Shown here: piece by piece, positions 1-64,000 of the stretch
Numbering within the stretch: the stretch's first letter is position 1
How the letters are laid out: every line of letters begins with the position of its first letter
Source of the DNA: an uncultured Nitrososphaerota archaeon
GTDB taxonomy: Archaea; Thermoproteota; Nitrososphaeria; Nitrososphaerales; Gagatemarchaeaceae
Reading direction: 5' to 3'
DNA length: 64,000 nucleotides
Assembly (NCBI GenBank): GCA_963838925.1
Contig: CAWISW010000001.1
Coordinates: forward strand, 256,001 to 320,000
Position numbers and translations under genes: made by a program
Notes under the pieces: generated by a model
What the model was told of the DNA's origin: nothing
What the model saw: the letters and a program-made list of their open reading frames with translations, nothing else
The model's database searches: none

Positions 1-533
1 TCGTCGATGTAGTTGAGGGTCTGCACGTCGTGCCCCAGCCTCTTCATCGTCCTGACCAGCGAGTCCCCGAGGACGAGGTTCCTGGCGTGCCCGATGTGCA
101 GGGCCTTGTTCGGGTTAACGTTCGTGTGCTCGATTGCGATGCGCTTCCTCGGCCCTGGCGCGTCCATCGGGATGACGCCGCCGACCGGCTTCAAGAGGGA
201 GGTCAGAAGCTCGCCTGCGAAGACGCCCCAGTTGGTCCGGAAGTTAACGTACCCGGAAGCGTGCGCCTCGACCCCGCCGATCAGGTGCCAGTCCGTGCCC
301 GAGTCCACCGCCTCAGCGAGCTCCTTGGCTATCAGACCGGGGGCCTTGTGGGTCGTCTTCGCCAGTCTAAGGCCGACGGGGCTAGACAGGTCTCCGAGGT
401 CTGGGTTGGGGGGGCGGAGGAGCTCGACTTCGGCGAGTTCGTAGCCCTTGAGCCTTGCAGCTGCGAGCAGCGCCTCCCTGACCTCGGCCTCGAACTCCCT
501 GAACTTCAAGTGCTGACTCAGCCTCGTTCCCAT
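1..533 (-). CDS. argS: Arginyl-tRNA synthetase, N-terminal part (runs off window start)
   Basis: Own translation of the minus strand (not in the ORF track): ...PPNPDLGDLSSPVGLRLAK...SGYVNF...IEHTNVNPNKALHIGHARNLVLGDSL...NYIDD, i.e. ArgRS HIGH motif. Start is ATG 533 or TTG 509. Confidence 0.95.
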   Translation of the reverse strand, partial: MGTRLSQHLKFREFEAEVREALLAAARLKGYELAEVELLRPPNPDLGDLSSPVGLRLAKTTHKAPGLIAKELAEAVDSGTDWHLIGGVEAHASGYVNFRTNWGVFAGELLTSLLKPVGGVIPMDAPGPRKRIAIEHTNVNPNKALHIGHARNLVLGDSLVRTMKRLGHDVQTLNYID

Positions 534-626
534 GCCATTTATCCATGCTATCTGCCCGCGGGCGTCAGGAACGTACGCCGAAACCGGCCTCAACACATAA
601 CTAGCTTTCTCCGCATCGGGCGGAAG

Positions 627-705
627 GGGCCCGTAGCCTAGCACGGATCAGGGCATCGGCCTCCGAAGCCGAAGGTCGAGAGTTCGAATCTCTCCGGGCC
701 CGCCA
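627..705 (+). tRNA. tRNA-Arg(CCG), CCA encoded
   Basis: GGGCCCG/CGGGCCC acceptor stem; anticodon arm TCGGC-CTCCGAA-GCCGA; GTTCGAATC T-loop; ends GCCA. Confidence 0.95.
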
Positions 706-785
706 ATCCTCCACGCACGGAAGCGCCGCTCTGACCGGCGTGCTGCCGAATTCGCGCCTCCGGGTCATCACGATGCATCGCTCAC

Positions 786-803
786 TATATCAAATGCGAT
801 ATA
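786..803. promoter_or_regulatory. Inverted repeat TATATC-N6-GATATA, candidate PadR operator
   Basis: Perfect 6-bp inverted repeat in the AT-rich region just upstream of the PadR gene; palindrome CGATGCATCG lies at 771-780. Confidence 0.5.
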
Positions 804-810
804 CGTAAAT

Positions 811-1428
811 ATGTCTCGTGAGCACGGCGAATCCGTGTCTGACCGCAAGTCGAGGTCGATGAGTCCTGATTCTCCCCCGTTGACCCAGCTCAAGGGGGCT
901 CCCAGGGGGCTGCTCCTCCATTACATCCTGCACAGCATCTCGGTCAAGCCCAAACACGGCTACGAGATCCTGCAGGACATAGAGGGAAAGACCGACGGCG
1001 CTTGGCGTCCTGGAGTGGGCTCGGTCTACCCGATACTCAAGAAGCTGATGGCGTCCGGCTACATAGAGACAGACGAGAGGGGGTCGCCATACAACAGGAG
1101 GGTCTACAGCATCACCTCGAAGGGGCTCGAGGAGATGAGGGAGCGAGGCGACATGTTCGTGAGCTCCTGGCAGCGATGGACGGCCATGCGAAAGCTGTTC
1201 TTCGACATGCTCGACCCTGCCGGGATACGCAGCATGTTCGTGGAGGGATCAAGGAAGCAGTTCGAGATGGCAAAGGAGCTCCTCGACGCCCGCAGAGAGG
1301 CGCTCTCGCGCAACGACATGGATTTCATGCTGCGCGAGTACTCGCTGAACCTGGAGAGGCAGCTCGACTGGACACAGAACCAGCTGAGGGACCTGAGGGC
1401 AAAGCCCGCCACTCCTAGGTTGCGCTGA
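811..1428 (+). CDS. PadR-family transcriptional regulator (start may be ATG 859)
   Basis: KPKHGYEIL...WRPGVGSVYPILKKL...RRVYSITSKG PadR winged-helix signature. Confidence 0.92.
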   Translation: MSREHGESVSDRKSRSMSPDSPPLTQLKGAPRGLLLHYILHSISVKPKHGYEILQDIEGKTDGAWRPGVGSVYPILKKLMASGYIETDERGSPYNRRVYSITSKGLEEMRERGDMFVSSWQRWTAMRKLFFDMLDPAGIRSMFVEGSRKQFEMAKELLDARREALSRNDMDFMLREYSLNLERQLDWTQNQLRDLRAKPATPRLR

Positions 1429-1453
1429 GTGGTCGGAGCGTGGTGGGTCCCAC

Positions 1454-2488
1454 ATGATTGCCGAACAGCACTCCTCCAGAGGCGACAGCGCAGGTCCCAT
1501 CGTGAAGGTCGAGGGCCTTTCGAAGAGCTTCGGGCAGCAAAAGGCGGTCGACGACATTAGCTTCGAGGTGAGGCGGGGCGAGATCTTCGGTTTCCTCGGA
1601 CCCAACGGCGCAGGCAAGAGCACCACCATCAACATGCTGACGACGCTCTTGCCCCCCACATCCGGTACGGCCCTGGTCTGCGGTTTCGACATCCGCAAGC
1701 AACAGAACGAAGTGAGGGGGAGCGTCGGGGTCGTCCCTCAAGATTACACCGCCGACGAGGACATGACCGGCTACGAGAACATACTGCTGTGCGGAGACCT
1801 TTACGGAATCCCTCGGAGCGACTCAAAACGCCACGCGAGCGAGCTCCTGCAGCTGGTCGAGCTTCAGGACGCGGCGAAGAGGAAGGTGAGCACCTTCTCT
1901 GGAGGGATGCGGAGGAGGCTTGAGCTCGCCTGCGGCCTGATAAACTACCCACAGCTGCTCTTCTTGGACGAGCCGACGCTCGGGCTCGACGTCCAGACGC
2001 GCGCGGCCGTCTGGCAGTACATCCGTCAGCTCAAGCGTGATTACAGCATGACGCTCTTCCTGACGACCCACTACCTGGAGGAGGCCGACGGCCTCTGCGA
2101 CAGGATCGCGATCATCGACCACGGGCACATAATCAAGATTGGCACGCCAGACGAGCTCAAGGCCACGGTCGGAGGGGACGTCATCGTTGTCGGGGTCAGG
2201 GATGGGGAGGCAGACATCTCGTCGGACATCGCCAAGCTAGACCTCGTGAAGTCGGTCACCAAGACTGACGGCGAGTACCGCATAAAGGCCGATGCGGGAG
2301 AGGAGGCTTCCCCACAGATCATCGACGTGATCCGCTCCAAGGGGTTGCACGTCTCCAAGATCTCCCTGACGCGACCGACCCTGGACGAAGCCTACCTGGA
2401 GCTGACCGGCCGCACCCTGAGAGAAGAGGAGACGAACAAGTGGGCGATGGTGAGCCAGAGAAGGACGATGCGCACGGCGAGGTCCTAG
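1454..2488 (+). CDS. ABC exporter ATP-binding subunit (DrrA/NodI-like)
   Basis: GPNGAGKST, FSGGMRRRL, LFLDEPT, TTHYLEEA motifs. Confidence 0.95.
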   Translation: MIAEQHSSRGDSAGPIVKVEGLSKSFGQQKAVDDISFEVRRGEIFGFLGPNGAGKSTTINMLTTLLPPTSGTALVCGFDIRKQQNEVRGSVGVVPQDYTADEDMTGYENILLCGDLYGIPRSDSKRHASELLQLVELQDAAKRKVSTFSGGMRRRLELACGLINYPQLLFLDEPTLGLDVQTRAAVWQYIRQLKRDYSMTLFLTTHYLEEADGLCDRIAIIDHGHIIKIGTPDELKATVGGDVIVVGVRDGEADISSDIAKLDLVKSVTKTDGEYRIKADAGEEASPQIIDVIRSKGLHVSKISLTRPTLDEAYLELTGRTLREEETNKWAMVSQRRTMRTARS

Positions 2489-2501
2489 AGAAGAGATTGC
2501 T

Positions 2502-3440
2502 TTGGTAGAGAAGGAGCAGTCCGCGACCAAGGAAGGCGCGCCTCAGGGCCCGACGATGCAGGGGCCGACGACAGCTCCGGCGGGCCGTGCGGTGGCAGCG
2601 AGGCCTGCGCCCAAGGTCAACAAGAGCCCGATCCACGGGCTCTGGGCCCTGACCGAGAGGGACCTCAGGAAGTGGTACACGAACCCATACCAGCTGCTGA
2701 TCTCACTCATTCAGCCGGTGATCTGGATGGGCCTGTTCGGCAAGGCCCTCAACTTCAGCTCCTTCATCACGGCGGGGGCTCCCCCCGGCGTCAACGCCAA
2801 CGCCATCATGGAGAGCTTCTTCGGCACGACCAGCTATTTCTCGTACCTGGTCTGCGGGATGTTGGTCTTCATCGTACTCTTCAGCTCCACGTTCGCCGGG
2901 ATGTCAGTCGTGTGGGACAGGAGGTTCGGCTTCATGAACAAGGCGTTGACCACCCCCGTCAGCAGAGGGGCCGTGGTCATGGGCAAGATCTTCCAGAGCG
3001 TCATAAGGTCGCTCATCCAGGCCGCGGTCGTCCTGCTGATCGGAGTGGCCCTTGGCATGGACACGAGCAACCTCACCGTGTTGGGGCTGGCCGGAGCGTT
3101 CGCGGTCATCTTCTTGGTCGCGATGGGCCTCTCCGGACTCTTCGTCATGCTCTCGCTCAGATCGAGCAACTGGCAGACGCAGATGGCGGTAATCAACCTG
3201 CTCAACCTGCCCCTGCTCTTCGCGAGCAACGCCCTCTTTCCGGTGAAGATCATGCCCGGCTGGCTGCAGGACGTCGTGAAGGTCAACCCAGTGAGCTACT
3301 CCATCGACGCGATCCGGCAGCTCCTGATAGGCGCGACCGGCGCCTACGCGCTTTGGTTGGACTTCACCGTGGTCCTCGGGTTCGCGGCCTTCTTCTCCAT
3401 CGTGGGGATCGTGATGTCTTGGAGACTGCTCAGCAAGTAG
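2502..3440 (+). CDS. ABC-2 type permease (DrrB-like)
   Basis: Six hydrophobic segments; DRRFGFMNKALTTPVSR, FP...MPGWLQ...NPVSY; follows the ATPase. Confidence 0.92.
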   Translation: MVEKEQSATKEGAPQGPTMQGPTTAPAGRAVAARPAPKVNKSPIHGLWALTERDLRKWYTNPYQLLISLIQPVIWMGLFGKALNFSSFITAGAPPGVNANAIMESFFGTTSYFSYLVCGMLVFIVLFSSTFAGMSVVWDRRFGFMNKALTTPVSRGAVVMGKIFQSVIRSLIQAAVVLLIGVALGMDTSNLTVLGLAGAFAVIFLVAMGLSGLFVMLSLRSSNWQTQMAVINLLNLPLLFASNALFPVKIMPGWLQDVVKVNPVSYSIDAIRQLLIGATGAYALWLDFTVVLGFAAFFSIVGIVMSWRLLSK

Positions 3441-3474
3441 TCCCGCACAACTCTTTTATTTCATCGACCTCAAA

Positions 3475-3759
3475 ATGGGGCAGGTGCGCCAGCTGAAACC
3501 TGAGAAGAGCGCCGGCAGGACAAAGCTGACCTCGACGCTCGCCCTCATCGGCAAGTCCTGCCCGAACTGCGGCACCGCGCTGGACTTTCTTGAGAACCCG
3601 CCGGTCATCCTCCCTGACGACCTCGGCCAGCTCGACTGGGACTCGGTCAAGAACCTCTCTCTCGTCCCCAAGGTGCTCGCGATATGCGTGAAGTGCGGCT
3701 TCGTGGCCGTCGAGTGCCTCACCCCGGTGGAGGCGTTAGGGACCTACGCGGGGGCCTGA
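3475..3759 (+). CDS. Small zinc-ribbon hypothetical protein
   Basis: CPNCG and CVKCG pairs; host-like codon usage. Confidence 0.65.
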   Translation: MGQVRQLKPEKSAGRTKLTSTLALIGKSCPNCGTALDFLENPPVILPDDLGQLDWDSVKNLSLVPKVLAICVKCGFVAVECLTPVEALGTYAGA

Positions 3760-3796
3760 CGCTACAGGCCTCGGAACAGAAGGCGCGTCTTGACGC

Positions 3797-4105
3797 TCAG
3801 GATTCCCTGAGGCTCTTCTCGAGGCTCTTCAGGTTCTCTTCCAAGCCCATGAGCCTCTTCTCGAGCGAGTTCATCCTCACGGAGACGTCCGACCTCATAG
3901 AGTTCAGGTCGGTCCTCATCGCGCTCATGTCAGACCTCACCGCCGTGTGCTTCGCCTGCTGGTCCTGCACCGACGACTCGAACTTCGTGTTCGACTCCCC
4001 CCTGTTGGTTCGGATCTGCTCGCCGATGCGCTTCATCTCTGAGTGGATCTCTGCGAGCTGAGCTTCTAGCTTGTCGAGGCTTGTCTGGAGCTTGGGAAGG
4101 GACAC
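3797..4105 (-). CDS. Coiled-coil hypothetical protein
   Basis: Heptad-patterned helical sequence (LDKLEAQLAEI...LEKRLMGLEENLKSLEK). Confidence 0.6.
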   Translation of the reverse strand: MSLPKLQTSLDKLEAQLAEIHSEMKRIGEQIRTNRGESNTKFESSVQDQQAKHTAVRSDMSAMRTDLNSMRSDVSVRMNSLEKRLMGLEENLKSLEKSLRES

Positions 4106-4152
4106 GGCTGCGCCTTTCGTGATTTGACTATTAAAAGCTCTCAGGGGGGCGG

Positions 4153-4521
4153 CTATTCCTCGAAGACCTCAATCTCGACGTTCTTCCTCACGAAGGGAGT
4201 GATCTTCCCCTTGAACGTGGTGGCCTTGACGTGCGCGTCGTCTATGAAATGGTACTCCGTGTACGGCGGGAGCTTCCTGGGCTTGTTCATGATGAGCTGG
4301 TGGTAGAGCACCCCGTTCTGCTTCAGCCACTCGCGGGTCACCTTCTCGTGCTCCGTCGTCCTGGCGGTGAAGAAGCAGATGTAGTGCCCCTCCTCGTACC
4401 ACTTGTTGATCTCCACGATGACGTCGGGGTAGCCCTTCGCGGTCCGCATCCGCTCTATGCCGTCCTCGTTGCGGATGTGCTCGCAAATGGTCCCATCGAT
4501 GTCGATGATGAATATCTTCAA
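4153..4521 (-). CDS. Minimal HAD-superfamily phosphatase
   Basis: Motif I DIDGT, motif II FTAR, KP, FIDD; co-directional downstream of the aldolase. Confidence 0.8.
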   Translation of the reverse strand: MKIFIIDIDGTICEHIRNEDGIERMRTAKGYPDVIVEINKWYEEGHYICFFTARTTEHEKVTREWLKQNGVLYHQLIMNKPRKLPPYTEYHFIDDAHVKATTFKGKITPFVRKNVEIEVFEE

Positions 4522-4612
4522 TTCTCTCGCTTTGCTGAGCGCCGCAGGGACGGGTCACTCTTTATCCTTTGCCGCCCGTCTCGCATTTTCCGCGGGGCTG
4601 GGCTCTCGTCGA

Positions 4613-5404
4613 CTATCGCGAGATCGAGGACATCGCGGGCGTGACTGCCTTGGTCTCGAAGATTATCTTCCTCAAGGCCTCGGAAATCTTGAGCGGCTCG
4701 GGGTGCTGCCAGACGTTCCTTCCCACGGCAAGCCCCGCGCCACCCGCCTCCATGACTCCGCGCACCTGCGAGAGGAACGCCTCGTCGGTGGGCGTCTTGG
4801 GCCCTCCAGACATCACGACCTTTGCCTTGCCCGCGGACTTGACCGCCCACGCGAACGACTTTGCGTCCCCGCTGTACTTGATCTTCACGATGTCGGCGCC
4901 GAACTCGAGCCCAGCGCGCGCCGCGTACGCCACGATGTCGGGGTTCGTGTCGGTCGGGACCCCCGTGCCCCTCGGGTACACCCAGCAGATCGCGCCCATC
5001 CCCCTCTCGTGGGCCTCCTCCTGGATGCGCCCCCACTCCTGGACCATCTCTGACTCGTGCCCGCTGCCCAGGAAGATGGTGTAGCCTACTCCCTTGGCGC
5101 CGAGCTGCTCCGCGTACTTGACCGAGCAGTGCTGCCTCGAGATGGGCTCCGCCTTGACCAGGACGCTCTTGCCGTTGAGCTTGAGGATGAGGGGCGTCTT
5201 GCCGTCGTAGTACTTCTCGGCAGTCCCCTTTTGAAGCGCTAACCCCGTGTAGCCTCCCTTGTTGGCTATGTCGACGATGAATGCCGGGTCGACGTTCCGG
5301 TCGTTGAAGTCCTCGGTAGGCCCGTGCTCCAACCCCTGGTCGTAGGCCAGGATCATACAGCGCCCGTTCTTCAGGAACGGCGCGGCGAAGTCTTTGCTGT
5401 TCAT
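4613..5404 (-). CDS. fbaB: Class I (DhnA/archaeal-type) fructose-bisphosphate aldolase
   Basis: LAYDQGLEHGP, WVYPRG, GADIVKIKY (Schiff-base Lys), GLAVGRNVWQ. Confidence 0.92.
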   Translation of the reverse strand: MNSKDFAAPFLKNGRCMILAYDQGLEHGPTEDFNDRNVDPAFIVDIANKGGYTGLALQKGTAEKYYDGKTPLILKLNGKSVLVKAEPISRQHCSVKYAEQLGAKGVGYTIFLGSGHESEMVQEWGRIQEEAHERGMGAICWVYPRGTGVPTDTNPDIVAYAARAGLEFGADIVKIKYSGDAKSFAWAVKSAGKAKVVMSGGPKTPTDEAFLSQVRGVMEAGGAGLAVGRNVWQHPEPLKISEALRKIIFETKAVTPAMSSISR

Positions 5405-5496
5405 GTCGAAGTCGGCCGGTCGATATCGGCCATATAAATTTGGCGAACCCGACTCAACGATTATAACCGGACCGTCTTTCCCCGTCAGCCAGAAAC

Positions 5497-6522
5497 ATGA
5501 AGATTGGCGTCTTGACGGGGGGAGGGGACTGCGCAGGTCTGAACGCCACGATCCGCGGGCTCGTGGCGCGCGCTGAGGAGTACGGCTTCGAGGTCGTCGG
5601 CATCGAGCGCGGGTGGAAGGGGCTAATCGAGCCGAAGGCGACCAAGATCTCCTACGACATGGTCGACGAGCTCGTCGGTGTGGGGGGCACGTTCATCCTC
5701 ACCTCGAGGACCAACCCGTTCAAGATGGAGGGCGGCCCCGAGAAGGTCGTCCAGAGCATCAAGAAGCTGGGGCTCGACTGCCTCGTCGCGATCGGAGGGA
5801 ACGACACCCTGGGCGTCGCCTACAAGCTCTCCAAGATGGGGATCAAGGTGGTCGGCGTCCCAAAGACGATGGACAACGACCTCTCGAGCACGGACTTCAC
5901 GTTCGGCTTCGACTCGGCGGTCAACGTGGCGGTGGAGTGCATCGACAGGGTCAAGACGACTGGCATGTCGCACGAGCGGGTGATCGTCGTCGAGGTGATG
6001 GGCAGGGACGCGGGATGGGTCGCCGCCTACGCGGGGATCGCCTCAGGAGCCCACGTCGTGCTGCTCCCAGAGGTGCCCTACGACATCGCTGACGTCTGCA
6101 AGACTCTCAAGAAGAGGTGGGACGAGGGACACAGGTTCTCCCTCGTGGTAGTCGCGGAGGGCGCGAAGGCCAAGGGCACGAGGGTGACCAAGGGCGCCGC
6201 GGTCGACGCGTTCGGGAACCCCATCCTGGGAGGCGTGGGGGAGCTCATCGCGAAGGAGATCGAGAAGAGGACGGGGATGGAGACGCGCGAGGTCGTCCTC
6301 GGCCACATCATCAGGGGCGGCGCGCCCAGCGCCTACGACCGCGTCCTAGCGACGAGGTTCGGGGTCGCAGCGGCGGAGATGGTCAAGAAGGGCAACTTCG
6401 GGATGATGGTCGCGCTAAAGGGGAACGACGTCGTCCCGGTCAAGATCGGGGGAGCCCTCGCTCAGAAGCTGGTCGACACTCGCCTGTACTCGATAGCCAA
6501 CTCTTTCTCTGGGGTGCGGTAG
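5497..6522 (+). CDS. pfp: PfkA-family 6-phosphofructokinase, probably PPi-dependent
   Basis: TGGGDCAGLN, GGNDT, PKTMDND, EVMGR, LGHIIRGG motifs. Confidence 0.9.
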   Translation: MKIGVLTGGGDCAGLNATIRGLVARAEEYGFEVVGIERGWKGLIEPKATKISYDMVDELVGVGGTFILTSRTNPFKMEGGPEKVVQSIKKLGLDCLVAIGGNDTLGVAYKLSKMGIKVVGVPKTMDNDLSSTDFTFGFDSAVNVAVECIDRVKTTGMSHERVIVVEVMGRDAGWVAAYAGIASGAHVVLLPEVPYDIADVCKTLKKRWDEGHRFSLVVVAEGAKAKGTRVTKGAAVDAFGNPILGGVGELIAKEIEKRTGMETREVVLGHIIRGGAPSAYDRVLATRFGVAAAEMVKKGNFGMMVALKGNDVVPVKIGGALAQKLVDTRLYSIANSFSGVR

Positions 6523-6532
6523 TTCCGGAGCC

Positions 6533-7789
6533 CTAGGGCCATATCCCTAGGGTGTTCATGGCGTCCGCGACCCTTCCCACTCCGACTATCAGCGCGCCCG
6601 TCCTCATGGAGACGCCCCTCGAGGTCGCCTCCTTGTAGACCTGTGAGAAGGCACCTGTCATCTTCGTCTCTAGCGTCTTGTTGACCTCTGCCTCCGTCCA
6701 CCTCAGCCTCTCCAGGTCCTGGACCCATTCCAGGTAGCTCACCATCACGCCCCCGGAATTTGCCAAGATGTCGGGCACCAGAAAGACCTTGTTCTTCTCG
6801 AGCACCTTGTCCGCCTCGGGCGTCGTCGGGCCGTTCGCGGCCTCGATTATCATCTTCGAGCGGATCCCCTTCGCAATGTCCTCGGTTATCACGTTCTCAA
6901 ACGCCCCTGGGCAGAGGACGTCGCACTCCGTCTCGAGCACCTCCTCGTTGGTGACCTGCTCCGAGCCCGGGAAGCCGACGACCGAGCCGGTCTTCTCCTT
7001 GTGCGCGAGCACCTTCCTTGCGTCCAGGCCCTTCCTGTTGTAGATGCCGCCCTTCGAGTCGCTCACCGCGACCATCTTCGCGCCTACCATCTCCTCCAGG
7101 ATCACGGCGTAGTTCGATCCCACGTTGCCGTATCCCTGCACGGCGAAGGACGCGCCCTTCAGCGCCAGTCGGTTGATTCTCGCCGCCTCCCGCGTGCAGA
7201 TGGCCGCGCCTCTCCCCGTGGCCGCGTCCCTGCCCAGGGATCCGCCCAGGGACACGGGCTTCCCGGTCACCACCGCCGGGACCATATGACCCTTCATCTG
7301 GCTGTACGTGTCGAGTATCCAAGCCATGGTCTGGGCGTTGGTGTACACGTCGGGCGCGGGGATGTCCACGTCGGGCCCAATCGCGTCTCCGAGCTCAGCG
7401 GTGTACCTGCGGGTGAGCCTCTCCAGCTCGCCCTGAGACATGTGCTTAGGGTCGCAGACGACTCCCCCCTTTGAACCTCCGAACGGGATGTCCGCTATGC
7501 TGCACTTCCAGGTCATCCACGCCGCCAGAGCCTTCACCTCGTCAAGCGAGACCTCGGGGTGGTACCTGATGCCGCCCTTGAAGGGCCCTCGCGCGTCGTT
7601 GTACTGCACCCTGTAGCCCTTGAACACCCTCACCTTCCCGTTGTCCATCCTGACGGGGAAGGCGACCCTGATGACCTTCATCGGCTCGCGCAGGCGCGCG
7701 TGCGTCCCTTCGTCCAACTCGAGGTAGGATGCGGCTATCTTGAGTTGCTCCATCGCGGTGTAGAAGGCGTTAGGCCTCTTCTGTGGCAA
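6533..7789 (-). CDS. gdhA: Glutamate dehydrogenase
   Basis: GPFKGGIRYHP, MTWKC, PFGGSKGG, DIPAPDV, QGYGNVG, EAANGP. Confidence 0.96.
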   Translation of the reverse strand: MPQKRPNAFYTAMEQLKIAASYLELDEGTHARLREPMKVIRVAFPVRMDNGKVRVFKGYRVQYNDARGPFKGGIRYHPEVSLDEVKALAAWMTWKCSIADIPFGGSKGGVVCDPKHMSQGELERLTRRYTAELGDAIGPDVDIPAPDVYTNAQTMAWILDTYSQMKGHMVPAVVTGKPVSLGGSLGRDAATGRGAAICTREAARINRLALKGASFAVQGYGNVGSNYAVILEEMVGAKMVAVSDSKGGIYNRKGLDARKVLAHKEKTGSVVGFPGSEQVTNEEVLETECDVLCPGAFENVITEDIAKGIRSKMIIEAANGPTTPEADKVLEKNKVFLVPDILANSGGVMVSYLEWVQDLERLRWTEAEVNKTLETKMTGAFSQVYKEATSRGVSMRTGALIVGVGRVADAMNTLGIWP

Positions 7790-7844
7790 TACGTCGAAGC
7801 CGAACCAGAGGATTGTATTTACAGCTTTCCGAGCCCGAAGGGCA

Positions 7845-8519
7845 TCAGAGCCGCATCGCCGTCCCGAGCTCCCTCAGCTTCGCGGGCCAGTCCTGCGCCT
7901 TCACGACGCTGCTCGCGACGAGGATCCCGTGCGTTCCTAGCTCTATGGCTGCGGCAACGTCGTCTCCTGAGACGATCCCGGCGCCGCAAAGGAGGCTTCC
8001 CTCGTAGCTCGCCGCGGAGAGCGCCTCGGCCGTCTCCGTCAGGAGCTCGGGCCTCGCCTTCGAGACCGCCCTCCCCGTCCCGATGAGCTCCGGAGGCTCG
8101 ATGGCGAGGAACTCCGGCTTGAAAGCCGCGATCTCGACCGCCTCATCGGTGGTCTCCGCGCAGGCGCAGCTCGTCAGCCCGATCTTCTTCATCCTCCCGA
8201 TGGTCTCCTCGAGTACGCCCATCGGAATCCTCGACTCGCTGTGGTTCAGGAGGGATCCTGCGCATCCCGCTGCCTTGATGGACTCTGGGATCGAGTGGCC
8301 CGTGCTCTTCCCCTGCTCTCCCAGCTCCGTCCTCTGCGCAAAGACCGGGATCTTCACGCTGGTGGCTATGGTGTGGAGCATCGGCGTGGGAGGCGCGACC
8401 ACGACGTCCAAGCCGAGCTCCCAGTTGAGCCCCGCGGCCGCCTTCGCTAGCCGGAGGGAGCCCTCTCCCATGACCTCGGCGTAGTTCTTGAAGTTCACTA
8501 TGAATGTCCGGGGTCGCAT
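7845..8519 (-). CDS. tpiA: Triosephosphate isomerase, archaeal type
   Basis: VNFKNY, LNHSE, AIEPPELIGTG, CGAGI. Confidence 0.95.
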   Translation of the reverse strand: MRPRTFIVNFKNYAEVMGEGSLRLAKAAAGLNWELGLDVVVAPPTPMLHTIATSVKIPVFAQRTELGEQGKSTGHSIPESIKAAGCAGSLLNHSESRIPMGVLEETIGRMKKIGLTSCACAETTDEAVEIAAFKPEFLAIEPPELIGTGRAVSKARPELLTETAEALSAASYEGSLLCGAGIVSGDDVAAAIELGTHGILVASSVVKAQDWPAKLRELGTAMRL

Positions 8520-8639
8520 CTGACTACAGTCCTCTGGCTCGCCGCGAGCAGGGTATAAACCGACTCCTAACCGCCTTCTTGCCGCTGGAGCGCTGAACTC
8601 CCAACGACCTGGGTTGGTGGGTGCCGCCGTCTTTCGAGT

Positions 8640-8723
8640 CTAGTCGTCTTCGGACTCCGTTTCCCATCCGTCGTCGTCCGAGTCCTCGTCGACCTCGTCG
8701 ACCTCTCCGTCCTCTGAAGACAT
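8640..8723 (-). CDS. 27-aa hyperacidic microprotein MSSEDGEVDEVDEDSDDDGWETESEDD
   Basis: Own translation; ATG preceded ~25 nt upstream by TATA-like CTTAAAAG, consistent with a leaderless transcript. Confidence 0.45.
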   Translation of the reverse strand: MSSEDGEVDEVDEDSDDDGWETESEDD

Positions 8724-8835
8724 TTCGCGCGCAGCGCTTTTGGGTCGGCTTTTAAGGGTTGTCAGCCCACGACCGCCTTCGGGCCTGTCTCCCAGCCAAA
8801 CACCTTAACAGCGCCCCAAAACTGACCGCGGCGCG

Positions 8836-9450
8836 TTGACCGTAAGATGCCTCCAGGCCGGGCGCGAGTCGCTCGCCGAAGCCGCACGCATGATCAGGGA
8901 AGGGGGCGTGGTCGCGATCCCGACCGACACCGTCTACGGGCTCGCCTGCGACCCCAAGAGCGACAAGGCCGTCGGGAGGCTCTTCGAGGTCAAGGACAGG
9001 CAGGCGAAGCCGGTCCCCGTGCTCTGCGCCGATGCGAGTGTGGCTCAAGGGCTCGTGGAACTCAACAAGGCCGCAAGGGGGCTCGCGGAGCTCCACTGGC
9101 CTGGGGCACTCACCATCGTCGCCCCACTCAAGAGAGGGAGCAAGCTCTCGCCCCTGCTCCACCAGGGGAGCGGCTACCTCGGCGTGAGGGTGCCCGACAG
9201 CGAGGTCTGCGTCGAGCTCGCGGGGATGGTGGGGGGCGCGGTCACTGGGACGAGCGCGAACCTCTCGGGGAGCCCCTCGTGCAGGACTGCCGCTCAGGTC
9301 GTTGCCGCGCTCGACGGTAGGGTGCAGCTCGTGATAGACGGCGGGGCGCTCCGTGGGAAGGAGTCCACCGTCGTCAGAGTCTCGGGAGAGACTATCGAGG
9401 TTTTAAGGGAGGGTTCGGTCAGGATTCAGGAGGGTGAGCTGAGACCTTGA
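8836..9450 (+). CDS. tsaC: Threonylcarbamoyl-AMP synthase (YrdC/TsaC domain only)
   Basis: IPTDTVYGLAC, K-x-R (KDR), WPGALT, GVRVP, TSANLSG. Confidence 0.93.
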   Translation: MTVRCLQAGRESLAEAARMIREGGVVAIPTDTVYGLACDPKSDKAVGRLFEVKDRQAKPVPVLCADASVAQGLVELNKAARGLAELHWPGALTIVAPLKRGSKLSPLLHQGSGYLGVRVPDSEVCVELAGMVGGAVTGTSANLSGSPSCRTAAQVVAALDGRVQLVIDGGALRGKESTVVRVSGETIEVLREGSVRIQEGELRP

Positions 9451-9959
9451 ACCTGCTCCTGACCTCCCAGAAGGGGAGCGAGGCCAAAGCTTCCGCCGAG
9501 TTCAAGGAGATCGCGCTGCAGCGGGGCCATCGCAAGCTCCACATCGAGAAGGCGGGCTTCGACGGCATCCTCGAGATAGAGATCGAGAACTCGAGGGACT
9601 TCATCGCCTTCATGCGCGACTACGTGAGGTCTGAGCCTTTCAGGGTCCACTTCATCCAGAGGCTGATCCCGGTGGACGTCGTGGTCGACACCAACCTCGA
9701 GCAGATCAGAGAGGCGGCGACCCAAATCGCTCCGCAGGTCCTTCAGGGAGAGTCGTTCAAGATCGACATCACCGAGAGGGACTCTCCCGTCTCGAGGAAG
9801 GAGCTGATAGACACCATCGCCGAGGTCGTCGACAGGAAGGTCAACCTGAACTCCCCGGACAAGGTGTTCAACGTCGAGGTCTTGGGCGAGTACACCGCGA
9901 TGTCCGTCGTGAGGCCTGACGAGATACTGAGCATCACGAAGCTGAAGCGCTCTTCCTAG
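9447..9959 (+). CDS. THUMP-domain RNA-binding protein (Tan1-like)
   Basis: RLIPVD, ESFKIDITER, KVNLNSPDKVFNVEV. Confidence 0.88.
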   Translation: MNLLLTSQKGSEAKASAEFKEIALQRGHRKLHIEKAGFDGILEIEIENSRDFIAFMRDYVRSEPFRVHFIQRLIPVDVVVDTNLEQIREAATQIAPQVLQGESFKIDITERDSPVSRKELIDTIAEVVDRKVNLNSPDKVFNVEVLGEYTAMSVVRPDEILSITKLKRSS

Positions 9960-10339
9960 AGCCTCACGGAAAGGAGCGCCGCCCGCTCCACCTGGTCCAG
10001 GTCACCCTCCGCGGGCCTCCTGTCTGGAACCTCTGAGAACCTCGTGTCCTTCGCCAGCCTCCTGCTTACGCGAAGCAGCGGCGTGCGGCTCCCTTCCGAC
10101 GCCGCGACCAAGAACAGCCTCACCCCCTTCGACTTGTAGCCCACCCGCCTGAACGCTTCGCCTATCTGCCGGGTCCCTGCGAGGCGCAGGAGCAGGTCGA
10201 GCTCCGGCCGCTCTGCGAGGGTCGCGCCGGAGCGCGCGGCCGTCAGCGTCTGAGCGGCGATCATCTCCACCGCGCCGGTGTTGGGCACTCTGCGAGAGCT
10301 GAAGACCTGGACGATGGCTCCGGGACACTGCTCCCTCAC
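9956..10339 (-). CDS. cgi121: KEOPS complex subunit Cgi121 (frame open further upstream, possible CTG start ~10426)
   Basis: LAERPELDLLLRLAGTRQIGEAFRRVG Cgi121 signature; ends ERAALL. Confidence 0.8.
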   Translation of the reverse strand: MREQCPGAIVQVFSSRRVPNTGAVEMIAAQTLTAARSGATLAERPELDLLLRLAGTRQIGEAFRRVGYKSKGVRLFLVAASEGSRTPLLRVSRRLAKDTRFSEVPDRRPAEGDLDQVERAALLSVRL

Positions 10340-10432
10340 TTCGGCGAGGAGCGCCTCGACCTCGTCCGGCTCGACGGCCGCCTCCCAGCACGCGCAGTGA
10401 ACGGGTCTCTCCAGGCCAGTCGGCAGCGCCCA

Positions 10433-10753
10433 TCACCCTCCGTGCGAGAACGGCACCAGCAGCAGAGAGTCGCCGTCGCTCAGGCGCCTGTCCTTCTGCG
10501 CCGACGCGGAGAAGACCTCGCCTTCGTTGAGGACGAGCAAGGTGTTGTACTTTGTGAATCCGTGGTCGACCTGTGCGGGCCGGCTCGATAGGAGGAGCCC
10601 GAAGAGCTCGTCGACGCTGATCGCGTCGCCGGGCACGTCCATCTTCTCGGCGCCCATGCTAGTCTTGATGTGTCCGAGGAACTTCAGGTGGATCATCGTG
10701 ACCGATGCGCCGCACGCGAGCTGCAGTCGTTTTATCGTTTCCGGAGTGGTCAC
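10433..10753 (-). CDS. Ubiquitin-like MoaD/ThiS/SAMP/Urm1 protein
   Basis: Beta-grasp pattern LVLNEGE...LSDGDSLLLVPFSHGG with C-terminal GG; real start probably ~10696. Confidence 0.85.
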   Translation of the reverse strand: MTTPETIKRLQLACGASVTMIHLKFLGHIKTSMGAEKMDVPGDAISVDELFGLLLSSRPAQVDHGFTKYNTLLVLNEGEVFSASAQKDRRLSDGDSLLLVPFSHGG

Positions 10754-10769
10754 GCGCTCTGAGCGCGGG

Positions 10770-11024
10770 TCAGGCTGTCTCGCCCTGGGCCTCTGCGGCC
10801 TGGGCGACCTGCTCGACGGGCTGGCCTGCCGCCGCCGCCTCCTCGCTCTCGGCGCTCGCTGCGATCATCGCCTTTGTAATCTTGCCCACGAGCTTGTTCC
10901 TGATCATCTTCGAGTGGACGGTCGCGATCTTCGCGAGCTGGGCCTTGTTAGCAGTATAGTCAGTGCCGAACATCCCTGGGTACTTTACCAGGATCTCCTG
11001 CGAGAGCCTGCGGACTCGATCCAT
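10770..11024 (-). CDS. rps17e: 30S ribosomal protein S17e
   Basis: VRRLSQEILVKYP..FGTDYTANK...SKMIRNKLVGKIT. Confidence 0.92.
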   Translation of the reverse strand: MDRVRRLSQEILVKYPGMFGTDYTANKAQLAKIATVHSKMIRNKLVGKITKAMIAASAESEEAAAAGQPVEQVAQAAEAQGETA

Positions 11025-11061
11025 GTCTTGAGGGAGCCCCCGCGAGGGTGGAGATAACCTT

Positions 11062-11830
11062 TCACCTCAGAAACCTCTCCGAATTGGCCGAGATCTGGAT
11101 GGCCGCCTCTTCCAGGCTCTTGCCCCAGAGCTCCGCGAGCTTGAAGGCGACGCTGGGAACCAGCCCGGGACCCCCCGCGCCTCCCAGCGCAGCGAAGGGG
11201 ACCGGCCACGTCGCTCTCGACGAGGACGGACTCGGGGGGGAGCCTCCTTGCCATCCTCAGGAGCTTCTTCGAGTAGAGGAGCGCGGGGCCGAAGGACACG
11301 AAGTAGTTCGCGCGCGAGACGACGCGCTCTAGGTGCTCCTCGCCCTCGAACCAGTGCATGAGAACGGAGCGCGGGGAGTGGCCATCGAGGAGGTCTAGGC
11401 ACGCCTGCTCGGCGCCTCTAGAATGCACCTCCAGGGGCTTGCGAAGGCGCGACGCCGCCTCCACTTGCCCCCTGAAGAGCTTCATCTGGGCGCTTTCCCT
11501 CGAGACCTCGGAGTACTTGGGGTCGAGGCCGACCTCTCCGACGCCGTCCGCCCGCTCCCACAGCGGGGCGAGCCGCTCAAGAGCCGCGGGAGCATTCTCA
11601 GCCTCCGAGGGGTGGACGCCGATGAACGCCCTTACCGCCGAAGGGTTCTCTTCTCGGAGGCTCAGGTTCAGCGCCCCCTCGGCAGGGGCGACAGTCACCG
11701 AGACGAGCCTGATCCCCCTGCTCCGGGCGTCACGGACTACCTCTCTCGGGTCGGGGTATGCGGGGAGGTGGACGTGGGAGTCCCAGAGGGGCGCGAGCTC
11801 GCCGGATGCCAACGCCCTAAGACGCCGCAT
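11062..11830 (-). CDS. tatD: TatD-family nuclease with +1 frameshift at ~11208
   Basis: DSHVH, GVHP, GEVGLD, VHSR, MHWF, VESD. Removing one base restores ESDGPVPF...PSVAFKLAELWGKSLEEAAIQISANSERFLR*. Confidence 0.88.
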
Positions 11831-12008
11831 AGGCCTGATATATCCATTGTAAGGTTGATTTCGTGGTATTAGGCTTCAAAGCCACGTTCTACTGCCGCCA
11901 CGCTTCCAATCGCCGCGAAGACCGCGAGAGAATGCTATCAGAGCAAGGTTGCAAACATTTTAGACCAAACGTTTAATAATTAACCGCGTATTACTCAAAA
12001 CAGTCAGC

Positions 12009-12233
12009 ATGTCCGAGTCTGAGTTTGGGTTGGCCGCGGTGTACCGCCTCATAAAGAAGGCCGGTGCAGAGCGGGTGGGGGACGACGCGGCCATAGAACT
12101 CCGCATCGTGCTTGAGGAGGTCGGGCTCCAGATCGCGAGACAGGCGACGGAGTTCGCGAAGCACGCGGGCAGGAAGACCGTGAAGCCCTCTGACGTGAAG
12201 CTCGCGGCCAAGGCCGTTCTGAAGACCGCTTAG
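12009..12233 (+). CDS. Archaeal histone (HMf type)
   Basis: [20 protein letters not shown]...[14 protein letters not shown] histone fold; AT-rich promoter upstream. Confidence 0.96.
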
Positions 12234-12275
12234 TATACCAGCTTTTAATCCGGCTCCGATGGCCCGCTCGCATGG

Positions 12276-12353
12276 GCCCCGGTAGTGTAGTCCGGTCAAG
12301 CATGTTACCCTCTCGAGGTAGCGACCTGGGTTCAAATCCCGGCCGGGGCACCA
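12276..12353 (+). tRNA. tRNA-Glu(CTC), CCA encoded
   Basis: GCCCCGG/CCGGGGC acceptor stem; TTACC-CTCTCGA-GGTAG anticodon arm; GTTCAAATC. Confidence 0.95.
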
Positions 12354-12396
12354 TTCACGCTTCCTGCGCAGAGCCGCGGGGGTCGGAGCTGGAGAG

Positions 12397-13365
12397 TTGG
12401 AAGGCCGAATAGTAGGCGTATTCGGGACCGACGCGGCCGCGAAGGCGGGACTCCTCGGCCCGATCACGAAGAAGAGCGAGGCCGAGGGGACGCTCGTCGT
12501 CCACCGCAGGGTCGAGGGAGGCGTCAACTACTCGTTCCTCGAGGACGCCCAGTTCCCTGAGAAGATCCAGGGGTACTCTCGCATCGCTTCGTTCTCGGAC
12601 TACGCGCTCTACGTCCTCCCGAAGTTCGGGAAGATATCCCCGCCCGACGGGGAGCTCGCCGTCACCCTCGACGCCTTCGGCTTGGACGGCGCCATACTGG
12701 CCGTCGACGAGGAGCCGCCCTCGGGCATAGGGTCCTACTTCAAGGGCACGCGGCTCGAGACCTTCGGAGCCAGCAGCAGGAGCTCTCATTCCTCGGTGAT
12801 TGACCTGGCCGCCGTCAAGTCGGGCCCGAACGTCCCGCCGAAGGGCACGCTGGTCTACATCGACCGCGCCTTCAGCGTGAAGGGCGTCGGCGTCGTCGTC
12901 CTGGGGTTCGTCCTCGGAGGGAAGATCAGCGTTCACGACGAGCTGCGCCTCATCCCTCAAGTCGAGGGCAAGAGGGCGGAGGTCAGGGGGATACAGGTGA
13001 GCGACGAGGACCAGGAGAGCGTGGGGAGGGGGCTCAGGGTGGGCCTCTCGCTCAAGGGCGTGGAGCTGAAGGACCTTGACAAGGTCTCGTGGATGGACGA
13101 CGGGAGCTTCGACGTCAAGGACCACGTCCCGTTCGAGTTCAGGCAGAGCAGGTTCTACAAGCAGGGAGTGGACGGGCGCGACCTCCACCTCCAGCTCCCT
13201 GGCGAGATCCTCACGTGCAAGCTCAAGGCCGACAGCCCTGGCGGGACCTCGGTCACAGCTTCCCTTCCCTCGGGCGCCCCCTTCTGGGAGGGGATGAGGG
13301 TCAGCGTGGTCGACCTCAACGGCAAGGGCCTGCGCGTCGCGGGCGGCGGCACGTGCCGCGCGTGA
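12397..13365 (+). CDS. SelB-like/EF-Tu domain II translation-factor homolog with degenerate G domain
   Basis: IDRAFSVKGVGVVVLGFV..G...EVRGIQ...RVGLSLKGV matches EF-Tu domain II; no intact P-loop. Confidence 0.8.
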   Translation: MEGRIVGVFGTDAAAKAGLLGPITKKSEAEGTLVVHRRVEGGVNYSFLEDAQFPEKIQGYSRIASFSDYALYVLPKFGKISPPDGELAVTLDAFGLDGAILAVDEEPPSGIGSYFKGTRLETFGASSRSSHSSVIDLAAVKSGPNVPPKGTLVYIDRAFSVKGVGVVVLGFVLGGKISVHDELRLIPQVEGKRAEVRGIQVSDEDQESVGRGLRVGLSLKGVELKDLDKVSWMDDGSFDVKDHVPFEFRQSRFYKQGVDGRDLHLQLPGEILTCKLKADSPGGTSVTASLPSGAPFWEGMRVSVVDLNGKGLRVAGGGTCRA

Positions 13366-13409
13366 TCTTGAACAACGATTATAGCCCGGCACCAACGGTT
13401 TCCTCTGAA

Positions 13410-13958
13410 GTGTCTTCTTCAAAGTCAGAGGTGATCACCTTCGGCGGAGGCTGCTTCTGGTGCCTCGACGCGGTCTTCACCGACATGAAGGGCGTCGAGC
13501 AGGTGCTCTCGGGCTACTCGGGGGGCACTGTGGCGAACCCCAGCTACGACGACGTCTGCACCGGCGAGACGGGGCACGCGGAGGTCGTCCAGCTCACGTT
13601 CGACCCCGGGGTCGTCTCGCTTCGCGAGCTCCTGAAGGTCTTCTTCACCCTCCACGACCCGACGACAAAGGACAGGCAGGGGAACGACGCGGGGACGCAG
13701 TACCGCTCGGTCATACTATACAGGGACGCCGCCCAGAAGGCCGCAGCAGAGGAAGTGATGAAGGAGATCGACGCGTCCAAGGTCTGGGGCGCCAAGGCCG
13801 TCACCCAGATCCAGCCGTTCAAGGCATTCTACAAGGCCGAGGACTACCACCAGGGCTACTACAGAAGGAACCCGATGCAGCCGTACTGCCAGGTCGTCAT
13901 ACGTCCCAAGGTCGCGAAGCTGAGGAAGTCGTACCTCGGGATGCTGAAGGCCTCCTGA
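13410..13958 (+). CDS. msrA: Peptide methionine sulfoxide reductase MsrA
   Basis: GGGCFWC, GETGHAEVVQ, HDPT..DRQGND.GTQYRS, AEDYHQ. Confidence 0.96.
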   Translation: MSSSKSEVITFGGGCFWCLDAVFTDMKGVEQVLSGYSGGTVANPSYDDVCTGETGHAEVVQLTFDPGVVSLRELLKVFFTLHDPTTKDRQGNDAGTQYRSVILYRDAAQKAAAEEVMKEIDASKVWGAKAVTQIQPFKAFYKAEDYHQGYYRRNPMQPYCQVVIRPKVAKLRKSYLGMLKAS

Positions 13959-14011
13959 CCCTGCTCGAGCCCCGCAACACCCCTTTTACGCCCGCGCGCA
14001 GCCGACCGGCC

Positions 14012-14575
14012 GTGCGCGGCATCGTAGGCATATCGGGTACTCCTGGGACGGGCAAGAAGACAGTCGCCCCGAAGGTCGCCGAGCTCCTGGACCTGCCCCC
14101 GCCGGTATCAATCAACTCGCTCGCGCCGAAAGGGACGTCGGACGTCGACCCGGCCAAGCTGAGGAGCCGCCTGCTGAGGATGAGGCCGGCTCGGGTCGTG
14201 GTCTTCGGGCACCTCCTGCCCCACGTGCTAAGAAAGCCCGAGGTGGCGCTCGTCGCCGTGCTGAGGTGCGAGCCCTCCGTGCTGAGGGCCAGGCTCGAGC
14301 GAAGGGGGTATCCATCCGGCAAGGTCACGCAGAACGTCGAGGCGGAGCTCATCGGAGTCGTCCTCGACGAGTGCGTGTTCAGGTTCGGAAGGGACCTCGT
14401 GCGCGAGTATGACACGACGACCGCTCCCCCCGAGAAGGTCGCGAAGGCCATCGCGAAGGACGCCAAGAAGCCGGGGCGCCCGCCGCGCTCCTGGATAGAC
14501 TGGACGCTCGGCTACGACTCTTCAAGCAAGTTGAGGTCTCTCCTCACCGGCGGCGAGCCTCCCGCCTCGACCTGA
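14012..14575 (+). CDS. Adenylate kinase 6 / Fap7 homolog
   Basis: ISGTPGTGKK, GH motif, LRCEPSVLRARLERRGY..KV..NVEAE. Confidence 0.85.
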   Translation: MRGIVGISGTPGTGKKTVAPKVAELLDLPPPVSINSLAPKGTSDVDPAKLRSRLLRMRPARVVVFGHLLPHVLRKPEVALVAVLRCEPSVLRARLERRGYPSGKVTQNVEAELIGVVLDECVFRFGRDLVREYDTTTAPPEKVAKAIAKDAKKPGRPPRSWIDWTLGYDSSSKLRSLLTGGEPPAST

Positions 14576-16294
14576 ACGAGGAGCGGCTTTTGGAGCCTGG
14601 TGAGGCTCACCACGGCCTCCCCGACTCCGAGTGTGGAGACGTACGCGAGCTGCTCCTGGGTGAGGTTCAGCGAGTCGCGCACCAGCCTGAGGTCCTCCGC
14701 CCACGCGACCCTGTGGATTATCCTCACCCCGGAGTTCTTCACCACCTCAGAAGCCACCTGGCTTGGGAACTGCGCCACGAAGAGCATCGACTCCCCGAAC
14801 TTCCTCAGCTCCGATATCATCCTCTCCCCCACGCTCGGCGGGTCCTCCTCCCTCCTCACGGGCGCGACGTTCCTCGCCTCCTCGATCATCATGAGGTGCT
14901 CCATCCTCACCTTCCTCGCCAGCCTCATCTCATAGACCAGCTTCATGAGGATGTCCGCGAAGACGCCCCTCGAGAGCGTCTCCCTGATGTGCCCCAGCTC
15001 GACGCAGAGCACCTTGTCGAGCAGCTCGTCGACCGTGTGGCTCGAGGGCGAGTTGAATGCCCGGCCCGACGTGGCCCTGCGTGAGGGGCACGAGCCTCCT
15101 CAGCAGGGCGACCTTCGTCTCGTTGTCGTACGCGGACCTCAGGGGGTAGCTCTCGATCGTGCTCACAAGCGAGGCGAGCGTCGGGACCTCCCTCTCCGGC
15201 GCCTCGGAAAGGCACCGCTGGAGGGCGTTCCTGAACATGTACGCCTGGGGGTGGGTGAAGTGGTACGTGTCAGAGAAGATGTCGGTGACCATCTCAACGT
15301 GCTCGGAGGGCTCGGCGGCCGGACCCATGTCCATAGGGTTGATGGCGAAGTCGTCCTTGCCCGGCGAGAGCACCTGCCCCCCGACCGAGCGCACGAGGTC
15401 CGCGTGCTCGTTGTGCCAGTCGAGCACCATCACCGGGAGGCCCATCGCCGCGACCTGCCGCACTATCACCCCCGCGGTCGTGGACTTGCCGGAGCCCGTC
15501 ATCCCCATCAGGGTGACGTGCCTCCTGAGGTCCTCGAGCTGCAGCCTGAACTCGTGGGAAGTCCCCGACCGCGACTTTACCCTGCCGAGGAGGATCCCCT
15601 CCCCGCGCTCTCCGGACTCCTTTGAGTTCGGGATGTAAAAGTCGGGCGACGCGCTCGCGGGCGCCACGTTGGGCCCGTGCCCCTCGAAGGACTCGAGCGT
15701 GCTGAGCGTCGCGGAGTCTGCCACCTGCCTGAGCTTGGGCTCCGAGGGCAGCAGGAGCGCCTGCGCGAACCCCACCAGCTCGTTCCTCGTGAGGCGCCTC
15801 ACGGACGAGTTGGGGAGCCCGACCGAGAGCGTGGCCGCGAGGGTCGATGCGTTCTGCTCGCACTCGGTCTTCGCCGCCTGCATCTCCTTCCCCCTCGCGT
15901 CGACCCACGTCCCCACCACGAGGTCGAACTCGAAGATCTGGTTCTCCTCTTCCTCGTCCTGGTTCGACGGCTTGACCATCATCGTGTAGAGGAACGGGAT
16001 CTTCGCCCTGTGGAGCCCGTCGAGGAGCCCCTTCATCCGCTGGTGCTGGAGCGTGATCCTCACCGCCGCCGAGTAGTCCAGCTTCGACTCCTCTAGGGAG
16101 TCGGACAGGTGCACCCTGAGCAGGGAGAACGTCCGGTGGCTGTTAGACCTCGTCGTCACGAGATACCTCCCTTCGACCACGTCGACCGAGTCGAGCTTGA
16201 GCGGGACGCTGCTGGCGAGCCTCCATTTGAGGCGGGAGAGGAGGTTTCCCGCCCCCCTCCCCAGGCCATTGACCGCGTCTTCCTCGGCGACCAT
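14512..16294 (-). CDS. HerA/FtsK/VirB4-like (DUF87) ATPase with +1 frameshift at ~15065
   Basis: HVTLMGMTGSGKS Walker A, LDWHNE; after the frame change LMMIEEAR, ELRKFG, AQFPSQ. Joins track ORFs 14930..16903 and 14512..15012. Confidence 0.85.
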
Positions 16295-16305
16295 GGTCCG
16301 CGGGA

Positions 16306-16524
16306 TCACCAGTGGAAGGCGGAGCTGAAAAGGTCGTTCAGGCTTGAGGAGATGGACGTCCAGATGTTCGACGTGAGGCTCCCGGCCTGCTTCAGGATGG
16401 TGTCCACGCCTCCCACGAGCAGGGAGAGCGCCACCAGCGCGACCGATAGCAGGAGGGCCTCCTCGATGAGCTGCGCCGCAGCCCTGTTCTTTCTCAACCT
16501 TGGGATTATCCTTTCGATGATCAT
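16306..16524 (-). CDS. Flp/type IV major pilin candidate
   Basis: Basic leader RLRKNRA, then AQLIEEALLLSVALVALSLL with Glu at about +5; 72 aa. Confidence 0.75.
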   Translation of the reverse strand: MIIERIIPRLRKNRAAAQLIEEALLLSVALVALSLLVGGVDTILKQAGSLTSNIWTSISSSLNDLFSSAFHW

Positions 16525-16569
16525 TGCGGAGATACTCCGGCGTTTTATTTAACCTCCCACGGTGGCACC

Positions 16570-17220
16570 TCACGGGCCCACGCTGAACGATGCGAGCGGC
16601 CCCAAGAAGTAGACCACCCCGAGGAACGCCGCCAGGGAGACTGCCACGTTGAGGTACGGCCGCCGGGGAGAGAGGAAGAGGCCGAGGCAAAGCGCGCTCG
16701 GGAGCAGGAACACCGCCCCCTCGTAGGGGGTGAGGCCTGGCGCGGCCTGCGGGGAGGGAGTGAGCGCGATCTGGAAGCTCGAGATCACCGGAGCGAGCGT
16801 TGAGAGCATCCCCACCACGACTCCTGCCACGGTCGAGACTATGAGGCCCCTGAACTCCATGACCTTCCTCTCCATCGCCTTCTTCTCCTTGATGAGCGTC
16901 CACCTGTCGAAGAGCGAAGAGAGCCTTTCGGCGCCCTTGCTCGCCTCCGAGGAGCTGATCCTTGCCAGGGCGGTGACGAACCGAAGGAGCTCCCCGGATG
17001 GGCCCGTCTCTGCCACCAGGCTTTGGAAGGCCGCCTGGACCGGGGTCCCGAGCAGGATCATCCTGACCGCGTCGCGCTCCCGCTCGTCCCTTGAGCTGGA
17101 GAACTCCCGCACGAACGAGGCGGCGAACCCGAGACCGCTAGAGGACCGCTTGAGCACCGCGCGGAGCCTCCTCATGACCTCGAGCTCGGAGGCCGTCGTT
17201 CCCGAACTGGGTTTCCTCAC
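16570..17220 (-). CDS. Type IV pilus platform protein (TadC/T2SS-F-like)
   Basis: Helical N-terminal part (ILLGTPVQAAF), three C-terminal TM segments; in operon with the secretion ATPase. Confidence 0.65.
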   Translation of the reverse strand: MRKPSSGTTASELEVMRRLRAVLKRSSSGLGFAASFVREFSSSRDERERDAVRMILLGTPVQAAFQSLVAETGPSGELLRFVTALARISSSEASKGAERLSSLFDRWTLIKEKKAMERKVMEFRGLIVSTVAGVVVGMLSTLAPVISSFQIALTPSPQAAPGLTPYEGAVFLLPSALCLGLFLSPRRPYLNVAVSLAAFLGVVYFLGPLASFSVGP

Positions 17221-17939
17221 GGCTTCGCCCCCGTGCCCCAGTCGACCGAGCTGCCCGAGACTGAGAGCGCGATGTCGAGGATGACCACCTCCAGGACCGC
17301 CAGCGCCGCGATCGAGGCCAGCCCCGACGCCTTCGTCATCGCCGCGAAGAGCATCAGCATGATGGGAAGGAAGAACGAGACCGCGATGAAGACCGGGAGC
17401 TTGGTCTCCTCGTCCAGTCCGCTGGAGTTCAGGATGGCGTCGAGCTCGTCGCCGCCCTCGTCGACCCTCGTCCTGTCGACTCCCAGCACCGAGTCGAGGA
17501 CGGTCTTGACAGACTCTGAATGGACGCTTCCCTCAGGCCCCGCCCCCTGGATCGCCGACGGGGGGTCGTAGCCGAGGAGGATTCCCCTCCTGACATCGGC
17601 CATGAACGACCTCAACCCCTTCTCTTCAGGGCGCAGCATGAGGAGCGTCTTGCTGCGCGAGGAGGTGGACGCCAGATAGATGTTCGACGACGCGGCGAAC
17701 GAGGGCGCGTCCCTGGTCTGCTCGAAGGTCGCGACGCGAAGGCTCCGCCTCGGAGCGGTGGAGACGATGTAGCAGCCCCCCGCGCCCGCCATCGCGCCCA
17801 GCACAAGGGAGACCGAGCCCAGCCTGAGCTCGTCGCCAAGGAGGGCGACCGTAACGAAAAGCGATGCCCCGACCGACGTGGCGAAGGCGAGTACCCTGCG
17901 GCTGTCTAGCCCCGCCTCCTCCCAGGACCGGACCCTCAA
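17217..17939 (-). CDS. Type IV pilus platform protein (TadB/T2SS-F-like)
   Basis: TTG start overlapping the ATPase stop; 2 N-terminal and 2 C-terminal TM segments around a helical domain (ILLGYDPPSAI). Confidence 0.65.
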   Translation of the reverse strand: MRVRSWEEAGLDSRRVLAFATSVGASLFVTVALLGDELRLGSVSLVLGAMAGAGGCYIVSTAPRRSLRVATFEQTRDAPSFAASSNIYLASTSSRSKTLLMLRPEEKGLRSFMADVRRGILLGYDPPSAIQGAGPEGSVHSESVKTVLDSVLGVDRTRVDEGGDELDAILNSSGLDEETKLPVFIAVSFFLPIMLMLFAAMTKASGLASIAALAVLEVVILDIALSVSGSSVDWGTGAKP

Positions 17940-19432
17940 GGCAGAGCAGCCCTTTCGCGGTGCGCCTCCCCTATCAGCTCGATCTGCCTCTCGACGCTCG
18001 ACAGGAAAGCCTCCCTTGCGCTCGAGGCGAGCGGGAGGTCGAGCTGCTCCCACGCCGCGGCCCTCCGGAGCGGGCCCTCCGGGGCGCGGAGGTAGAGCCT
18101 CACGAGCCAGGCGTCCGCGCCGACCTCCGTGCCCTCCGAAGCCTGCCTTCGCGATACGGCCGATATGCTCTGGACGCACCTCCGCGAAGAGAGCCTCTGG
18201 GGCCTGGACATCTGCACGAGTACCCCGAGGTCGAGGAGGTTCGCCTTTGAGATGCCGTGCAGCTCCAGCCACCTTCGTATCGCCTGCTCTGGCGAGGACG
18301 AATGGAAGGTCTGGAGCCCCCTGACTCCGGCAGAGAGAGCCTGGAAGAACGCCCTGCTGTGCTCCTCGGACTGGATCTCGCCGAGTATCACCAGGTCGGG
18401 CGACCTGTGGAGTATCTTCGTTATCTCGGCTGACTTTGTGCGCTGGGTCTCTCCTCCCCTCTCGAAGGGGTCGACCCGCAGCTTCAGCTGGTGGTATCCG
18501 CGGTCGAGGAGGTCCTTGGTCTCCACCGCGTCCTCGACGTAGACCCTTCGGAACCTGGGGTCGAGCGCCTCGTCCAGGGCGTTCAGCAGCGTGGTCTTTC
18601 CCGTCCCAGTCTCGCCGACTATGGTCACGTTGACGCCGGCCTCGAGGGATGCGACCAGGAAGGCGGCGGCCTCCACGGAGAGCACCTCAATGCCGACGAG
18701 GTCGCCTATCGTCAGGGCGTTTGACGTCAGCTTGCGGACGTCTAGCGAGAACCCGCTCACGGCCAGCGGGTCCAGGTCGAGGGAGACGCGTAGCCTCGTC
18801 CCGAAGACGTCGAACTCGTTCTTGAGCGAAGGGTTGGCGTAGTCGAGCGTGTATCCCTTGAACGTGTCCATGTGGGTCTCGAGCGCCTTCCTCTCCCTCT
18901 CGGTGAGGAAGATGCGGCTGTCACACCTCCCGTACTTGGCGTGGTCCAGATATACCGGGGAGTTCGGCGAGTCGAGGAAGAACTCCTGCACGTTCTTGTC
19001 TCGCGAGAGCGCGAAGACCGTGGGGAGCCCCACGGCCTCGAAGGCAGCGAGGCGCGAGAGCTCCCTCACCATACCGAGGTCTCTGATCTTGGAGAGCTCG
19101 TTCGCCGCCATCTGGCCCAACACCTCGACGAGCCTCGCGAAGCTGAGCGGCTCGACCTGCTCCGGCGAGAGCCTCTGGCTTATCCTCGCGACGGCCGACC
19201 TGAGCAGGGAAATGTTCTCGGGTCCCAGGACGGGCACTATCTCGTAGAGGGTCGGCGCCCCCTCAGAGTCTCCCTTCCTGATCTCGCACCTGAATATCCC
19301 GTTGGGGTAGGAGTCCACCAGCTGCGCGTCGGACGACTGGAGAAGCTCGACGAGTAGCGGCCCGCCCTTCGGCGTGCCGGGCCCCTTCTTCCTGGCGAAC
19401 CGGTGCAGCGCGTCCTCGACCCTCCCGATCAT
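17936..19432 (-). CDS. Type II/IV secretion ATPase (TadA/CpaF/VirB11/ArlI family)
   Basis: GETGTGKTTLLNAL, VEDAVE, LHRSPDLVILGEIQ, QTFHS. Confidence 0.92.
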   Translation of the reverse strand: MIGRVEDALHRFARKKGPGTPKGGPLLVELLQSSDAQLVDSYPNGIFRCEIRKGDSEGAPTLYEIVPVLGPENISLLRSAVARISQRLSPEQVEPLSFARLVEVLGQMAANELSKIRDLGMVRELSRLAAFEAVGLPTVFALSRDKNVQEFFLDSPNSPVYLDHAKYGRCDSRIFLTERERKALETHMDTFKGYTLDYANPSLKNEFDVFGTRLRVSLDLDPLAVSGFSLDVRKLTSNALTIGDLVGIEVLSVEAAAFLVASLEAGVNVTIVGETGTGKTTLLNALDEALDPRFRRVYVEDAVETKDLLDRGYHQLKLRVDPFERGGETQRTKSAEITKILHRSPDLVILGEIQSEEHSRAFFQALSAGVRGLQTFHSSSPEQAIRRWLELHGISKANLLDLGVLVQMSRPQRLSSRRCVQSISAVSRRQASEGTEVGADAWLVRLYLRAPEGPLRRAAAWEQLDLPLASSAREAFLSSVERQIELIGEAHRERAALP

Positions 19433-19514
19433 CTGGTTGAGAGCCTGCGCGAGTAATAAAGCGCCAACGCGTGGACGCTTAAATTTCAACCGCGCCTCTT
19501 CTCACGCTTCTCCC

Positions 19515-19880
19515 ATGGTCGAGCTGATCGAGTACGTAATCATCTTCGGAATCTCTGCCAGCTTGGCCGGGGCCAGCGTGATGCTGGTCAACGGGGCCAT
19601 GCCCGGCCTCGCACAGGTGGCCGCCGTCTCAAAGTCAGACCAGGTAGCGGGTGCCGCGCGCATCGCGGTGGTCGAGGGGAGGAACGTCACCCTCATCCTC
19701 CCGCTGCAAGGGGCCTCGGTCGCCTGCGGAGCGGGGACGCTGTCGGTCTCCACGGGGGGCGCCAGCATGGCGTACGACTTGGGCTTCCCATGCTCCTTCG
19801 ACTATCACGGCCTCAACGGAACCTGCGCGCTCGTCTTCTCGGCCCCTGCCGAGTCACTCCAGCTGGGGGCGACGTGCTAG
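19515..19880 (+). CDS. Minor pilin-like protein
   Basis: MVELIEYVIIFGISASLAG: N-terminal hydrophobic helix with EY; Cys-containing beta-rich C-terminus. Confidence 0.65.
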   Translation: MVELIEYVIIFGISASLAGASVMLVNGAMPGLAQVAAVSKSDQVAGAARIAVVEGRNVTLILPLQGASVACGAGTLSVSTGGASMAYDLGFPCSFDYHGLNGTCALVFSAPAESLQLGATC

Positions 19881-20266
19881 TGCCTACGGTCGCCGTCTCC
19901 TCTCAGCTCTCCCAGGCGGTCTACATGGCATCGATCATCGGGCTCGCGGTCCTGCTCGCCAGGCCTGTCTACTTGGCGTATTCGGCCTCGCAGCAGAGGG
20001 GGGCCGAGGCCGTCGCCGCTGGACTGGGAAAGATGATCGACTCGATGTCGCCCGGGACCTCCGTGGTCGTCGGCCTGGAGAGCTACCCGGGAGTCAAGCT
20101 CTCGGTCGCCCTTCAAGGCGACACCGTCGCCGCGTCGCTCGGCGGAGCCACGGCCACCGAGACGGTCGGCTGGGACCTTCCGCACGTTACCCTCGATCCC
20201 GGATTGCGATACAACTTCACGCTGGTAGGAGGCGCAGTCTCTGTCGCGCAGGCGCGGGATGGTTGA
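19880..20266 (+). CDS. Minor pilin-like protein
   Basis: N-terminal TM helix, then AEAVAAGLGKMIDSMSPG and beta strands; start overlaps the previous stop. Confidence 0.6.
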   Translation: MPTVAVSSQLSQAVYMASIIGLAVLLARPVYLAYSASQQRGAEAVAAGLGKMIDSMSPGTSVVVGLESYPGVKLSVALQGDTVAASLGGATATETVGWDLPHVTLDPGLRYNFTLVGGAVSVAQARDG

Positions 20267-20363
20267 CGCCTACATCGAGGTCTGCATCGCCTTGTTGATG
20301 CTCGCGAGCATGACCCTTCTCGCCCTCTCCATCGTCGTCTCGCACATCGCCCTCGGAGGCTAG
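20259..20363 (+). CDS. 34-aa single-helix pilin-like peptide MVDAYIEVCIALLMLASMTLLALSIVVSHIALGG
   Basis: Own translation; fills the gap between two pilin-like genes, ATG overlaps the upstream ORF end. Confidence 0.55.
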   Translation: MVDAYIEVCIALLMLASMTLLALSIVVSHIALGG

Positions 20364-20371
20364 CAGGGAAG

Positions 20372-20737
20372 TTGCAGTTCATCGACATCGCGGTCGCCTC
20401 AGGGTACGCAGCGATCTGCGTCTCGCTGATAGTCGCGATCAGCCCCATAGCGCCGAGGGAGGCCGCCGTGGACGCGGCCGCGCAGGCGAGGCTCGACACC
20501 GCTATCACCGCTTACCTCGACCGCGTGGGGCTGCCTTTCCTCTCCTCTGCCTCCGAGCGGGCGGTCTGCGACTCCGCGGCGGAGGCTGGCAACGCCACGC
20601 TGGTGATCGGCGTGGCGTTCCAAGGCACCTCTTGCGGCTCCGTCCCCGAGCCCTCCTCGGCCCTCGCCTCAGCGTCCCTGCCCCTCGACCTCCCCGGTCG
20701 GACTTTGGTGATAGAGGCCTGGCTCGCAAGGCAGTAG
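20372..20737 (+). CDS. Minor pilin-like protein
   Basis: N-terminal hydrophobic helix MQFIDIAVASGYAAICVSLIV; paired Cys; ends LVIEAW. Confidence 0.55.
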   Translation: MQFIDIAVASGYAAICVSLIVAISPIAPREAAVDAAAQARLDTAITAYLDRVGLPFLSSASERAVCDSAAEAGNATLVIGVAFQGTSCGSVPEPSSALASASLPLDLPGRTLVIEAWLARQ

Positions 20738-21507
20738 CGGCGACCCTCGCCTCGGTCCTGCTCCTCACCGCGCTCCTAGTGGCGGACGTGACGCTGATGA
20801 CCGCCCAGGACGACCTCGCGTCGAGCGCCCAGGCCACGCACGTCGAGACCAGAGAGCTCCTCCTCGAGGAGTCGCTCGTCGGGAGCACCTCTCTCCAAGT
20901 TCTCGCGCAGGTCCAGGACTATCTCGCGTCTACGCCCGCGGACTGCGACAGAATGCCCCAGTACGTCTACTCCATCTCCGCCTCGAGCTCGACGTCCGGA
21001 GAGGACGAGGGCATCGCCTACTCGGTCAGCGTCTCGGCGACGGGTGCGCCGACCTCCCCGGTGCAGGGACCTCCGGGGGGAGACTCTGCTATCTTGTCCC
21101 CCTTCTCCGGGTTCGTCCCTGGAGAGCTCAACCTCGAGGCGGCGTCCAGCGTCAAAGAGGTCGGGGGAGGAGGGTCGGTGTCCCTGGAGAGGCACGACGC
21201 TCAGGCATTGAACATCCCCATCTCCCCCGGGACGGCGGGCTCCCTCTGCGCGTCCGCCCTCTCCTCGCTGGAGGCGGCGCTCTCCCTGTCGTCCTGCAAC
21301 GTCACGCTGGCCCAGACGGCGTTCGCTGCGGCGGTCCCCCTGCTAGAGCAGGAGGCCTCCGCGCTCGGGTTCTTCTTCACGGCCGGCTGGGCGCCGGGAG
21401 GTCCGTCCTGCTCGGCGACCTACTGGGTCGTGCTCGTGGAGCTTGGAGTCGTGGGAGTGTCAGGAGACTTCGACTGGACTGTCCGTGGCTCTGGGTCGAC
21501 AGCATAG
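20719..21507 (+). CDS. Large minor pilin/adhesin-like protein (probable CTG start)
   Basis: ARKA|VAATLASVLLLTALLV resembles a class III signal peptide; Ser/Gly-rich extracellular domain. Confidence 0.6.
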   Translation: MARKAVAATLASVLLLTALLVADVTLMTAQDDLASSAQATHVETRELLLEESLVGSTSLQVLAQVQDYLASTPADCDRMPQYVYSISASSSTSGEDEGIAYSVSVSATGAPTSPVQGPPGGDSAILSPFSGFVPGELNLEAASSVKEVGGGGSVSLERHDAQALNIPISPGTAGSLCASALSSLEAALSLSSCNVTLAQTAFAAAVPLLEQEASALGFFFTAGWAPGGPSCSATYWVVLVELGVVGVSGDFDWTVRGSGSTA

Positions 21508-22456
21508 GCCTCAGCTCGTCGTAGATCGCGTCCCACCTCGGCCTGAAGAGCTCGCAGAACTGCTCCCTGACGGTGTACTCCGCCGCGTTGACGCACATTG
21601 CGACGTCCCTCTGCGTGAAGAGCTTCTTCCTCGACTCGCTCTCGGAGACCGCCACCTCGGCCGCGTAGAAGCTCGTCGCGGCGAGGGCGCAGGGGCTGTG
21701 CCCGCCCCTCACCGAGGAGTCCAGCATTGCGAGCGCCCTCCTCGCCAGATGGAGCAGCTTGTACTGGTAGCCGGGGGGCGCGCCGAGCCTCGGCAGGACC
21801 TCGGAGAGGCGGGCAGCCACCCTGCCGAGGTGCTCCTCCGCCCTCATCGCGCTCGCCTTCACCGGGGAGTCGAACCCCATCTTGATGAGCGTGGACGGCC
21901 TGACGTTGTGCCCCAGCGCCCTGTGGGACGCGACGACCTCCCTCACGCCGACGCTCGAGACCCCGCATATCCTGCAGGCGCTTGTTATCGAGAAGGCGGA
22001 GATCGCGGCTATCGTGTACCCCGTCCTCTGCTTCCTGATCGCGAGGAGGCCTTTGGCCACCGCTATCGACTGCCCAATGACACCCGGGGGAAGGGACAGC
22101 TTCTCGCAGATCCGCTCTATCAGCTTCGCGCACGGGTATACGCCCGCCTCGTCCACCTGCGAGTAGTCAGAGATTGTCTTCAGGTACCTGAACGTGGAAG
22201 AGGAGCCCGCGAGCCCCCTGGGGGGCGATTCGTCGCGGTCGTACTCCATCGGCCCGAGGAAGCTCCCGAGCGAGTGGTTGGTGTAGTCCACCGCGTGCGC
22301 CCTTCTCGCGGTCGCTCCGACGGCCGAGTCTGCCACGACCTCCTTCGGCCGGACGCTCCCGCAGGAGGAGCAGACGATTTCCTCGTCGATGTCAACCATC
22401 CTTCCAGAGCAGTTCGCGCACCTCGCATCGTCAGCATCACAAACAGAAGTAAGCAT
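21377..22456 (-). CDS. tfb: Divergent transcription initiation factor IIB (TFB) paralog
   Basis: CANC...CSSCG zinc ribbon; cyclin repeats IERICEKLSLP, GHSPCALAATSFY, TQRDVA...AEYTVR. Confidence 0.85.
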   Translation of the reverse strand: MLTSVCDADDARCANCSGRMVDIDEEIVCSSCGSVRPKEVVADSAVGATARRAHAVDYTNHSLGSFLGPMEYDRDESPPRGLAGSSSTFRYLKTISDYSQVDEAGVYPCAKLIERICEKLSLPPGVIGQSIAVAKGLLAIRKQRTGYTIAAISAFSITSACRICGVSSVGVREVVASHRALGHNVRPSTLIKMGFDSPVKASAMRAEEHLGRVAARLSEVLPRLGAPPGYQYKLLHLARRALAMLDSSVRGGHSPCALAATSFYAAEVAVSESESRKKLFTQRDVAMCVNAAEYTVREQFCELFRPRWDAIYDELRPMLSTQSHGQSSRSLLTLPRLQAPRARPSRSPSRTDLPAPSRP

Positions 22457-22627
22457 GAGGAGGGAGCTAGGCGCCTCTGGTAATCTCCTGGACCAGCTAC
22501 CCGGGAGCCGTCCCGCGCGGCTCCATCGCCCTCCGGCACGTCGGCACGTTGCGGAGGGGGGTGGGATGCGTGAAAGTGCCGGAACCACGAACCGTTTTAA
22601 ACGACGACACGAGGGACAAAATCCTAG

Positions 22628-23569
22628 TTGCTAGAGAAGGTGAAGGACGTCCACATCAGACCCTCGAGGGACGTCGTCTCCCTCGTCGACCAGATGCACG
22701 CCGCAGGGGGCTTCATGGGGAGGCACCTCGCCGAGGTGGCGAAGATCTACACCGAGATGCTCGACGACCGAAAGTGCACGAAGTTCCTCTCGTTCCCCGC
22801 CGCCATCGTCGCCACTGGGACGAGGGGGGTGATCGTAGACATGATCAAGGAGGGCATGGTCGACGTGATAATCACCGCCTCTGGAACGCTTGACCACGAC
22901 CTTGCCCGCAGCTGGGGCGACTACTACCACGGCAGCTTCGACCTCGACGACCTGAAGGTGAAGAGGGAGGGGTTCCACAGGCTCGGGAACGTCCTCGTCC
23001 CCCTCGAGACGTACGGCCCCGCCCTCGAGAAGCGACTCCAGCCGTGGCTCGAGGGCAGGTACCAGGCGGGGGACAGGAGCATGACTACCGAGAAGCTCTG
23101 TCACGAGCTGGGGGAGCTTGGGGACGAGCACTCGATCCTCTACTGGGCGAGGAAGAAGAACGTCCCGATCTTCGTCCCGGGGCCGATGGACGGCGCCGTG
23201 GGCTCTCAGATCTGGCTCTTCGCGAACAGGCGGAGCGACTTCAGAGTGGACGTGATAGGGGACGAGAAGAGGCTGGCCGACATCACCTTCGACGCGAAGA
23301 AGAGCGGCGCGCTGGTGATCGGGGGAGGGATAAGCAAGCACCATTTGTTGTGGTGGAACCAGTTTAAGGGCGGGCTAGATTATGCCTGCTATGTCACCAC
23401 AGCTGCAGAGTGGGATGGCAGCCTCAGCGGCGCCCAAGTCAAGGAGGCGATATCTTGGGGGAAAGTGAAGAGTCGAGCGAGGACTGTTACCCTTTATTCT
23501 GAGGCAACGACATCTCTCGCGTTCATTGTGACCTACGCCATGACCAAACGGAAGAACAAACCTTCGTAG
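22628..23569 (+). CDS. dys: Deoxyhypusine synthase (chimeric: 3' end supplied by the inserted element)
   Basis: HRLGNVLVP, FVPGPMDGAVG, IGGGISKHH, EWDGSLSGAQVKEAISWGK with the catalytic Lys. Confidence 0.95.
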   Translation: MLEKVKDVHIRPSRDVVSLVDQMHAAGGFMGRHLAEVAKIYTEMLDDRKCTKFLSFPAAIVATGTRGVIVDMIKEGMVDVIITASGTLDHDLARSWGDYYHGSFDLDDLKVKREGFHRLGNVLVPLETYGPALEKRLQPWLEGRYQAGDRSMTTEKLCHELGELGDEHSILYWARKKNVPIFVPGPMDGAVGSQIWLFANRRSDFRVDVIGDEKRLADITFDAKKSGALVIGGGISKHHLLWWNQFKGGLDYACYVTTAAEWDGSLSGAQVKEAISWGKVKSRARTVTLYSEATTSLAFIVTYAMTKRKNKPS

Positions 23570-24096
23570 TGCGTCATCGGCGCGGTTCAGGAAATGTTGG
23601 TTGTTAAGTACCAAACGTAGTATAATCACGGTCCTCCAAGACGGCAGCTCGAATAAAGAAGCGACCCGGTCCTGCAAAGGGTTACATGCCGAAACATCTA
23701 CCAACAAAACCACTACTGCTTCCAAATCTTGAAAACCCACTTTTGGTAGAAAGAGCGATAGGGTTACACGAGGGCGAGGGAGGTTCCTACTGCATCAAAG
23801 GGACGTTACGAATCGCCATCACCATGTGCTCAAGGGACGCATTGGAAAGGATACAGCCAGTCATCGGGACCAAGGTTACCCGGTGCAACAGGGCGAAATG
23901 TGAACGAACAGAAGAGAATCCCGAGGGATTTGACTACCGATTATCAAGGGACGGCAAGTTCGCCATACTCATCATGGAGACATTCATCAATCGCGGTCTT
24001 TCAAAGGAGAAATCCGACCAATATCATAACGTCATGAGGAAATGCGAAGAACTGGCGCAGACTTCAGAGAGAAATCCTAAGTCGATATCTTGAGAA
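23423..24096 (+). mobile_element. 674-bp homing-endonuclease cassette inserted in dys, carrying a replacement 3' end
   Basis: Bounded by the direct repeat CTCAGCGGCGCCCA at 23423 and 24097; visibly more AT-rich than the flanks; contains the dys 3' end and a LAGLIDADG ORF. Confidence 0.85.
23686..24093 (+). CDS. Single-motif LAGLIDADG homing-endonuclease-like protein
   Basis: ERAIGLHEGEGGSY resembles the LAGLIDADG helix, followed by RIAITM..RDALERIQ..IG.KV...YRL; 135 aa; atypical codon usage. Confidence 0.72.
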   Translation: MPKHLPTKPLLLPNLENPLLVERAIGLHEGEGGSYCIKGTLRIAITMCSRDALERIQPVIGTKVTRCNRAKCERTEENPEGFDYRLSRDGKFAILIMETFINRGLSKEKSDQYHNVMRKCEELAQTSERNPKSIS

Positions 24097-24240
24097 CTCA
24101 GCGGCGCCCAGGTCAAGGAGGCCATCTCCTGGGGCAAGGTGAGGCCGAAGGCGAGGAAGTCGACCCTCATCGCCGACGCCACAACGGTCCTCCCGCTCGT
24201 CGCAAGCTACGCGATGACGAACAGGATGAAGCGCCCCTAA
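24097..24240 (+). pseudogene. Displaced original 3' end of deoxyhypusine synthase
   Basis: Translates to LSGAQVKEAISWGKVRPKARKSTLIADATTVLPLVASYAMTNRMKRP*; host-like GC3 codons; no start codon. Confidence 0.9.
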
Positions 24241-24286
24241 ACTTATAACCGGTTCAGGGAAACCCCCGCAGTCAGTTCTCGATAAA

Positions 24287-26446
24287 ATGGTGATAGACTA
24301 CAGTCTCCTAGCCGTGGGCGGGGCGCTCGTAGCGCTCGTCTATGCTGTCGTGCTCATCTTCAACGTAAGGTCGCATAACGCAGGCACCCCCAAGATGCAG
24401 GAGATAGCTGGCGCCGTGAGGGAGGGCGCCAACGCCTTCCTCTCGAGGGAGTACAGGGTCATCGCGCCCGTCGCGGTCCTCGTCGCCGCCGCGATCTACA
24501 TCTTCATCGACATCCCGCTCGGCACGGGCGGTGCCATAACAGTCGGGTTCGTCTTGGGCGCCGGCCTCTCGGCCTTCGCTGGCTACGTGGGGATGGCGAT
24601 AACGGTCCGGACGAGCTCGAGGACGGCAGAGGCCGCGAAGAGCGGGCTCGGCGACGCCCTCACCGTCTCCTTCAGGGGCGGGAGCGTGATGGGCATGGCG
24701 GTCGTCGGCTTCGGGCTGCTCGGACTGTCGCTCTTCTACATCGCGTACCAGGGGACGATCACCGCGAACCCCGCCACGATGGCGGGGCTGGGCTTCGGCG
24801 CGTCGTTGATCGCCATGTTCATGAGAGTCTCGGGCGGCATCTACACCAAGGCTGCCGACGTCGGCGCTGACCTCGTAGGGAAGGTCGAGGCGAACATCCC
24901 AGAGGACGACCCCCGCAACCCTGCCGTCATCGCCGACAACGTTGGCGACAACGTAGGCGACTGCGCAGGTATGGGCGCTGACGTGTACGAGTCGTTCGTC
25001 GTCACGGCCATCGCGGCGGTGATACTCGGCGGGCTCGTCCAGCTCGCAGTCAAGGGAAGCAGCCTCCCGTCCCAGCTCCTTTCGGTCGTCTCTGCGAACC
25101 AGCTGATACTCTACCCTCTCACCTTGGGGGTCGCGGGGATTGTGGGCTCAATAGTGGGCGGCTTCTACATACGACGCTCGATAAAGTCGAAGCCCATGGC
25201 AGCGCTGAACGTGTCGCTGATGATCGCCGCTGTGATCACGGTTGCGATCGACTACTTCATCGGTCAGTCGCTCTTCGGGGGCAACCCGATTGCGTATTGG
25301 CTCTTCGGCAGCGCCGTCGTCGGGGTCGTGGTGGTCATCGTGATAGAGAGGGTGGCAGACTACTTCACGTCGTACCTCTTCCCGCCCGTCCGGCACATCG
25401 CCGAGGCGAGCCAGACCGGGGCCGCGACCAACTTCTTGGCGGGCTTCTCCACGGGGCTGCAGAGCACGGCCCCCTCGGCCGTGGTGCTCGTCGTCGCCCT
25501 CTTGATCTCATACTACCTTGGCTACTACGGCTCGGGCTCTGACACCCTGATGGGGGTATACAGCACCGCCATCGCGACGATGTCCATGCTCTCCCTCACC
25601 GGAGCCATCATGTCGATCGACTCGTTCGGGCCCATCACCGACAACGCCAACGGGATAGCCGAGATGGCGGGGCTCGAGGGCAACGTGCGCGTCGTGACCG
25701 ACGAGCTCGACGCCATCGGTAACACCACCAAGGCGACCACCAAGGCCTTCGCGGTCATGTCGGCCGCGCTCGCCGCGGTCTCCATCTTCGAGGCGTTCCA
25801 GAGCGAGGTCAACAGGCAGATCGCGCTCCACGACCTCTTCTCAAAGTACGGGCTCCCGCCCGGCGGGACCCTCTCCTTCACACTTAGCGACCCTCACGTG
25901 ATAATCGGGCTCTTCATCGGAAGCCTGCTCCCGTTCTACTTCTCCAGCTTCCTCATCCAGGCCGTGGGCCGCGCCGCGATAAAGATGGTCAACGAGGTTA
26001 GGCGCCAGTTCAAGGAGATTCCCGGCATCATGGAAGGGACAGGGAAGCCCGACTATGCAAAGTGCGTCGACATCAGCACGGCGGCTGCCATCAAGGAGCT
26101 TGCTGCGCCCGCGGTGCTCGCAGTCCTCACCCCGCTGGTCGTCGGCTTCGTCCTCGGTCCGCTCGCCCTCGGAGGGGTCCTGATAGGAAGCGTCATCGCG
26201 GGCGTCTACTTGGCGTTCACCATGACCAACAGCGGCGCCGCCTGGGACAACGCGAAGAAGTACATCGAGACCGGTGCCTTCGGAGGCAAGGGGACGCCCA
26301 CACACGCTGCGGCGGTCATGGGCGACACGGTCGGAGACCCGTTCAAGGACACGGCAGGGCCGGCGATCAACTCGCTGATCAAGGTCCTGAACACGATCTC
26401 TATCGTCTTCGTCTCGGCCATAGTGCTCTACGCCCTCTTCGTCTGA
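24287..26446 (+). CDS. hppA: Membrane H+-translocating pyrophosphatase, K+-independent type
   Basis: GGIYTKAADVGADLVGKVE, EDDPRNP, DNVGDNVGD, GNTTKA (Lys variant), GDTVGDPFKDTAGP. Confidence 0.96.
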   Translation: MVIDYSLLAVGGALVALVYAVVLIFNVRSHNAGTPKMQEIAGAVREGANAFLSREYRVIAPVAVLVAAAIYIFIDIPLGTGGAITVGFVLGAGLSAFAGYVGMAITVRTSSRTAEAAKSGLGDALTVSFRGGSVMGMAVVGFGLLGLSLFYIAYQGTITANPATMAGLGFGASLIAMFMRVSGGIYTKAADVGADLVGKVEANIPEDDPRNPAVIADNVGDNVGDCAGMGADVYESFVVTAIAAVILGGLVQLAVKGSSLPSQLLSVVSANQLILYPLTLGVAGIVGSIVGGFYIRRSIKSKPMAALNVSLMIAAVITVAIDYFIGQSLFGGNPIAYWLFGSAVVGVVVVIVIERVADYFTSYLFPPVRHIAEASQTGAATNFLAGFSTGLQSTAPSAVVLVVALLISYYLGYYGSGSDTLMGVYSTAIATMSMLSLTGAIMSIDSFGPITDNANGIAEMAGLEGNVRVVTDELDAIGNTTKATTKAFAVMSAALAAVSIFEAFQSEVNRQIALHDLFSKYGLPPGGTLSFTLSDPHVIIGLFIGSLLPFYFSSFLIQAVGRAAIKMVNEVRRQFKEIPGIMEGTGKPDYAKCVDISTAAAIKELAAPAVLAVLTPLVVGFVLGPLALGGVLIGSVIAGVYLAFTMTNSGAAWDNAKKYIETGAFGGKGTPTHAAAVMGDTVGDPFKDTAGPAINSLIKVLNTISIVFVSAIVLYALFV

Positions 26447-26486
26447 GAACGGGGCGCTCAGCCCGCGCAAGCGTTGCTTGGACCCT

Positions 26487-26618
26487 CTAACCCTGCTTTA
26501 TCCTGACGTCGCTTACCAAGCAGGCTGGACACCTCAGGCTGACCCTCGTCGCGGTCTCGGAGACAACGGCCATGGCGGAGCCGCAGCAGGGGCATGCCGG
26601 CGGGCTAGTGTCCCCCAC
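26487..26618 (-). CDS. 43-aa zinc-ribbon microprotein MGDTSPPACPCCGSAMAVVSETATRVSLRCPACLVSDVRIKQG
   Basis: Own translation; CPCCG and CPAC pairs with zinc-ribbon spacing; directly downstream of ridA. Confidence 0.55.
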   Translation of the reverse strand: MGDTSPPACPCCGSAMAVVSETATRVSLRCPACLVSDVRIKQG

Positions 26619-26652
26619 ATTCGACCAACGCCCGGAGCGATTGGTGGTTTCG

Positions 26653-27027
26653 CTACTTGTTCGCGACAGCCTCGATCTCGACGAGGATGTCGTCCCGGGG
26701 GAAGCCCGTGACGAGCGTCGCCCTCGCGGGCTTGTGCTTGCCGAAGAACTTGGCGTAGGCCTCGTTCATCTCCTTGAACGTCGAGCCGTCCTTCAGGAAG
26801 ACCGTGGTCTTCACGACGCTCTCCTCTGAGGTCCCCGCAGCCTTCAGCACGGCCTTGAGGCTGGCGAGGGCTCGCTCCGTCTGTTCCTTGACGCCGCCGC
26901 CCACCATCTTCCCGGTCTTGGGGTCAATCGCTATCATCCCTGAGACGAAGACGAGGTTCTTCACCACGATCGCTTGAGAGTACGGACCAATCGGCTCGGG
27001 AGCCTTCTTCGACTTTATTGCTTTCAA
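26653..27027 (-). CDS. ridA: RidA/YjgF reactive-intermediate deaminase
   Basis: APEPIGPYSQA, FVSG, VVKTTVFL, PARA, VEIEAVA. Confidence 0.93.
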   Translation of the reverse strand: MKAIKSKKAPEPIGPYSQAIVVKNLVFVSGMIAIDPKTGKMVGGGVKEQTERALASLKAVLKAAGTSEESVVKTTVFLKDGSTFKEMNEAYAKFFGKHKPARATLVTGFPRDDILVEIEAVANK

Positions 27028-27077
27028 GATGACACTGCGAATCGTTCCGGCGCTTTTATCCTTTCCAGCGGCCGAGC

Positions 27078-28142
27078 CTAGTGTGAGGTCGCCGGCAGGA
27101 CGACTACCGTCCCGGTCATCCAGGGATGGTAGATGCAGCGGTAGGGGTACGTCCCGGGAGTCGTGAACGTGTAGGAGAAGGTCGAGCCCGGCGGTATCGA
27201 TCCCGATGCGAAGGTCCCGTTGTTGCCAGTGACTGTGTCGTACGCGAGCGAGTGGCTGACCCAAGTGACTGTGTTGTTCACCCCGAGGACGACCGTGATG
27301 GCCTGGGGGTAGTAGTTCCAGGTGACGGGGGTCTCGACTATGAGCACCTGGACCGAGCTGCTCGTGTGGGAGGGCGGAGGAGTGGCGGCTATCGCCACCG
27401 CGCTCGAGGCGAAGAAGCCGACCAGGACCGCAATCATCACGACTATGGAGACGGCGTTTACGACCCTTCCAGCCCGTGTGAGCCCTGAGCCCTCGCCGCC
27501 TTCCGAGCGGCGCCTCGGCGGGCTCGGCGCGTCGAACGGCCCCTCCCCGAACGCGGAGACCTCCCTGAACCAGGCCCTGTTCCTGAATATCAGGTAGAGG
27601 ATCCCCGTCCAGTAGAAAGGGCCCACGCTGAACATCACTAGCCCGAGGACCCCTTGGTCGGCGAGGGAGTAGAGCGGGTACAGCTTGTAGCTGGAGATCA
27701 GGGCGAGCCCGTACCCGAAGTGGCCGAAGAACCCCAGTATGAGCACGTCTATCTTCGCGCGGTCGGAGAGGGTCTGGAGCGTCGACCCGATCAGGATCCC
27801 GACGAGGAGGAAGCTGAAGTGCTCCACCGCGTGTATCGAGGGGTTTAGGACCGCGGCGTCCCAGTTCTCGGGAAGGTGCCAGAAGGTGATTATCACGATG
27901 ATCAGCGCGAGCGCGGGGTACGCCGAGTTCTTGCCCTCGATGCTCCTGAAGTAGCCCTTCCTGTGCAGAGGGTAGGCTATCATGACGCCGGCCATCACGA
28001 TGATGATGTGCTGGATCATGTGGGTCGTCAGGTCGAGCGTCGTCGCGTCGTCGAAGGGCGGGTAGCCTATCGAGAAGATGAAGAGCACAGCACCCATGAG
28101 AGGGACGGAGTACAGCCAGTCCAGCCAGGACTTTGCGCTCAT
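27078..28142 (-). CDS. CtaG (Caa3-type/DUF1404-like) oxidase assembly membrane protein fused to a C-terminal cupredoxin domain
   Basis: HMIQH, FWHLP..WDAA....IHAVEH membrane His motifs; C-terminal PGTYPYRCIYHPWMTG. Confidence 0.8.
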   Translation of the reverse strand: MSAKSWLDWLYSVPLMGAVLFIFSIGYPPFDDATTLDLTTHMIQHIIIVMAGVMIAYPLHRKGYFRSIEGKNSAYPALALIIVIITFWHLPENWDAAVLNPSIHAVEHFSFLLVGILIGSTLQTLSDRAKIDVLILGFFGHFGYGLALISSYKLYPLYSLADQGVLGLVMFSVGPFYWTGILYLIFRNRAWFREVSAFGEGPFDAPSPPRRRSEGGEGSGLTRAGRVVNAVSIVVMIAVLVGFFASSAVAIAATPPPSHTSSSVQVLIVETPVTWNYYPQAITVVLGVNNTVTWVSHSLAYDTVTGNNGTFASGSIPPGSTFSYTFTTPGTYPYRCIYHPWMTGTVVVLPATSH

Positions 28143-28334
28143 GAAGCGGGCTGCCTCGCAGTCTCGCCCGTGGCGATAGTGGATTGAAGGCGCGCGTTAG
28201 TTGTGCGCTCTACGATTGGAAGGCTGATGCCGGACGACAACTCCTTTGCTCCTTCGGGTTGAAAGTCGCCCGATTCTCGCCCATGTAAAAGGTTCGCTCG
28301 TGGGCCGTTATTAGACGGCGCCGTCTTCGAGGGC

Positions 28335-29169
28335 ATGGGGAGCAAGCTAGGAATAAGGAAGAGGCCCACCGTTGAGCGGGAAGAGCTCTATCGCCTCGTC
28401 CTCAACCTGAGGAGAGAGGGCCTCAGCTACGGTGCCATCATCAGGAGGGTGGAGACGGAGCGCGGGGTGCGGCTCGGCAAGTCCCACGTCTCGGATTGGG
28501 TAACCGGGAAGCACAAGCCGTTCGGGTACGTCAGGACGTTCGATTCTAAACCTTGCACCGAACTTGCCTATGTTATCGGCGTGAGCCTCGGCGACGGCTC
28601 AACGAGCAGCAACCGGAAACACAGCCACATGATTAAGCTCAGGGTGATCGACAAAGAGTTCGCCGAGGAATTCGCGAGATGCCTTGGAGTGCTGCTCAAC
28701 AGGCCCCCGCCGCTGGTGAAATGGCGCGAAGAAGACTCGCTCTTGGCATACGCAGGTCTCAAGCCTGCTTTTGCAAAGGTTCCTGCGGCAGGACTTGAGA
28801 AACCTCATTCCAACGATATCGCATTGTGACGAGTGCAAGGCAGCATTCCTCAGAGGGTTCTTCGACTCTGAAGCTGGAGTCAGCGGGCGGGTTCTTCGAG
28901 TGTCCAATGGTGACAAGGACCTTCTTGGCTTGGTTTGTCAGCTCCTTGATTCTCTTGGGATAGAAACAACTGGAATCCATCTTACGAAGAAAGGAGGAGG
29001 GCTTGTCCTCATCAAAGGAAAACTCTACCGACAGAACTTGGACCAAATGTACGTCTATGTGAGGTCGCGGTCACTGAGTGCGTTTCGAGAGAGGGTCGGG
29101 TTCATTGTCTTTCGAAAGGCCGAGGCCCTTGACGATGCCTTGAGCAACCATCAAAAGCCTCCGTACTAG
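28335..29169 (+). CDS. Free-standing two-motif LAGLIDADG endonuclease with N-terminal HTH; frameshift at ~28730
   Basis: LAYVIGVSLGDGS and AAFLRGFFDSEAG motifs split over track ORFs 28335..28829 and 28771..29169; AT-richer codons. Confidence 0.85.
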
Positions 29170-29232
29170 TCCATTTGACCTGATTTAGGCGATTTAGGGA
29201 AAAAGAAGGTCAAAACGAGCTAATGACCAAAA

Positions 29233-29325
29233 AGGTGGGAGTGGGAATCGAACCCACATGAATGCGCTTTCCGTCTCGTCATCGAGAAACTGCAGGCGCA
29301 CGCGTAACCAATCCGCCATCCCACC
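29233..29325 (-). tRNA. tRNA-Cys(GCA) with 21-nt intron at 37/38
   Basis: GGTGGGA/TCCCACC acceptor, U73 discriminator, TGCGC-CTGCAG[TTTCTCGATGACGAGACGGAA]A-GCGCA, GTTCGATTC. Confidence 0.9.
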
Positions 29326-29443
29326 AAATCTTCGTGTGTTGGTCGCTCGCACCGTCGAGTAAATATGCGTTGACGCGGGCCTAACCCGTTAGTGCCCGGC
29401 TGACAAGACTTATATGAAATATTCAAGGTGGCCTAGTCGCTGC

Positions 29444-30115
29444 ATGCTGTACTCGCTTCCTTTAGATGCGACACCGCCGACAGTAGCAATCTGGACGACA
29501 CTCTCCAACTACTACGTGTTCCTTGGCACCGCAGCCGGAGTGATCGTCGGCGCCTTTATGATTTATCAGATAGCAAAGAACCGCGTCAAGCCGGGCAGGC
29601 CGGTCCCAGCCTTCCACGAGGAGGAGGGCGACTGGGGCAACTGGAAGGGGGTCGTCCTTACCCTGTGCATCACCGGCTCCGTCCTCGCGTTCGTAGAGTA
29701 CCAGACCTTCGCATCGGCCAACCTCATCGCGATTCCAAAAGACCCCAATTCTCTAAACATCGGTGTGGTCGGCAGGCAGTTCGCGTGGAGCTTCACGTAT
29801 CCCAACGGCTTCACAGACTTCCAGAACCTTACGGTCCCCGCGGGCCAGATCGTGATCCTCAACATCACCTCTGCCGACGTCACGCACGGATTCTACATAC
29901 CCGAGCTGCTCGTGGCGAAAGACGCGCAGCCCGGGATCTACACGCAGCTGTGGTTCAACGCGACCCAGACGGGCACCTTCACGATCGAGTGCAGACAGAT
30001 ATGCGGAGTCGGACACGCCCTGATGCTCTCGAAGCTGGTGGTCCTCCCAGCCTCGCAGTACAACTCTTGGTACTCCAAGCTCCCGGCCGCGCCGGCTGGA
30101 AAGGGAGGCGCGTAA
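29444..30115 (+). CDS. coxB: Heme-copper oxidase subunit II (CuA)
   Basis: Two TM helices, GRQFAWSFTY, SADVTHGF, CRQICGVGHALM. Confidence 0.93.
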   Translation: MLYSLPLDATPPTVAIWTTLSNYYVFLGTAAGVIVGAFMIYQIAKNRVKPGRPVPAFHEEEGDWGNWKGVVLTLCITGSVLAFVEYQTFASANLIAIPKDPNSLNIGVVGRQFAWSFTYPNGFTDFQNLTVPAGQIVILNITSADVTHGFYIPELLVAKDAQPGIYTQLWFNATQTGTFTIECRQICGVGHALMLSKLVVLPASQYNSWYSKLPAAPAGKGGA

Positions 30116-30121
30116 CGGAGC

Positions 30122-32482
30122 ATGAACGCCTGGCTCTCGCGCTGGCTGTACACGACCAACCACAAGGACGTCGGCCTCCTCTACATCGTCGGCTCGATGT
30201 ACTTCGGCTTCATAGGCGCAGTCCTGATCCTGCTGGTGAGGGTCGAGCTCGCGATACCGGTGTGCGCGGCAGGAGTCAAGGGCATGTGCTGGCCGAGCGC
30301 CACCCAGACGTTCCTGAGCGCCTCCGCCTTCAACCAGGCCGTCACGCTGCACGGCCTCATCATGATCCTCTGGTTCCTCTCTCCCCTCGCGATCGGCCTC
30401 GCCAACTACTTCCTCCCTCTGCAGATAGGCGCATCCGACCTCGCGCTCCCCAGAGTGAACGCCCTTGGCTACTGGCTCTGGCTCTTCGGAGGGGTCGTCG
30501 CGACGATCGGCTTCTTCATGCCAGGCGGGAACACAGCTGGCGGCTGGACCGCGTACGCGCCGCTCTCCTCCTCAGGCTTCAGCCCGGGCCCCGGGCCGAC
30601 GATGGCCTTCGCGGGCCTCATCATGCTGGCGACCTCGATCACCGTCGGCTCGGTCAACATCCTCCTGACCGTCGCGGTCCACCGCGGGCCAGGGATGACG
30701 TGGCGCAAGATCCCGATGTTCAGCTGGTTCATGCTCTTCACGATCATCGCGATGCTCTTCTCGTTCCCGTCGCTCCTTGCGGCGCTGGTCCTCCTGATAT
30801 CCGACAGGGTGCTGGGCACGATGTACTTCACGGCCTCCGCGGGAGGCTCGATTCTCTGGGACGACCTCTTCTGGTTCTTCGGCCATCCGGAGGTCTACGT
30901 GGTGCTGCTCCCCGCTTTCGGACTTATCGCTGAGATATTCCCGGTCTTCACGGGAAGGCCCCTCGCAGAGAAGAACATCATCCTCATCTGCACCGGGGCG
31001 ATCGTCATCCCCCTCAGCTACATGGTGTGGTCGCACCACATGTTCCTGACTGGCGTCACCCTCAGCGAGGACGAGGCCTTCAGCGTCGCGACCATCCTGA
31101 TCTCCCTCCCGTTCGACGTCATCACGCTCGCCTTCATCAAGACCCTGACCAAATCCACGATCCGCCTGACGGCTCCGATGCTCTTCTGCATCGGCTCAGT
31201 CTTCCTGTTCATCATCGGAGGCATCACCGGGGTCTTCCTGTCCTCCTTCGTGCTGGACGTGGTCTACAACAACACGTACTTCGTCGTGGGCCACTTCCAC
31301 TACGTCATGGTCGGAGCCGCGATCTTCGGCCTGATCGCCGGTCTGTACTACTACATCCCCAAGATGACGGGCAAGATGTACAACGAGAAGATGGCGAACT
31401 GGCACTTCATCACCTCGTTCATCGGCTTCAACGTCCTCTACTTCCCGATGTTCTTCCTCTACGACATGCCGAGGAGGATCTACACGTACCAGTCACTGCC
31501 CAGCTGGAACACGCTCAACCTGATCTCGACGGCGGGCGCGTTCATCTTCGCGCTCTCGCAGATCCTCCTCCTCGCGAACATAATCTTCACTCTCAGGAAG
31601 GGGAAGATAGCGCCCCTCAACCCGTGGGGCGCCACCACTCCTGAGTGGGTCCCGATAATCACAGGCGCCTCCCATGGCGCGGAGGTCGGCTCGCTGCCAG
31701 CCACGGCGGGCGCGGAGCACCACACGGGACACCTGAGCTCGAGGCCCATATGGCTCGCGACAGGGATCGGGATCAGCTTCCTGGGGCTCTCGCTCCTCAT
31801 GTACTCGTGGGGCCTGGCGATCTTCCTCGCAGGATGCGCGGTGTGCGCGTTCGGCATCATAGGGTGGATGATGGACGACCTCCACGAGACGTTCCACATG
31901 CCGGAGGAGCTCACCGAGAGCTGGCCGTTCAACGCCATCCCGAAGATGCGGCTCGGGATGTGGATCTTCCTCTCGACCGACGTCATAGTCTTCGGCGCGA
32001 TACTCGGCGCATACCTCTACATCCGCTCCTTCACTCCGAACTGGCCTATCCCTGGCAGCATCCACGAGATCCCTCTGGGCCTCGCCAACACGATAGTGCT
32101 GCTCACCAGCGGGCTCACCGCGTTCCTGGCCCTCGAGTCGATAAAGGAGGGCAAGCAGAGGCAGATGATAATGTGGCTAGGCGCCACCTTCGTCCTGGGC
32201 GCGACCTTCCTCGGTGTGAAGGGCGCCGAGTGGTACAACCTCTACTTCGACAAGGGGTTCAGCTGGTCGTCCAGCCTCGCCGGCAGCACGTACTACTTCA
32301 CGGTCGGGCTCCACGCAGCCCACGTGACGGTGGGCCTCATCCTGATGGTCTACCTGATCAAGAAGGGGCTGATGGGCGGCTACACGAAGGAGCACCACGA
32401 GGGGATCGAGAACTTCGCGCTCTACTGGGCCTTCGTGGACATCGTCTGGATCTTCGTCTTCCCGCTGTTCTACCTGCTATAG
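30122..32482 (+). CDS. coxA: Heme-copper oxidase subunit I+III fusion (SoxM-like, A1 type)
   Basis: TNHKDVG, TLHG, FFGHPEVY, WSHHM, GHFHY, MPRR; C-terminal subunit III motifs GMWIFL, GLHAAHV, YWAFVDIVW. Confidence 0.95.
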   Translation: MNAWLSRWLYTTNHKDVGLLYIVGSMYFGFIGAVLILLVRVELAIPVCAAGVKGMCWPSATQTFLSASAFNQAVTLHGLIMILWFLSPLAIGLANYFLPLQIGASDLALPRVNALGYWLWLFGGVVATIGFFMPGGNTAGGWTAYAPLSSSGFSPGPGPTMAFAGLIMLATSITVGSVNILLTVAVHRGPGMTWRKIPMFSWFMLFTIIAMLFSFPSLLAALVLLISDRVLGTMYFTASAGGSILWDDLFWFFGHPEVYVVLLPAFGLIAEIFPVFTGRPLAEKNIILICTGAIVIPLSYMVWSHHMFLTGVTLSEDEAFSVATILISLPFDVITLAFIKTLTKSTIRLTAPMLFCIGSVFLFIIGGITGVFLSSFVLDVVYNNTYFVVGHFHYVMVGAAIFGLIAGLYYYIPKMTGKMYNEKMANWHFITSFIGFNVLYFPMFFLYDMPRRIYTYQSLPSWNTLNLISTAGAFIFALSQILLLANIIFTLRKGKIAPLNPWGATTPEWVPIITGASHGAEVGSLPATAGAEHHTGHLSSRPIWLATGIGISFLGLSLLMYSWGLAIFLAGCAVCAFGIIGWMMDDLHETFHMPEELTESWPFNAIPKMRLGMWIFLSTDVIVFGAILGAYLYIRSFTPNWPIPGSIHEIPLGLANTIVLLTSGLTAFLALESIKEGKQRQMIMWLGATFVLGATFLGVKGAEWYNLYFDKGFSWSSSLAGSTYYFTVGLHAAHVTVGLILMVYLIKKGLMGGYTKEHHEGIENFALYWAFVDIVWIFVFPLFYLL

Positions 32483-32498
32483 CATGGAGATATAGAAA

Positions 32499-32759
32499 AT
32501 GAACTACAAGCTCCCGCTGGCGGTCTGGCTCTACATGATCGTGACGACGGTCGGAGAGGTGCTCGTCTTCTACTCCGCGCCCGGGACATTTTCGGTCGAC
32601 CTCGCGATAGGCGTCATCGCCATGATCAACAGCCTCGTGGCAGCGCTCTTCCTGATGAACATCCGGAAGGAGCCGCCCGTGATACAGTACCTCATGCTCG
32701 CCCCTCTTGCGCTGATAATGGTCCTCATCCTGACGATGCTGTTCGCGTTCGCCCAGTGA
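32499..32759 (+). CDS. Oxidase subunit IV-like small membrane protein
   Basis: Three TM helices, LFLMNIRKE; position in the cox operon. Confidence 0.75.
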   Translation: MNYKLPLAVWLYMIVTTVGEVLVFYSAPGTFSVDLAIGVIAMINSLVAALFLMNIRKEPPVIQYLMLAPLALIMVLILTMLFAFAQ

Positions 32760-33551
32760 GTGATTGAGATGCGATTCCAAGAATACGGGCCTCCAAAACT
32801 GACGCTCGGAATCGTGGGCGTGATCGCGGCGATAATCCCCATCCTGGTCGGGTACTTCCTAGTCACCGGGATGGCGACGAGCTCCGGGTACACCTCCGCC
32901 TTCCAAGGCGCGACCTCTACTACGACCGTCTCCACCTCGGCGAGCCCAGGAGCGGCGGTCGCCGTCTCGATCCCCAGCGGGGCGAGCAACCCGTCGAACC
33001 CCCCCGGCTACGCCCCTGACAAGATCACCGTGGTCATAGGAGTGAACGCGAGCGTCACCTGGACCAACAAGGACACGGCCGCCCACACCGTGACTTCGAC
33101 CAGCGTCCCGACAGGCGCCTCCACCTTCGACTCGGGCAACATGAACGCGGGGCAGACTTTCACTTACAACTTCACCCAGCCGGGCACCTACCAGTACCAC
33201 TGCAGCTATCACTCTTGGATGACCGGGACCGTGGTCGTGCTCAAGGGCGTCTCGACGGTCAAGGTCTCCATCCCGAGCGGGGCGAGCAACCCGTCGAACC
33301 CGCCGGGCTACGCCCCTGACAAGATCACCCTGGTGATTGGGCTCAACAACACGGTGACATGGTCGAACGACGACTCCGCAGCGCACACCGTCACCTCGAG
33401 CAGCGTCCCAAGCGGCGCGACCTCGTTCAACTCGGGCAACTTGAACGCCGGCCAGTCCTTCTCGTACACCTTCACGGTTCCTGGCACGTACCAGTACGGC
33501 TGCTCCTACCACTCCTGGATGGTCGGGACCGTCACCGTGGTCCAGGGATAG
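32760..33551 (+). CDS. Membrane-anchored tandem plastocyanin-like (two cupredoxin domains) protein
   Basis: N-terminal TM; two domains each with AAHTVT...C.YHSWM type-1 copper ligands. Confidence 0.9.
   Translation: MIEMRFQEYGPPKLTLGIVGVIAAIIPILVGYFLVTGMATSSGYTSAFQGATSTTTVSTSASPGAAVAVSIPSGASNPSNPPGYAPDKITVVIGVNASVTWTNKDTAAHTVTSTSVPTGASTFDSGNMNAGQTFTYNFTQPGTYQYHCSYHSWMTGTVVVLKGVSTVKVSIPSGASNPSNPPGYAPDKITLVIGLNNTVTWSNDDSAAHTVTSSSVPSGATSFNSGNLNAGQSFSYTFTVPGTYQYGCSYHSWMVGTVTVVQG
32964..33542 (+). repeat. Internal ~300-bp tandem duplication (two cupredoxin domains)
   Basis: AGCGGGGCGAGCAACCCGTCGAACCC...GGCTACGCCCCTGACAAGATCACC occurs at ~32976 and ~33276. Confidence 0.9.
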
Positions 33552-33934
33552 CCGCACCCGACTCCCGTCCGCTTCCCTTCACCCCTCGCGCCTCGCTCCT
33601 TCTCCTCCTGACCGCTCTCGATTCTGCTCGAGAAGCGCTGAAAAGTTGTGCGGGCGATATTCAGACTCTTAATGGCGATTTGTCCGATTTTCTATTCTAC
33701 GCCACAGACTATCCGGTGCATTTCGCGCCGCTTTCAACAGCTCCTATCAAGGGCCGTAGACTTTTTCTCCGATAACGGTTTGATTAGACGAGCTGAGCGC
33801 TCATCTCCGAGGGGCCTCTTGCCCTAAACACGCCGCCCGCCCGTCTTGTGTCTTCGTTTTCCCTAAAAACCCTGAATTTTGCCCCGTTACCGAGAGCTTA
33901 AATATCAAGCGCGGGAGCGTAGAGCCGAGCAAAC

Positions 33935-34087
33935 GTGGTCACGGGCTACTGTGTCTACGAGAAGAAGAAGAACAGGGAGATCAAGAATCCCAAGCAGATC
34001 AAACTGAAGAACGGTCGGTTTGCTGTTCGGGGTACTTGCGGCTCATGTGGAAAGCCGATCTTCCGCATCGGAAAGCTGACCAAGTAA
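33935..34087 (+). CDS. 50-aa basic DUF5679-like protein (candidate chromatin protein)
   Basis: Own translation: MVTGYCVYEKKKNREIKNPKQIKLKNGRFAVRGTCGSCGKPIFRIGKLTK; TATA-like CTTAAATA upstream at ~33897. Confidence 0.8.
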   Translation: MVTGYCVYEKKKNREIKNPKQIKLKNGRFAVRGTCGSCGKPIFRIGKLTK

Positions 34088-34178
34088 TCAGCGTCGACGC
34101 GGGAATCTCTCTTCCTCTTTATTTTTAACTCCGAAGGAAGACCTTATCACGCACGTCAGGGGAACGGGCGCTCTCCAG

Positions 34179-35630
34179 ATGGTCCTCGTCCTGTACAACA
34201 CCCTCGGACGGAGGCTCACGAAGTTCACGCCTCTCTCCGGCAGGCGGGTGCGGATGTACACGTGCGGGCCCACGGTCTACAACTACGCGCACATCGGGAA
34301 CTTCCGCACGTTCGTCTTCGAGGACGTCCTCCGGAGGTACCTGACCTTCAAGGGGTTCAAGGTCGACCAGGTGATGAACATCACCGACGTGGAGGACAGG
34401 ATAATAGAGGGGATCAAGAAGACGGGGAAGAGCCTGGGGGAGCTCACTGACTTCTACACGAAGGCCTTCGTGGAAGACCTCGCCGCCCTCAACGTCCAGA
34501 AGGCGGAGCACTACCCAAAGGCGACCGAGAACATCCCCGAGATAGTCGCAGCGGTGAAGACGCTCATCAAGAAGGGATACGCCTACAGGGCGGAGGACGG
34601 GTCGGTCTACTACTCGATCAAGAAGTTCAGGAGATACGGTCAGCTCTCGGGCATAAAGACCACCGCGACAAAGGCGGGGACCCGCACGGCCTCAGACCAC
34701 TACGAGAAGATGGGCGCCAACGACTTTGCACTCTGGAAGGCGTGGGTCCCAGAGGACGGCGAGGTCTTCTGGGAGACCCCCCTCGGGAAGGGGAGGCCGG
34801 GCTGGCACATCGAGTGCTCCGTGATGGCGATGAAGTACCTCGGCAAAACCCTCGACATCCACGCGGGGGCCATCGACCTCAGGTTCCCCCACCACGAGAA
34901 CGAGATCGCCCAGTCCGAGGCCCTCACGGGAAAGAAGTTCGTGAGGCACTGGCAGCACTCCGCCTTCCTGACCATGGAGGGGGGAAAGATGTCAAAGTCG
35001 GTCGGGAACATCGTCACGCTGAGGGAGCTCCTGCAGCGGGGGCTTTCCCCCAGGGCCATCAGGCTCTTCCTCATCAGCGCCCACTACCGGGAGGAGCTGA
35101 AGTTCGCCGACTCTTCGCTGGCCCAGGCCGCCGCCACCCTGGGGAGGTTCGACAGTCTCGTGCGGCGCCTGACTTCGGTCACCGGGGCCGCTGACCAGGC
35201 GGGCGACGCCGAGTGCTCCCGCCTCGCCAAGGAGCTCCTCGCGAGCTTCGAGGAGTCGATGGACGACGACCTGAACGTCCCGAGGGCGCTGGCGGCCTTC
35301 TTCACGTTCGACCGGAGGCTCAACTCTCTCTTGGACCAAGGGAAGGTCTCGGCGCGCGACGCCCAGAGGCTCCTTGACACCGTGAAGAAGGTCGACTCGG
35401 TCCTCGGGGTGATTCAGGGCGCTCCCGACCTGGGGTCAGGGAAGCTGGGCGAGAGGAGCGACCCCGAGGCGTCCCTCATCGCCGACCTGGTCGCGCAGCG
35501 CGAGGACGCGAGGAAGAGGAAGGACTACAGCAGGTCGGACGAGATCAGGGAGGAGCTGAGGAGGAAGGGGGTCGTGGTGGAGGACACCCCCACAGGCCCC
35601 GTCTGGCACAGGTTGTCAACACCATCTTAA
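34179..35630 (+). CDS. cysS: Cysteinyl-tRNA synthetase
   Basis: CGPTVY..AHIGN, DFALWK, GRPGWHIECS, FPHHENE, KMSKS. Confidence 0.97.
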   Translation: MVLVLYNTLGRRLTKFTPLSGRRVRMYTCGPTVYNYAHIGNFRTFVFEDVLRRYLTFKGFKVDQVMNITDVEDRIIEGIKKTGKSLGELTDFYTKAFVEDLAALNVQKAEHYPKATENIPEIVAAVKTLIKKGYAYRAEDGSVYYSIKKFRRYGQLSGIKTTATKAGTRTASDHYEKMGANDFALWKAWVPEDGEVFWETPLGKGRPGWHIECSVMAMKYLGKTLDIHAGAIDLRFPHHENEIAQSEALTGKKFVRHWQHSAFLTMEGGKMSKSVGNIVTLRELLQRGLSPRAIRLFLISAHYREELKFADSSLAQAAATLGRFDSLVRRLTSVTGAADQAGDAECSRLAKELLASFEESMDDDLNVPRALAAFFTFDRRLNSLLDQGKVSARDAQRLLDTVKKVDSVLGVIQGAPDLGSGKLGERSDPEASLIADLVAQREDARKRKDYSRSDEIREELRRKGVVVEDTPTGPVWHRLSTPS

Positions 35631-35691
35631 CGGTTGCTCAAGTAGGTTCAATCCCGGTGCATTAGTTCAGGCTGTGTGGACTTGTGCTCCG

Positions 35692-38076
35692 ATGCAGCGC
35701 GAGCTGTCACAGTTTTCACACGCCCGGGAGCTCTCCGCCTCCCAGCTCAAGCGCAGCATCTGCCTCTTTCGGAGCGACCTGAGGGCCAAGGTCGAGCCAG
35801 ACGGCTCGACCTCGTGGGTCCACAGCGCGACCGCCAAGAAGCTGCTCTTCGGCAGAGAGACAGCCGAGGTGTTCAAGATCCAGTCCGGGGTCAAGATCTC
35901 TGTAAAGGCCCAGGACGTCGTGGTGAGGGCGACGCCCTCGAGCGTCTCCTATGCGGCCCGCGGGCAAGAGAGGATCCAGGCGGCTCACACAGTCAGGCTG
36001 CTCGTCGGGGACTGCGAGGGCTCTGTGAGGAGCGTCAGGCTTACCAACAGGGGCGACGCGGTTACGAGGATCCGGATCATCACCCTCCACGACCCCACGT
36101 CCCTAAACTACAGGAGGGAGCGAGACCCTCCCGGCGAGATAGGCGTCAACGCCTTCAACCGCCACGACCAGGTCGTGATGGACGACGTAGGAGACACCAC
36201 CGGGGTCCGCGTCATCGGGTTCTCACCCCGCCCATCGGTCCTCTACATGACGAAGGACAAGGGAAGGGCAGCCGAGCTCCTGGCCCTAGGGGAGCTCCCA
36301 GAGAGCTCGCTCGGGATGTCGGGCTCGGTCATCCTGCTGGCCCAGCAGGACATCGACCTCCTCCCCGGCGCCACCGTGGAGGTGCGCACCATCTCGGTCT
36401 ACCACCCCTCATCGCTCGAGTCCGCCCTTAACGCGGCGGCCCTCCGCTCGGACGAGGGGGACTCGGAGCGTGGAGAGCCGCGAGGCGCGGAGTTCGTCTC
36501 GTCGAGCGCGTCGATGAACTTCACCTTCGACTGGGCGAAGGCCGCGCTCTACGCGATCGAGGGTGAGGGCAACACAGCGGAGCGGCTGTGGTCGGGAGTG
36601 GCGCTCTCGCTCATCAGGAGCGACTACTTCGAGAGGATGGCCGAGTCGCTCAAGGGCGGAGTGAGGAAGGACGGCACTCTCCGATACTCCGAAGGCTCGC
36701 CGGCCGGGGACCGCGCCGAGAGGCCGGGACCAGTGGAGACCTCCCTCTTCCTTCTGAGCGTCTGCGCGTACCTCAGCGCACGTTCGGGGGACAAGAAGCT
36801 CGTGAAAAGGTGGTACCCTCAACTGAAGAAGGTAGGGGACGGCCTGGCTGGACTGATCTCGGATGGGCTCGTCCCGTCCTCGTCCGACTCGCCCGACGGG
36901 TGGCGCAGGCGCTTGGGCGCCGGCTTCCCGACGGGTCACTCCTCGGAGGTCAACCTGCTGGCCGTCAGGGCGCTGAGGGACGCCTCCTCCGTCGCCTACC
37001 TCGCGGGCAAGGGGAGCGACTCGGCGAAGTTCCGCGAGCTCAGCGTGAGGCTCTCGAACGCCGTCAACGAGAGGCTGAGGGACTCCGAGAGCGGCGCCCT
37101 CGCCCTCAACGTGGATCCCAGGGGCGTGGCCCACCGGGAGGTGACAGTCGACCAAGCCGTGGGGCTCTCCTACTGCTCGCCCGACCCGAACCTGGCTTCG
37201 TCGGTCGTCCACAGGCTCCTCGAGAAGGACTTCGAGACCGGCTTCGGCCCGCGCACGATCTCGAGCTCCAACAGCCTCTACTACAGCCCGAGCTACGGCG
37301 ACGGCCAGCTCGGCGGATACTGGACGAGGGCGGCTCTCTCGCATTCCATCCTCGCATTCCTCACAGGCTACCCGAGCATAGGGAGCGCCCAGCTCGAGAA
37401 GGTCGCGAGGCTCGTGCACACGGACTCTGAGCGCCTGGGCGGCGTCCCGGGAGAGGTGCCGTACTGGGTCGACCCCGAGCGGAGGCAGATCGTGGGGTCG
37501 GGCTCCGACCCCGTGGCGGCCTCCAGGTTCATCGAGGCGGTCATGTTCGGCGAGGCAGGCCTGTCGCTCGGCCCTCAGGGGGCGAGGTTCAGCGTCCCGG
37601 AGGCCTCGCAGCTGAAGTGGCTGCTCATCCACGGCCTCGAACTTGGGCGGAAGGGGTCGCTCTTCGTCGGCAGGTCCTCGGGGAAGGCATTCGTCGCCAC
37701 CACCTACGACAAGGAGGCGATGGAGGACTCGCACGGAGCGGGCCGACAGGGCATCACCACCACCTCGTCTTGCTTCCCGGAGTGCGAACGGATGGCCGGC
37801 GCCTCAGGCCTGGAGTGCCTGCTGTTCTGGGACAACGGCGCTTCTCTCGTGTGCATCGGCAACACCAGCGCCTCCCCTTGCTCAGGCACGATCTCCGTCC
37901 CGCTGAGGTCCAAGTCCTTCGCCGCCTCCCTCTTCGCCCAGTTGGAGGAGCTTCAGCCGGAGACGGGGCTCTGGGGCAAGGTCGACCGGGTCAAGCTTCT
38001 GACCAAGCTCGAGGCGAAGGTGGAGCTCAAGCCGAACTCGTGGAAGATGCTCAGGATCTCCTCCGCGACGCACTGA
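35692..38076 (+). CDS. Glycogen-debranching/amylo-alpha-1,6-glucosidase-like (alpha/alpha)6 protein
   Basis: FETGFGPRTISS..SLYYSPSYGDGQLGGYW and EVNLL...AL resemble GDE_C/GH133; divergent. Confidence 0.6.
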   Translation: MQRELSQFSHARELSASQLKRSICLFRSDLRAKVEPDGSTSWVHSATAKKLLFGRETAEVFKIQSGVKISVKAQDVVVRATPSSVSYAARGQERIQAAHTVRLLVGDCEGSVRSVRLTNRGDAVTRIRIITLHDPTSLNYRRERDPPGEIGVNAFNRHDQVVMDDVGDTTGVRVIGFSPRPSVLYMTKDKGRAAELLALGELPESSLGMSGSVILLAQQDIDLLPGATVEVRTISVYHPSSLESALNAAALRSDEGDSERGEPRGAEFVSSSASMNFTFDWAKAALYAIEGEGNTAERLWSGVALSLIRSDYFERMAESLKGGVRKDGTLRYSEGSPAGDRAERPGPVETSLFLLSVCAYLSARSGDKKLVKRWYPQLKKVGDGLAGLISDGLVPSSSDSPDGWRRRLGAGFPTGHSSEVNLLAVRALRDASSVAYLAGKGSDSAKFRELSVRLSNAVNERLRDSESGALALNVDPRGVAHREVTVDQAVGLSYCSPDPNLASSVVHRLLEKDFETGFGPRTISSSNSLYYSPSYGDGQLGGYWTRAALSHSILAFLTGYPSIGSAQLEKVARLVHTDSERLGGVPGEVPYWVDPERRQIVGSGSDPVAASRFIEAVMFGEAGLSLGPQGARFSVPEASQLKWLLIHGLELGRKGSLFVGRSSGKAFVATTYDKEAMEDSHGAGRQGITTTSSCFPECERMAGASGLECLLFWDNGASLVCIGNTSASPCSGTISVPLRSKSFAASLFAQLEELQPETGLWGKVDRVKLLTKLEAKVELKPNSWKMLRISSATH

Positions 38077-38198
38077 TCCCGCGGTGCCGCCTGACCGTCA
38101 GGCCGCATCGAGGTTAAGATGAGTTAGCCTCCAGATGTAAATGAAATCACCCCGCGGTTATTATCAGGAACGCTCCAAGATGAGAGGAGACGAACCAA

Positions 38199-39041
38199 AT
38201 GGGAACCGTCAGCAAGGCTTCTGGGTCAGGGTCGAGGACGACGCTGGCCAGCAGGCAGACTGCGACGCGCATCTTCGCTGTGGCCAACCAGAAGGGGGGC
38301 GTCGGCAAGACCGACCTGACAGTGAACCTCGCATGCCAGCTGGCTGCGCTGGGGAAGAAGACCCTGCTGATCGACCTGGACCCACAGGCGAACGCCACCG
38401 ATTATCTCAACGCCCTGGGCGGGCCGGAGGGAAGGACTACGGCTGAGCTCCTCCTTGACGACTCTGTGACGCTCGACGACGTGGTGCTCGAGGGGTGCAG
38501 GGAGAACCTCGACCTCATCCCGTCACACCAGAACCTCAGCTCAAGCCAGATAAGGCTCGCGAACGACATCAACATGCAGTTCAAGCTCAAGAAGAAGCTG
38601 AAGGCCGTCACCGATGGCAGCCGGCGCTACGACTTCGTCCTCATCGACACGCCCCCCTCACTCGGCCTGCTCATGGTAAACACCCTCACCGCGGCGACCG
38701 GCGTGATCATTCCGGTCCAGACTCACTACTTCGCGATGGACGGCGTCGTCCAGCTCCAGGAGACGATCCACAAGGTGAGGGAGGACATCAACCCGGGCCT
38801 GAAGGTGCTGGGGGTGGTCCTTACGATGTACGACAGGAGGACGCTGATCTCTAGGGAGGTGGCTGAGAAGGTGAGGGACGAGTTCAGCGAACGCGTCTTC
38901 TCGACCGTCATCCCGATCAACGTGAGGCTCGCAGAGGCACCCAGCCACCACAAGTCGATCTTCGAGTACGATTCCGATTCCTCGGGCGCGAAGGCGTACA
39001 GGGAGCTTGCCAAGGAGATACTAAGTTGCCCAGACGTCTAG
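38199..39041 (+). CDS. parA: ParA/Soj/SegA-family ATPase
   Basis: ANQKGGVGKT, IDLDPQAN, IDTPPSLG, TMYDRRT, IPINVRLAEAPS. Confidence 0.95.
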   Translation: MGTVSKASGSGSRTTLASRQTATRIFAVANQKGGVGKTDLTVNLACQLAALGKKTLLIDLDPQANATDYLNALGGPEGRTTAELLLDDSVTLDDVVLEGCRENLDLIPSHQNLSSSQIRLANDINMQFKLKKKLKAVTDGSRRYDFVLIDTPPSLGLLMVNTLTAATGVIIPVQTHYFAMDGVVQLQETIHKVREDINPGLKVLGVVLTMYDRRTLISREVAEKVRDEFSERVFSTVIPINVRLAEAPSHHKSIFEYDSDSSGAKAYRELAKEILSCPDV

Positions 39042-39541
39042 GGGACGACCCGCTCGCGAGGGCGAAGAACGCAAAGGCCGACCCGTCACAAGCCTCGGCT
39101 CCGTCCACCGGCACCGCATCAGGGCAGTCCCTCCGACGGCAGTCGTACAACGACGTCTTCTTCGAGAGAAGGGCGGACGCTGGCCAGCAAGAGGTGGCGG
39201 CATCGCCCCAGCCTCAGCACATCGAGGCTGCTGAGATATCTGAGATCTCAGAGATCCCACAGATGCGAGAGGCCGCGGCCGCGCCGACCGTCCAGCCCAC
39301 GGAGGCCGCCGCAATCGTCACGCCAGAGGCCAGCGTTGCGCAGAACGAGGTGGTAGTCGCGGTCTCGCCTTCACGGCAGGTCGCCGAACCGGCGGGTTAC
39401 ATCGAAACGATCGTGGCGCAAGTGCAGGCTCAACCCGCCCCGACGCCTCAGCCAGCCGGCGCGACAGCGGACGGCCATAAGGCCGAGCCCCAGAAGAGCG
39501 GCGGCTTCTTCAAGCGCCTCTTCGGCAGGTTCGGACAGTAG
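39026..39541 (+). CDS. ParA-associated disordered protein with C-terminal amphipathic helix
   Basis: Overlaps the parA end; N-terminal RRLGDDPL; A/P/Q/E-rich middle; C-terminal KSGGFFKRLFGRF. Confidence 0.75.
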   Translation: MPRRLGDDPLARAKNAKADPSQASAPSTGTASGQSLRRQSYNDVFFERRADAGQQEVAASPQPQHIEAAEISEISEIPQMREAAAAPTVQPTEAAAIVTPEASVAQNEVVVAVSPSRQVAEPAGYIETIVAQVQAQPAPTPQPAGATADGHKAEPQKSGGFFKRLFGRFGQ

Positions 39542-39619
39542 CTCGCGACGAGCGCCTGCGGAACTGCCCACGCAACGACTTATTGGTCGCCTCCCGAACC
39601 GCGGCCTAGAGGCAAAATC

Positions 39620-39829
39620 TTGACCGGATTCACTACAGAGTCGCCGAGCAAAAAGTTCGTCATACTGGCAGAGTCTGGAAGGTGCGAGACCCTCCTGAAG
39701 GCCCTGGAGACGAGGGCGGCCAACGGCTATCGGGTCGTGCAGTGCTGGGGCGCGGGCGGGGGGCAGGGCATCTTTGGCAGCGGAGGCAACCCCGCCATGA
39801 CATACGTCCTGCTGGAAAAGCCCAGCTGA
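39620..39829 (+). CDS. Small hypothetical protein (DUF4177-like)
   Basis: LETRAANGYRVVQ...YVLLEK pattern. Confidence 0.5.
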   Translation: MTGFTTESPSKKFVILAESGRCETLLKALETRAANGYRVVQCWGAGGGQGIFGSGGNPAMTYVLLEKPS

Positions 39830-39897
39830 CCCGGGCCGCCCCAGGGCCAAGCACAACCCACACAACACGTATCTCCTACCACAAAGGCGGGGTGCCA

Positions 39898-40287
39898 ATG
39901 ATCCTCGTCGACTGCACGGAGCTCTCGGCCGACGAGAAGCTCGCCCTCGCTTCGCAGATCTCGGACACCCTGGAGGGGGTCGCCATCGCCTTGGTCAAAG
40001 ACGACGCCATCGTATTCGACCAGCTCACGGACGAGAAGCTGAAGGCCTCCGTCGTGAAGGATGCCGTCTCAAGCTTCATCTCGAGGCGGAAGGACGCCGA
40101 GCACTACTCGCTGGAGGTGGTCGGCGAGCGCATAGTGGTGCACTCGGCAGACCCAGTGTCGGCGATGCGCAAGAAGGCGCAGAACAAGCTGCCGCCCAAC
40201 CTCCATCAGTGCTCCTACTGCGCGTTCGTCACCGAGTACGAAGAGGAGCTCACGGTCCACGCGCGGACCCATCTCTTCGGAGCGTAG
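39898..40287 (+). CDS. Hypothetical protein with C-terminal C2H2 zinc finger
   Basis: CSYC.F.....EELTVHARTH; ATG at 39898. Confidence 0.75.
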   Translation: MILVDCTELSADEKLALASQISDTLEGVAIALVKDDAIVFDQLTDEKLKASVVKDAVSSFISRRKDAEHYSLEVVGERIVVHSADPVSAMRKKAQNKLPPNLHQCSYCAFVTEYEEELTVHARTHLFGA

Positions 40288-40409
40288 CGGCTCAGCCCCC
40301 CGCGGCCTTCCCCGCAGGCGGGAGACGCGTCAAGAGCGGCCGCATCGCCATGACAAACATCATTAACTTCTCACTTCGACGCTCACAAGAAGGTCGACTC
40401 TCCGTCAAC

Positions 40410-41411
40410 TTGAGCAAGACACGCGTATCTCTCGGGGAGGGGATAATGGTCGAGCTCGGGGTCATGAGGTACGCCCTCGACCCCAAGGCTCCTGTCAAGG
40501 CGGACTATACATTCGTCTCCCACGCCCACATGGACCACGTCGAGAGGCCGCACCCGAAGTCGAAGGTCCTCGCCTCGGACGAGACCGTCCTCCTCGCGCG
40601 GGCGAGGGGCGTGGAGCTCGGCTCGAACAGGCAGGCGCCGCCCGAAGGGGTCTCGCTCCTCGACTCCGGGCACATCCTCGGCGCGCGCGCGCTCTACATC
40701 GAGGACGAGCTGCTCTACACCGGGGACGCCGCTGGAAGGGAGCGCGCCTTCATGTGCCGGTGCAGGACCAAGAAGGCCAGGGTGCTGATCACCGAGACGA
40801 CCTTCGGAGACCCTCGCTACATCTTCCCGCCGCTCGACCAGACGGTCAAGAGGGTGAACGAGATGATAGCGCACACGTTCGACAAGGGGAGGCCGGTTGT
40901 GCTCATGGGATACCCGCTCGGCAAGTCGCAGATCCTCTCGTACCTCTTCTCGTCGTGGAACCCCTTCTTCGTCCACGAGTCGGTCGGACAGATGAACGAC
41001 ATCTACAGGGAGTCAGGGATCCCCCTGAAGAAGGAGGCAAGGACGATCGCAAAGACCCTCGAAGGGCTCCCCCAGGGCCCCTGGGTGATGGTCGCGCCCA
41101 TGATGAGCTCTCGGAACAAGCTCGCCGCGAGGCTCAAGAAGGAGTACGGGGCCGTCCTGGCCGCCTTCAGCGGGTGGGCGGTCGAGAGGGGCTACGGGAG
41201 CTACCTCGGAGCCGACTACTCCTTCCCCCTCAGCGACCACTGCGACTACGAGGAGCTCCTCAAGCTGGTGAAGGAGGTCTCCCCGGAGGTGGTGTACACG
41301 ACTCACGGCTTCACGAACGAGTTCGCGCGCACCCTCCGGGGGGAGGGCTACGACGCCAAGCCCCTCGACGGCTACCAAGCCGCCCTCTCGGACTACCACG
41401 ACGACACCTAG
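40410..41411 (+). CDS. Metallo-beta-lactamase/beta-CASP-like exonuclease
   Basis: SHAHMDH, SGHILG, YTGD, ETTFG, GKSQ, FSGW, PLSDHCD, THG. Confidence 0.88.
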   Translation: MSKTRVSLGEGIMVELGVMRYALDPKAPVKADYTFVSHAHMDHVERPHPKSKVLASDETVLLARARGVELGSNRQAPPEGVSLLDSGHILGARALYIEDELLYTGDAAGRERAFMCRCRTKKARVLITETTFGDPRYIFPPLDQTVKRVNEMIAHTFDKGRPVVLMGYPLGKSQILSYLFSSWNPFFVHESVGQMNDIYRESGIPLKKEARTIAKTLEGLPQGPWVMVAPMMSSRNKLAARLKKEYGAVLAAFSGWAVERGYGSYLGADYSFPLSDHCDYEELLKLVKEVSPEVVYTTHGFTNEFARTLRGEGYDAKPLDGYQAALSDYHDDT

Positions 41412-41515
41412 TCGACCGGCCCCGCGCGAGCCGAAGGATTTTAAAATCGATTTCGTCCGAGCTTTGTGCGGCAAGAAGCGCATGAGTGATTATCAAATCC
41501 GTGCCCAGTGAGCCA

Positions 41516-44500
41516 ATGTCAGAGCCTGGGTTCTCTTCGCTCTACGACTGGAGGGTGGTCGAGCCGAAGGTCAGGAAGTTCACCAAGGAGGCAGACCTCA
41601 TCAAGGAGATATCAAAGTCGATGGGGAGGAAGCGGAGGGTGGGCTACGTCGAAGGCCCGCCGACCCTCAACGGCGTCCCGCACATCGGGCACATCCGCGG
41701 CAGGATAATGAAGGACCTTTGGTTCCGCTACAGCACGCTCCTCCTCAAGGAGAACGTCGTCTTCCGCGCGGGGTGGGACTGCCAGGGGCTCCCGGTCGAG
41801 CTCCAGGCCGAGAAGGAGCTCGGGCTCTCGGGCAACAAGTGGGATGACCTCAAGCAGATAGGCGAGGAGAAGCTCGTAGAGGCCTGCAAGCGCCTCTTGG
41901 GCAAGTACCTGAAGTCCTGGGAGGACGCGGACGACCTCCTCGGCCTGCTCCTCGACCACTCGAAGGCCTACATGACCTACAAGGACGGCTACATCGAGAG
42001 GGAGTGGATGTTCCTCGAGCGGGCCTGGGAGAAGGGCATCCTCGGGGAGGGATTCAAGGTCGTCCCGTACTGCCCCAGCTGCATGACGTCGCTCAGCCAC
42101 GCGGAGGCGGTCCTCGGGTACGAGACCCTGGAGGACCCGAGCCTCTACTACAAGGTCAAGGCGTCGGACGGCAGCCTCCTGGTGATCTGGACGACCATGC
42201 CCTTCACCGTGGTCACGGACGAGATGGTCGGCGTAAAGCCCGACGCCAACTACGTCTACGTGAAGGTGGGCGGCGAGACCTGGGTCGTCGGGGAGGACAG
42301 GAAGGCTGCGCTCGCGAAGGAGCTCGGCCTGGAGTTCGGCGAGACCGTGAAGGTCGTCAAGGGCAAGGACCTCGACGGGCTCACCTACGCGCACCCCCTC
42401 CTGAAGATGATCCCCGGGCTCGACAAGCTCCACGCTCAGGGCAAGATACACAAGGTGGTCGCCGAGGAGTTCGTGGACACGGCCACGGGGACTGGGCTCG
42501 TCCACCTCTCGCCGGCCAACGGCGAGGAGGACTTTCTGGTCGCCACCCGGAGGGGAGTCCCGGTCTTCGCGCCCATCGACGACAGGGTGAGGTTCACTGA
42601 GGAGGCGGGCACGTTCGCGGGGCTCTACGTTAGGGACGCCGACAAGGTCGTCTCGAAGCTGCTCGCCGAGAGCGGGAACCTCGTAAACGAGGGCCGGCTC
42701 GAGCACGAGTATCCCACGTGCTGGAGGTCGGGGCACAGGCTCGTCTGGGTGGCGAGGCGCGAGTACTTCTACTGGATCGACCGGGTCAAGGACAGGCTCG
42801 TGGAGGCGGCCGAGAAGGTCGAGTACTACTTCGAGGCGCCGAGGAACAGGTTCATCGAGTTCCTGAAGCAGTCGCCGCCCTGGTGCATCTCCAGGGAGAG
42901 GGTGTGGGGGACGCCCCTCCCCATCTGGGTGTGCGCTGACTGCAAGGAGAAGGTGCCCGCCTTCTCGCGCCGAAGCATATTGGACAAGGCGAAGTCCCTC
43001 CCGGACGGCAAGGAGTTCGAGCTTCACAGGCCGTGGATAGACAGGGTCGTCCTCGAGTGCCCGAAGTGCGGAGGCGACTGCCGCAGGGAGCCGTTCGTGC
43101 TGGACACCTGGCACAACAGCGGCTCGGCGCCGCTCGCGGCCTTCACCGACGCCGAGAGGGCCGACCTCGTCCCGGTTGGACACCTGACCGAGGGGATCGA
43201 CCAGACCCGCGGCTGGGCGTACACCATGCTCGTCCTGAACGTCGTCTACGAGGAGAAGCCCGTCGCGCCGTACAAGGCCTTCCTCTTCCAGGGGCACGTC
43301 CTGGACGAGAAGGGGAGGAAGATGAGCAAGAGCCTCGGGAACGTCCTCGACGCCCACGAGATGCTCAACAACGGCTCCGTCGACCTGCTGCGCTATTACA
43401 TCATCTGGAAGAGCTCGCCGGTCGACGCGCTGAGCCTTGACACGAAGGAGATGACGGGAAGGCCCTACCAGGTGCTCAACACGCTGTACCACCTGCACGT
43501 CTACTTGCAGCAGAACGGGGAGCAGGACGGCTTCGACCCTCTCAAGCACACGGTGAAGTGGGCGGCGACAAGGAAGCTGCTCACGCAGGTGGACCTTTGG
43601 ATGCTCTACAACCTCCAACGGGCGGTCACTGCCGTCGGGGAGGCATATGGCGCGGGGAGGTACAACGAGGCCTGCAAAGAGCTCGAGCGCCAGATCGTCG
43701 AGGTGGTGAGCCAGGGATACGTGCGGATGGTGAGGAACGAGCTCTGGAGCGACACGCCCAAGGAGAAGCCTAGGAGGCTGGCGGTCTTCGCGGTGCTGGG
43801 GCACGCCCTCTCCACCGTGGACATGCTCCTCCACCCGGTCTCGCCCTTCCTCACGGAGTACCTCTACCAAGAGGTGTTCGGGGCGGGGAAATGGAGCCGG
43901 CCCCTCCTTCTCCAGGACCTCCCCAAGCTCGCCCTCCCCAAGACGGCGAAGGCCGAGAGCGAGGCGGCCGAGTTCGCCCTCATGGTGGAGGGTGCGTGCA
44001 ACTCGGCGAGGGAGAAGGCGAAGCTGAAGAGGCGGTGGCCTCTCAAGAGCATGGCGGTCTTCGTCCCCGCCGAGAGGGCCGCGAAGATGAAGCGGGCGCA
44101 GAGGCTGATCTCCCTCCTCTGCAACGTGAAGAAGGTCACCTTCGCGACGAAGGTCTCGTCGCTGCCGATCTCGGTCACGCTGACGCCGAACAGGTCGCAG
44201 ATCGGCGCCCACTTCAAGGAGAGGACCAACGACGTCCTCTCGCGGCTGAAGGTCCTCGAGGGGGACGCCGCATGGGAGGCCTACAGGACAGGGTCGCCCA
44301 TCAAGCTCACCACGGCCAAGGGAGACAAGGTAGACGTCCCCGTCTCCGCGATGGAGTTCAACTTCCGGGGGACCGGGGACTGGGAGGCAGCGGCCAGGGG
44401 TGAGACCATCGTCGCCATCGAGAAGGTGAGGGACGACAAGCTGATGGCCGAGGGCGTAGAGCGGGACGTCGCCAGGAGGATGCAGGCGCTCAGGAAGAAG

Positions 44501-44758
44501 CGCGGATACTCCCCCGCCACGGTGCTCGCGAAGGCCAGGGTCGCCGGGCTCGACGAGGAGACCATCGCGATGCTCTCGCCGCTGAAGAAGCACCTCGCGT
44601 TCCTCGTCCGCGTGAAGGAGGTCGAGGTCATGCAGGACCAGGCCGAAGGCGGGGAGTGGGAGGAGGACGAGCTCGACGGCAGGCCGATCTACCTCGACGT
44701 CTCGGGCGGCCTACTCGCCGGCAAGAAGGTGGCTGGCAAGCGAAGGCGGAAGGCCTGA
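41516..44758 (+). CDS. ileS: Isoleucyl-tRNA synthetase
   Basis: EGPPTLNG.PHIGH, GWDCQGLPVE, WTTMP, WCISRER.WG, EGIDQTRGW, KMSKS. Confidence 0.97.
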   Translation: MSEPGFSSLYDWRVVEPKVRKFTKEADLIKEISKSMGRKRRVGYVEGPPTLNGVPHIGHIRGRIMKDLWFRYSTLLLKENVVFRAGWDCQGLPVELQAEKELGLSGNKWDDLKQIGEEKLVEACKRLLGKYLKSWEDADDLLGLLLDHSKAYMTYKDGYIEREWMFLERAWEKGILGEGFKVVPYCPSCMTSLSHAEAVLGYETLEDPSLYYKVKASDGSLLVIWTTMPFTVVTDEMVGVKPDANYVYVKVGGETWVVGEDRKAALAKELGLEFGETVKVVKGKDLDGLTYAHPLLKMIPGLDKLHAQGKIHKVVAEEFVDTATGTGLVHLSPANGEEDFLVATRRGVPVFAPIDDRVRFTEEAGTFAGLYVRDADKVVSKLLAESGNLVNEGRLEHEYPTCWRSGHRLVWVARREYFYWIDRVKDRLVEAAEKVEYYFEAPRNRFIEFLKQSPPWCISRERVWGTPLPIWVCADCKEKVPAFSRRSILDKAKSLPDGKEFELHRPWIDRVVLECPKCGGDCRREPFVLDTWHNSGSAPLAAFTDAERADLVPVGHLTEGIDQTRGWAYTMLVLNVVYEEKPVAPYKAFLFQGHVLDEKGRKMSKSLGNVLDAHEMLNNGSVDLLRYYIIWKSSPVDALSLDTKEMTGRPYQVLNTLYHLHVYLQQNGEQDGFDPLKHTVKWAATRKLLTQVDLWMLYNLQRAVTAVGEAYGAGRYNEACKELERQIVEVVSQGYVRMVRNELWSDTPKEKPRRLAVFAVLGHALSTVDMLLHPVSPFLTEYLYQEVFGAGKWSRPLLLQDLPKLALPKTAKAESEAAEFALMVEGACNSAREKAKLKRRWPLKSMAVFVPAERAAKMKRAQRLISLLCNVKKVTFATKVSSLPISVTLTPNRSQIGAHFKERTNDVLSRLKVLEGDAAWEAYRTGSPIKLTTAKGDKVDVPVSAMEFNFRGTGDWEAAARGETIVAIEKVRDDKLMAEGVERDVARRMQALRKKRGYSPATVLAKARVAGLDEETIAMLSPLKKHLAFLVRVKEVEVMQDQAEGGEWEEDELDGRPIYLDVSGGLLAGKKVAGKRRRKA

Positions 44759-45418
44759 CTCTACTATCTTCTTCGCGGCCCTCTCGACGTCGTACTCGAC
44801 CTGCCTGATCTCCAGCCCCACGCTCCCGCCCTCCGCGCTGAGTATCGCGAACGAGGCCCGGGTGTCGCCGTTGCGGGGCTGCCCCACCGCACCGGGGTTG
44901 AAGACCAGCCCGACCCCCTCTTCGCGCCATTCGAAGGCTTGGTGGGTGTGCCCGAGCGCAATCACGTCAGCTCCCACCTTCTTCAGGTAGTAGCCGAAGA
45001 GGTCAGAGTGCGTGGAGGGAAGGACGTACTCCCACATCGTGTCGTCCGGGGAGCCGTGCGCCATGTAGAGCCTCTTGCCTCCGATGTCGGCTCGGACCTC
45101 CTTCGGAAGCGACCCGAGAAACTCCCTGCTGTCGTCGGTGAGGTGCTTCGAGGTCCATATCGCCGCCATCGCCGCCCTGGGGTTGAAGTCGCCGACGTCT
45201 CCCTGGAGCGAGGCTTGGTCGTGGTTCCCCATGACGCAGGTCGCCCCGATTTCTCGAAGCACGCGGACCACCTCGTTGGGCGAGGCGCCGTACCCGACTA
45301 TGTCGCCGCAGCAGAAGACCTTGAGCTTCCCGACCTCGTCTAGGACTGCCTCGAGCGCCTCCAGGTTGGAGTGCACGTCGGAGACGAACGCGACCCGCGA
45401 TGCGCCCTTGCCCGGCAC
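44711..45418 (-). CDS. Calcineurin-like metallophosphoesterase (YfcE/MJ0912-like)
   Basis: SDVHSN, GDIVGYG, GNHD, HGS, GHTH, NPGAVGQPR. Confidence 0.92.
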   Translation of the reverse strand: MPGKGASRVAFVSDVHSNLEALEAVLDEVGKLKVFCCGDIVGYGASPNEVVRVLREIGATCVMGNHDQASLQGDVGDFNPRAAMAAIWTSKHLTDDSREFLGSLPKEVRADIGGKRLYMAHGSPDDTMWEYVLPSTHSDLFGYYLKKVGADVIALGHTHQAFEWREEGVGLVFNPGAVGQPRNGDTRASFAILSAEGGSVGLEIRQVEYDVERAAKKIVESGLPPSLASHLLAGE

Positions 45419-45452
45419 TTTGTGCTCGGGGCCTGCACGTTCCGGTAGCTAT

Positions 45453-46670
45453 CTAAGATTTCGCCCGGGCGCCGGCGAACCGCCGCTGGATTATGCGGCT
45501 CCTGGTCTCGGGGAAGGCGGCCACCTGCAGGAGCTCGTTCGCCGTACCTGTCCTCTTGAGCATCCCTGCCAGCGCGAAGTACCAGGTCGAGCTCGGGACG
45601 GCTCCCTGGCTGTCAGGCATCTCGATCCTCGCGATCTTCGTTAGCGGGTCGTACTCGGTCGACGTCACATCCTCCCCCAGCTCCTCCCTCATCATCGCGA
45701 GCATGAACTTGACGGTCGTCTCGAACGGCTGGCGGGTCAGCTTGGAGGAGACCCTCGTCTCCAGGAGGCCGACGAGAGCATCGCCGATGCTCTCTATAGT
45801 GGCCTCGTCCTTCAAGACGCGCGCCACGGCCTCCACGAACAGGTCCTTCATCAGGAGCGGGTCCACGAAGAAGGGAAGGCCGTCGACCAGCTGCAGGGAC
45901 GAGATCGCCCTGCTGCTTGTCGCGTTCTTCCACAGCCCCTCGAAGAACTCGTCGCCTATCGCGCTCCTCAGCTCGCTGAGGACGATCTGGTACCCCCTCC
46001 CCGTCTGGCTGTTGACGATTATGAGCTCTGAGTTGTCGATGATGAAGATGCTCTTTGCGACGAAGTGTCTCCCGAACCTTAGCTTGAGCTTGGGCGATGA
46101 GAACGGGAACTCCGGGACGGTCTCCGTCAGCGATGAGACTATCCTCACCTCGGCGTCGTGCCTGCACGCGCTCTCGACCTCCTCGATGCACTCCTGGATG
46201 AGGTGGAGCCCCCAGTTGTCGACGATGCACTTCACCTCCTTCTCCGCCTTGAGTATCGACTCCTTGAGCTTCATGAGGAGGCTCTGCGAACCGAGGGAGA
46301 GGTACCTCTCCTCCATCACGTCCCCCGGGTTGATGTTCTTCTCCCTCACCTTCTTGAGGGCGACCATCGACTTCCTGAGCGTCCTCACCTTTCGCTCCCT
46401 CTCAACGAGGATCGACTGCAATACCTCGGGGGGCTGGGCCTCGAACCTCGAGGGCTTCCCGCCCTCGACCTCCCTGAGGAGGCCCTTCCTCGTGAGCTGC
46501 TGGGAGACCTGGTAGACCTTCGTCCTCGGGACGCCTGATGCGTATTGGATCTGGTTGACGGTGCAGGCGCCGTTGGAGAGGAGCGCGAAGTAGACCCTCG
46601 ACTCGTACTCGGTCAGGCCGAACCCCTGGAGCCCGACGACGAGCTCGCTGGAGTCGTCAGCGAGGGCCAT
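45453..46670 (-). CDS. TrmB-family transcriptional regulator with extended C-terminus
   Basis: FGLTEYESRVYFALL...SGVPRTKVY...L..KGL TrmB HTH; probable ATG at 46670. Confidence 0.88.
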   Translation of the reverse strand: MALADDSSELVVGLQGFGLTEYESRVYFALLSNGACTVNQIQYASGVPRTKVYQVSQQLTRKGLLREVEGGKPSRFEAQPPEVLQSILVERERKVRTLRKSMVALKKVREKNINPGDVMEERYLSLGSQSLLMKLKESILKAEKEVKCIVDNWGLHLIQECIEEVESACRHDAEVRIVSSLTETVPEFPFSSPKLKLRFGRHFVAKSIFIIDNSELIIVNSQTGRGYQIVLSELRSAIGDEFFEGLWKNATSSRAISSLQLVDGLPFFVDPLLMKDLFVEAVARVLKDEATIESIGDALVGLLETRVSSKLTRQPFETTVKFMLAMMREELGEDVTSTEYDPLTKIARIEMPDSQGAVPSSTWYFALAGMLKRTGTANELLQVAAFPETRSRIIQRRFAGARAKS

Positions 46671-46777
46671 TCCCCTTGATCCGTGATTAACTGCCATGCC
46701 ATTCACCGCGGTGACTGGTTGCTCGGTGACATTCCGCATAAGAAGACTGGTCATGTAGAATGTACCAGCGAGTCAAT

Positions 46778-47425
46778 ATGTCCCAATTCGCAAGCAAGTG
46801 GGAGAAGTCAAACAGTCAAGGAATCACGTCACGAGTACGTGAGTCTGTCAAGAATCCGGGTCCCCTCAAGCCGAGGCTGGACCTGGCCGTAAGGCAGATT
46901 CAGGTGCAAGTCGCGAAACTCGATGCAACGTCGGCAAAGCTCAGGGAAAGAGACGCCTCGATCTTCAACAAGATCGTGTCATCTATCCAGAAGCATGACT
47001 CGCAGCATGCTTCGGTCTATGCGAACGAACTCGCAGAGATCAGGAAGATGAACAGGATGGTCACACAGGCCAAACTGGCTCTCGAGCAGATAACCCTGCG
47101 GCTGAACACGATCACCGAGCTGGGCGACATCGTCGTGACCCTCACCCCTGCAATGTCAGTGATTCGCAGCGTCAGGCAAGGGCTTGTCAGCGTACTTCCG
47201 GAGGCAGAAGGCGAGATCGGCGAGATATCAGGCCTGCTGAGCAGCATCCTAGTGGATGCGGGCACAGTCGGCGGATACCAGCTGAACTTCGAGGCTGCCA
47301 ACGAGGACGCCGAGAAAGTCCTAGCAGAGGCTGCAGCAGTCGCCGAGCAGAGGATGAAGGAGAAGTTCCCAGAGATTCCCTCTGGGCTCCCCTCGATGGA
47401 AAGCTCGACGGAAAGCACATCGTAA
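46778..47425 (+). CDS. cdvB: ESCRT-III/Snf7 protein (CdvB1/2-like)
   Basis: YANELAEIRKM...LALEQITLRLNTITELGD, EDAEKVLAEAA, C-terminal FPEIP (MIM2-like). Confidence 0.93.
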   Translation: MSQFASKWEKSNSQGITSRVRESVKNPGPLKPRLDLAVRQIQVQVAKLDATSAKLRERDASIFNKIVSSIQKHDSQHASVYANELAEIRKMNRMVTQAKLALEQITLRLNTITELGDIVVTLTPAMSVIRSVRQGLVSVLPEAEGEIGEISGLLSSILVDAGTVGGYQLNFEAANEDAEKVLAEAAAVAEQRMKEKFPEIPSGLPSMESSTESTS

Positions 47426-47445
47426 AGGACTCAGGAATGGAAAAC

Positions 47446-47498
47446 GAGAGGGGTGCTCACCCGCTCAGGCGGGCGCATCCCCTCATCTCCTCTTTTTT
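47446..47498 (+). terminator. GC-rich hairpin plus T-tract after the first cdvB
   Basis: GAGGGGTGC..CCCGC-TCAG-GCGGG.GCATCCCCTC followed by CTCTTTTTT. Confidence 0.6.
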
Positions 47499-47717
47499 AG
47501 AATCTTAGGCTCGAAACCTTGGACCTGGTCCGAACAACTTGAAAACAACTAGAAACGAAGACGCGTCAGGGTCGAAGATTCGCGGCTTGTTCAGTCATTT
47601 GTTCTCTTTTGTTGACCAAAGGAATGATTACTTCGCATCGCCTTCACGCTCATGGATCGTGTCAGAGTCCTTGCTAGCGGGCGCAGTGGCTTCAGTGTCG
47701 GGGGTGCCATCCTGGTG

Positions 47718-48587
47718 ATGGCCTCGATGAGCCCGCTCCGGATATTCGGGAGAGGCAAGGGCGGGGGCGACTACAAGGGAAGGATAGCGATTGCCCTTCG
47801 AGAGATCGAGGCGCAGCGCAAGGAGCTCGACGGGCTGAAGGCCCGGCTCGCGGAGAGGAGGCAGAAGCTCTTCGAGACGACCGTCCGCGCCATCCAGGAG
47901 AAGAACCAGTCGAAGGCCGCGGTCTACGCCACCGAGCACGCGGAGGTCAGAAAGGTCTGCCGGGTGGTGGAGGCCAGCGAGCTCGCCCTCACTCAGGTTT
48001 CGTTGAGATTGCAGAGCATCACTGAGATCGGCGACGCGATGCTCCACATGGACACCGCGTTCAGGTCGCTGAAGCAGATCAGCAAGGAGATGCAGGGGGT
48101 AATCCCCGCGCTCGACGCGGCGTCGACCGACATCAACAGCACGCTCGTTGAGACCATGGCACAGATGGGGCAGATCTCCCCCAACATCAACATCGACATC
48201 AAGACGGAGAACTCCGAGGACCTCGTCGAGCAGGCGAAGAGGTACGCCGAGGAGCAGTCCGCCCGCCTCAGGGACAGCCTCAACATGATGCCCGGCAAGT
48301 TCGAGGAGCAGATCCTCCGCTCCTCTGAAGACCATACGCCGCTCCTTGCGACGGGCGACGACGAGGAGGAGGGCTTCGTGCTGGGCACCCTCTTCTCGGC
48401 CCCCAAGGACGAGAAGGTCGATTACGAGGTCCTGAGATACGCGGCGACCCACGAGGGCGCGCTCGACATCTCGAAGACGTCGCAGCAGCTCGGGATCCCG
48501 CAGGACCTCGTCGAGCAGTCGATGATACACCTGGTGGCACAGGGCAAGGTTAAACCGGCACCCTCTAGGAGCAACGAGTCGCGATGA
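47718..48587 (+). CDS. cdvB: ESCRT-III protein CdvB with C-terminal winged-helix domain
   Basis: YATEHAEVRK...LALTQVSLRLQSITEIGD; C-terminal VLRYAATHEGALDISKTSQQLGIP..LV. Confidence 0.9.
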   Translation: MASMSPLRIFGRGKGGGDYKGRIAIALREIEAQRKELDGLKARLAERRQKLFETTVRAIQEKNQSKAAVYATEHAEVRKVCRVVEASELALTQVSLRLQSITEIGDAMLHMDTAFRSLKQISKEMQGVIPALDAASTDINSTLVETMAQMGQISPNINIDIKTENSEDLVEQAKRYAEEQSARLRDSLNMMPGKFEEQILRSSEDHTPLLATGDDEEEGFVLGTLFSAPKDEKVDYEVLRYAATHEGALDISKTSQQLGIPQDLVEQSMIHLVAQGKVKPAPSRSNESR

Positions 48588-49876
48588 GCGTAGTAGCAGC
48601 GAGAGAGCTGGAGGAGGATGCGAGGAAGTACGCGGGAGAGGCGATACGCCTCGACTCTCAGGGCGCCCACGGGATGGCGATCCAGAGCTACCAGAAGGCG
48701 ATCTCCACGCTGATCAAGCTCGTCAGGCTGTACCCGGACTACAAGCTCAACAGGCACTACATGGACAAGGCATCAATCTACCAAGAGCGCGTGAAGGCCA
48801 TCCAGCAGGCGCACGGGCTCGTCCCTCAGGACACGCCCCAGGAGGGCGCCAACTTCTCGATCATGGGGCCGAGCGGAAGCGGGAACGGGAGCGCGGGCCA
48901 GCGCGCAGAGTCGGATGCGCGGAGCCCGGCCACCGTGACGGTGGGCCACGACAGGGGTAACGGCAGCGGCGACAAGGGCCCGCAGATGGTCCCGCAGCTG
49001 AAGGCCTCCTTCAACGAGCTCGTCATCAAGGAGAAGCCGAACGTGAAGTGGGACGACGTGATCGGGCTCGACGACGCCAAGCGAGCGATCAGGGAGTCGA
49101 TCGTCTTCCCGTTCGAGAGGCCAGACCTTTTCCCTCTGGGATGGCCGCGCGGGATCCTCCTCTACGGCCCGCCGGGGTGCGGCAAGACCATGCTCGCGGC
49201 CGCCACCGCCGCGGAGATAGAGGGCTACTTCATCTCGATAGACGCCGCGTCGATAATGAGCAAGTGGCTCGGCGAGGCGGAGAAGAACGTCTCGAAGCTC
49301 TTCACCGAGGCGAGGAAGCTCCTGGACAAGGGCAGCCCCGTGATAATATTCATCGACGAGCTCGACTCCATCCTCGGGAGCAGGACGAACGAGGTGGGCG
49401 GCGAGACGAGGGTCAGGAACCAGTTCCTAAAGGAGATGGACGGCATCCAGGACAAGGGGAACGACGTCCACCTCTACACCGTGGGCGCGACGAACAAGCC
49501 GTGGTCGCTCGACTGGCCGTTCCTTCGCAGGTTCCAGAAGAGGATCTACATCCCGCTCCCGAACTTCGACGGAAGGATGTCGATGTTCAAGAGCTACACG
49601 GTTCCGATCAACGTCGACAGCAGCATCAGCCTCGAGGACCTTTCGCGGCTCTCCGACGGCTACTCGGGCTCCGACATACGCGACATCTGTCAGGGAGGAC
49701 AGATGCGCGTCGTCAGGGAGCTCTTCGAGACCGGGAAGGCGCTCGACAAGAGCGTCCAGCCCAGGCCGATCGTCATGTCGGACTTCAAGGAGATAATGAA
49801 GGCGCGCAAGCCCAGCGTCTCGCCTGAGATGCTCAGGGCGTACGCCAACTGGGCCGAGCAATACAAAGCTCTCTAA
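48584..49876 (+). CDS. cdvC: Vps4-like AAA ATPase CdvC
   Basis: N-terminal MIT domain, GPPGCGKT, SKWLGEAEK, FIDE, RRFQKRIYIPLP. Confidence 0.95.
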   Translation: MSVVAARELEEDARKYAGEAIRLDSQGAHGMAIQSYQKAISTLIKLVRLYPDYKLNRHYMDKASIYQERVKAIQQAHGLVPQDTPQEGANFSIMGPSGSGNGSAGQRAESDARSPATVTVGHDRGNGSGDKGPQMVPQLKASFNELVIKEKPNVKWDDVIGLDDAKRAIRESIVFPFERPDLFPLGWPRGILLYGPPGCGKTMLAAATAAEIEGYFISIDAASIMSKWLGEAEKNVSKLFTEARKLLDKGSPVIIFIDELDSILGSRTNEVGGETRVRNQFLKEMDGIQDKGNDVHLYTVGATNKPWSLDWPFLRRFQKRIYIPLPNFDGRMSMFKSYTVPINVDSSISLEDLSRLSDGYSGSDIRDICQGGQMRVVRELFETGKALDKSVQPRPIVMSDFKEIMKARKPSVSPEMLRAYANWAEQYKAL

Positions 49877-49911
49877 GATTCTTAAGGCGCTGAAAGGGGG
49901 ACCGGGGCGCC

Positions 49912-51224
49912 TTGGACGAGACTCCCGCACCCGAAGAGATAGCGAAGAAGCTCGGCGAGAAGGTCACCGTCAGCGGGTGGGTCCACGACGTCAGGCTCCT
50001 CGGCGGCATCAGCTTCATCCTCGTCAGGAACAGCGAGGGCATGGTCCAGGTCACTGCGCCGAGAAAGGCCGTCTCCAAGGAGGTCATGGACCAAGTCTCC
50101 GCCCTCCACCCTGAGGACGTCGTCCGCTGCACGGGCACCGTCAAGGAGGCGAAGGTCGCCAAGAACGGCTTCGAGATAATCCCAGACAAGGTCGAAGTGA
50201 TATGCGCGGCAGCCACCCCGCTGCCCCTCGACCCCAGGGGCGTCACCGACGCCAACATCGACACCCGGCTCAACTGGAGGACTCTCGACCTGAGGAGGCC
50301 CAGGTCCAGGCGATCTTCCGAGTCCAGGACGCCCTCATCGAAGGGATGGAGGCTCACCTGCGCGCGGCCGGGTTCTTGCGCATATTCACCCCGAGCATCC
50401 TAGGCGGCGTCTCCGAGGGAGGCGCCGAGGTGTTCAAGACCGACTACTACGGAAGGCCGGCCTTCCTGAGGCAGGACCCGCAGCTGCACAGGCAGCTCGC
50501 GATCGCCGGCGGCCTGGGGAACGTCTACGACCTGGGACCGAGCTGGAGGGCGGAGCTATCGCACACGCCGAGGCACATGAGCGAGCACAGGACGATCGCT
50601 CCAGAGCTCTCTTTCATCCAGGACGAGAGGGACACCATGCGGGTCGAGGAGGCGATGCTCGTCAGCGGCATCAAGAATGCCAAAGAGAAGTGCCGCAGCG
50701 AGCTCAACGTCCTCCATCTGGAGCTAGAGGAGCCGCGCACCCCGTTCCCCGAGCTCGCCTTCCCTGAGCTTTACGAGACACTGAAGAAGCTAGGCCACGC
50801 CCTCCCCCGTGACAAGGATCTCGACAGGGAGTCAGAGAAGCTCCTGTCCGAGTTCGTCAAGAAGGAATATGGCTCAGACTACTTCTTCGTCAACCGCTTC
50901 CCCTCCTCGGTCAAGCCCTTCTACGTGATGCGCGTCGACTCGGAGCCCGAGTTCGCCCGCTCCGTGGACCTCGTGTACAAGGCGCTCGAGCTCTCGTCGG
51001 GAGGGCAGAGGGAGAACCGGCACGACAAGGTGGTGGAGCAGATATCCCAGAAGGGCCTCGACCTCCAGGGGCTCATGTGGTTCACAGAGCCGTTCAGGTA
51101 CGGCGTGCCGCCGCACGGCGGGTTCTCGCTGGGGATCGAGAGGCTCACGGCGTCGCTGCTGGGCATCGAGAACATCAAGGAGGCCGCGCTCTTCCCGAGG
51201 GACCCCGAGCGACTCCAGCCCTAG
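49912..51224 (+). CDS. aspS: Aspartyl-tRNA synthetase with -1 frameshift at ~50301
   Basis: OB fold GWVHDVR.LGGI; TRLNWRTLDLRRP continuing in another frame as VQAIFRV; RAE, SGGQR, GVPPHGGFSLGIERL, FPRD. Confidence 0.92.
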
Positions 51225-51249
51225 GGGAGACGGCGGACGCCCGACGCGC

Positions 51250-51660
51250 CTAGCCCTGGCTTTCCTCAGCCCATTCCTGGAGCTCGGAGAGAGGGAACTC
51301 CTCTCCGACAAAGTCCTCGTCCGCGTTCCTTCCCACGCTCTCTACGCGGATGTCCCTCTGGATCGGCGTCTTTGTGACGGTCACCGGCGGGGCAAGAGCG
51401 GACACCGTAAGGTCTGGTGGGGTGGACAGCACGGAGTTGCAGCTCGCGCAACGGAAGTACCATCTCTCCAGCGCCATCGAGTCCACCGCCATGGCCGTCT
51501 CCCAGAGGGCGGGGGACTTGCACAGCGGGCAGTTCGGCAGGTTCCTGTCGATCCAGTTCTGGGAGACGGTCCCTTGACCGGGGAGTCGTTTGAATTCCAC
51601 GGTGCGCCGCGGCGGGCCGGCGTTTCTAAATCTTGTCATGGCCTCCCGGATCTGAAGCAA
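51250..51660 (-). CDS. Zinc-ribbon hypothetical protein
   Basis: CPLC and CASC pairs. Confidence 0.6.
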   Translation of the reverse strand: MLQIREAMTRFRNAGPPRRTVEFKRLPGQGTVSQNWIDRNLPNCPLCKSPALWETAMAVDSMALERWYFRCASCNSVLSTPPDLTVSALAPPVTVTKTPIQRDIRVESVGRNADEDFVGEEFPLSELQEWAEESQG

Positions 51661-51702
51661 GGCGGACGCGTCCCCGCCACCGTCGATTACGAGGGCGCCG
51701 AC

Positions 51703-52233
51703 CTACATCCGCAGGGTGGCTTCCCTTTCGGACTCCACCAGGAGCTCTATCCCCTTGACCTGCTTCACGATCTTCTTGAGGGCCTCTATCTCGCCGCGGA
51801 GCCTCTCGGGCCTCCTTCCGGGGATTATCACCTTCGTGAGCTTGCTGCCGTCGGGGAGCCAGACCGTGTTCACGGTCAGGATGCGGATCGGGTAGAAGAG
51901 CTCCTCCAGGAACTGCCTGTCGGAGTTCGACGTCCCTATCACCCAGACCTTCCCCTTTAGCATGTCCTCGAGCTTCTGCTTTATCTCGGGCTTGGACCTG
52001 AAGAGGGCGGCGTCGGCCTGCTCCATCTCCATGACGTAGCTCCCCTCGACCTCGTACGACCGAAGGAGCGCCGCCTTGTTGAGCTCGGGGACTGACTCCG
52101 CCAGCTTCACCAAGACCTTCGAGACGACGATGTCGGAGTTGGATATCTGCCCTGCGCTCAGCTTCGCCTGACACTTGGCACAGAGGATGCCCGTCTTGGC
52201 GTCGAAGGCGCATATCGGTATCCTGAGTGGCAA
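51703..52233 (-). CDS. Archaeal NusA-like KH/zinc-finger protein
   Basis: PICAFDAKTGILCAKC N-terminus; GKVWVI, VNTVWLPDG. Confidence 0.82.
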   Translation of the reverse strand: MPLRIPICAFDAKTGILCAKCQAKLSAGQISNSDIVVSKVLVKLAESVPELNKAALLRSYEVEGSYVMEMEQADAALFRSKPEIKQKLEDMLKGKVWVIGTSNSDRQFLEELFYPIRILTVNTVWLPDGSKLTKVIIPGRRPERLRGEIEALKKIVKQVKGIELLVESEREATLRM

Positions 52234-52349
52234 GACCTAACTGGGAAAACCGCCCCGCCCGCTGATATAAAAATGTCTACCCCGAAAAACCATAGGCCGA
52301 CGTCGGGGCTAGGTTTATCCGAGATTGCCCGCTTCATCCCCATCGGATC

Positions 52350-53459
52350 ATGAGGCTCTTCGAGTTCCAAGGAAAGGAGCTCTTCTCAAGGTACGGCATC
52401 CCCGTCCCCCGCTCGAAGCTGGTCGGCGACCCCGCGGAGGCAGTGTCGGCCGTCGGCGACCTCGGCCTCCCGGCGGTCATCAAGGCGCAGGTCCTCGCGG
52501 GAGGGAGGGGGAGGGCGGGCGGGGTCGTCGTGGTGAGGACCAGGGACGAGGCCGAGAGGGAGGCGAGGCGCATACTGGACCTCTTGGTGGGGGGCGAACC
52601 CGCCAGGGCGCTCCTCGTCGAGGAAGCCTCCGAACACTCCGAGGAGATGTACCTCTCGGTCTCCCTCGACAGAGGGAGGAGGGAGTTCGTGGCCCTCGCT
52701 TCGAGGCGCGGGGGGACCGAGGTCGAGTCCCAGCCCGAGGGGACCATGCTCGAGCTTCCCGTGCCCCTCGAAGGGCTGAGCGCGGCCGACGCCTCGGCCC
52801 TGGCCGCCAAGCTCGGCCTCTCCGGGAGGACCTCCTCAGAGTTCCGCTCGATACTCCTCAAGCTCGAGAGGCTCTCCCGCGAGGAGGAGTGCGAGCTCGC
52901 GGAGATCAACCCCCTCGCGGTCCACGCGGACGGCAGCCTTCTGGCGCTCGACTCCAAGGTGGTGCTCGACGACAACGCGCTCTTCCGCCACCCAGAGTTC
53001 TCGCAGCTCCCCCCCGAGGACCCTATGGAGGGCGAGGCGGCGAGGTTCGGCTTCGCTTTCGTGAGGCTGGACGGGGACATCGCGGTCGTCGGGAACGGGG
53101 CGGGCCTCGTGCTGTCGACCCTCGACATGGTGGCCGACCAGGGAGGAAGGGCGGCGTGCTTCCTCGACCTGGGAGGGGGCGCGCAGCGGGAGAGGGTCGA
53201 GGCCGCCCTGAGGCTGGTCCGCGGGCTCCCGAACGCGAAGGCGATCCTGGTCAACATATTCGGAGGGATAACCCGGACCACCGACGTGGCCGATGGACTG
53301 AAGGACGTCCTCGCCGAGGGGCCCATCGCGCCCGTCTTCGCAAGGATCAGCGGCGCGGAGGAGGCGGAGGCGCGCGCGATGCTCGCGAGGCCGGGAATCT
53401 CGGTCTTCTCCGCCGCGAACGATGCGGTCCTCGCGGCCGTCAAAGAGGCCTCGGCTTGA
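52350..53459 (+). CDS. sucC: Succinyl-CoA synthetase beta subunit
   Basis: MRLFEFQGK, KAQVLAGGRG, EINPL, DDNALFRH, GNGAGL, NIFGGI. Confidence 0.95.
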   Translation: MRLFEFQGKELFSRYGIPVPRSKLVGDPAEAVSAVGDLGLPAVIKAQVLAGGRGRAGGVVVVRTRDEAEREARRILDLLVGGEPARALLVEEASEHSEEMYLSVSLDRGRREFVALASRRGGTEVESQPEGTMLELPVPLEGLSAADASALAAKLGLSGRTSSEFRSILLKLERLSREEECELAEINPLAVHADGSLLALDSKVVLDDNALFRHPEFSQLPPEDPMEGEAARFGFAFVRLDGDIAVVGNGAGLVLSTLDMVADQGGRAACFLDLGGGAQRERVEAALRLVRGLPNAKAILVNIFGGITRTTDVADGLKDVLAEGPIAPVFARISGAEEAEARAMLARPGISVFSAANDAVLAAVKEASA

Positions 53460-54331
53460 CGTTCGCCGTCCCTCTGAACGACGCCCCCGTGATAGTCCAG
53501 GGAATCACCGGGAGGTACGGCAGCCTACACGCGGGGCTGATGCGGGCCTACGGGACCAACGTCGCCGCGGGGGTCACGCCCGGAAAGGGAGGGGAAGCGG
53601 TCGACGGGGTGCCCGTCTGCGACAGCGTCAAGGAGGCTGTCGAGAGGACGGGCGCGAAGGCCTCGGTCCTCTTCGTCCCTGCGCCAGCCCTCCTCTCCGC
53701 CGCACAGGAGGCGGTCGCCGCCGGGATCAGGCTCCTCGTCGCCATCACGGAGCACGTGCCCATCCGCGACACCCTCGAGATGATCCGCCTGTGCGACAGC
53801 ACGGGCGCGCGCGTCATCGGCCCGAACACCCCCGGGCTGATAATGCCCTCGAGGAGGCTGAAGCTGGGGATAATGCCCGCGCCCTCGTTCATGGAGGGAG
53901 ACGTCGCGCTCTTCTCCCGCAGCGGGACGCTCATGTACGAGGTGGCCGACGGGCTCTCGAGGAGCTCCCTGGGGCAGCACGTCTCGATGGGCGTGGGGGG
54001 AGACCCGCTGAACTGCACCACCCTGACCGAGTGCCTGGACTGGGTCGCGGGGGTGGACGAGGTCAGGTCGGTCGTGCTCGTCGGGGAGATAGGGGGAGAC
54101 GCCGAGGAGAGGCTCGCCTCCCACATCACGTCGTCCAAGTTCTCAAAGCCGGTCGTGGCCTACATCGCGGGGAGGTCTGCCCCGAAGGAGAAGCACATGG
54201 GGCACGCCGGGGCCATCATCCACGGAGAATACGGGACCGCCGAGTCAAAGGTCGGGGCATTGAGAGAGGCGGGAGCCAAGGTGGCAATGACGACCGCGGA
54301 CATCCCCGCCCTGGTCAAGTCCTCGCGCTGA
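53456..54331 (+). CDS. sucD: Succinyl-CoA synthetase alpha subunit
   Basis: QGITG, GVTPGKGG, IGPNTPG, SRSGTL, GEIGG, MGHAGA. Confidence 0.95.
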   Translation: MTFAVPLNDAPVIVQGITGRYGSLHAGLMRAYGTNVAAGVTPGKGGEAVDGVPVCDSVKEAVERTGAKASVLFVPAPALLSAAQEAVAAGIRLLVAITEHVPIRDTLEMIRLCDSTGARVIGPNTPGLIMPSRRLKLGIMPAPSFMEGDVALFSRSGTLMYEVADGLSRSSLGQHVSMGVGGDPLNCTTLTECLDWVAGVDEVRSVVLVGEIGGDAEERLASHITSSKFSKPVVAYIAGRSAPKEKHMGHAGAIIHGEYGTAESKVGALREAGAKVAMTTADIPALVKSSR

Positions 54332-54401
54332 GGCTACCGGGCCGGTCTGACCTCGAAAAGTCCTTAAGCGGGCCTTGAACGGCTTTGGAAGGAATTCCCG
54401 A

Positions 54402-54569
54402 ATGCCGATTGCAGATGTGACGAAGAAGCAGATTGCCCAGAAGCGCCGCCTGTTCCTGAAGGTGTGCCTGCGCTGCGGGGCGAGGAACGCGCTTCAGGCC
54501 ACAAGGTGCAGAAAGTGCCACGCGTCGGTCTTGAGGCTGAAGAACAGGTCCGTCGGGCTCAAGAAGTAG
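54402..54569 (+). CDS. rpl40e: 50S ribosomal protein L40e
   Basis: KVCLRCGARN...ATRCRKC...LRLK. Confidence 0.94.
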   Translation: MPIADVTKKQIAQKRRLFLKVCLRCGARNALQATRCRKCHASVLRLKNRSVGLKK

Positions 54570-54616
54570 CAATCAACCCAGAGCTTAAATCGACTCGAAA
54601 GTCGCGGATTGGCTCT

Positions 54617-54691
54617 GGGCCGGTCGTCTAGCCTGGTTAAGACGCTGCTCTCACACGGCAGAGTTCCCCGGTTCAAATCCGGGCCGGCCCA
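54617..54691 (+). tRNA. tRNA-Val(CAC)
   Basis: GGGCCGG/CCGGCCC acceptor stem; CTGCT-CTCACAC-GGCAG anticodon arm; GTTCAAATC. Confidence 0.94.
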
Positions 54692-54726
54692 CTCCCTCTT
54701 CAACCTCCAGTTCGCGTCGGCGTATC

Positions 54727-55830
54727 TTATTGGCCGACGCCTAGCGTGTTCCCGATCCCTGCGAAGAGGACGCTGTCGCCCTCCTTCGTCCTCTCCATGA
54801 TCACCGCCGTCATGGCGTCCGCCACAGCCTGCGAGGCCTCGGCGATCTCCTTCCTCATCACCCCTAGCGCCTCGGCCTGGCTCTCCTTCACAAGGATGGC
54901 GTATATGGGGACGGAGTGCTTTGAAGCCACCTCCTCGATCCCGAACTTCTCCGTCCCGATCCCGCCGATTGCGGCGCCCATCCCCTCGACCATCTCGCCC
55001 GTCTTCTCGCCTTCCAGCTTCAGGGCGGCGTCGACCATGATTATCGCGCTCAGCTCGACCTTCTTCTCCTCGACGACCTTCCGGATCGCGACATCCATCT
55101 CGCCGACGTACCCCATCGGCCCCTCTGCCTTGACCACGTACAATGTCCTGCCCTTGTACTCCGTCTTGCTCAGAACGGTGTCCCGCGCGATCGGCTCCTT
55201 GGGCGCCTTCACCATGAACCTCGAAGCGACCAGGGCGCCCACGCCGTCTCCGATGGGCTGGGCGCTCGCGATGGGCTCCATCGCGTCGCTGAAGGAGGCG
55301 GCCATCTCCATGATCTGGGGCAGGCTCGCCTGGATCTGGACGAGGGTGAAGTAGGACTTTGTCTTCCTGCTCGTGAGATAGTAGTGCCTGACCACCTTGT
55401 AGATCGTATCGAGCGCGCTGGAGATCTCGACGAGGTTCTGGGCGACCGAGACCTTGACCGGGTCGTCGACGCCCACGAGCCGCTGGACCTCGCTCCTCAC
55501 CCTCACGTCGCTGTTCCTTACGACCTGCTGCATCTTGGGGACGACCCCCGCCGGGTCGAGGGTCTCGGGCATTATCGTCACGAACTCCAGCAGCTGGTCG
55601 AGCCTCTTCGCAGTGTCGCCAGCCGGCCTCCCCGCCAGGATGTAGTCCAGGGTCTGCTTCGACGCCCTCTCCTTGCTCGTCATGAGGCGGTCGACCGCCC
55701 TGCTGACTCCTCCTATCGAGATGTAGTACTGGAGCTGCTGCCCGAAGACTATGAAGACGAAGAAGAATGCAAGGTAGACCACGGTCAGCAGGTCGTTGGT
55801 CCCGGCGCCGAACTGCAGCGGGGAGGTCAT
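54727..55830 (-). CDS. DUF1512-family membrane-anchored protein
   Basis: LDPAGVVPK, YKVVRHYY, PIGDGVG, VDAALKLEGEKTG, GIGNTLGVGQ. Confidence 0.85.
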   Translation of the reverse strand: MTSPLQFGAGTNDLLTVVYLAFFFVFIVFGQQLQYYISIGGVSRAVDRLMTSKERASKQTLDYILAGRPAGDTAKRLDQLLEFVTIMPETLDPAGVVPKMQQVVRNSDVRVRSEVQRLVGVDDPVKVSVAQNLVEISSALDTIYKVVRHYYLTSRKTKSYFTLVQIQASLPQIMEMAASFSDAMEPIASAQPIGDGVGALVASRFMVKAPKEPIARDTVLSKTEYKGRTLYVVKAEGPMGYVGEMDVAIRKVVEEKKVELSAIIMVDAALKLEGEKTGEMVEGMGAAIGGIGTEKFGIEEVASKHSVPIYAILVKESQAEALGVMRKEIAEASQAVADAMTAVIMERTKEGDSVLFAGIGNTLGVGQ

Positions 55831-55905
55831 TGCGGTCCGCTCTTGCAAGGAGCTCCTCTTAAACACGAGAAAGGGTCCGCGGGCTAGCTGGCCGCGGGAG
55901 GGCGC

Positions 55906-56715
55906 TCAGTCGTTTATCCTGAGCTTCTTTTCGACGTAGGGCTTCATGATGATGTCCCAGGGGGTGATCACGGTGCCCCTCGACGTGAGGCACTGCCCGA
56001 TGTCCCCGCCCAGGGTGTTCGCGGCGGCCTTGAGGGTCGTCCTCCCGGGGACCCTCCGTGGGCGGCTCTTCTCGATCTCGGCGATGGGCATCTCCAGCAG
56101 GCTGTCGGGGTTCGCCGCCAGGTCGTGGAGGACCGCGGGGCTGAACACGTGGCTGATGATGCTCCTGTCGGAGATGAACGCGCCGCCCGCCGAAAGGAAG
56201 ACGCGCCTGAACCTGTGGCTGAACATGAAGAGCAGCGCCTTCCGGAGCGGCGTCATGCCTGGGAGGGCGAACACCGGGGACGCGACGTCCTTCACCTGCA
56301 GGTCGCTCTCGAGCGTCCCGCTCTTGTAGAGCTCCAGGACGTCGGCCAGGCTCACGGGCACCCCCGTCCTCTCGGTGTCGCTGATCCATGCGAACCCGAA
56401 CCTCTCCTTCAGGAACACGTCGAACAGGCGCTCCAGCCCCTCGTCCGCGCTCACCACGCCGATGCTCTGGGCCGCGTCCTCGCACGGCTTCTCGATGAAC
56501 CGCCAGAACCCGCCTTGCCCCAGCGCGAGCAGCCTCTTGAGGAGCGAGTATCCGTGGAGCGCCCGGGGTCGGGTGGCGGTCACGTCCACGACCAGGGGGA
56601 GGCCGTCTATCTGCTGGAAGCGGAGCATCGAGACCGCAGGCAGCATCGGCATCTTCGGGTCAAGCACGGGGTACGCCCTGTTGAAGACGTGCGGCAGTGC
56701 GTCTCTGATCTTCAA
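55906..56715 (-). CDS. CBS-domain protein
   Basis: GLPLVVD, VKDVAS, LFMFSHRFRRV, ISDRSII, VITPWDII. Confidence 0.75.
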   Translation of the reverse strand: MKIRDALPHVFNRAYPVLDPKMPMLPAVSMLRFQQIDGLPLVVDVTATRPRALHGYSLLKRLLALGQGGFWRFIEKPCEDAAQSIGVVSADEGLERLFDVFLKERFGFAWISDTERTGVPVSLADVLELYKSGTLESDLQVKDVASPVFALPGMTPLRKALLFMFSHRFRRVFLSAGGAFISDRSIISHVFSPAVLHDLAANPDSLLEMPIAEIEKSRPRRVPGRTTLKAAANTLGGDIGQCLTSRGTVITPWDIIMKPYVEKKLRIND

Positions 56716-56804
56716 TCGAGAAACACGGTGCCGCTATGAACGATAGATATGCTTTCTCTGGGTGGCCCATTCGGCGCGAACTCGGGGCTGGCCCAGGCCC
56801 CCGC

Positions 56805-57755
56805 TCAGCCGGTCACGAAGTCGAGGACCGCGGCGGCCCCGTAGAGCTTGTTCTCGGCCTGCCTCCACACCACCGACCGCTTCCCCTCGATGACGTCGTC
56901 GGTTATCTCCATCCCCCTGTGCGCGGGGAGGCAGTGCATCACTATCGCATCCTTGGACGCGAGCTTCAGGGTCTCCGAGTTGATCTGGAACCCGCGGAAT
57001 GCCCGCAGGCGCCGGGCCTTCTCGCTCTCCTCCCCCATGCTCACCCAGACGTCGGTGTAGAGGACGTCCGAGTCGACGGCCGCCTCCTTCGGGTCGTCTA
57101 CGACCTTCACGGTCGACCCCGCCCTCTTCGCGTTCTCCTCCGCCTTGCGGAGGACGTCGGGGTTGGGCGCGTAGCCCGAGGGGCACGCGGCCACGATGCT
57201 CATCCCCACGAGGGACGCCCCGAGCAGAAGCGAGTTGCACACGTTGTCCCCGTCCCCGATGTACGCGAGCTTCAGGCCCCGGAGCTTCCCCTTCGTCTCG
57301 TTTATCGTGAAGAGGTCGGAGATCGTCTGCGTCGGGTGCTCGAGGTCGCTCAGCCCGTTCACGACCGGGACCCCGGAGTAGGCGGCCATCAACATCAGCG
57401 TCTCGTGGGAGTAGACCCTTCCTACTATCACGTCGAGGTAGCCGCCGAGTATCCTGGCCGTGTCCTTGACAGGCTCGCCGCGGCTCGTCTGGAGCTCGTC
57501 CGCCCCCAGGTATATGGGGTGCCCGCCGAGCCGCACGGTGGCCACCTCGAAGCTCGTCCGGGTGCGGGTGGAAGGCTTCTCGAAGAGGAGCCCGACCGCC
57601 CTTCCGCGCAGGTCGGCGAGGGGCTCGCGCCTCTTCATCAGCTGCTTCAGTGACTCGGTCCGCTCGAGCATACCTGAGAGTTCGCGCGGCGAGAGGTCAG
57701 AGACGGAGAGGATGGAACGGGCCTTCGACTCTGACTTTGCCGGGGTGCGAGACAC
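56805..57755 (-). CDS. argF: Ornithine carbamoyltransferase
   Basis: FEKPSTRTR, HPTQ, YTDVWVSMG, MHCLP, AENK. Confidence 0.96.
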   Translation of the reverse strand: MSRTPAKSESKARSILSVSDLSPRELSGMLERTESLKQLMKRREPLADLRGRAVGLLFEKPSTRTRTSFEVATVRLGGHPIYLGADELQTSRGEPVKDTARILGGYLDVIVGRVYSHETLMLMAAYSGVPVVNGLSDLEHPTQTISDLFTINETKGKLRGLKLAYIGDGDNVCNSLLLGASLVGMSIVAACPSGYAPNPDVLRKAEENAKRAGSTVKVVDDPKEAAVDSDVLYTDVWVSMGEESEKARRLRAFRGFQINSETLKLASKDAIVMHCLPAHRGMEITDDVIEGKRSVVWRQAENKLYGAAAVLDFVTG

Positions 57756-57823
57756 TGGTTACTGCCCGCCCTAGCCTTCTAAGCCCTGATATTTCCGTAG
57801 TGCGCTCTGCCGCAGGGCGGTGC

Positions 57824-58978
57824 CTAACCGGGTGCGGTCTCGGGGCGGAAGTCGTCGGGGTACGAGCGGGCGTTCGGGGTCCTCTGCTTCCTCGGCCTCG
57901 AGCGCTGGACGAGCTCCTTCACCCAGTTGTTCACCTCGTCGAAAGCGTCGGCTAGCTCGAAGGAGCGGACGCTGTACGAGTAGTGGTCCCTCGGGTGGAC
58001 TAGGAAGACCTTGACCTCGTACTTCTTCTTCGGGGACTTCGTCTCGCCCATCTTGATTACCGCTCTGGCCTCTGAGATGTCGGGGACGCTCCTGCGGAGG
58101 AGCTCCACCGCGCCCTGGAACTTCTTTCTCGCGGTCTCGGCCTCGAAGGGGTCGTCCGGGAGCCCGACGATGTACATTGGTATTGAGGTCTGCGAGGCCT
58201 TCTTGGTGAGGACCCTCAGGAAGTCGCGGTAGGTGACAATCCCTTGGATCTCGCCTGTGCCCACTATCACCGAGTAGTTTGACCCGCTCTTGGACATGTT
58301 CTGGTAGGCGTCGCGGAGGGAGTCGCCGATCTCGTTCGTCAGGACGTCCTTCATCGAGAAGATCCCTAGCGCCTCGTCGTACCTCCCCGTCCTCGTGTCG
58401 CCCTTCATGTTCCTGTCGGCCTTTGGGAGGAGGTTGAACACCATCTGGTCCGAGGTGACTATGCCGTCGAGCGCCCCCTTCTTGGTCACTGGGAGCTGGT
58501 CCACCTTCTTCCTGAGCATCGCCTCCCGGGCCTTCGAGACGCTGTCAGAGGCGTCCATGCATATAGGGCTGGGGGTCATTATCGTCGAGATCTTTCCCGG
58601 GGTGTCCGAGTCGAGCAGCCTTGCGACTATCGACGGGGACGTGATCTGGCCGATGAGCTTCTTCTCCTTGTAGACCGGCATCGACCGGGTCCTGTACTCG
58701 TGCATGAGCGTCGCAGCGTCGCTGACCGTGTTGTTAGGCCCAAGACGGGGCACCTGGTGCATGACCGAAAGGATCTTGGTGTTGAGGCTCGTCACGTTCA
58801 GGAGGTCCCGAACAGAGACGATGCACGTCGTGGCATCGCCGTCGTCCGCGAAGGCCTCCATGAGCTTCGATTCCCTGAGGTACCCTATCACCCTCGTGAC
58901 AAGGTCTCCCGACGGGAAGATCTCGGCCTCCGTCAGGAGGTCTGTGACTGGCATCCGCATTAACTGGTCTGGTTTCAT
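57824..58978 (-). CDS. Four-CBS protein fused to an HPF/RaiA-like domain (ribosome hibernation factor candidate)
   Basis: CBS repeats (SMPV, QLPV, GIVT); C-terminal MYIVGL...YEVKVFL...FELADAFDEV with RaiA-like beta-alpha-beta-beta-beta-alpha pattern. Confidence 0.75.
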   Translation of the reverse strand: MKPDQLMRMPVTDLLTEAEIFPSGDLVTRVIGYLRESKLMEAFADDGDATTCIVSVRDLLNVTSLNTKILSVMHQVPRLGPNNTVSDAATLMHEYRTRSMPVYKEKKLIGQITSPSIVARLLDSDTPGKISTIMTPSPICMDASDSVSKAREAMLRKKVDQLPVTKKGALDGIVTSDQMVFNLLPKADRNMKGDTRTGRYDEALGIFSMKDVLTNEIGDSLRDAYQNMSKSGSNYSVIVGTGEIQGIVTYRDFLRVLTKKASQTSIPMYIVGLPDDPFEAETARKKFQGAVELLRRSVPDISEARAVIKMGETKSPKKKYEVKVFLVHPRDHYSYSVRSFELADAFDEVNNWVKELVQRSRPRKQRTPNARSYPDDFRPETAPG

Positions 58979-59055
58979 CGTAAAGGTCGCCGCAGGGTTC
59001 GCCCGAAGATGCTCTCTATTTAATCAGTTTACGCTTGTCGCCCAGACCCGCCCCG

Positions 59056-59661
59056 TCAGCGACCCAGGCTTCCGGCGGGCCTGAAGGCGCCCTTCCTCGA
59101 GAGGGCCGCGACCATCGCGACGGCGACAAGGGCCACGACCGCCAATGCGCTCGATGGGAACTCGGGCGCCGTCGAAGTTGTCGTTGCGCTCGTCGCTGCG
59201 GTAGTGGTGACCGAAGTCGTCGACGTGTCGGAGGTGCTCACGGTAGTCGTAGTCGTCGTGGTAACGGTGGGAGAGTACGTGAACGTGGTGACCATCGACG
59301 CGGTCGACCCGTTGCCGCCCCAGGTGGCATTGACCGTGAAGGTGCCCGCAGTCCACGCGGGGTTCCCGCCGGGCACTGAGGTGCCGGAGTAGCTCCCGCT
59401 CGACGGGTCGGGGTTGGAGTAGACGACGTCAGCCACGCTTCCCGCCGAGTTCTTTATCGTGATTATGACCGCGGTGTTTGCACCCGGCGCCGGTGAGACC
59501 ACGCCCGAGATCGCTATCGGCTGAGCGCCCGAATACGAGGGCGAGGCGGTCTGCACGGTTATCGTGTAGCTCGTGGCGGCGTAGGCCGGCACGAGGGCCT
59601 GCGAAAACAAGAAGATCAGCGTCAATGCGCCAGTGATGCCGAGGACGTGGGAGGAGGCCAT
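59056..59661 (-). CDS. Secreted surface protein with Thr-rich linker and PEF-CTERM-like anchor
   Basis: Signal peptide, Ig-like beta domain, poly-Thr, APEFP plus TM helix plus RK. Confidence 0.8.
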   Translation of the reverse strand: MASSHVLGITGALTLIFLFSQALVPAYAATSYTITVQTASPSYSGAQPIAISGVVSPAPGANTAVIITIKNSAGSVADVVYSNPDPSSGSYSGTSVPGGNPAWTAGTFTVNATWGGNGSTASMVTTFTYSPTVTTTTTTTVSTSDTSTTSVTTTAATSATTTSTAPEFPSSALAVVALVAVAMVAALSRKGAFRPAGSLGR

Positions 59662-59717
59662 TTTTCTCTAGGCCGCGGGGTCGCAACCTCTGCAATTTAA
59701 GATGTGCCGGCTGGATC

Positions 59718-61340
59718 TCAGTGCTTGAACGCCCTAGTGTGGGTGATTGCCATTGCGATGCCGTACTCGTCGGCCGCCTTCACCACCTCGGGGTCGCTTA
59801 TCGAGCCTCCCGGCTGGATCACGGCGGCGACGCCCGCCTTCCCAAGGAGGTCTACGTTGTCGCGGAAGGGGAAGAACCCGTCCGAGGCGCAGACCGCACC
59901 CCTCGCCCTCGCTCCCGCGTTGTCGAGGGCGATCTTGACCGCGCCGCTCCTCTTCCTGAAGCTCGCGACGCCCAGCGTCCAGAACTCTTCGAGGCCCCCC
60001 TTCTTCCCCAGCCTCCCGTCTGCCACCACTATGCCGTTCGACTGGACTCGCCTCACCAGCTCCCACGTCGCGAGCAGCCTCTGGACCGTCCCCTTGTCGG
60101 GCTTGGCCTTCGTCGGGAAAGTCAGCTTGCCCGGGTCGAGCTTGTTCCTGTAGTCGACGGCGTCCTGGAGCAGGAGCGCCCCTTCGAGCTCCTTGAGGTC
60201 GTACATGTAGTCGGGCCTCTCGACTGCCTGGATCATCCGAATCTTCTTCTTCTGCTTCGCCTCGAGCAGCTTGAGCGCGGCGGACTCATAGCCCGGGGCT
60301 ATGAGTATCTCCGTGTATACCGATGCGTCCTTCTTTCCCTCGTTCCTCCCGATCAGGCGGGCGGCGGCGAGGTCGACCCCCCGGTTCACTATCACCGTCC
60401 CCCCGAAGTCCGCCTCGGGGTCTGAGGCGTGCGCCAGCGCGTACGCCTTCGAGATGGTCGGGGCGAAGGCGAACCCGCTGATCTGGCCGTGCTTCACGGT
60501 CGCGGCGGTGGGAAAGTCCTCGAAGCCCTCCACGATGTCGTAGGCGCTGCCGATGTCGAGGTAGTTGTTGAACGATAGCGCGTCGCCGGTCAGCTGCTTC
60601 CACCCGGTCATGCTCCTCGCCCCGTCGATCGAGTAGACCGCCGCCTTCTGGTCGGGGTTCTCCCCGTACCTCGCGTCTCGGTACTTCGACGCCGAGAGCA
60701 CGAACTTGGCGGGGAAGGCCTCTCCCGGCGAGAACCTCCTCCTCAGCTCGTTGTAGATCGCCGCGTCGTACGAGGCCGTCGTCGCGAAGGCCTCCACCGC
60801 GAGGGCCTTCCTCAGCGCGAGCCCGACCTTCCCCCGGTTCCTCTTGAGCTCCTCGAGGACCGTCCCGTAGAGCTTAGGCGACGGGACCACCGTGACGTAG
60901 AGGTGGTTCTTCGTCGAGGCCCGCACCATCGACGGCCCGCCTATGTCGATGTTCTCGATCACAGTCTCGTCCGTGGCGCCCGGGTCCCTCGAGACCCTCT
61001 CGAAGGGATAGAAGTTGCAGACGACCATGTCTATGGGGGCGACCCCCATCTCCTTCAGCTCCTTCATGTGCCCGGCGTCCCCCCTCTTGGCGAGGATCCC
61101 AGCGAACAGGTTCGAGTGGAGCGTCTTCACCCGTCCAGAGAGAGCCTCCGAGAGCCCCATCGCCTCGCTGAGGCTCCTGACGTCCACGCCCCCCTCCTTG
61201 AGCGCGCTGAATGTCCCGCCCGTTGCCAGCAGCTCGATCCCGAACGAGCGCAGGCCCTTCGCGAGCTCGACCAGCCCTGACTTGTCAGCGACGCTCAGTA
61301 TCGCCGTCTTGACCTCGATGTAATCGGTTGACTTCGACAT
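59718..61340 (-). CDS. purH: Bifunctional AICAR transformylase/IMP cyclohydrolase
   Basis: SVADKSGL, GRVKTLH, ENIDIGGP, YGENP.Q, SFNN, ASDGFFPFRD, QPGGS, RAFKH. Confidence 0.95.
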   Translation of the reverse strand: MSKSTDYIEVKTAILSVADKSGLVELAKGLRSFGIELLATGGTFSALKEGGVDVRSLSEAMGLSEALSGRVKTLHSNLFAGILAKRGDAGHMKELKEMGVAPIDMVVCNFYPFERVSRDPGATDETVIENIDIGGPSMVRASTKNHLYVTVVPSPKLYGTVLEELKRNRGKVGLALRKALAVEAFATTASYDAAIYNELRRRFSPGEAFPAKFVLSASKYRDARYGENPDQKAAVYSIDGARSMTGWKQLTGDALSFNNYLDIGSAYDIVEGFEDFPTAATVKHGQISGFAFAPTISKAYALAHASDPEADFGGTVIVNRGVDLAAARLIGRNEGKKDASVYTEILIAPGYESAALKLLEAKQKKKIRMIQAVERPDYMYDLKELEGALLLQDAVDYRNKLDPGKLTFPTKAKPDKGTVQRLLATWELVRRVQSNGIVVADGRLGKKGGLEEFWTLGVASFRKRSGAVKIALDNAGARARGAVCASDGFFPFRDNVDLLGKAGVAAVIQPGGSISDPEVVKAADEYGIAMAITHTRAFKH

Positions 61341-61456
61341 TCGCTCACCCTCTCTCCGTCGCTGCCGGCTCCTCGCCGCGCTAGCTATTTCGCCGTATCG
61401 GTAGCCGGCCGGTTTAACAGGAACGTGGCAAATCCGACTTAAATAGACGCGGAAAA

Positions 61457-61747
61457 TTGGCGTTATTCACGACTAAAGGTCGCACGTTTGAGGTGAGCGT
61501 GGTCATCTCCAACAAGCCGGGCGTGCGAGAGCCCGAGGGTGAGACCATACTCCACGACCTTGTCGCCAAGTCAGGTTTCGAGCAGGTCGAGTCGATTCGC
61601 GCGGGGAAGTACCTGCGGGTCAGGGTCGTCGCGCCCGACGCCGCCTCTGCGAAGCGCCTCGTGGAGAAGATGTGCAACGAGCTTCGGATATTCAACCCAG
61701 CGGCCCACTCTTGCGAGGTCTCCGTCGGGAGGATGCCGGGCCAATGA
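61457..61747 (+). CDS. purS: FGAM synthase subunit PurS
   Basis: KPGVREPEGETI, IRAGK, MCNELRIFNP. Confidence 0.9.
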   Translation: MALFTTKGRTFEVSVVISNKPGVREPEGETILHDLVAKSGFEQVESIRAGKYLRVRVVAPDAASAKRLVEKMCNELRIFNPAAHSCEVSVGRMPGQ

Positions 61748-62463
61748 AGGTCGCCGTGATCAGGTTCCCGGGGAGCAACTGCGACCTCGACATCATGGCC
61801 GCGCTCAGGACCATCAGAGGCATAGAGCCCGTCCTCGTGTGGCACGAGGACAGCTCCCTAGGAAGCGGAGCCTACGGCGCCGTCGTGCTCCCGGGCGGCT
61901 TCTCCTTCGCCGACCGCCTCAGGGCCGGGGCCATCGCCGCCAACTCGCCCGCCATGGCGAGGGTGAAGCGCCTCGCAGACAGGGGGACGCCGGTCCTCGG
62001 CGTCTGCAACGGCTTTCAGATTCTCGTCGAGAGCGGGCTCCTGCCGGGGGCTCTGCTTCGCAACTCCAGCTTGAAGTTCGTCTGCGAGTGGACGTTCGTC
62101 CGCGTGGAGAACACCAAGACCCCGTTCACCTCGGGGCTCAAGGAGGGCCAAGTGCTGGGCCTCCCGATCGCGCACGGGGAGGGGCGCTACTACCTCCCGC
62201 CCTCCGAGCTCGCGCAGCTCGAGAAGGACGGGATGGTCGCCTTCAGGTACTGCGACGCGGCCGGCAGGGTCACCCCGGCCAGCAACCCGACTGGGACGGT
62301 GCACAACATAGCCGGCGTCTGCAACAAGGAGGGGAACGTCGTGGGGCTGATGCCGCACCCGGAGAGGGCGACGAAGGCCCTCCTCAGCCCGCTGGGCCGA
62401 GCCGACGGCGCCCTGGTCCTCTCCTCCCTGCTGGTCAAGACCGGAGGCGGGAAGAGGGCTTGA
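61744..62463 (+). CDS. purQ: FGAM synthase glutaminase subunit PurQ
   Basis: FPGSNCD, PGGFSF, GVCNGFQ, AHGEG, MPHPER. Confidence 0.96.
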   Translation: MKVAVIRFPGSNCDLDIMAALRTIRGIEPVLVWHEDSSLGSGAYGAVVLPGGFSFADRLRAGAIAANSPAMARVKRLADRGTPVLGVCNGFQILVESGLLPGALLRNSSLKFVCEWTFVRVENTKTPFTSGLKEGQVLGLPIAHGEGRYYLPPSELAQLEKDGMVAFRYCDAAGRVTPASNPTGTVHNIAGVCNKEGNVVGLMPHPERATKALLSPLGRADGALVLSSLLVKTGGGKRA

Positions 62464-64000
62464 AGGCGGAGCAGCTGGGGCTCGGGCTCACCCAGAAAGA
62501 GATCGCGTTCGTGAGAAGGTCGCTGGGCCGCGAGCCCAACGAGACCGAGTGGTCGATAATCGACGCCGAGTGGTCCGAGCACAGCAGCTACAAGTCCTCC
62601 AGAGGCCTCCTCAAGCTCTTCCCCACCACGGGGAAACGGGTCGTCCTCGGCCCGGGCTACGACGCGGGAGTCGTGGACGTCGGAGACGGGTACGTGGTGA
62701 CCCTGCACATTGAGAGCCACAACCACCCCTCGGCCGTCGACCCCTACGGCGGCGCATCCACCGGGATAGGCGGGGTCCTCAGGGACATTCTCTCGGTGGC
62801 GAGCAGGCCGATAGCGCTCGTCGACATCCTGAGGTTCGGGCTAATCGAGAGGAGCGGCCACTCCAGGTGGCTCCTCAAGAACGTGGTGAGGGGGATAGCC
62901 GACTACGGCAACTGCGTGGGCGTCCCCACGGTGGCGGGGGAGATAGAGTTCGACGACTCGTTCGAGAGGAACTGCCTCGTCGACGTCGCGTGCGTCGGGG
63001 TCGGCAGGAAGGGGGACCTCATCCTCGGCGAGGCGAAGGCGCCCGGCGACGTCCTAGTCCTGATCGGCGGGAGCACGGGGAGGGACGGCATCAAGGGAGC
63101 CACGTTCGCCTCCAAGAACCTCAAGGAGGACGCGGCGAGCGAGCGCTCCTCCGTCCAGGTGCCTGACCCGTTCATGAAGAAGCTCCTCCTGGACGCCCTG
63201 CTGGAGATAGTCTCGCGCCACGGAGCGATAAGGGGGATGAAGGACCTTGGAGGGGGCGGCCTCTCCACGGCCCTCTCCGAGGTCGCTTCGAAGGGGGGAA
63301 CCGGGGTGGACGTGGAGCTGAAGAGGGTCAGGCTGCGGGAGGACGACATGTCGCCCACCGAGATAATGATCTCAGAGTCTCAGGAGAGGATGCTCCTCGT
63401 GTTGCCCTCCGGGCCAGGCGGAGGGGAGGGCGTGATCTCGGTCCTCGAAAAGTACGGAGTCCCCCACTCTGCCATCGGCAAGGTGACGTCCACCCCAGAG
63501 CTCGTGCTAAGATGGGACGGGAAGGTGGTCGCCGACCTCCCCTCCTCGCTGGTCACCGACGCCCCCCTCGTCAACTGGCCTTACACGAAGCCAAAGCAGG
63601 CGCGGCCCGTCCCCGCAGCCTCAGGCAGAAGGGAACAGCCAGGCCTCAAGGAGGCATTGCTCTCGCTCCTGTCCTCGCCCAACATCGCGAGCAAGAGGTG
63701 GGTCTACCAGCAGTACGACCACGAGGTGGGGGTCAGGACGGTCGTCAAGCCGGGGCAGGCGGACGCCGCTGTGATGAGGCTGCCCAACGGCAAGTTCCTC
63801 GCGATAAAGGGCGACGGCAACAGCAGGCAGGCCTCCCTCGACCCGTACCAAGGCGCCGCAGGCTGCGTGGCGGAGGCGTGCAGGAACGTGGTGGCGGTCG
63901 GGGCGGAGCCCATCGCGCTGGTCGACCACCTCCAGTCCGGGGACCCGTCCGACCCCGAAGTCTACTGGGCCTTCCGCGAGACCCTCACGGGGATGGCCGA
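62460..64000 (+). CDS. purL: FGAM synthase subunit PurL (runs off window end)
   Basis: Own translation: EWSEHSSYKSS, ESHNHPSAVDPYGG, TGRDGIKGA, DLGGGG, SESQERM, WVYQQYDHEV. Confidence 0.96.
   Translation, partial: MKAEQLGLGLTQKEIAFVRRSLGREPNETEWSIIDAEWSEHSSYKSSRGLLKLFPTTGKRVVLGPGYDAGVVDVGDGYVVTLHIESHNHPSAVDPYGGASTGIGGVLRDILSVASRPIALVDILRFGLIERSGHSRWLLKNVVRGIADYGNCVGVPTVAGEIEFDDSFERNCLVDVACVGVGRKGDLILGEAKAPGDVLVLIGGSTGRDGIKGATFASKNLKEDAASERSSVQVPDPFMKKLLLDALLEIVSRHGAIRGMKDLGGGGLSTALSEVASKGGTGVDVELKRVRLREDDMSPTEIMISESQERMLLVLPSGPGGGEGVISVLEKYGVPHSAIGKVTSTPELVLRWDGKVVADLPSSLVTDAPLVNWPYTKPKQARPVPAASGRREQPGLKEALLSLLSSPNIASKRWVYQQYDHEVGVRTVVKPGQADAAVMRLPNGKFLAIKGDGNSRQASLDPYQGAAGCVAEACRNVVAVGAEPIALVDHLQSGDPSDPEVYWAFRETLTGMA

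Follow-up and report, generated by a model that had tools for sequence, protein, structure and literature searches.

Why an archaeal chromosomal gene for deoxyhypusine synthase, dys, should be followed by a second, start-less copy of its own 3′ end, with an open reading frame between the two, is the question raised by this locus. In the window, by which we mean the whole 64-kb stretch of DNA that was analysed, the features concerned all lie on the plus strand, and their architecture at dys is far beyond chance. Our reading, to which we assign a probability of roughly 85%, is that a free-standing cassette with a single-motif LAGLIDADG homing endonuclease gene has inserted into the essential chromosomal dys gene of an uncultured soil archaeon, at codons immediately preceding that for the active-site lysine of SWGK. 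Literature searches yielded no archaeal or chromosomal example of a homing element that carries a replacement C-terminus, and to our knowledge this solution is known only from fungal mitochondria. If correctly read, the element would extend the carried-C-terminus strategy to cellular genomes, here to the region of the catalytic lysine of dys on an archaeal chromosome.

The chimeric dys gene and its two 3′ ends

The dys coding sequence (22628–23569) is complete and specifies a protein of 313 amino acids, which matches the Pfam DS family (PF01916, E 1.8e-97) over profile positions 2–287 of 288; its best match in the PDB is the archaeal deoxyhypusine synthase (DHS) 8put (E 8e-80). The lysine of the SWGK motif, K279, is encoded at 23462–23464, within the element-borne tail described below, and corresponds by alignment offset (query 49–302 versus chain positions 96–352 of 1rlz) to residue 329 of the human enzyme, Lys329, which we take to be its catalytic residue. 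On these sequence features, a complete DS domain and a candidate catalytic lysine in SWGK, the host gene is deoxyhypusine synthase.

The gene is a chimera: from about position 23340 on it consists of foreign-type DNA of lower GC content, and this part encodes the region of the catalytic lysine and ends the frame with its stop codon. Its host-derived part (22628–23340) has a GC3 of 0.92, is 80–95% identical in nucleotides to its closest relatives when most segments of 60 nt are compared, and falls in a nine-row host clade with a support of 98/98. Identity to the seven closest relatives, about 90% up to this point, is only about 75% from ~23330–23340 on and about 55% past 23456. Over the stretch from ~23340 to ~24097, GC content is down from about 0.65 to 0.45–0.55, with GC3 values of 0.92 for 22628–23339, 0.64 for 23339–23569, 0.53 for the endonuclease ORF, and 0.94 for the stranded tail. 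Ahead of the insertion point, dys is already of foreign type (23341–23422); this stretch, which we regard as a co-conversion tract, is 70–80% identical to close relatives and encodes the diagnostic states WWN, CYV, and AAEW, which it shares with the metagenome contig L046 and which the seven close relatives lack. The first diagnostic foreign site is at 23357–23358; the left boundary of the tract is placeable only between ~23300 and 23357.

The insert proper, of 674 bp (23423–24096), comprises a replacement dys 3′ end, a spacer, and the endonuclease gene, and is bounded by two copies of the 14-mer CTCAGCGGCGCCCA, beginning at 23423 and 24097, the window containing no third copy. The element-borne tail (23423–23569, from LSGAQ to the stop codon) shares 61–69% nucleotide identity with the tails of close relatives and forms its own long-branch clade with that of L046 (support 100/99), relative to which its dN/dS is 0.05. 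The stranded native 3′ end (24097–24240), which has no start and consists of 47 codons and a stop, matches the DS profile over positions 250–287 (E 3.8e-12). It is recovered by tblastn with the in-gene tail (E 4e-13, 62% amino acid identity), is 82–91% identical at the nucleotide level to the tails of the seven closest relatives, and groups with host tails in an 11-row clade (support 96/93). It shares the frame of the endonuclease ORF, a TGA and one codon lying between them, and its spacing to the following gene for an H+-translocating pyrophosphatase (24287–26446, Pfam H_PPase E 2.2e-248), which belongs to the flank and not to the element, is as in relatives. The pyrophosphatase gene is a conserved downstream neighbour of dys.

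The first-pass annotation had described this arrangement, and its parts are indeed where it had placed them: the dys stop at 23569, the 135-codon ORF, the second, start-less dys C-terminus, and the common beginning of both tail copies, now defined as the 14-mer. The foreign codon usage that it had noticed from ~23340 on, upstream of the repeat, coincides with the drops in GC3 and identity, and its prediction that the stranded tail would group with the host clade and the in-gene tail apart from it was borne out by the trees. The dN/dS of the stranded tail in the window, 0.13–0.15, is the same as between functional tails; since relaxation of selection is not yet apparent, this points to a recent insertion.

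A divergent predicted endonuclease

The predicted single-motif LAGLIDADG-fold homing endonuclease gene (23686–24093) codes for 135 amino acids with the motif GLHEGEG. That the ORF is LAGLIDADG-like, as first proposed from the sequence, is supported by an AlphaFold2 model (pLDDT 89.5) and by matches to PDB structures. The model contains the alpha-beta-beta-alpha-beta-beta-alpha core fold, with residues 1–10 disordered and a second beta hairpin of which just one strand is clear. Among 48,161 PDB representatives, the 18 best matches without exception have the LAGLIDADG fold, and the matches listed by Foldseek are all LAGLIDADG enzymes (probability 0.97–1.00, TM 0.44–0.55, E 1.9e-3 to 1.6e-2). The Foldseek E-values of the ORF are modest, about 2e-3 at best. 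For the homologue P0011, the nearest neighbours in the ESM Atlas are LAGLIDADG clusters (score 0.94, TM 0.65–0.72).

A profile of the endonuclease family, searched against the PDB, gave 13 matches, all of them LAGLIDADG proteins and all weak (E 0.05–1.5). The profile search aligned the motif (…AIGLHEGEG…) to the LAGLIDADG helix, its counterparts being YIVGLFEGDG in the bI3 maturase and YLVGLYEGDG in I-AniI; Glu31, which terminates the helix 18–31 in the model, is a candidate catalytic acid. The Pfam models LAGLIDADG_1, LAGLIDADG_2, and LAGLIDADG_3 matched neither the ORF (E ≤ 1) nor the 11 homologues of the alignment (E ≤ 10), from which P0003, P0007, and P0012 were left out. NCBIfam contained no LAGLIDADG match for the ORF, and PHROGs only a weak match labelled HNH (E 0.059). 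A 1235-aa repeat protein, P0015, was dropped as a spurious match of the representative search. The endonuclease represents a divergent clade, recognised by its fold and not by sequence profiles; with 135 amino acids, it would offer a LAGLIDADG scaffold that is small and highly diverged and whose target can be predicted. Its dN/dS relative to L046 is 0.10, and by these estimates the carried tail and the endonuclease are both under purifying selection. The loci of distant endonuclease homologues (33–38% identity; G189, G214, G292, G157, G040, G013) did not show duplicated ends of flanking genes at E ≤ 1e-3; of the elements compared, only that at dys carries a gene end.

As to how such a cassette might spread, we infer that the predicted enzyme, probably as a homodimer, would cut an empty dys allele near the codons for …DGS|LSGAQ…. 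The broken left end would pair with the donor's dys body, and the right end, formed by the tail of the recipient itself, with the stranded tail of the donor, whereupon everything between the paired ends would be copied by repair synthesis. The recipient would gain a chimeric yet complete dys gene, with the last 48 codons and a co-converted upstream stretch of variable length derived from the element, and its own tail would be displaced downstream as an untranslated remnant. With the reading frame restored by the carried tail, splicing would be superfluous. A scan for pseudo-palindromes (9 + 4 + 9) round the junction in seven relatives gave best scores of 5–7 of 9, and these were not consistently centred on the junction. 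A pseudo-palindromic target, which a homodimer would favour, does not stand out there.

The last ~36 nucleotides (23650–23685) of the spacer (23570–23685) encode, in the frame of the ORF, the basic peptide KKRPGPxKGY, which in other copies is within the ORF; in an alignment of four copies, changes in this region are mostly at third positions. The endonucleases of P0001, P0002, and L046 start upstream of the window's start. In the window, a TAA at 23623–23625 and the lack of an upstream ATG, GTG, or TTG make the ATG at 23686 the first start. Judged by this comparison, the window's ORF, being without a start codon for the conserved N-terminal extension, may be truncated. It is therefore possible, though in our opinion rather unlikely, that the cassette came by homing but is inactive in its present copy, the endonuclease lacking a proper start and the N-terminal basic arm, and that only the chimeric dys gene matters to the cell. 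Other copies encode the upstream peptide, as KKRPGPPKGY, together with an upstream start, and of four further DNA copies, three have frameshifts, which makes decay the usual fate. Against inactivation, the ORF is uninterrupted, keeps Glu31, and has a confidently predicted fold, and its dN/dS of 0.10 argues in the same direction; moreover, the undecayed stranded tail implies that the insertion is recent, and the disorder of residues 1–10 in the model implies that the fold is independent of the N-terminal extension.

Empty, occupied, decayed, and scarred alleles

In each of the 29 loci of relatives that were compared (L003–L031), the match to dys runs over the full length without interruption, confirming the empty alleles that the first-pass annotation had expected in related genomes. 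The pyrophosphatase gene was matched adjoining dys in 24 of these 29 loci, and also in L046 and L047. An isolated additional match to the dys tail was found only in G000, G022, and G040. The insert is present at one site in G000, L046, L047, and contig C16 of G022 (locus L044), and the same cassette occupies the same site in at least three assemblies other than that of the window. The metagenome contig L046 (71.6 kb) has the order TFB, chimeric dys, endonuclease gene, stranded tail, and pyrophosphatase gene, and L047 and L044 agree with it where covered. In the protein record P0002, the endonuclease is fused in frame to a host-type tail.

The endonuclease gene, intact in the window, is frameshifted in L046/L044 and in L047. 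The stranded tails of these copies are decaying as well, with a mutated LSGAQ in L046/L044, a deletion of 2 nt in L047, and truncation by an IS in L044. In contig C11 of G022, the foreign tract is ~99% identical to that of L046 and is succeeded by a host-type tail, the crossover being located ~40 nt inside the repeat; it lacks the endonuclease gene and is an endonuclease-free allele that has kept a foreign-type scar. Public data contain alleles of all four states: intact, decaying, deleted with a scar, and empty. Furthermore, ten protein clusters (P0016–P0025) combine a host-clade N-terminal part (82–87% identical) with an element-type tail and differ in their upstream mosaics, which is suggestive of repeated events. 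In a tree of the pyrophosphatase flank, the two endonuclease-bearing rows came together in 38% of the bootstrap trees, a value that does not separate one acquisition from several and is compatible with a single origin of the endonuclease-bearing alleles.

Could the two tails have arisen locally, by tandem duplication of the dys 3′ end, divergence in place, and insertion of an unrelated ORF, with neither transfer nor homing? Among the sequences compared, we found no donor lineage whose natural tail is of the element type, the most similar tails all being attached to host-clade N-terminal parts, as such a local origin would lead one to expect. However, simple duplication is insufficient because foreign-type sequence, with its low GC3, is also found at 23357–23422, upstream of the duplicated segment. 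The in-gene tail carries states that are common outside the host clade (VK…, TLY.EAT) and lacks the states that arose in that clade, the ORF has a homing-endonuclease fold, and the insert is present or absent at one exact site among close relatives. We consider a duplication very improbable.

Slightly less probable still is that the 674 nt are an intron, of the bulge-helix-bulge type or group I, which would join dys to the stranded tail as its exon, the in-gene tail being an intron-borne extension of the ORF. Excision of 23423–24096 would leave an in-frame, host-type dys gene, and the C11 allele resembles such a join; group I introns with LAGLIDADG genes are known from archaea including Thaumarchaeota, those listed in PMC6125680 being in rRNA genes. 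However, no Rfam intron family was detected at E ≤ 1 in 22400–24500, where the scan gave a single irrelevant weak match (E 0.62), although a divergent intron could escape the models. Pairings resembling a bulge-helix-bulge motif are no commoner at the junctions than in an unrelated control region (four versus three perfect scores), which is the level of chance. The in-gene tail is complete, stop-terminated, and strongly constrained by purifying selection (dN/dS 0.05), and the C11 crossover lies inside the repeat, as recombination predicts. The would-be 3′ exon is decaying in the other copies, and this decay of the stranded tails, as read from the alignments, argues against splicing. The first-pass proposal that the element donates a divergent catalytic C-terminus without splicing agrees with the origins of the tails, the empty alleles, and the recurrence of the cassette, the activity of the enzyme itself being presumed. 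Of the conditions that the annotation had named as fatal to its reading, those open to sequence comparison and structure prediction all turned out in its favour.

Finally, that the window is an assembly chimera from reads of two organisms is close to refuted: it stems from a metagenome-type assembly, and related strains with empty alleles occur in the same samples, but the same order of parts recurs in the separate assemblies L046, L047, and L044 and in the protein records P0001 and P0002, and short-read contigs from the same soil samples that are exact to the window cross the boundary at 23340 (23268–23418), span 23334–23634, and take in the entire ORF and the beginning of the stranded tail (23634–24114). 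Across the right junction at 24097, the overlap of these contigs amounts to no more than 18 nt, and some runs leave parts of the stretch uncovered. In contigs with empty alleles of relatives from the same samples, similarity to the window breaks off precisely at 24097/24100.

If the homing reading holds, the element would serve as a marker of recombination between related soil archaeal lineages. The wider view that an active family of exon-replacing LAGLIDADG homing elements is circulating by recombination among soil archaea, Thaumarchaeota-like to judge by the source names of related DHS records, and invades the active-site codons of an essential chromosomal gene without recourse to an intron or intein, seems to us evenly poised. 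On that view, the element would be the first of its kind outside organelles and phages, and would trace, as a natural marker, homologous gene flow from one archaeal species to another. Elements of this kind would also be a source of mis-annotation, by way of chimeric genes, orphan gene-end fragments, and ORF-tail fusions such as P0002.

Comparison with known homing systems

Fungal mitochondria harbour mORFs that carry a foreign C-terminus, described for atp6 of Allomyces macrogynus, for atp6, atp9, cox2, and nad3 of Glomus sp., and for atp9 of Rhizopus and cox2 of Mortierella (PMC3630166); in Endoconidiophora, C-terminal duplications of cob and atp6 are accompanied by LAGLIDADG or GIY-YIG ORFs (PMC6279837). 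In the cases presented in PMC3630166, gene body, foreign C-terminus, endonuclease ORF, and displaced native C-terminus follow one another in the same order as at dys. The native tails are 91–98% identical to those of close relatives in the fungi, compared with 82–91% for the dys element, and the inserted tails 64–81%, compared with 61–69% (PMC3630166). [quoted passage not shown] In its layout, the dys element matches the architecture of an mORF plus carried C-terminus. The mobility of the Allomyces element, according to PMC3630166, was shown biochemically, whereas that of the dys element is deduced.

The dys element differs from the fungal mORFs in being hosted by an archaeal chromosome instead of an organelle, in targeting an enzyme that modifies a translation factor and is interrupted beside its catalytic lysine, and in the endonuclease, which belongs to a small clade escaping the Pfam LAGLIDADG models. 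The homodimeric enzymes I-CreI, I-MsoI, I-CvuI, and I-TnaI and the archaeal I-Vdi141I are encoded within group I or archaeal rRNA introns, whereas the endonuclease of the dys element, which shares 13–21% sequence identity with I-CreI-type enzymes and I-Vdi141I, is free-standing in a protein-coding gene.

In T4-like phages, free-standing endonuclease genes of the seg and mob types adjoin their targets and spread by double-strand-break repair, with co-conversion of flanking markers. A free-standing gene at the target and co-conversion of the flank are features that the dys element shares with them. The phage elements, however, are located between genes, replace the recipient's flank, leave no displaced duplicate gene end, and spread in co-infection.

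Archaeal inteins and LAGLIDADG introns resemble the dys element in occupying conserved active-site codons of essential genes and in their cycle of invasion, decay, and loss, but in their case the host is spared by splicing of the protein or the RNA, and in that of the dys element by a replacement gene end. If such elements do circulate as the wider view has it, a carried gene end would join RNA and protein splicing as a third general way of homing into essential genes of cellular genomes. Unlike an intein, the ORF of the dys element is not in frame with dys, the starts at 22628 and 23686 being in different frames.

Organization of the dys locus and origin of its two gene ends

In the archaeal genome (1.84 Mb in three contigs, 87% complete), dys codes for a complete deoxyhypusine synthase (DHS; 22628..23569; Pfam DS, E = 1.8e-97, profile positions 2-287 of 288). 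It is followed by a spacer of 116 nt, an ORF of 135 aa (23686..24093), a start-less second DHS C-terminus of 47 codons plus stop (24097 to 24240; Pfam DS, E = 3.8e-12, profile positions 250-287), and an H+-pyrophosphatase (PPase) gene starting at 24287. This second C-terminus, termed the stranded tail, begins three bases past the stop of the ORF and shares its frame, with TGA and one codon in between. Both tails open with one 14-mer, which occurs in the window only at 23423 and 24097, 674 bp apart. Between ~23340 and ~24097, the GC content drops from ~0.65 into the range 0.45-0.55. GC3 amounts to 0.92 in the part of dys ending at 23339 and to 0.64 in the remainder up to the stop, compared with 0.53 in the ORF and 0.94 in the stranded tail. 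The first-pass annotation had described the dys stop at 23569, the ORF, the start-less second C-terminus and the repeat at 674 bp correctly in every particular, as well as the host-like codon usage of the stranded copy and the foreign-type usage of the in-gene copy from ~23340 on.

A search for dys in 41 genomes (the window's own and 22 others of its genus, two additional ones from the family, and 16 from different families within the order) returned a DHS match in 40, the sole miss being a 59%-complete genome. The best match is full-length in the relatives, which thus carry the empty alleles anticipated by the first-pass annotation, and an isolated additional match to the dys tail was confined to the window's genome, G022 (contig C16) and G040. 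Of 29 loci fetched from relatives, 24 have the PPase gene next to dys, and in close relatives the spacing is about equal. Over the first 38 tail codons, the stranded tail shares 82-91% nucleotide identity and 31-35 residues with the seven closest relatives, as against 61-69% and 22-25 residues for the in-gene tail. A tree of 26 tails places the four stranded copies included in one clade with these relatives (support 96/93) and the in-gene tails from both the window and L046, a 71.6-kb metagenome contig, in a separate, long-branched clade (100/99), the division predicted previously; the N-terminal 700 nt of dys fall inside the same nine-row host clade (98/98). Judged from these sequence comparisons, the stranded tail is the original gene end, and the tail in use was acquired from elsewhere.

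The upstream neighbor of dys (21377-22588, minus strand, 403 aa), which also adjoins dys in L046, shows weak matches to the TFIIB repeat and zinc ribbon (E = 0.01 and 0.09) and looks like a divergent TFB-like factor. A second DHS-like gene lies outside the window at 76449-77372 of the same contig (G000:C1), with one such locus in most of 40 relatives. In nearly every genome searched, such a gene aligns with dys over almost the entire length at 27-33% identity; it represents a conserved paralogue which might buffer damage to dys.

The 135-aa ORF as a LAGLIDADG-fold protein

Profile searches of Pfam, NCBIfam and PHROGs gave no LAGLIDADG match for the ORF or its homologues, and a HMMER search of the whole library yielded no more than 11 proteins at E ≤ 1e-3, including a spurious repeat protein. 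A profile built from the alignment of the ORF with 11 homologues matched 13 PDB sequences, all of them LAGLIDADG enzymes or maturases, weakly (E = 0.05-1.5), aligning the AIGLHEGEG motif to the LAGLIDADG helix. The AlphaFold2 model based on the same alignment is confident (pLDDT 89.5, pTM 0.79) and comprises helix 18-31, strands 32-37 and 40-47, helix 50-60, strand 84-89, and helices 90-102 and 107-129. Among the Foldseek matches listed, all are LAGLIDADG proteins (probability 0.97-1.00, TM 0.44-0.55, E = 1.9e-3 to 1.6e-2), including I-CreI and variants, I-TnaI, I-MsoI, I-CvuI, the bI3 maturase, I-OnuI-type enzymes and the archaeal I-Vdi141I. The nearest ESM Atlas neighbors of the homologue P0011 (39% identical) are likewise LAGLIDADG clusters (score 0.94, TM 0.65-0.72). 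The LAGLIDADG-like character ascribed to the ORF is thus borne out by structure modeling: the ORF codes for a LAGLIDADG-fold protein of I-CreI size with a single motif, in which Glu31 takes the catalytic position, and which would, by analogy with this class, act as a homodimer. The genome contains one copy of the gene.

The 60 nt preceding its ATG (23626-23685) are open in the ORF frame and code for a basic peptide, KKRPGPAKGY, but this stretch of the window contains no ATG, GTG or TTG. The region is kept in other copies, with starts further upstream and mostly synonymous changes, which suggests that the start was lost or is non-canonical in the window, or that the region contains a conserved RNA or DNA signal.

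Distant relatives of the endonuclease (33-38% identity) occur in a sister genus as tandem pairs or as a fused two-domain protein of 260-272 aa (L037 1099-1881 on G214:C18; L033 1028-1411 and 1519-1854 on G189:C70; P0007, 272 aa); a DFP/flavoprotein (CoaBC-like) gene (Pfam DFP, E = 1e-53) lies immediately upstream of them. Their forms suggest a gene fusion by which a homodimer became a monomer inside a small endonuclease family; their loci contain no duplicated gene ends around them. A weak match in a Clostridia MAG contig (L045 590-802; residues 29-94 at 32% identity; E = 2e-5 relative to candidates only), inside a bacterial ORF of 1015 aa, probably represents a spurious hit or else a very distantly related domain.

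Other copies of the element, their decay and loss

The contig L046 contains, in order, the TFB-like gene, a chimeric dys with an element-type tail, the endonuclease gene, a stranded tail and the PPase gene, an order also found, wherever sequence is present, in L047 (1.2 kb) and in L044 (contig C16 of the "uncultured archaeon" MAG G022). Further endonuclease copies are known as protein records (P0001, P0002), P0002 continuing in frame into a host-type tail. The endonuclease gene is intact in the window, and the odds that this copy is active at present are roughly even. L046 and L044 share a 1-nt deletion near endonuclease codon 110, to which an insertion is added in L044, and L047 has a 1-nt deletion near codon 33. 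As to the stranded tails, LSGAQ is mutated in L046 and L044, that of L047 has a 2-nt deletion, and that of L044 is truncated by an insertion sequence (DDE_Tnp_IS240, E = 4e-19). A comparison of the window with L046 gives dN/dS values of 0.05 in the carried tail, 0.10 in codons 1-108 of the endonuclease gene and 0.18 in the dys body. The stranded tail of the window, compared with relatives, shows values of 0.13-0.15, resembling a functional tail, which indicates that the insertion in the window is recent.

If the 674 nt were a spliced intron, the stranded tail would be its downstream exon. No Rfam intron family matched at E ≤ 1 (22400-24500), and a scan for bulge-helix-bulge pairing of one junction region with the other yielded scores distributed as in a control with an unrelated region. 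The strongest argument against an intron is comparative: the in-use tail is complete and strongly conserved, whereas the downstream exon postulated on this view shows decay in other copies.

An assembly chimera, disfavored also because the element order recurs in independent assemblies, is very unlikely. Among contigs from four soil-metagenome runs, all from one study which may be the window's own source, exact matches cover 23268-23418, across the composition boundary near 23340, 23334-23634, and 23634-24114, the last including the ORF in full and 18 nt of the stranded tail. Relatives with empty alleles are present in these samples too: further contigs of the runs match only from 24097 or 24100 on and have host-type ...EYDGS codons before that point.

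The second dys of G022 (contig C11) matches that of L046 at ~99% identity over the foreign tract and ~40 nt into the repeat, past which it has a host-type tail and lacks the endonuclease gene. Recombination between the two tails, or conversion copying the flank only, would leave such a loss with a scar. Two dys alleles are thus present in the bin, owing to two strains or to a duplication; its genes show several frameshifts resembling assembly errors. Insertion sequences follow both dys-related loci: L044 ~700-2750 (C16), where an IS240-type DDE transposase and a SWIM-finger ORF lie between the stranded tail and the PPase gene, and L048 1299-1796 (C11), with an IS605 OrfB-like gene (HTH_OrfB_IS605, E = 5.6e-10) after the scarred dys. 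Ten protein clusters at 90% identity (P0016-P0025) combine a host-clade N-terminal part, 82-87% identical to the window's, with element-type tails and differing upstream mosaics, e.g. WWSQ...CYI...AVEW in P0025; these protein records would fit repeated events with different conversion lengths.

Known systems, co-conversion and insertion site

The architecture equals that of fungal-mitochondrial mORF elements which carry a foreign gene C-terminus, the precedent named by the first-pass annotation. According to excerpts of PMC3630166, such elements occur in atp6 of Allomyces macrogynus and in atp6, atp9, cox2 and nad3 of Glomus sp., where, compared with a close relative, native tails are 91-98% and inserted tails 64-81% identical, native tails group with the host, and ORF and gene are in phase in some cases; excerpts of PMC6279837 describe the same architecture for Endoconidiophora cob and atp6. 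According to portions of two reviews (PMC13619312, PMC3943268), endonuclease genes of the free-standing type occur, as a rule, only at intergenic sites. A search of non-subscription literature found no paper joining deoxyhypusine synthase with a homing endonuclease, and the free-standing LAGLIDADG literature found was organellar only; titles and abstracts among the matches listed for intronless homing and Thaumarchaeota LAGLIDADG contained no archaeal or chromosomal case. The interpretation as a homing element is supported, in origin and architecture, with a probability of about 0.85; elements of this kind are already known, and what is new here is the domain of life and the target, together with an endonuclease from a divergent clade.

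The identity of dys to close relatives falls from ~90% to ~75% around 23330-23340. The states WWN, CYV and AAEW upstream of the repeat are common to other element copies and absent from the seven close relatives; the first diagnostic foreign site is 23357-23358, there being no informative sites from there back to ~23300. The foreign-type sequence upstream of the repeat is a co-conversion tract, as had been expected. A local duplication as source cannot give foreign-type sequence at this place.

The element (23423-24096) behaves as a 674-bp insertion in dys. The enzyme would cut empty alleles near the DGS/LSGAQ junction; the left end would then invade the donor dys body, giving rise to the co-conversion tract, and the right end the host-like stranded tail of the donor, and synthesis would copy the carried tail, the spacer and the endonuclease gene. 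Such a mechanism would account for the host type seen in every stranded tail and for a gene that stays functional without splicing. The insertion point lies between the ...DGS and LSGAQ... codons, 13 codons before the SWGK lysine (K279, 23462-23464), which maps by alignment offset to human residue 329 and which we take to be the catalytic lysine of DHS. A search around the junction found no convincing palindromy. Compared with empty sites, the in-gene site has TGG for TAC and GAT for GAC at 7-11 nt upstream of the junction, changes which may or may not matter.
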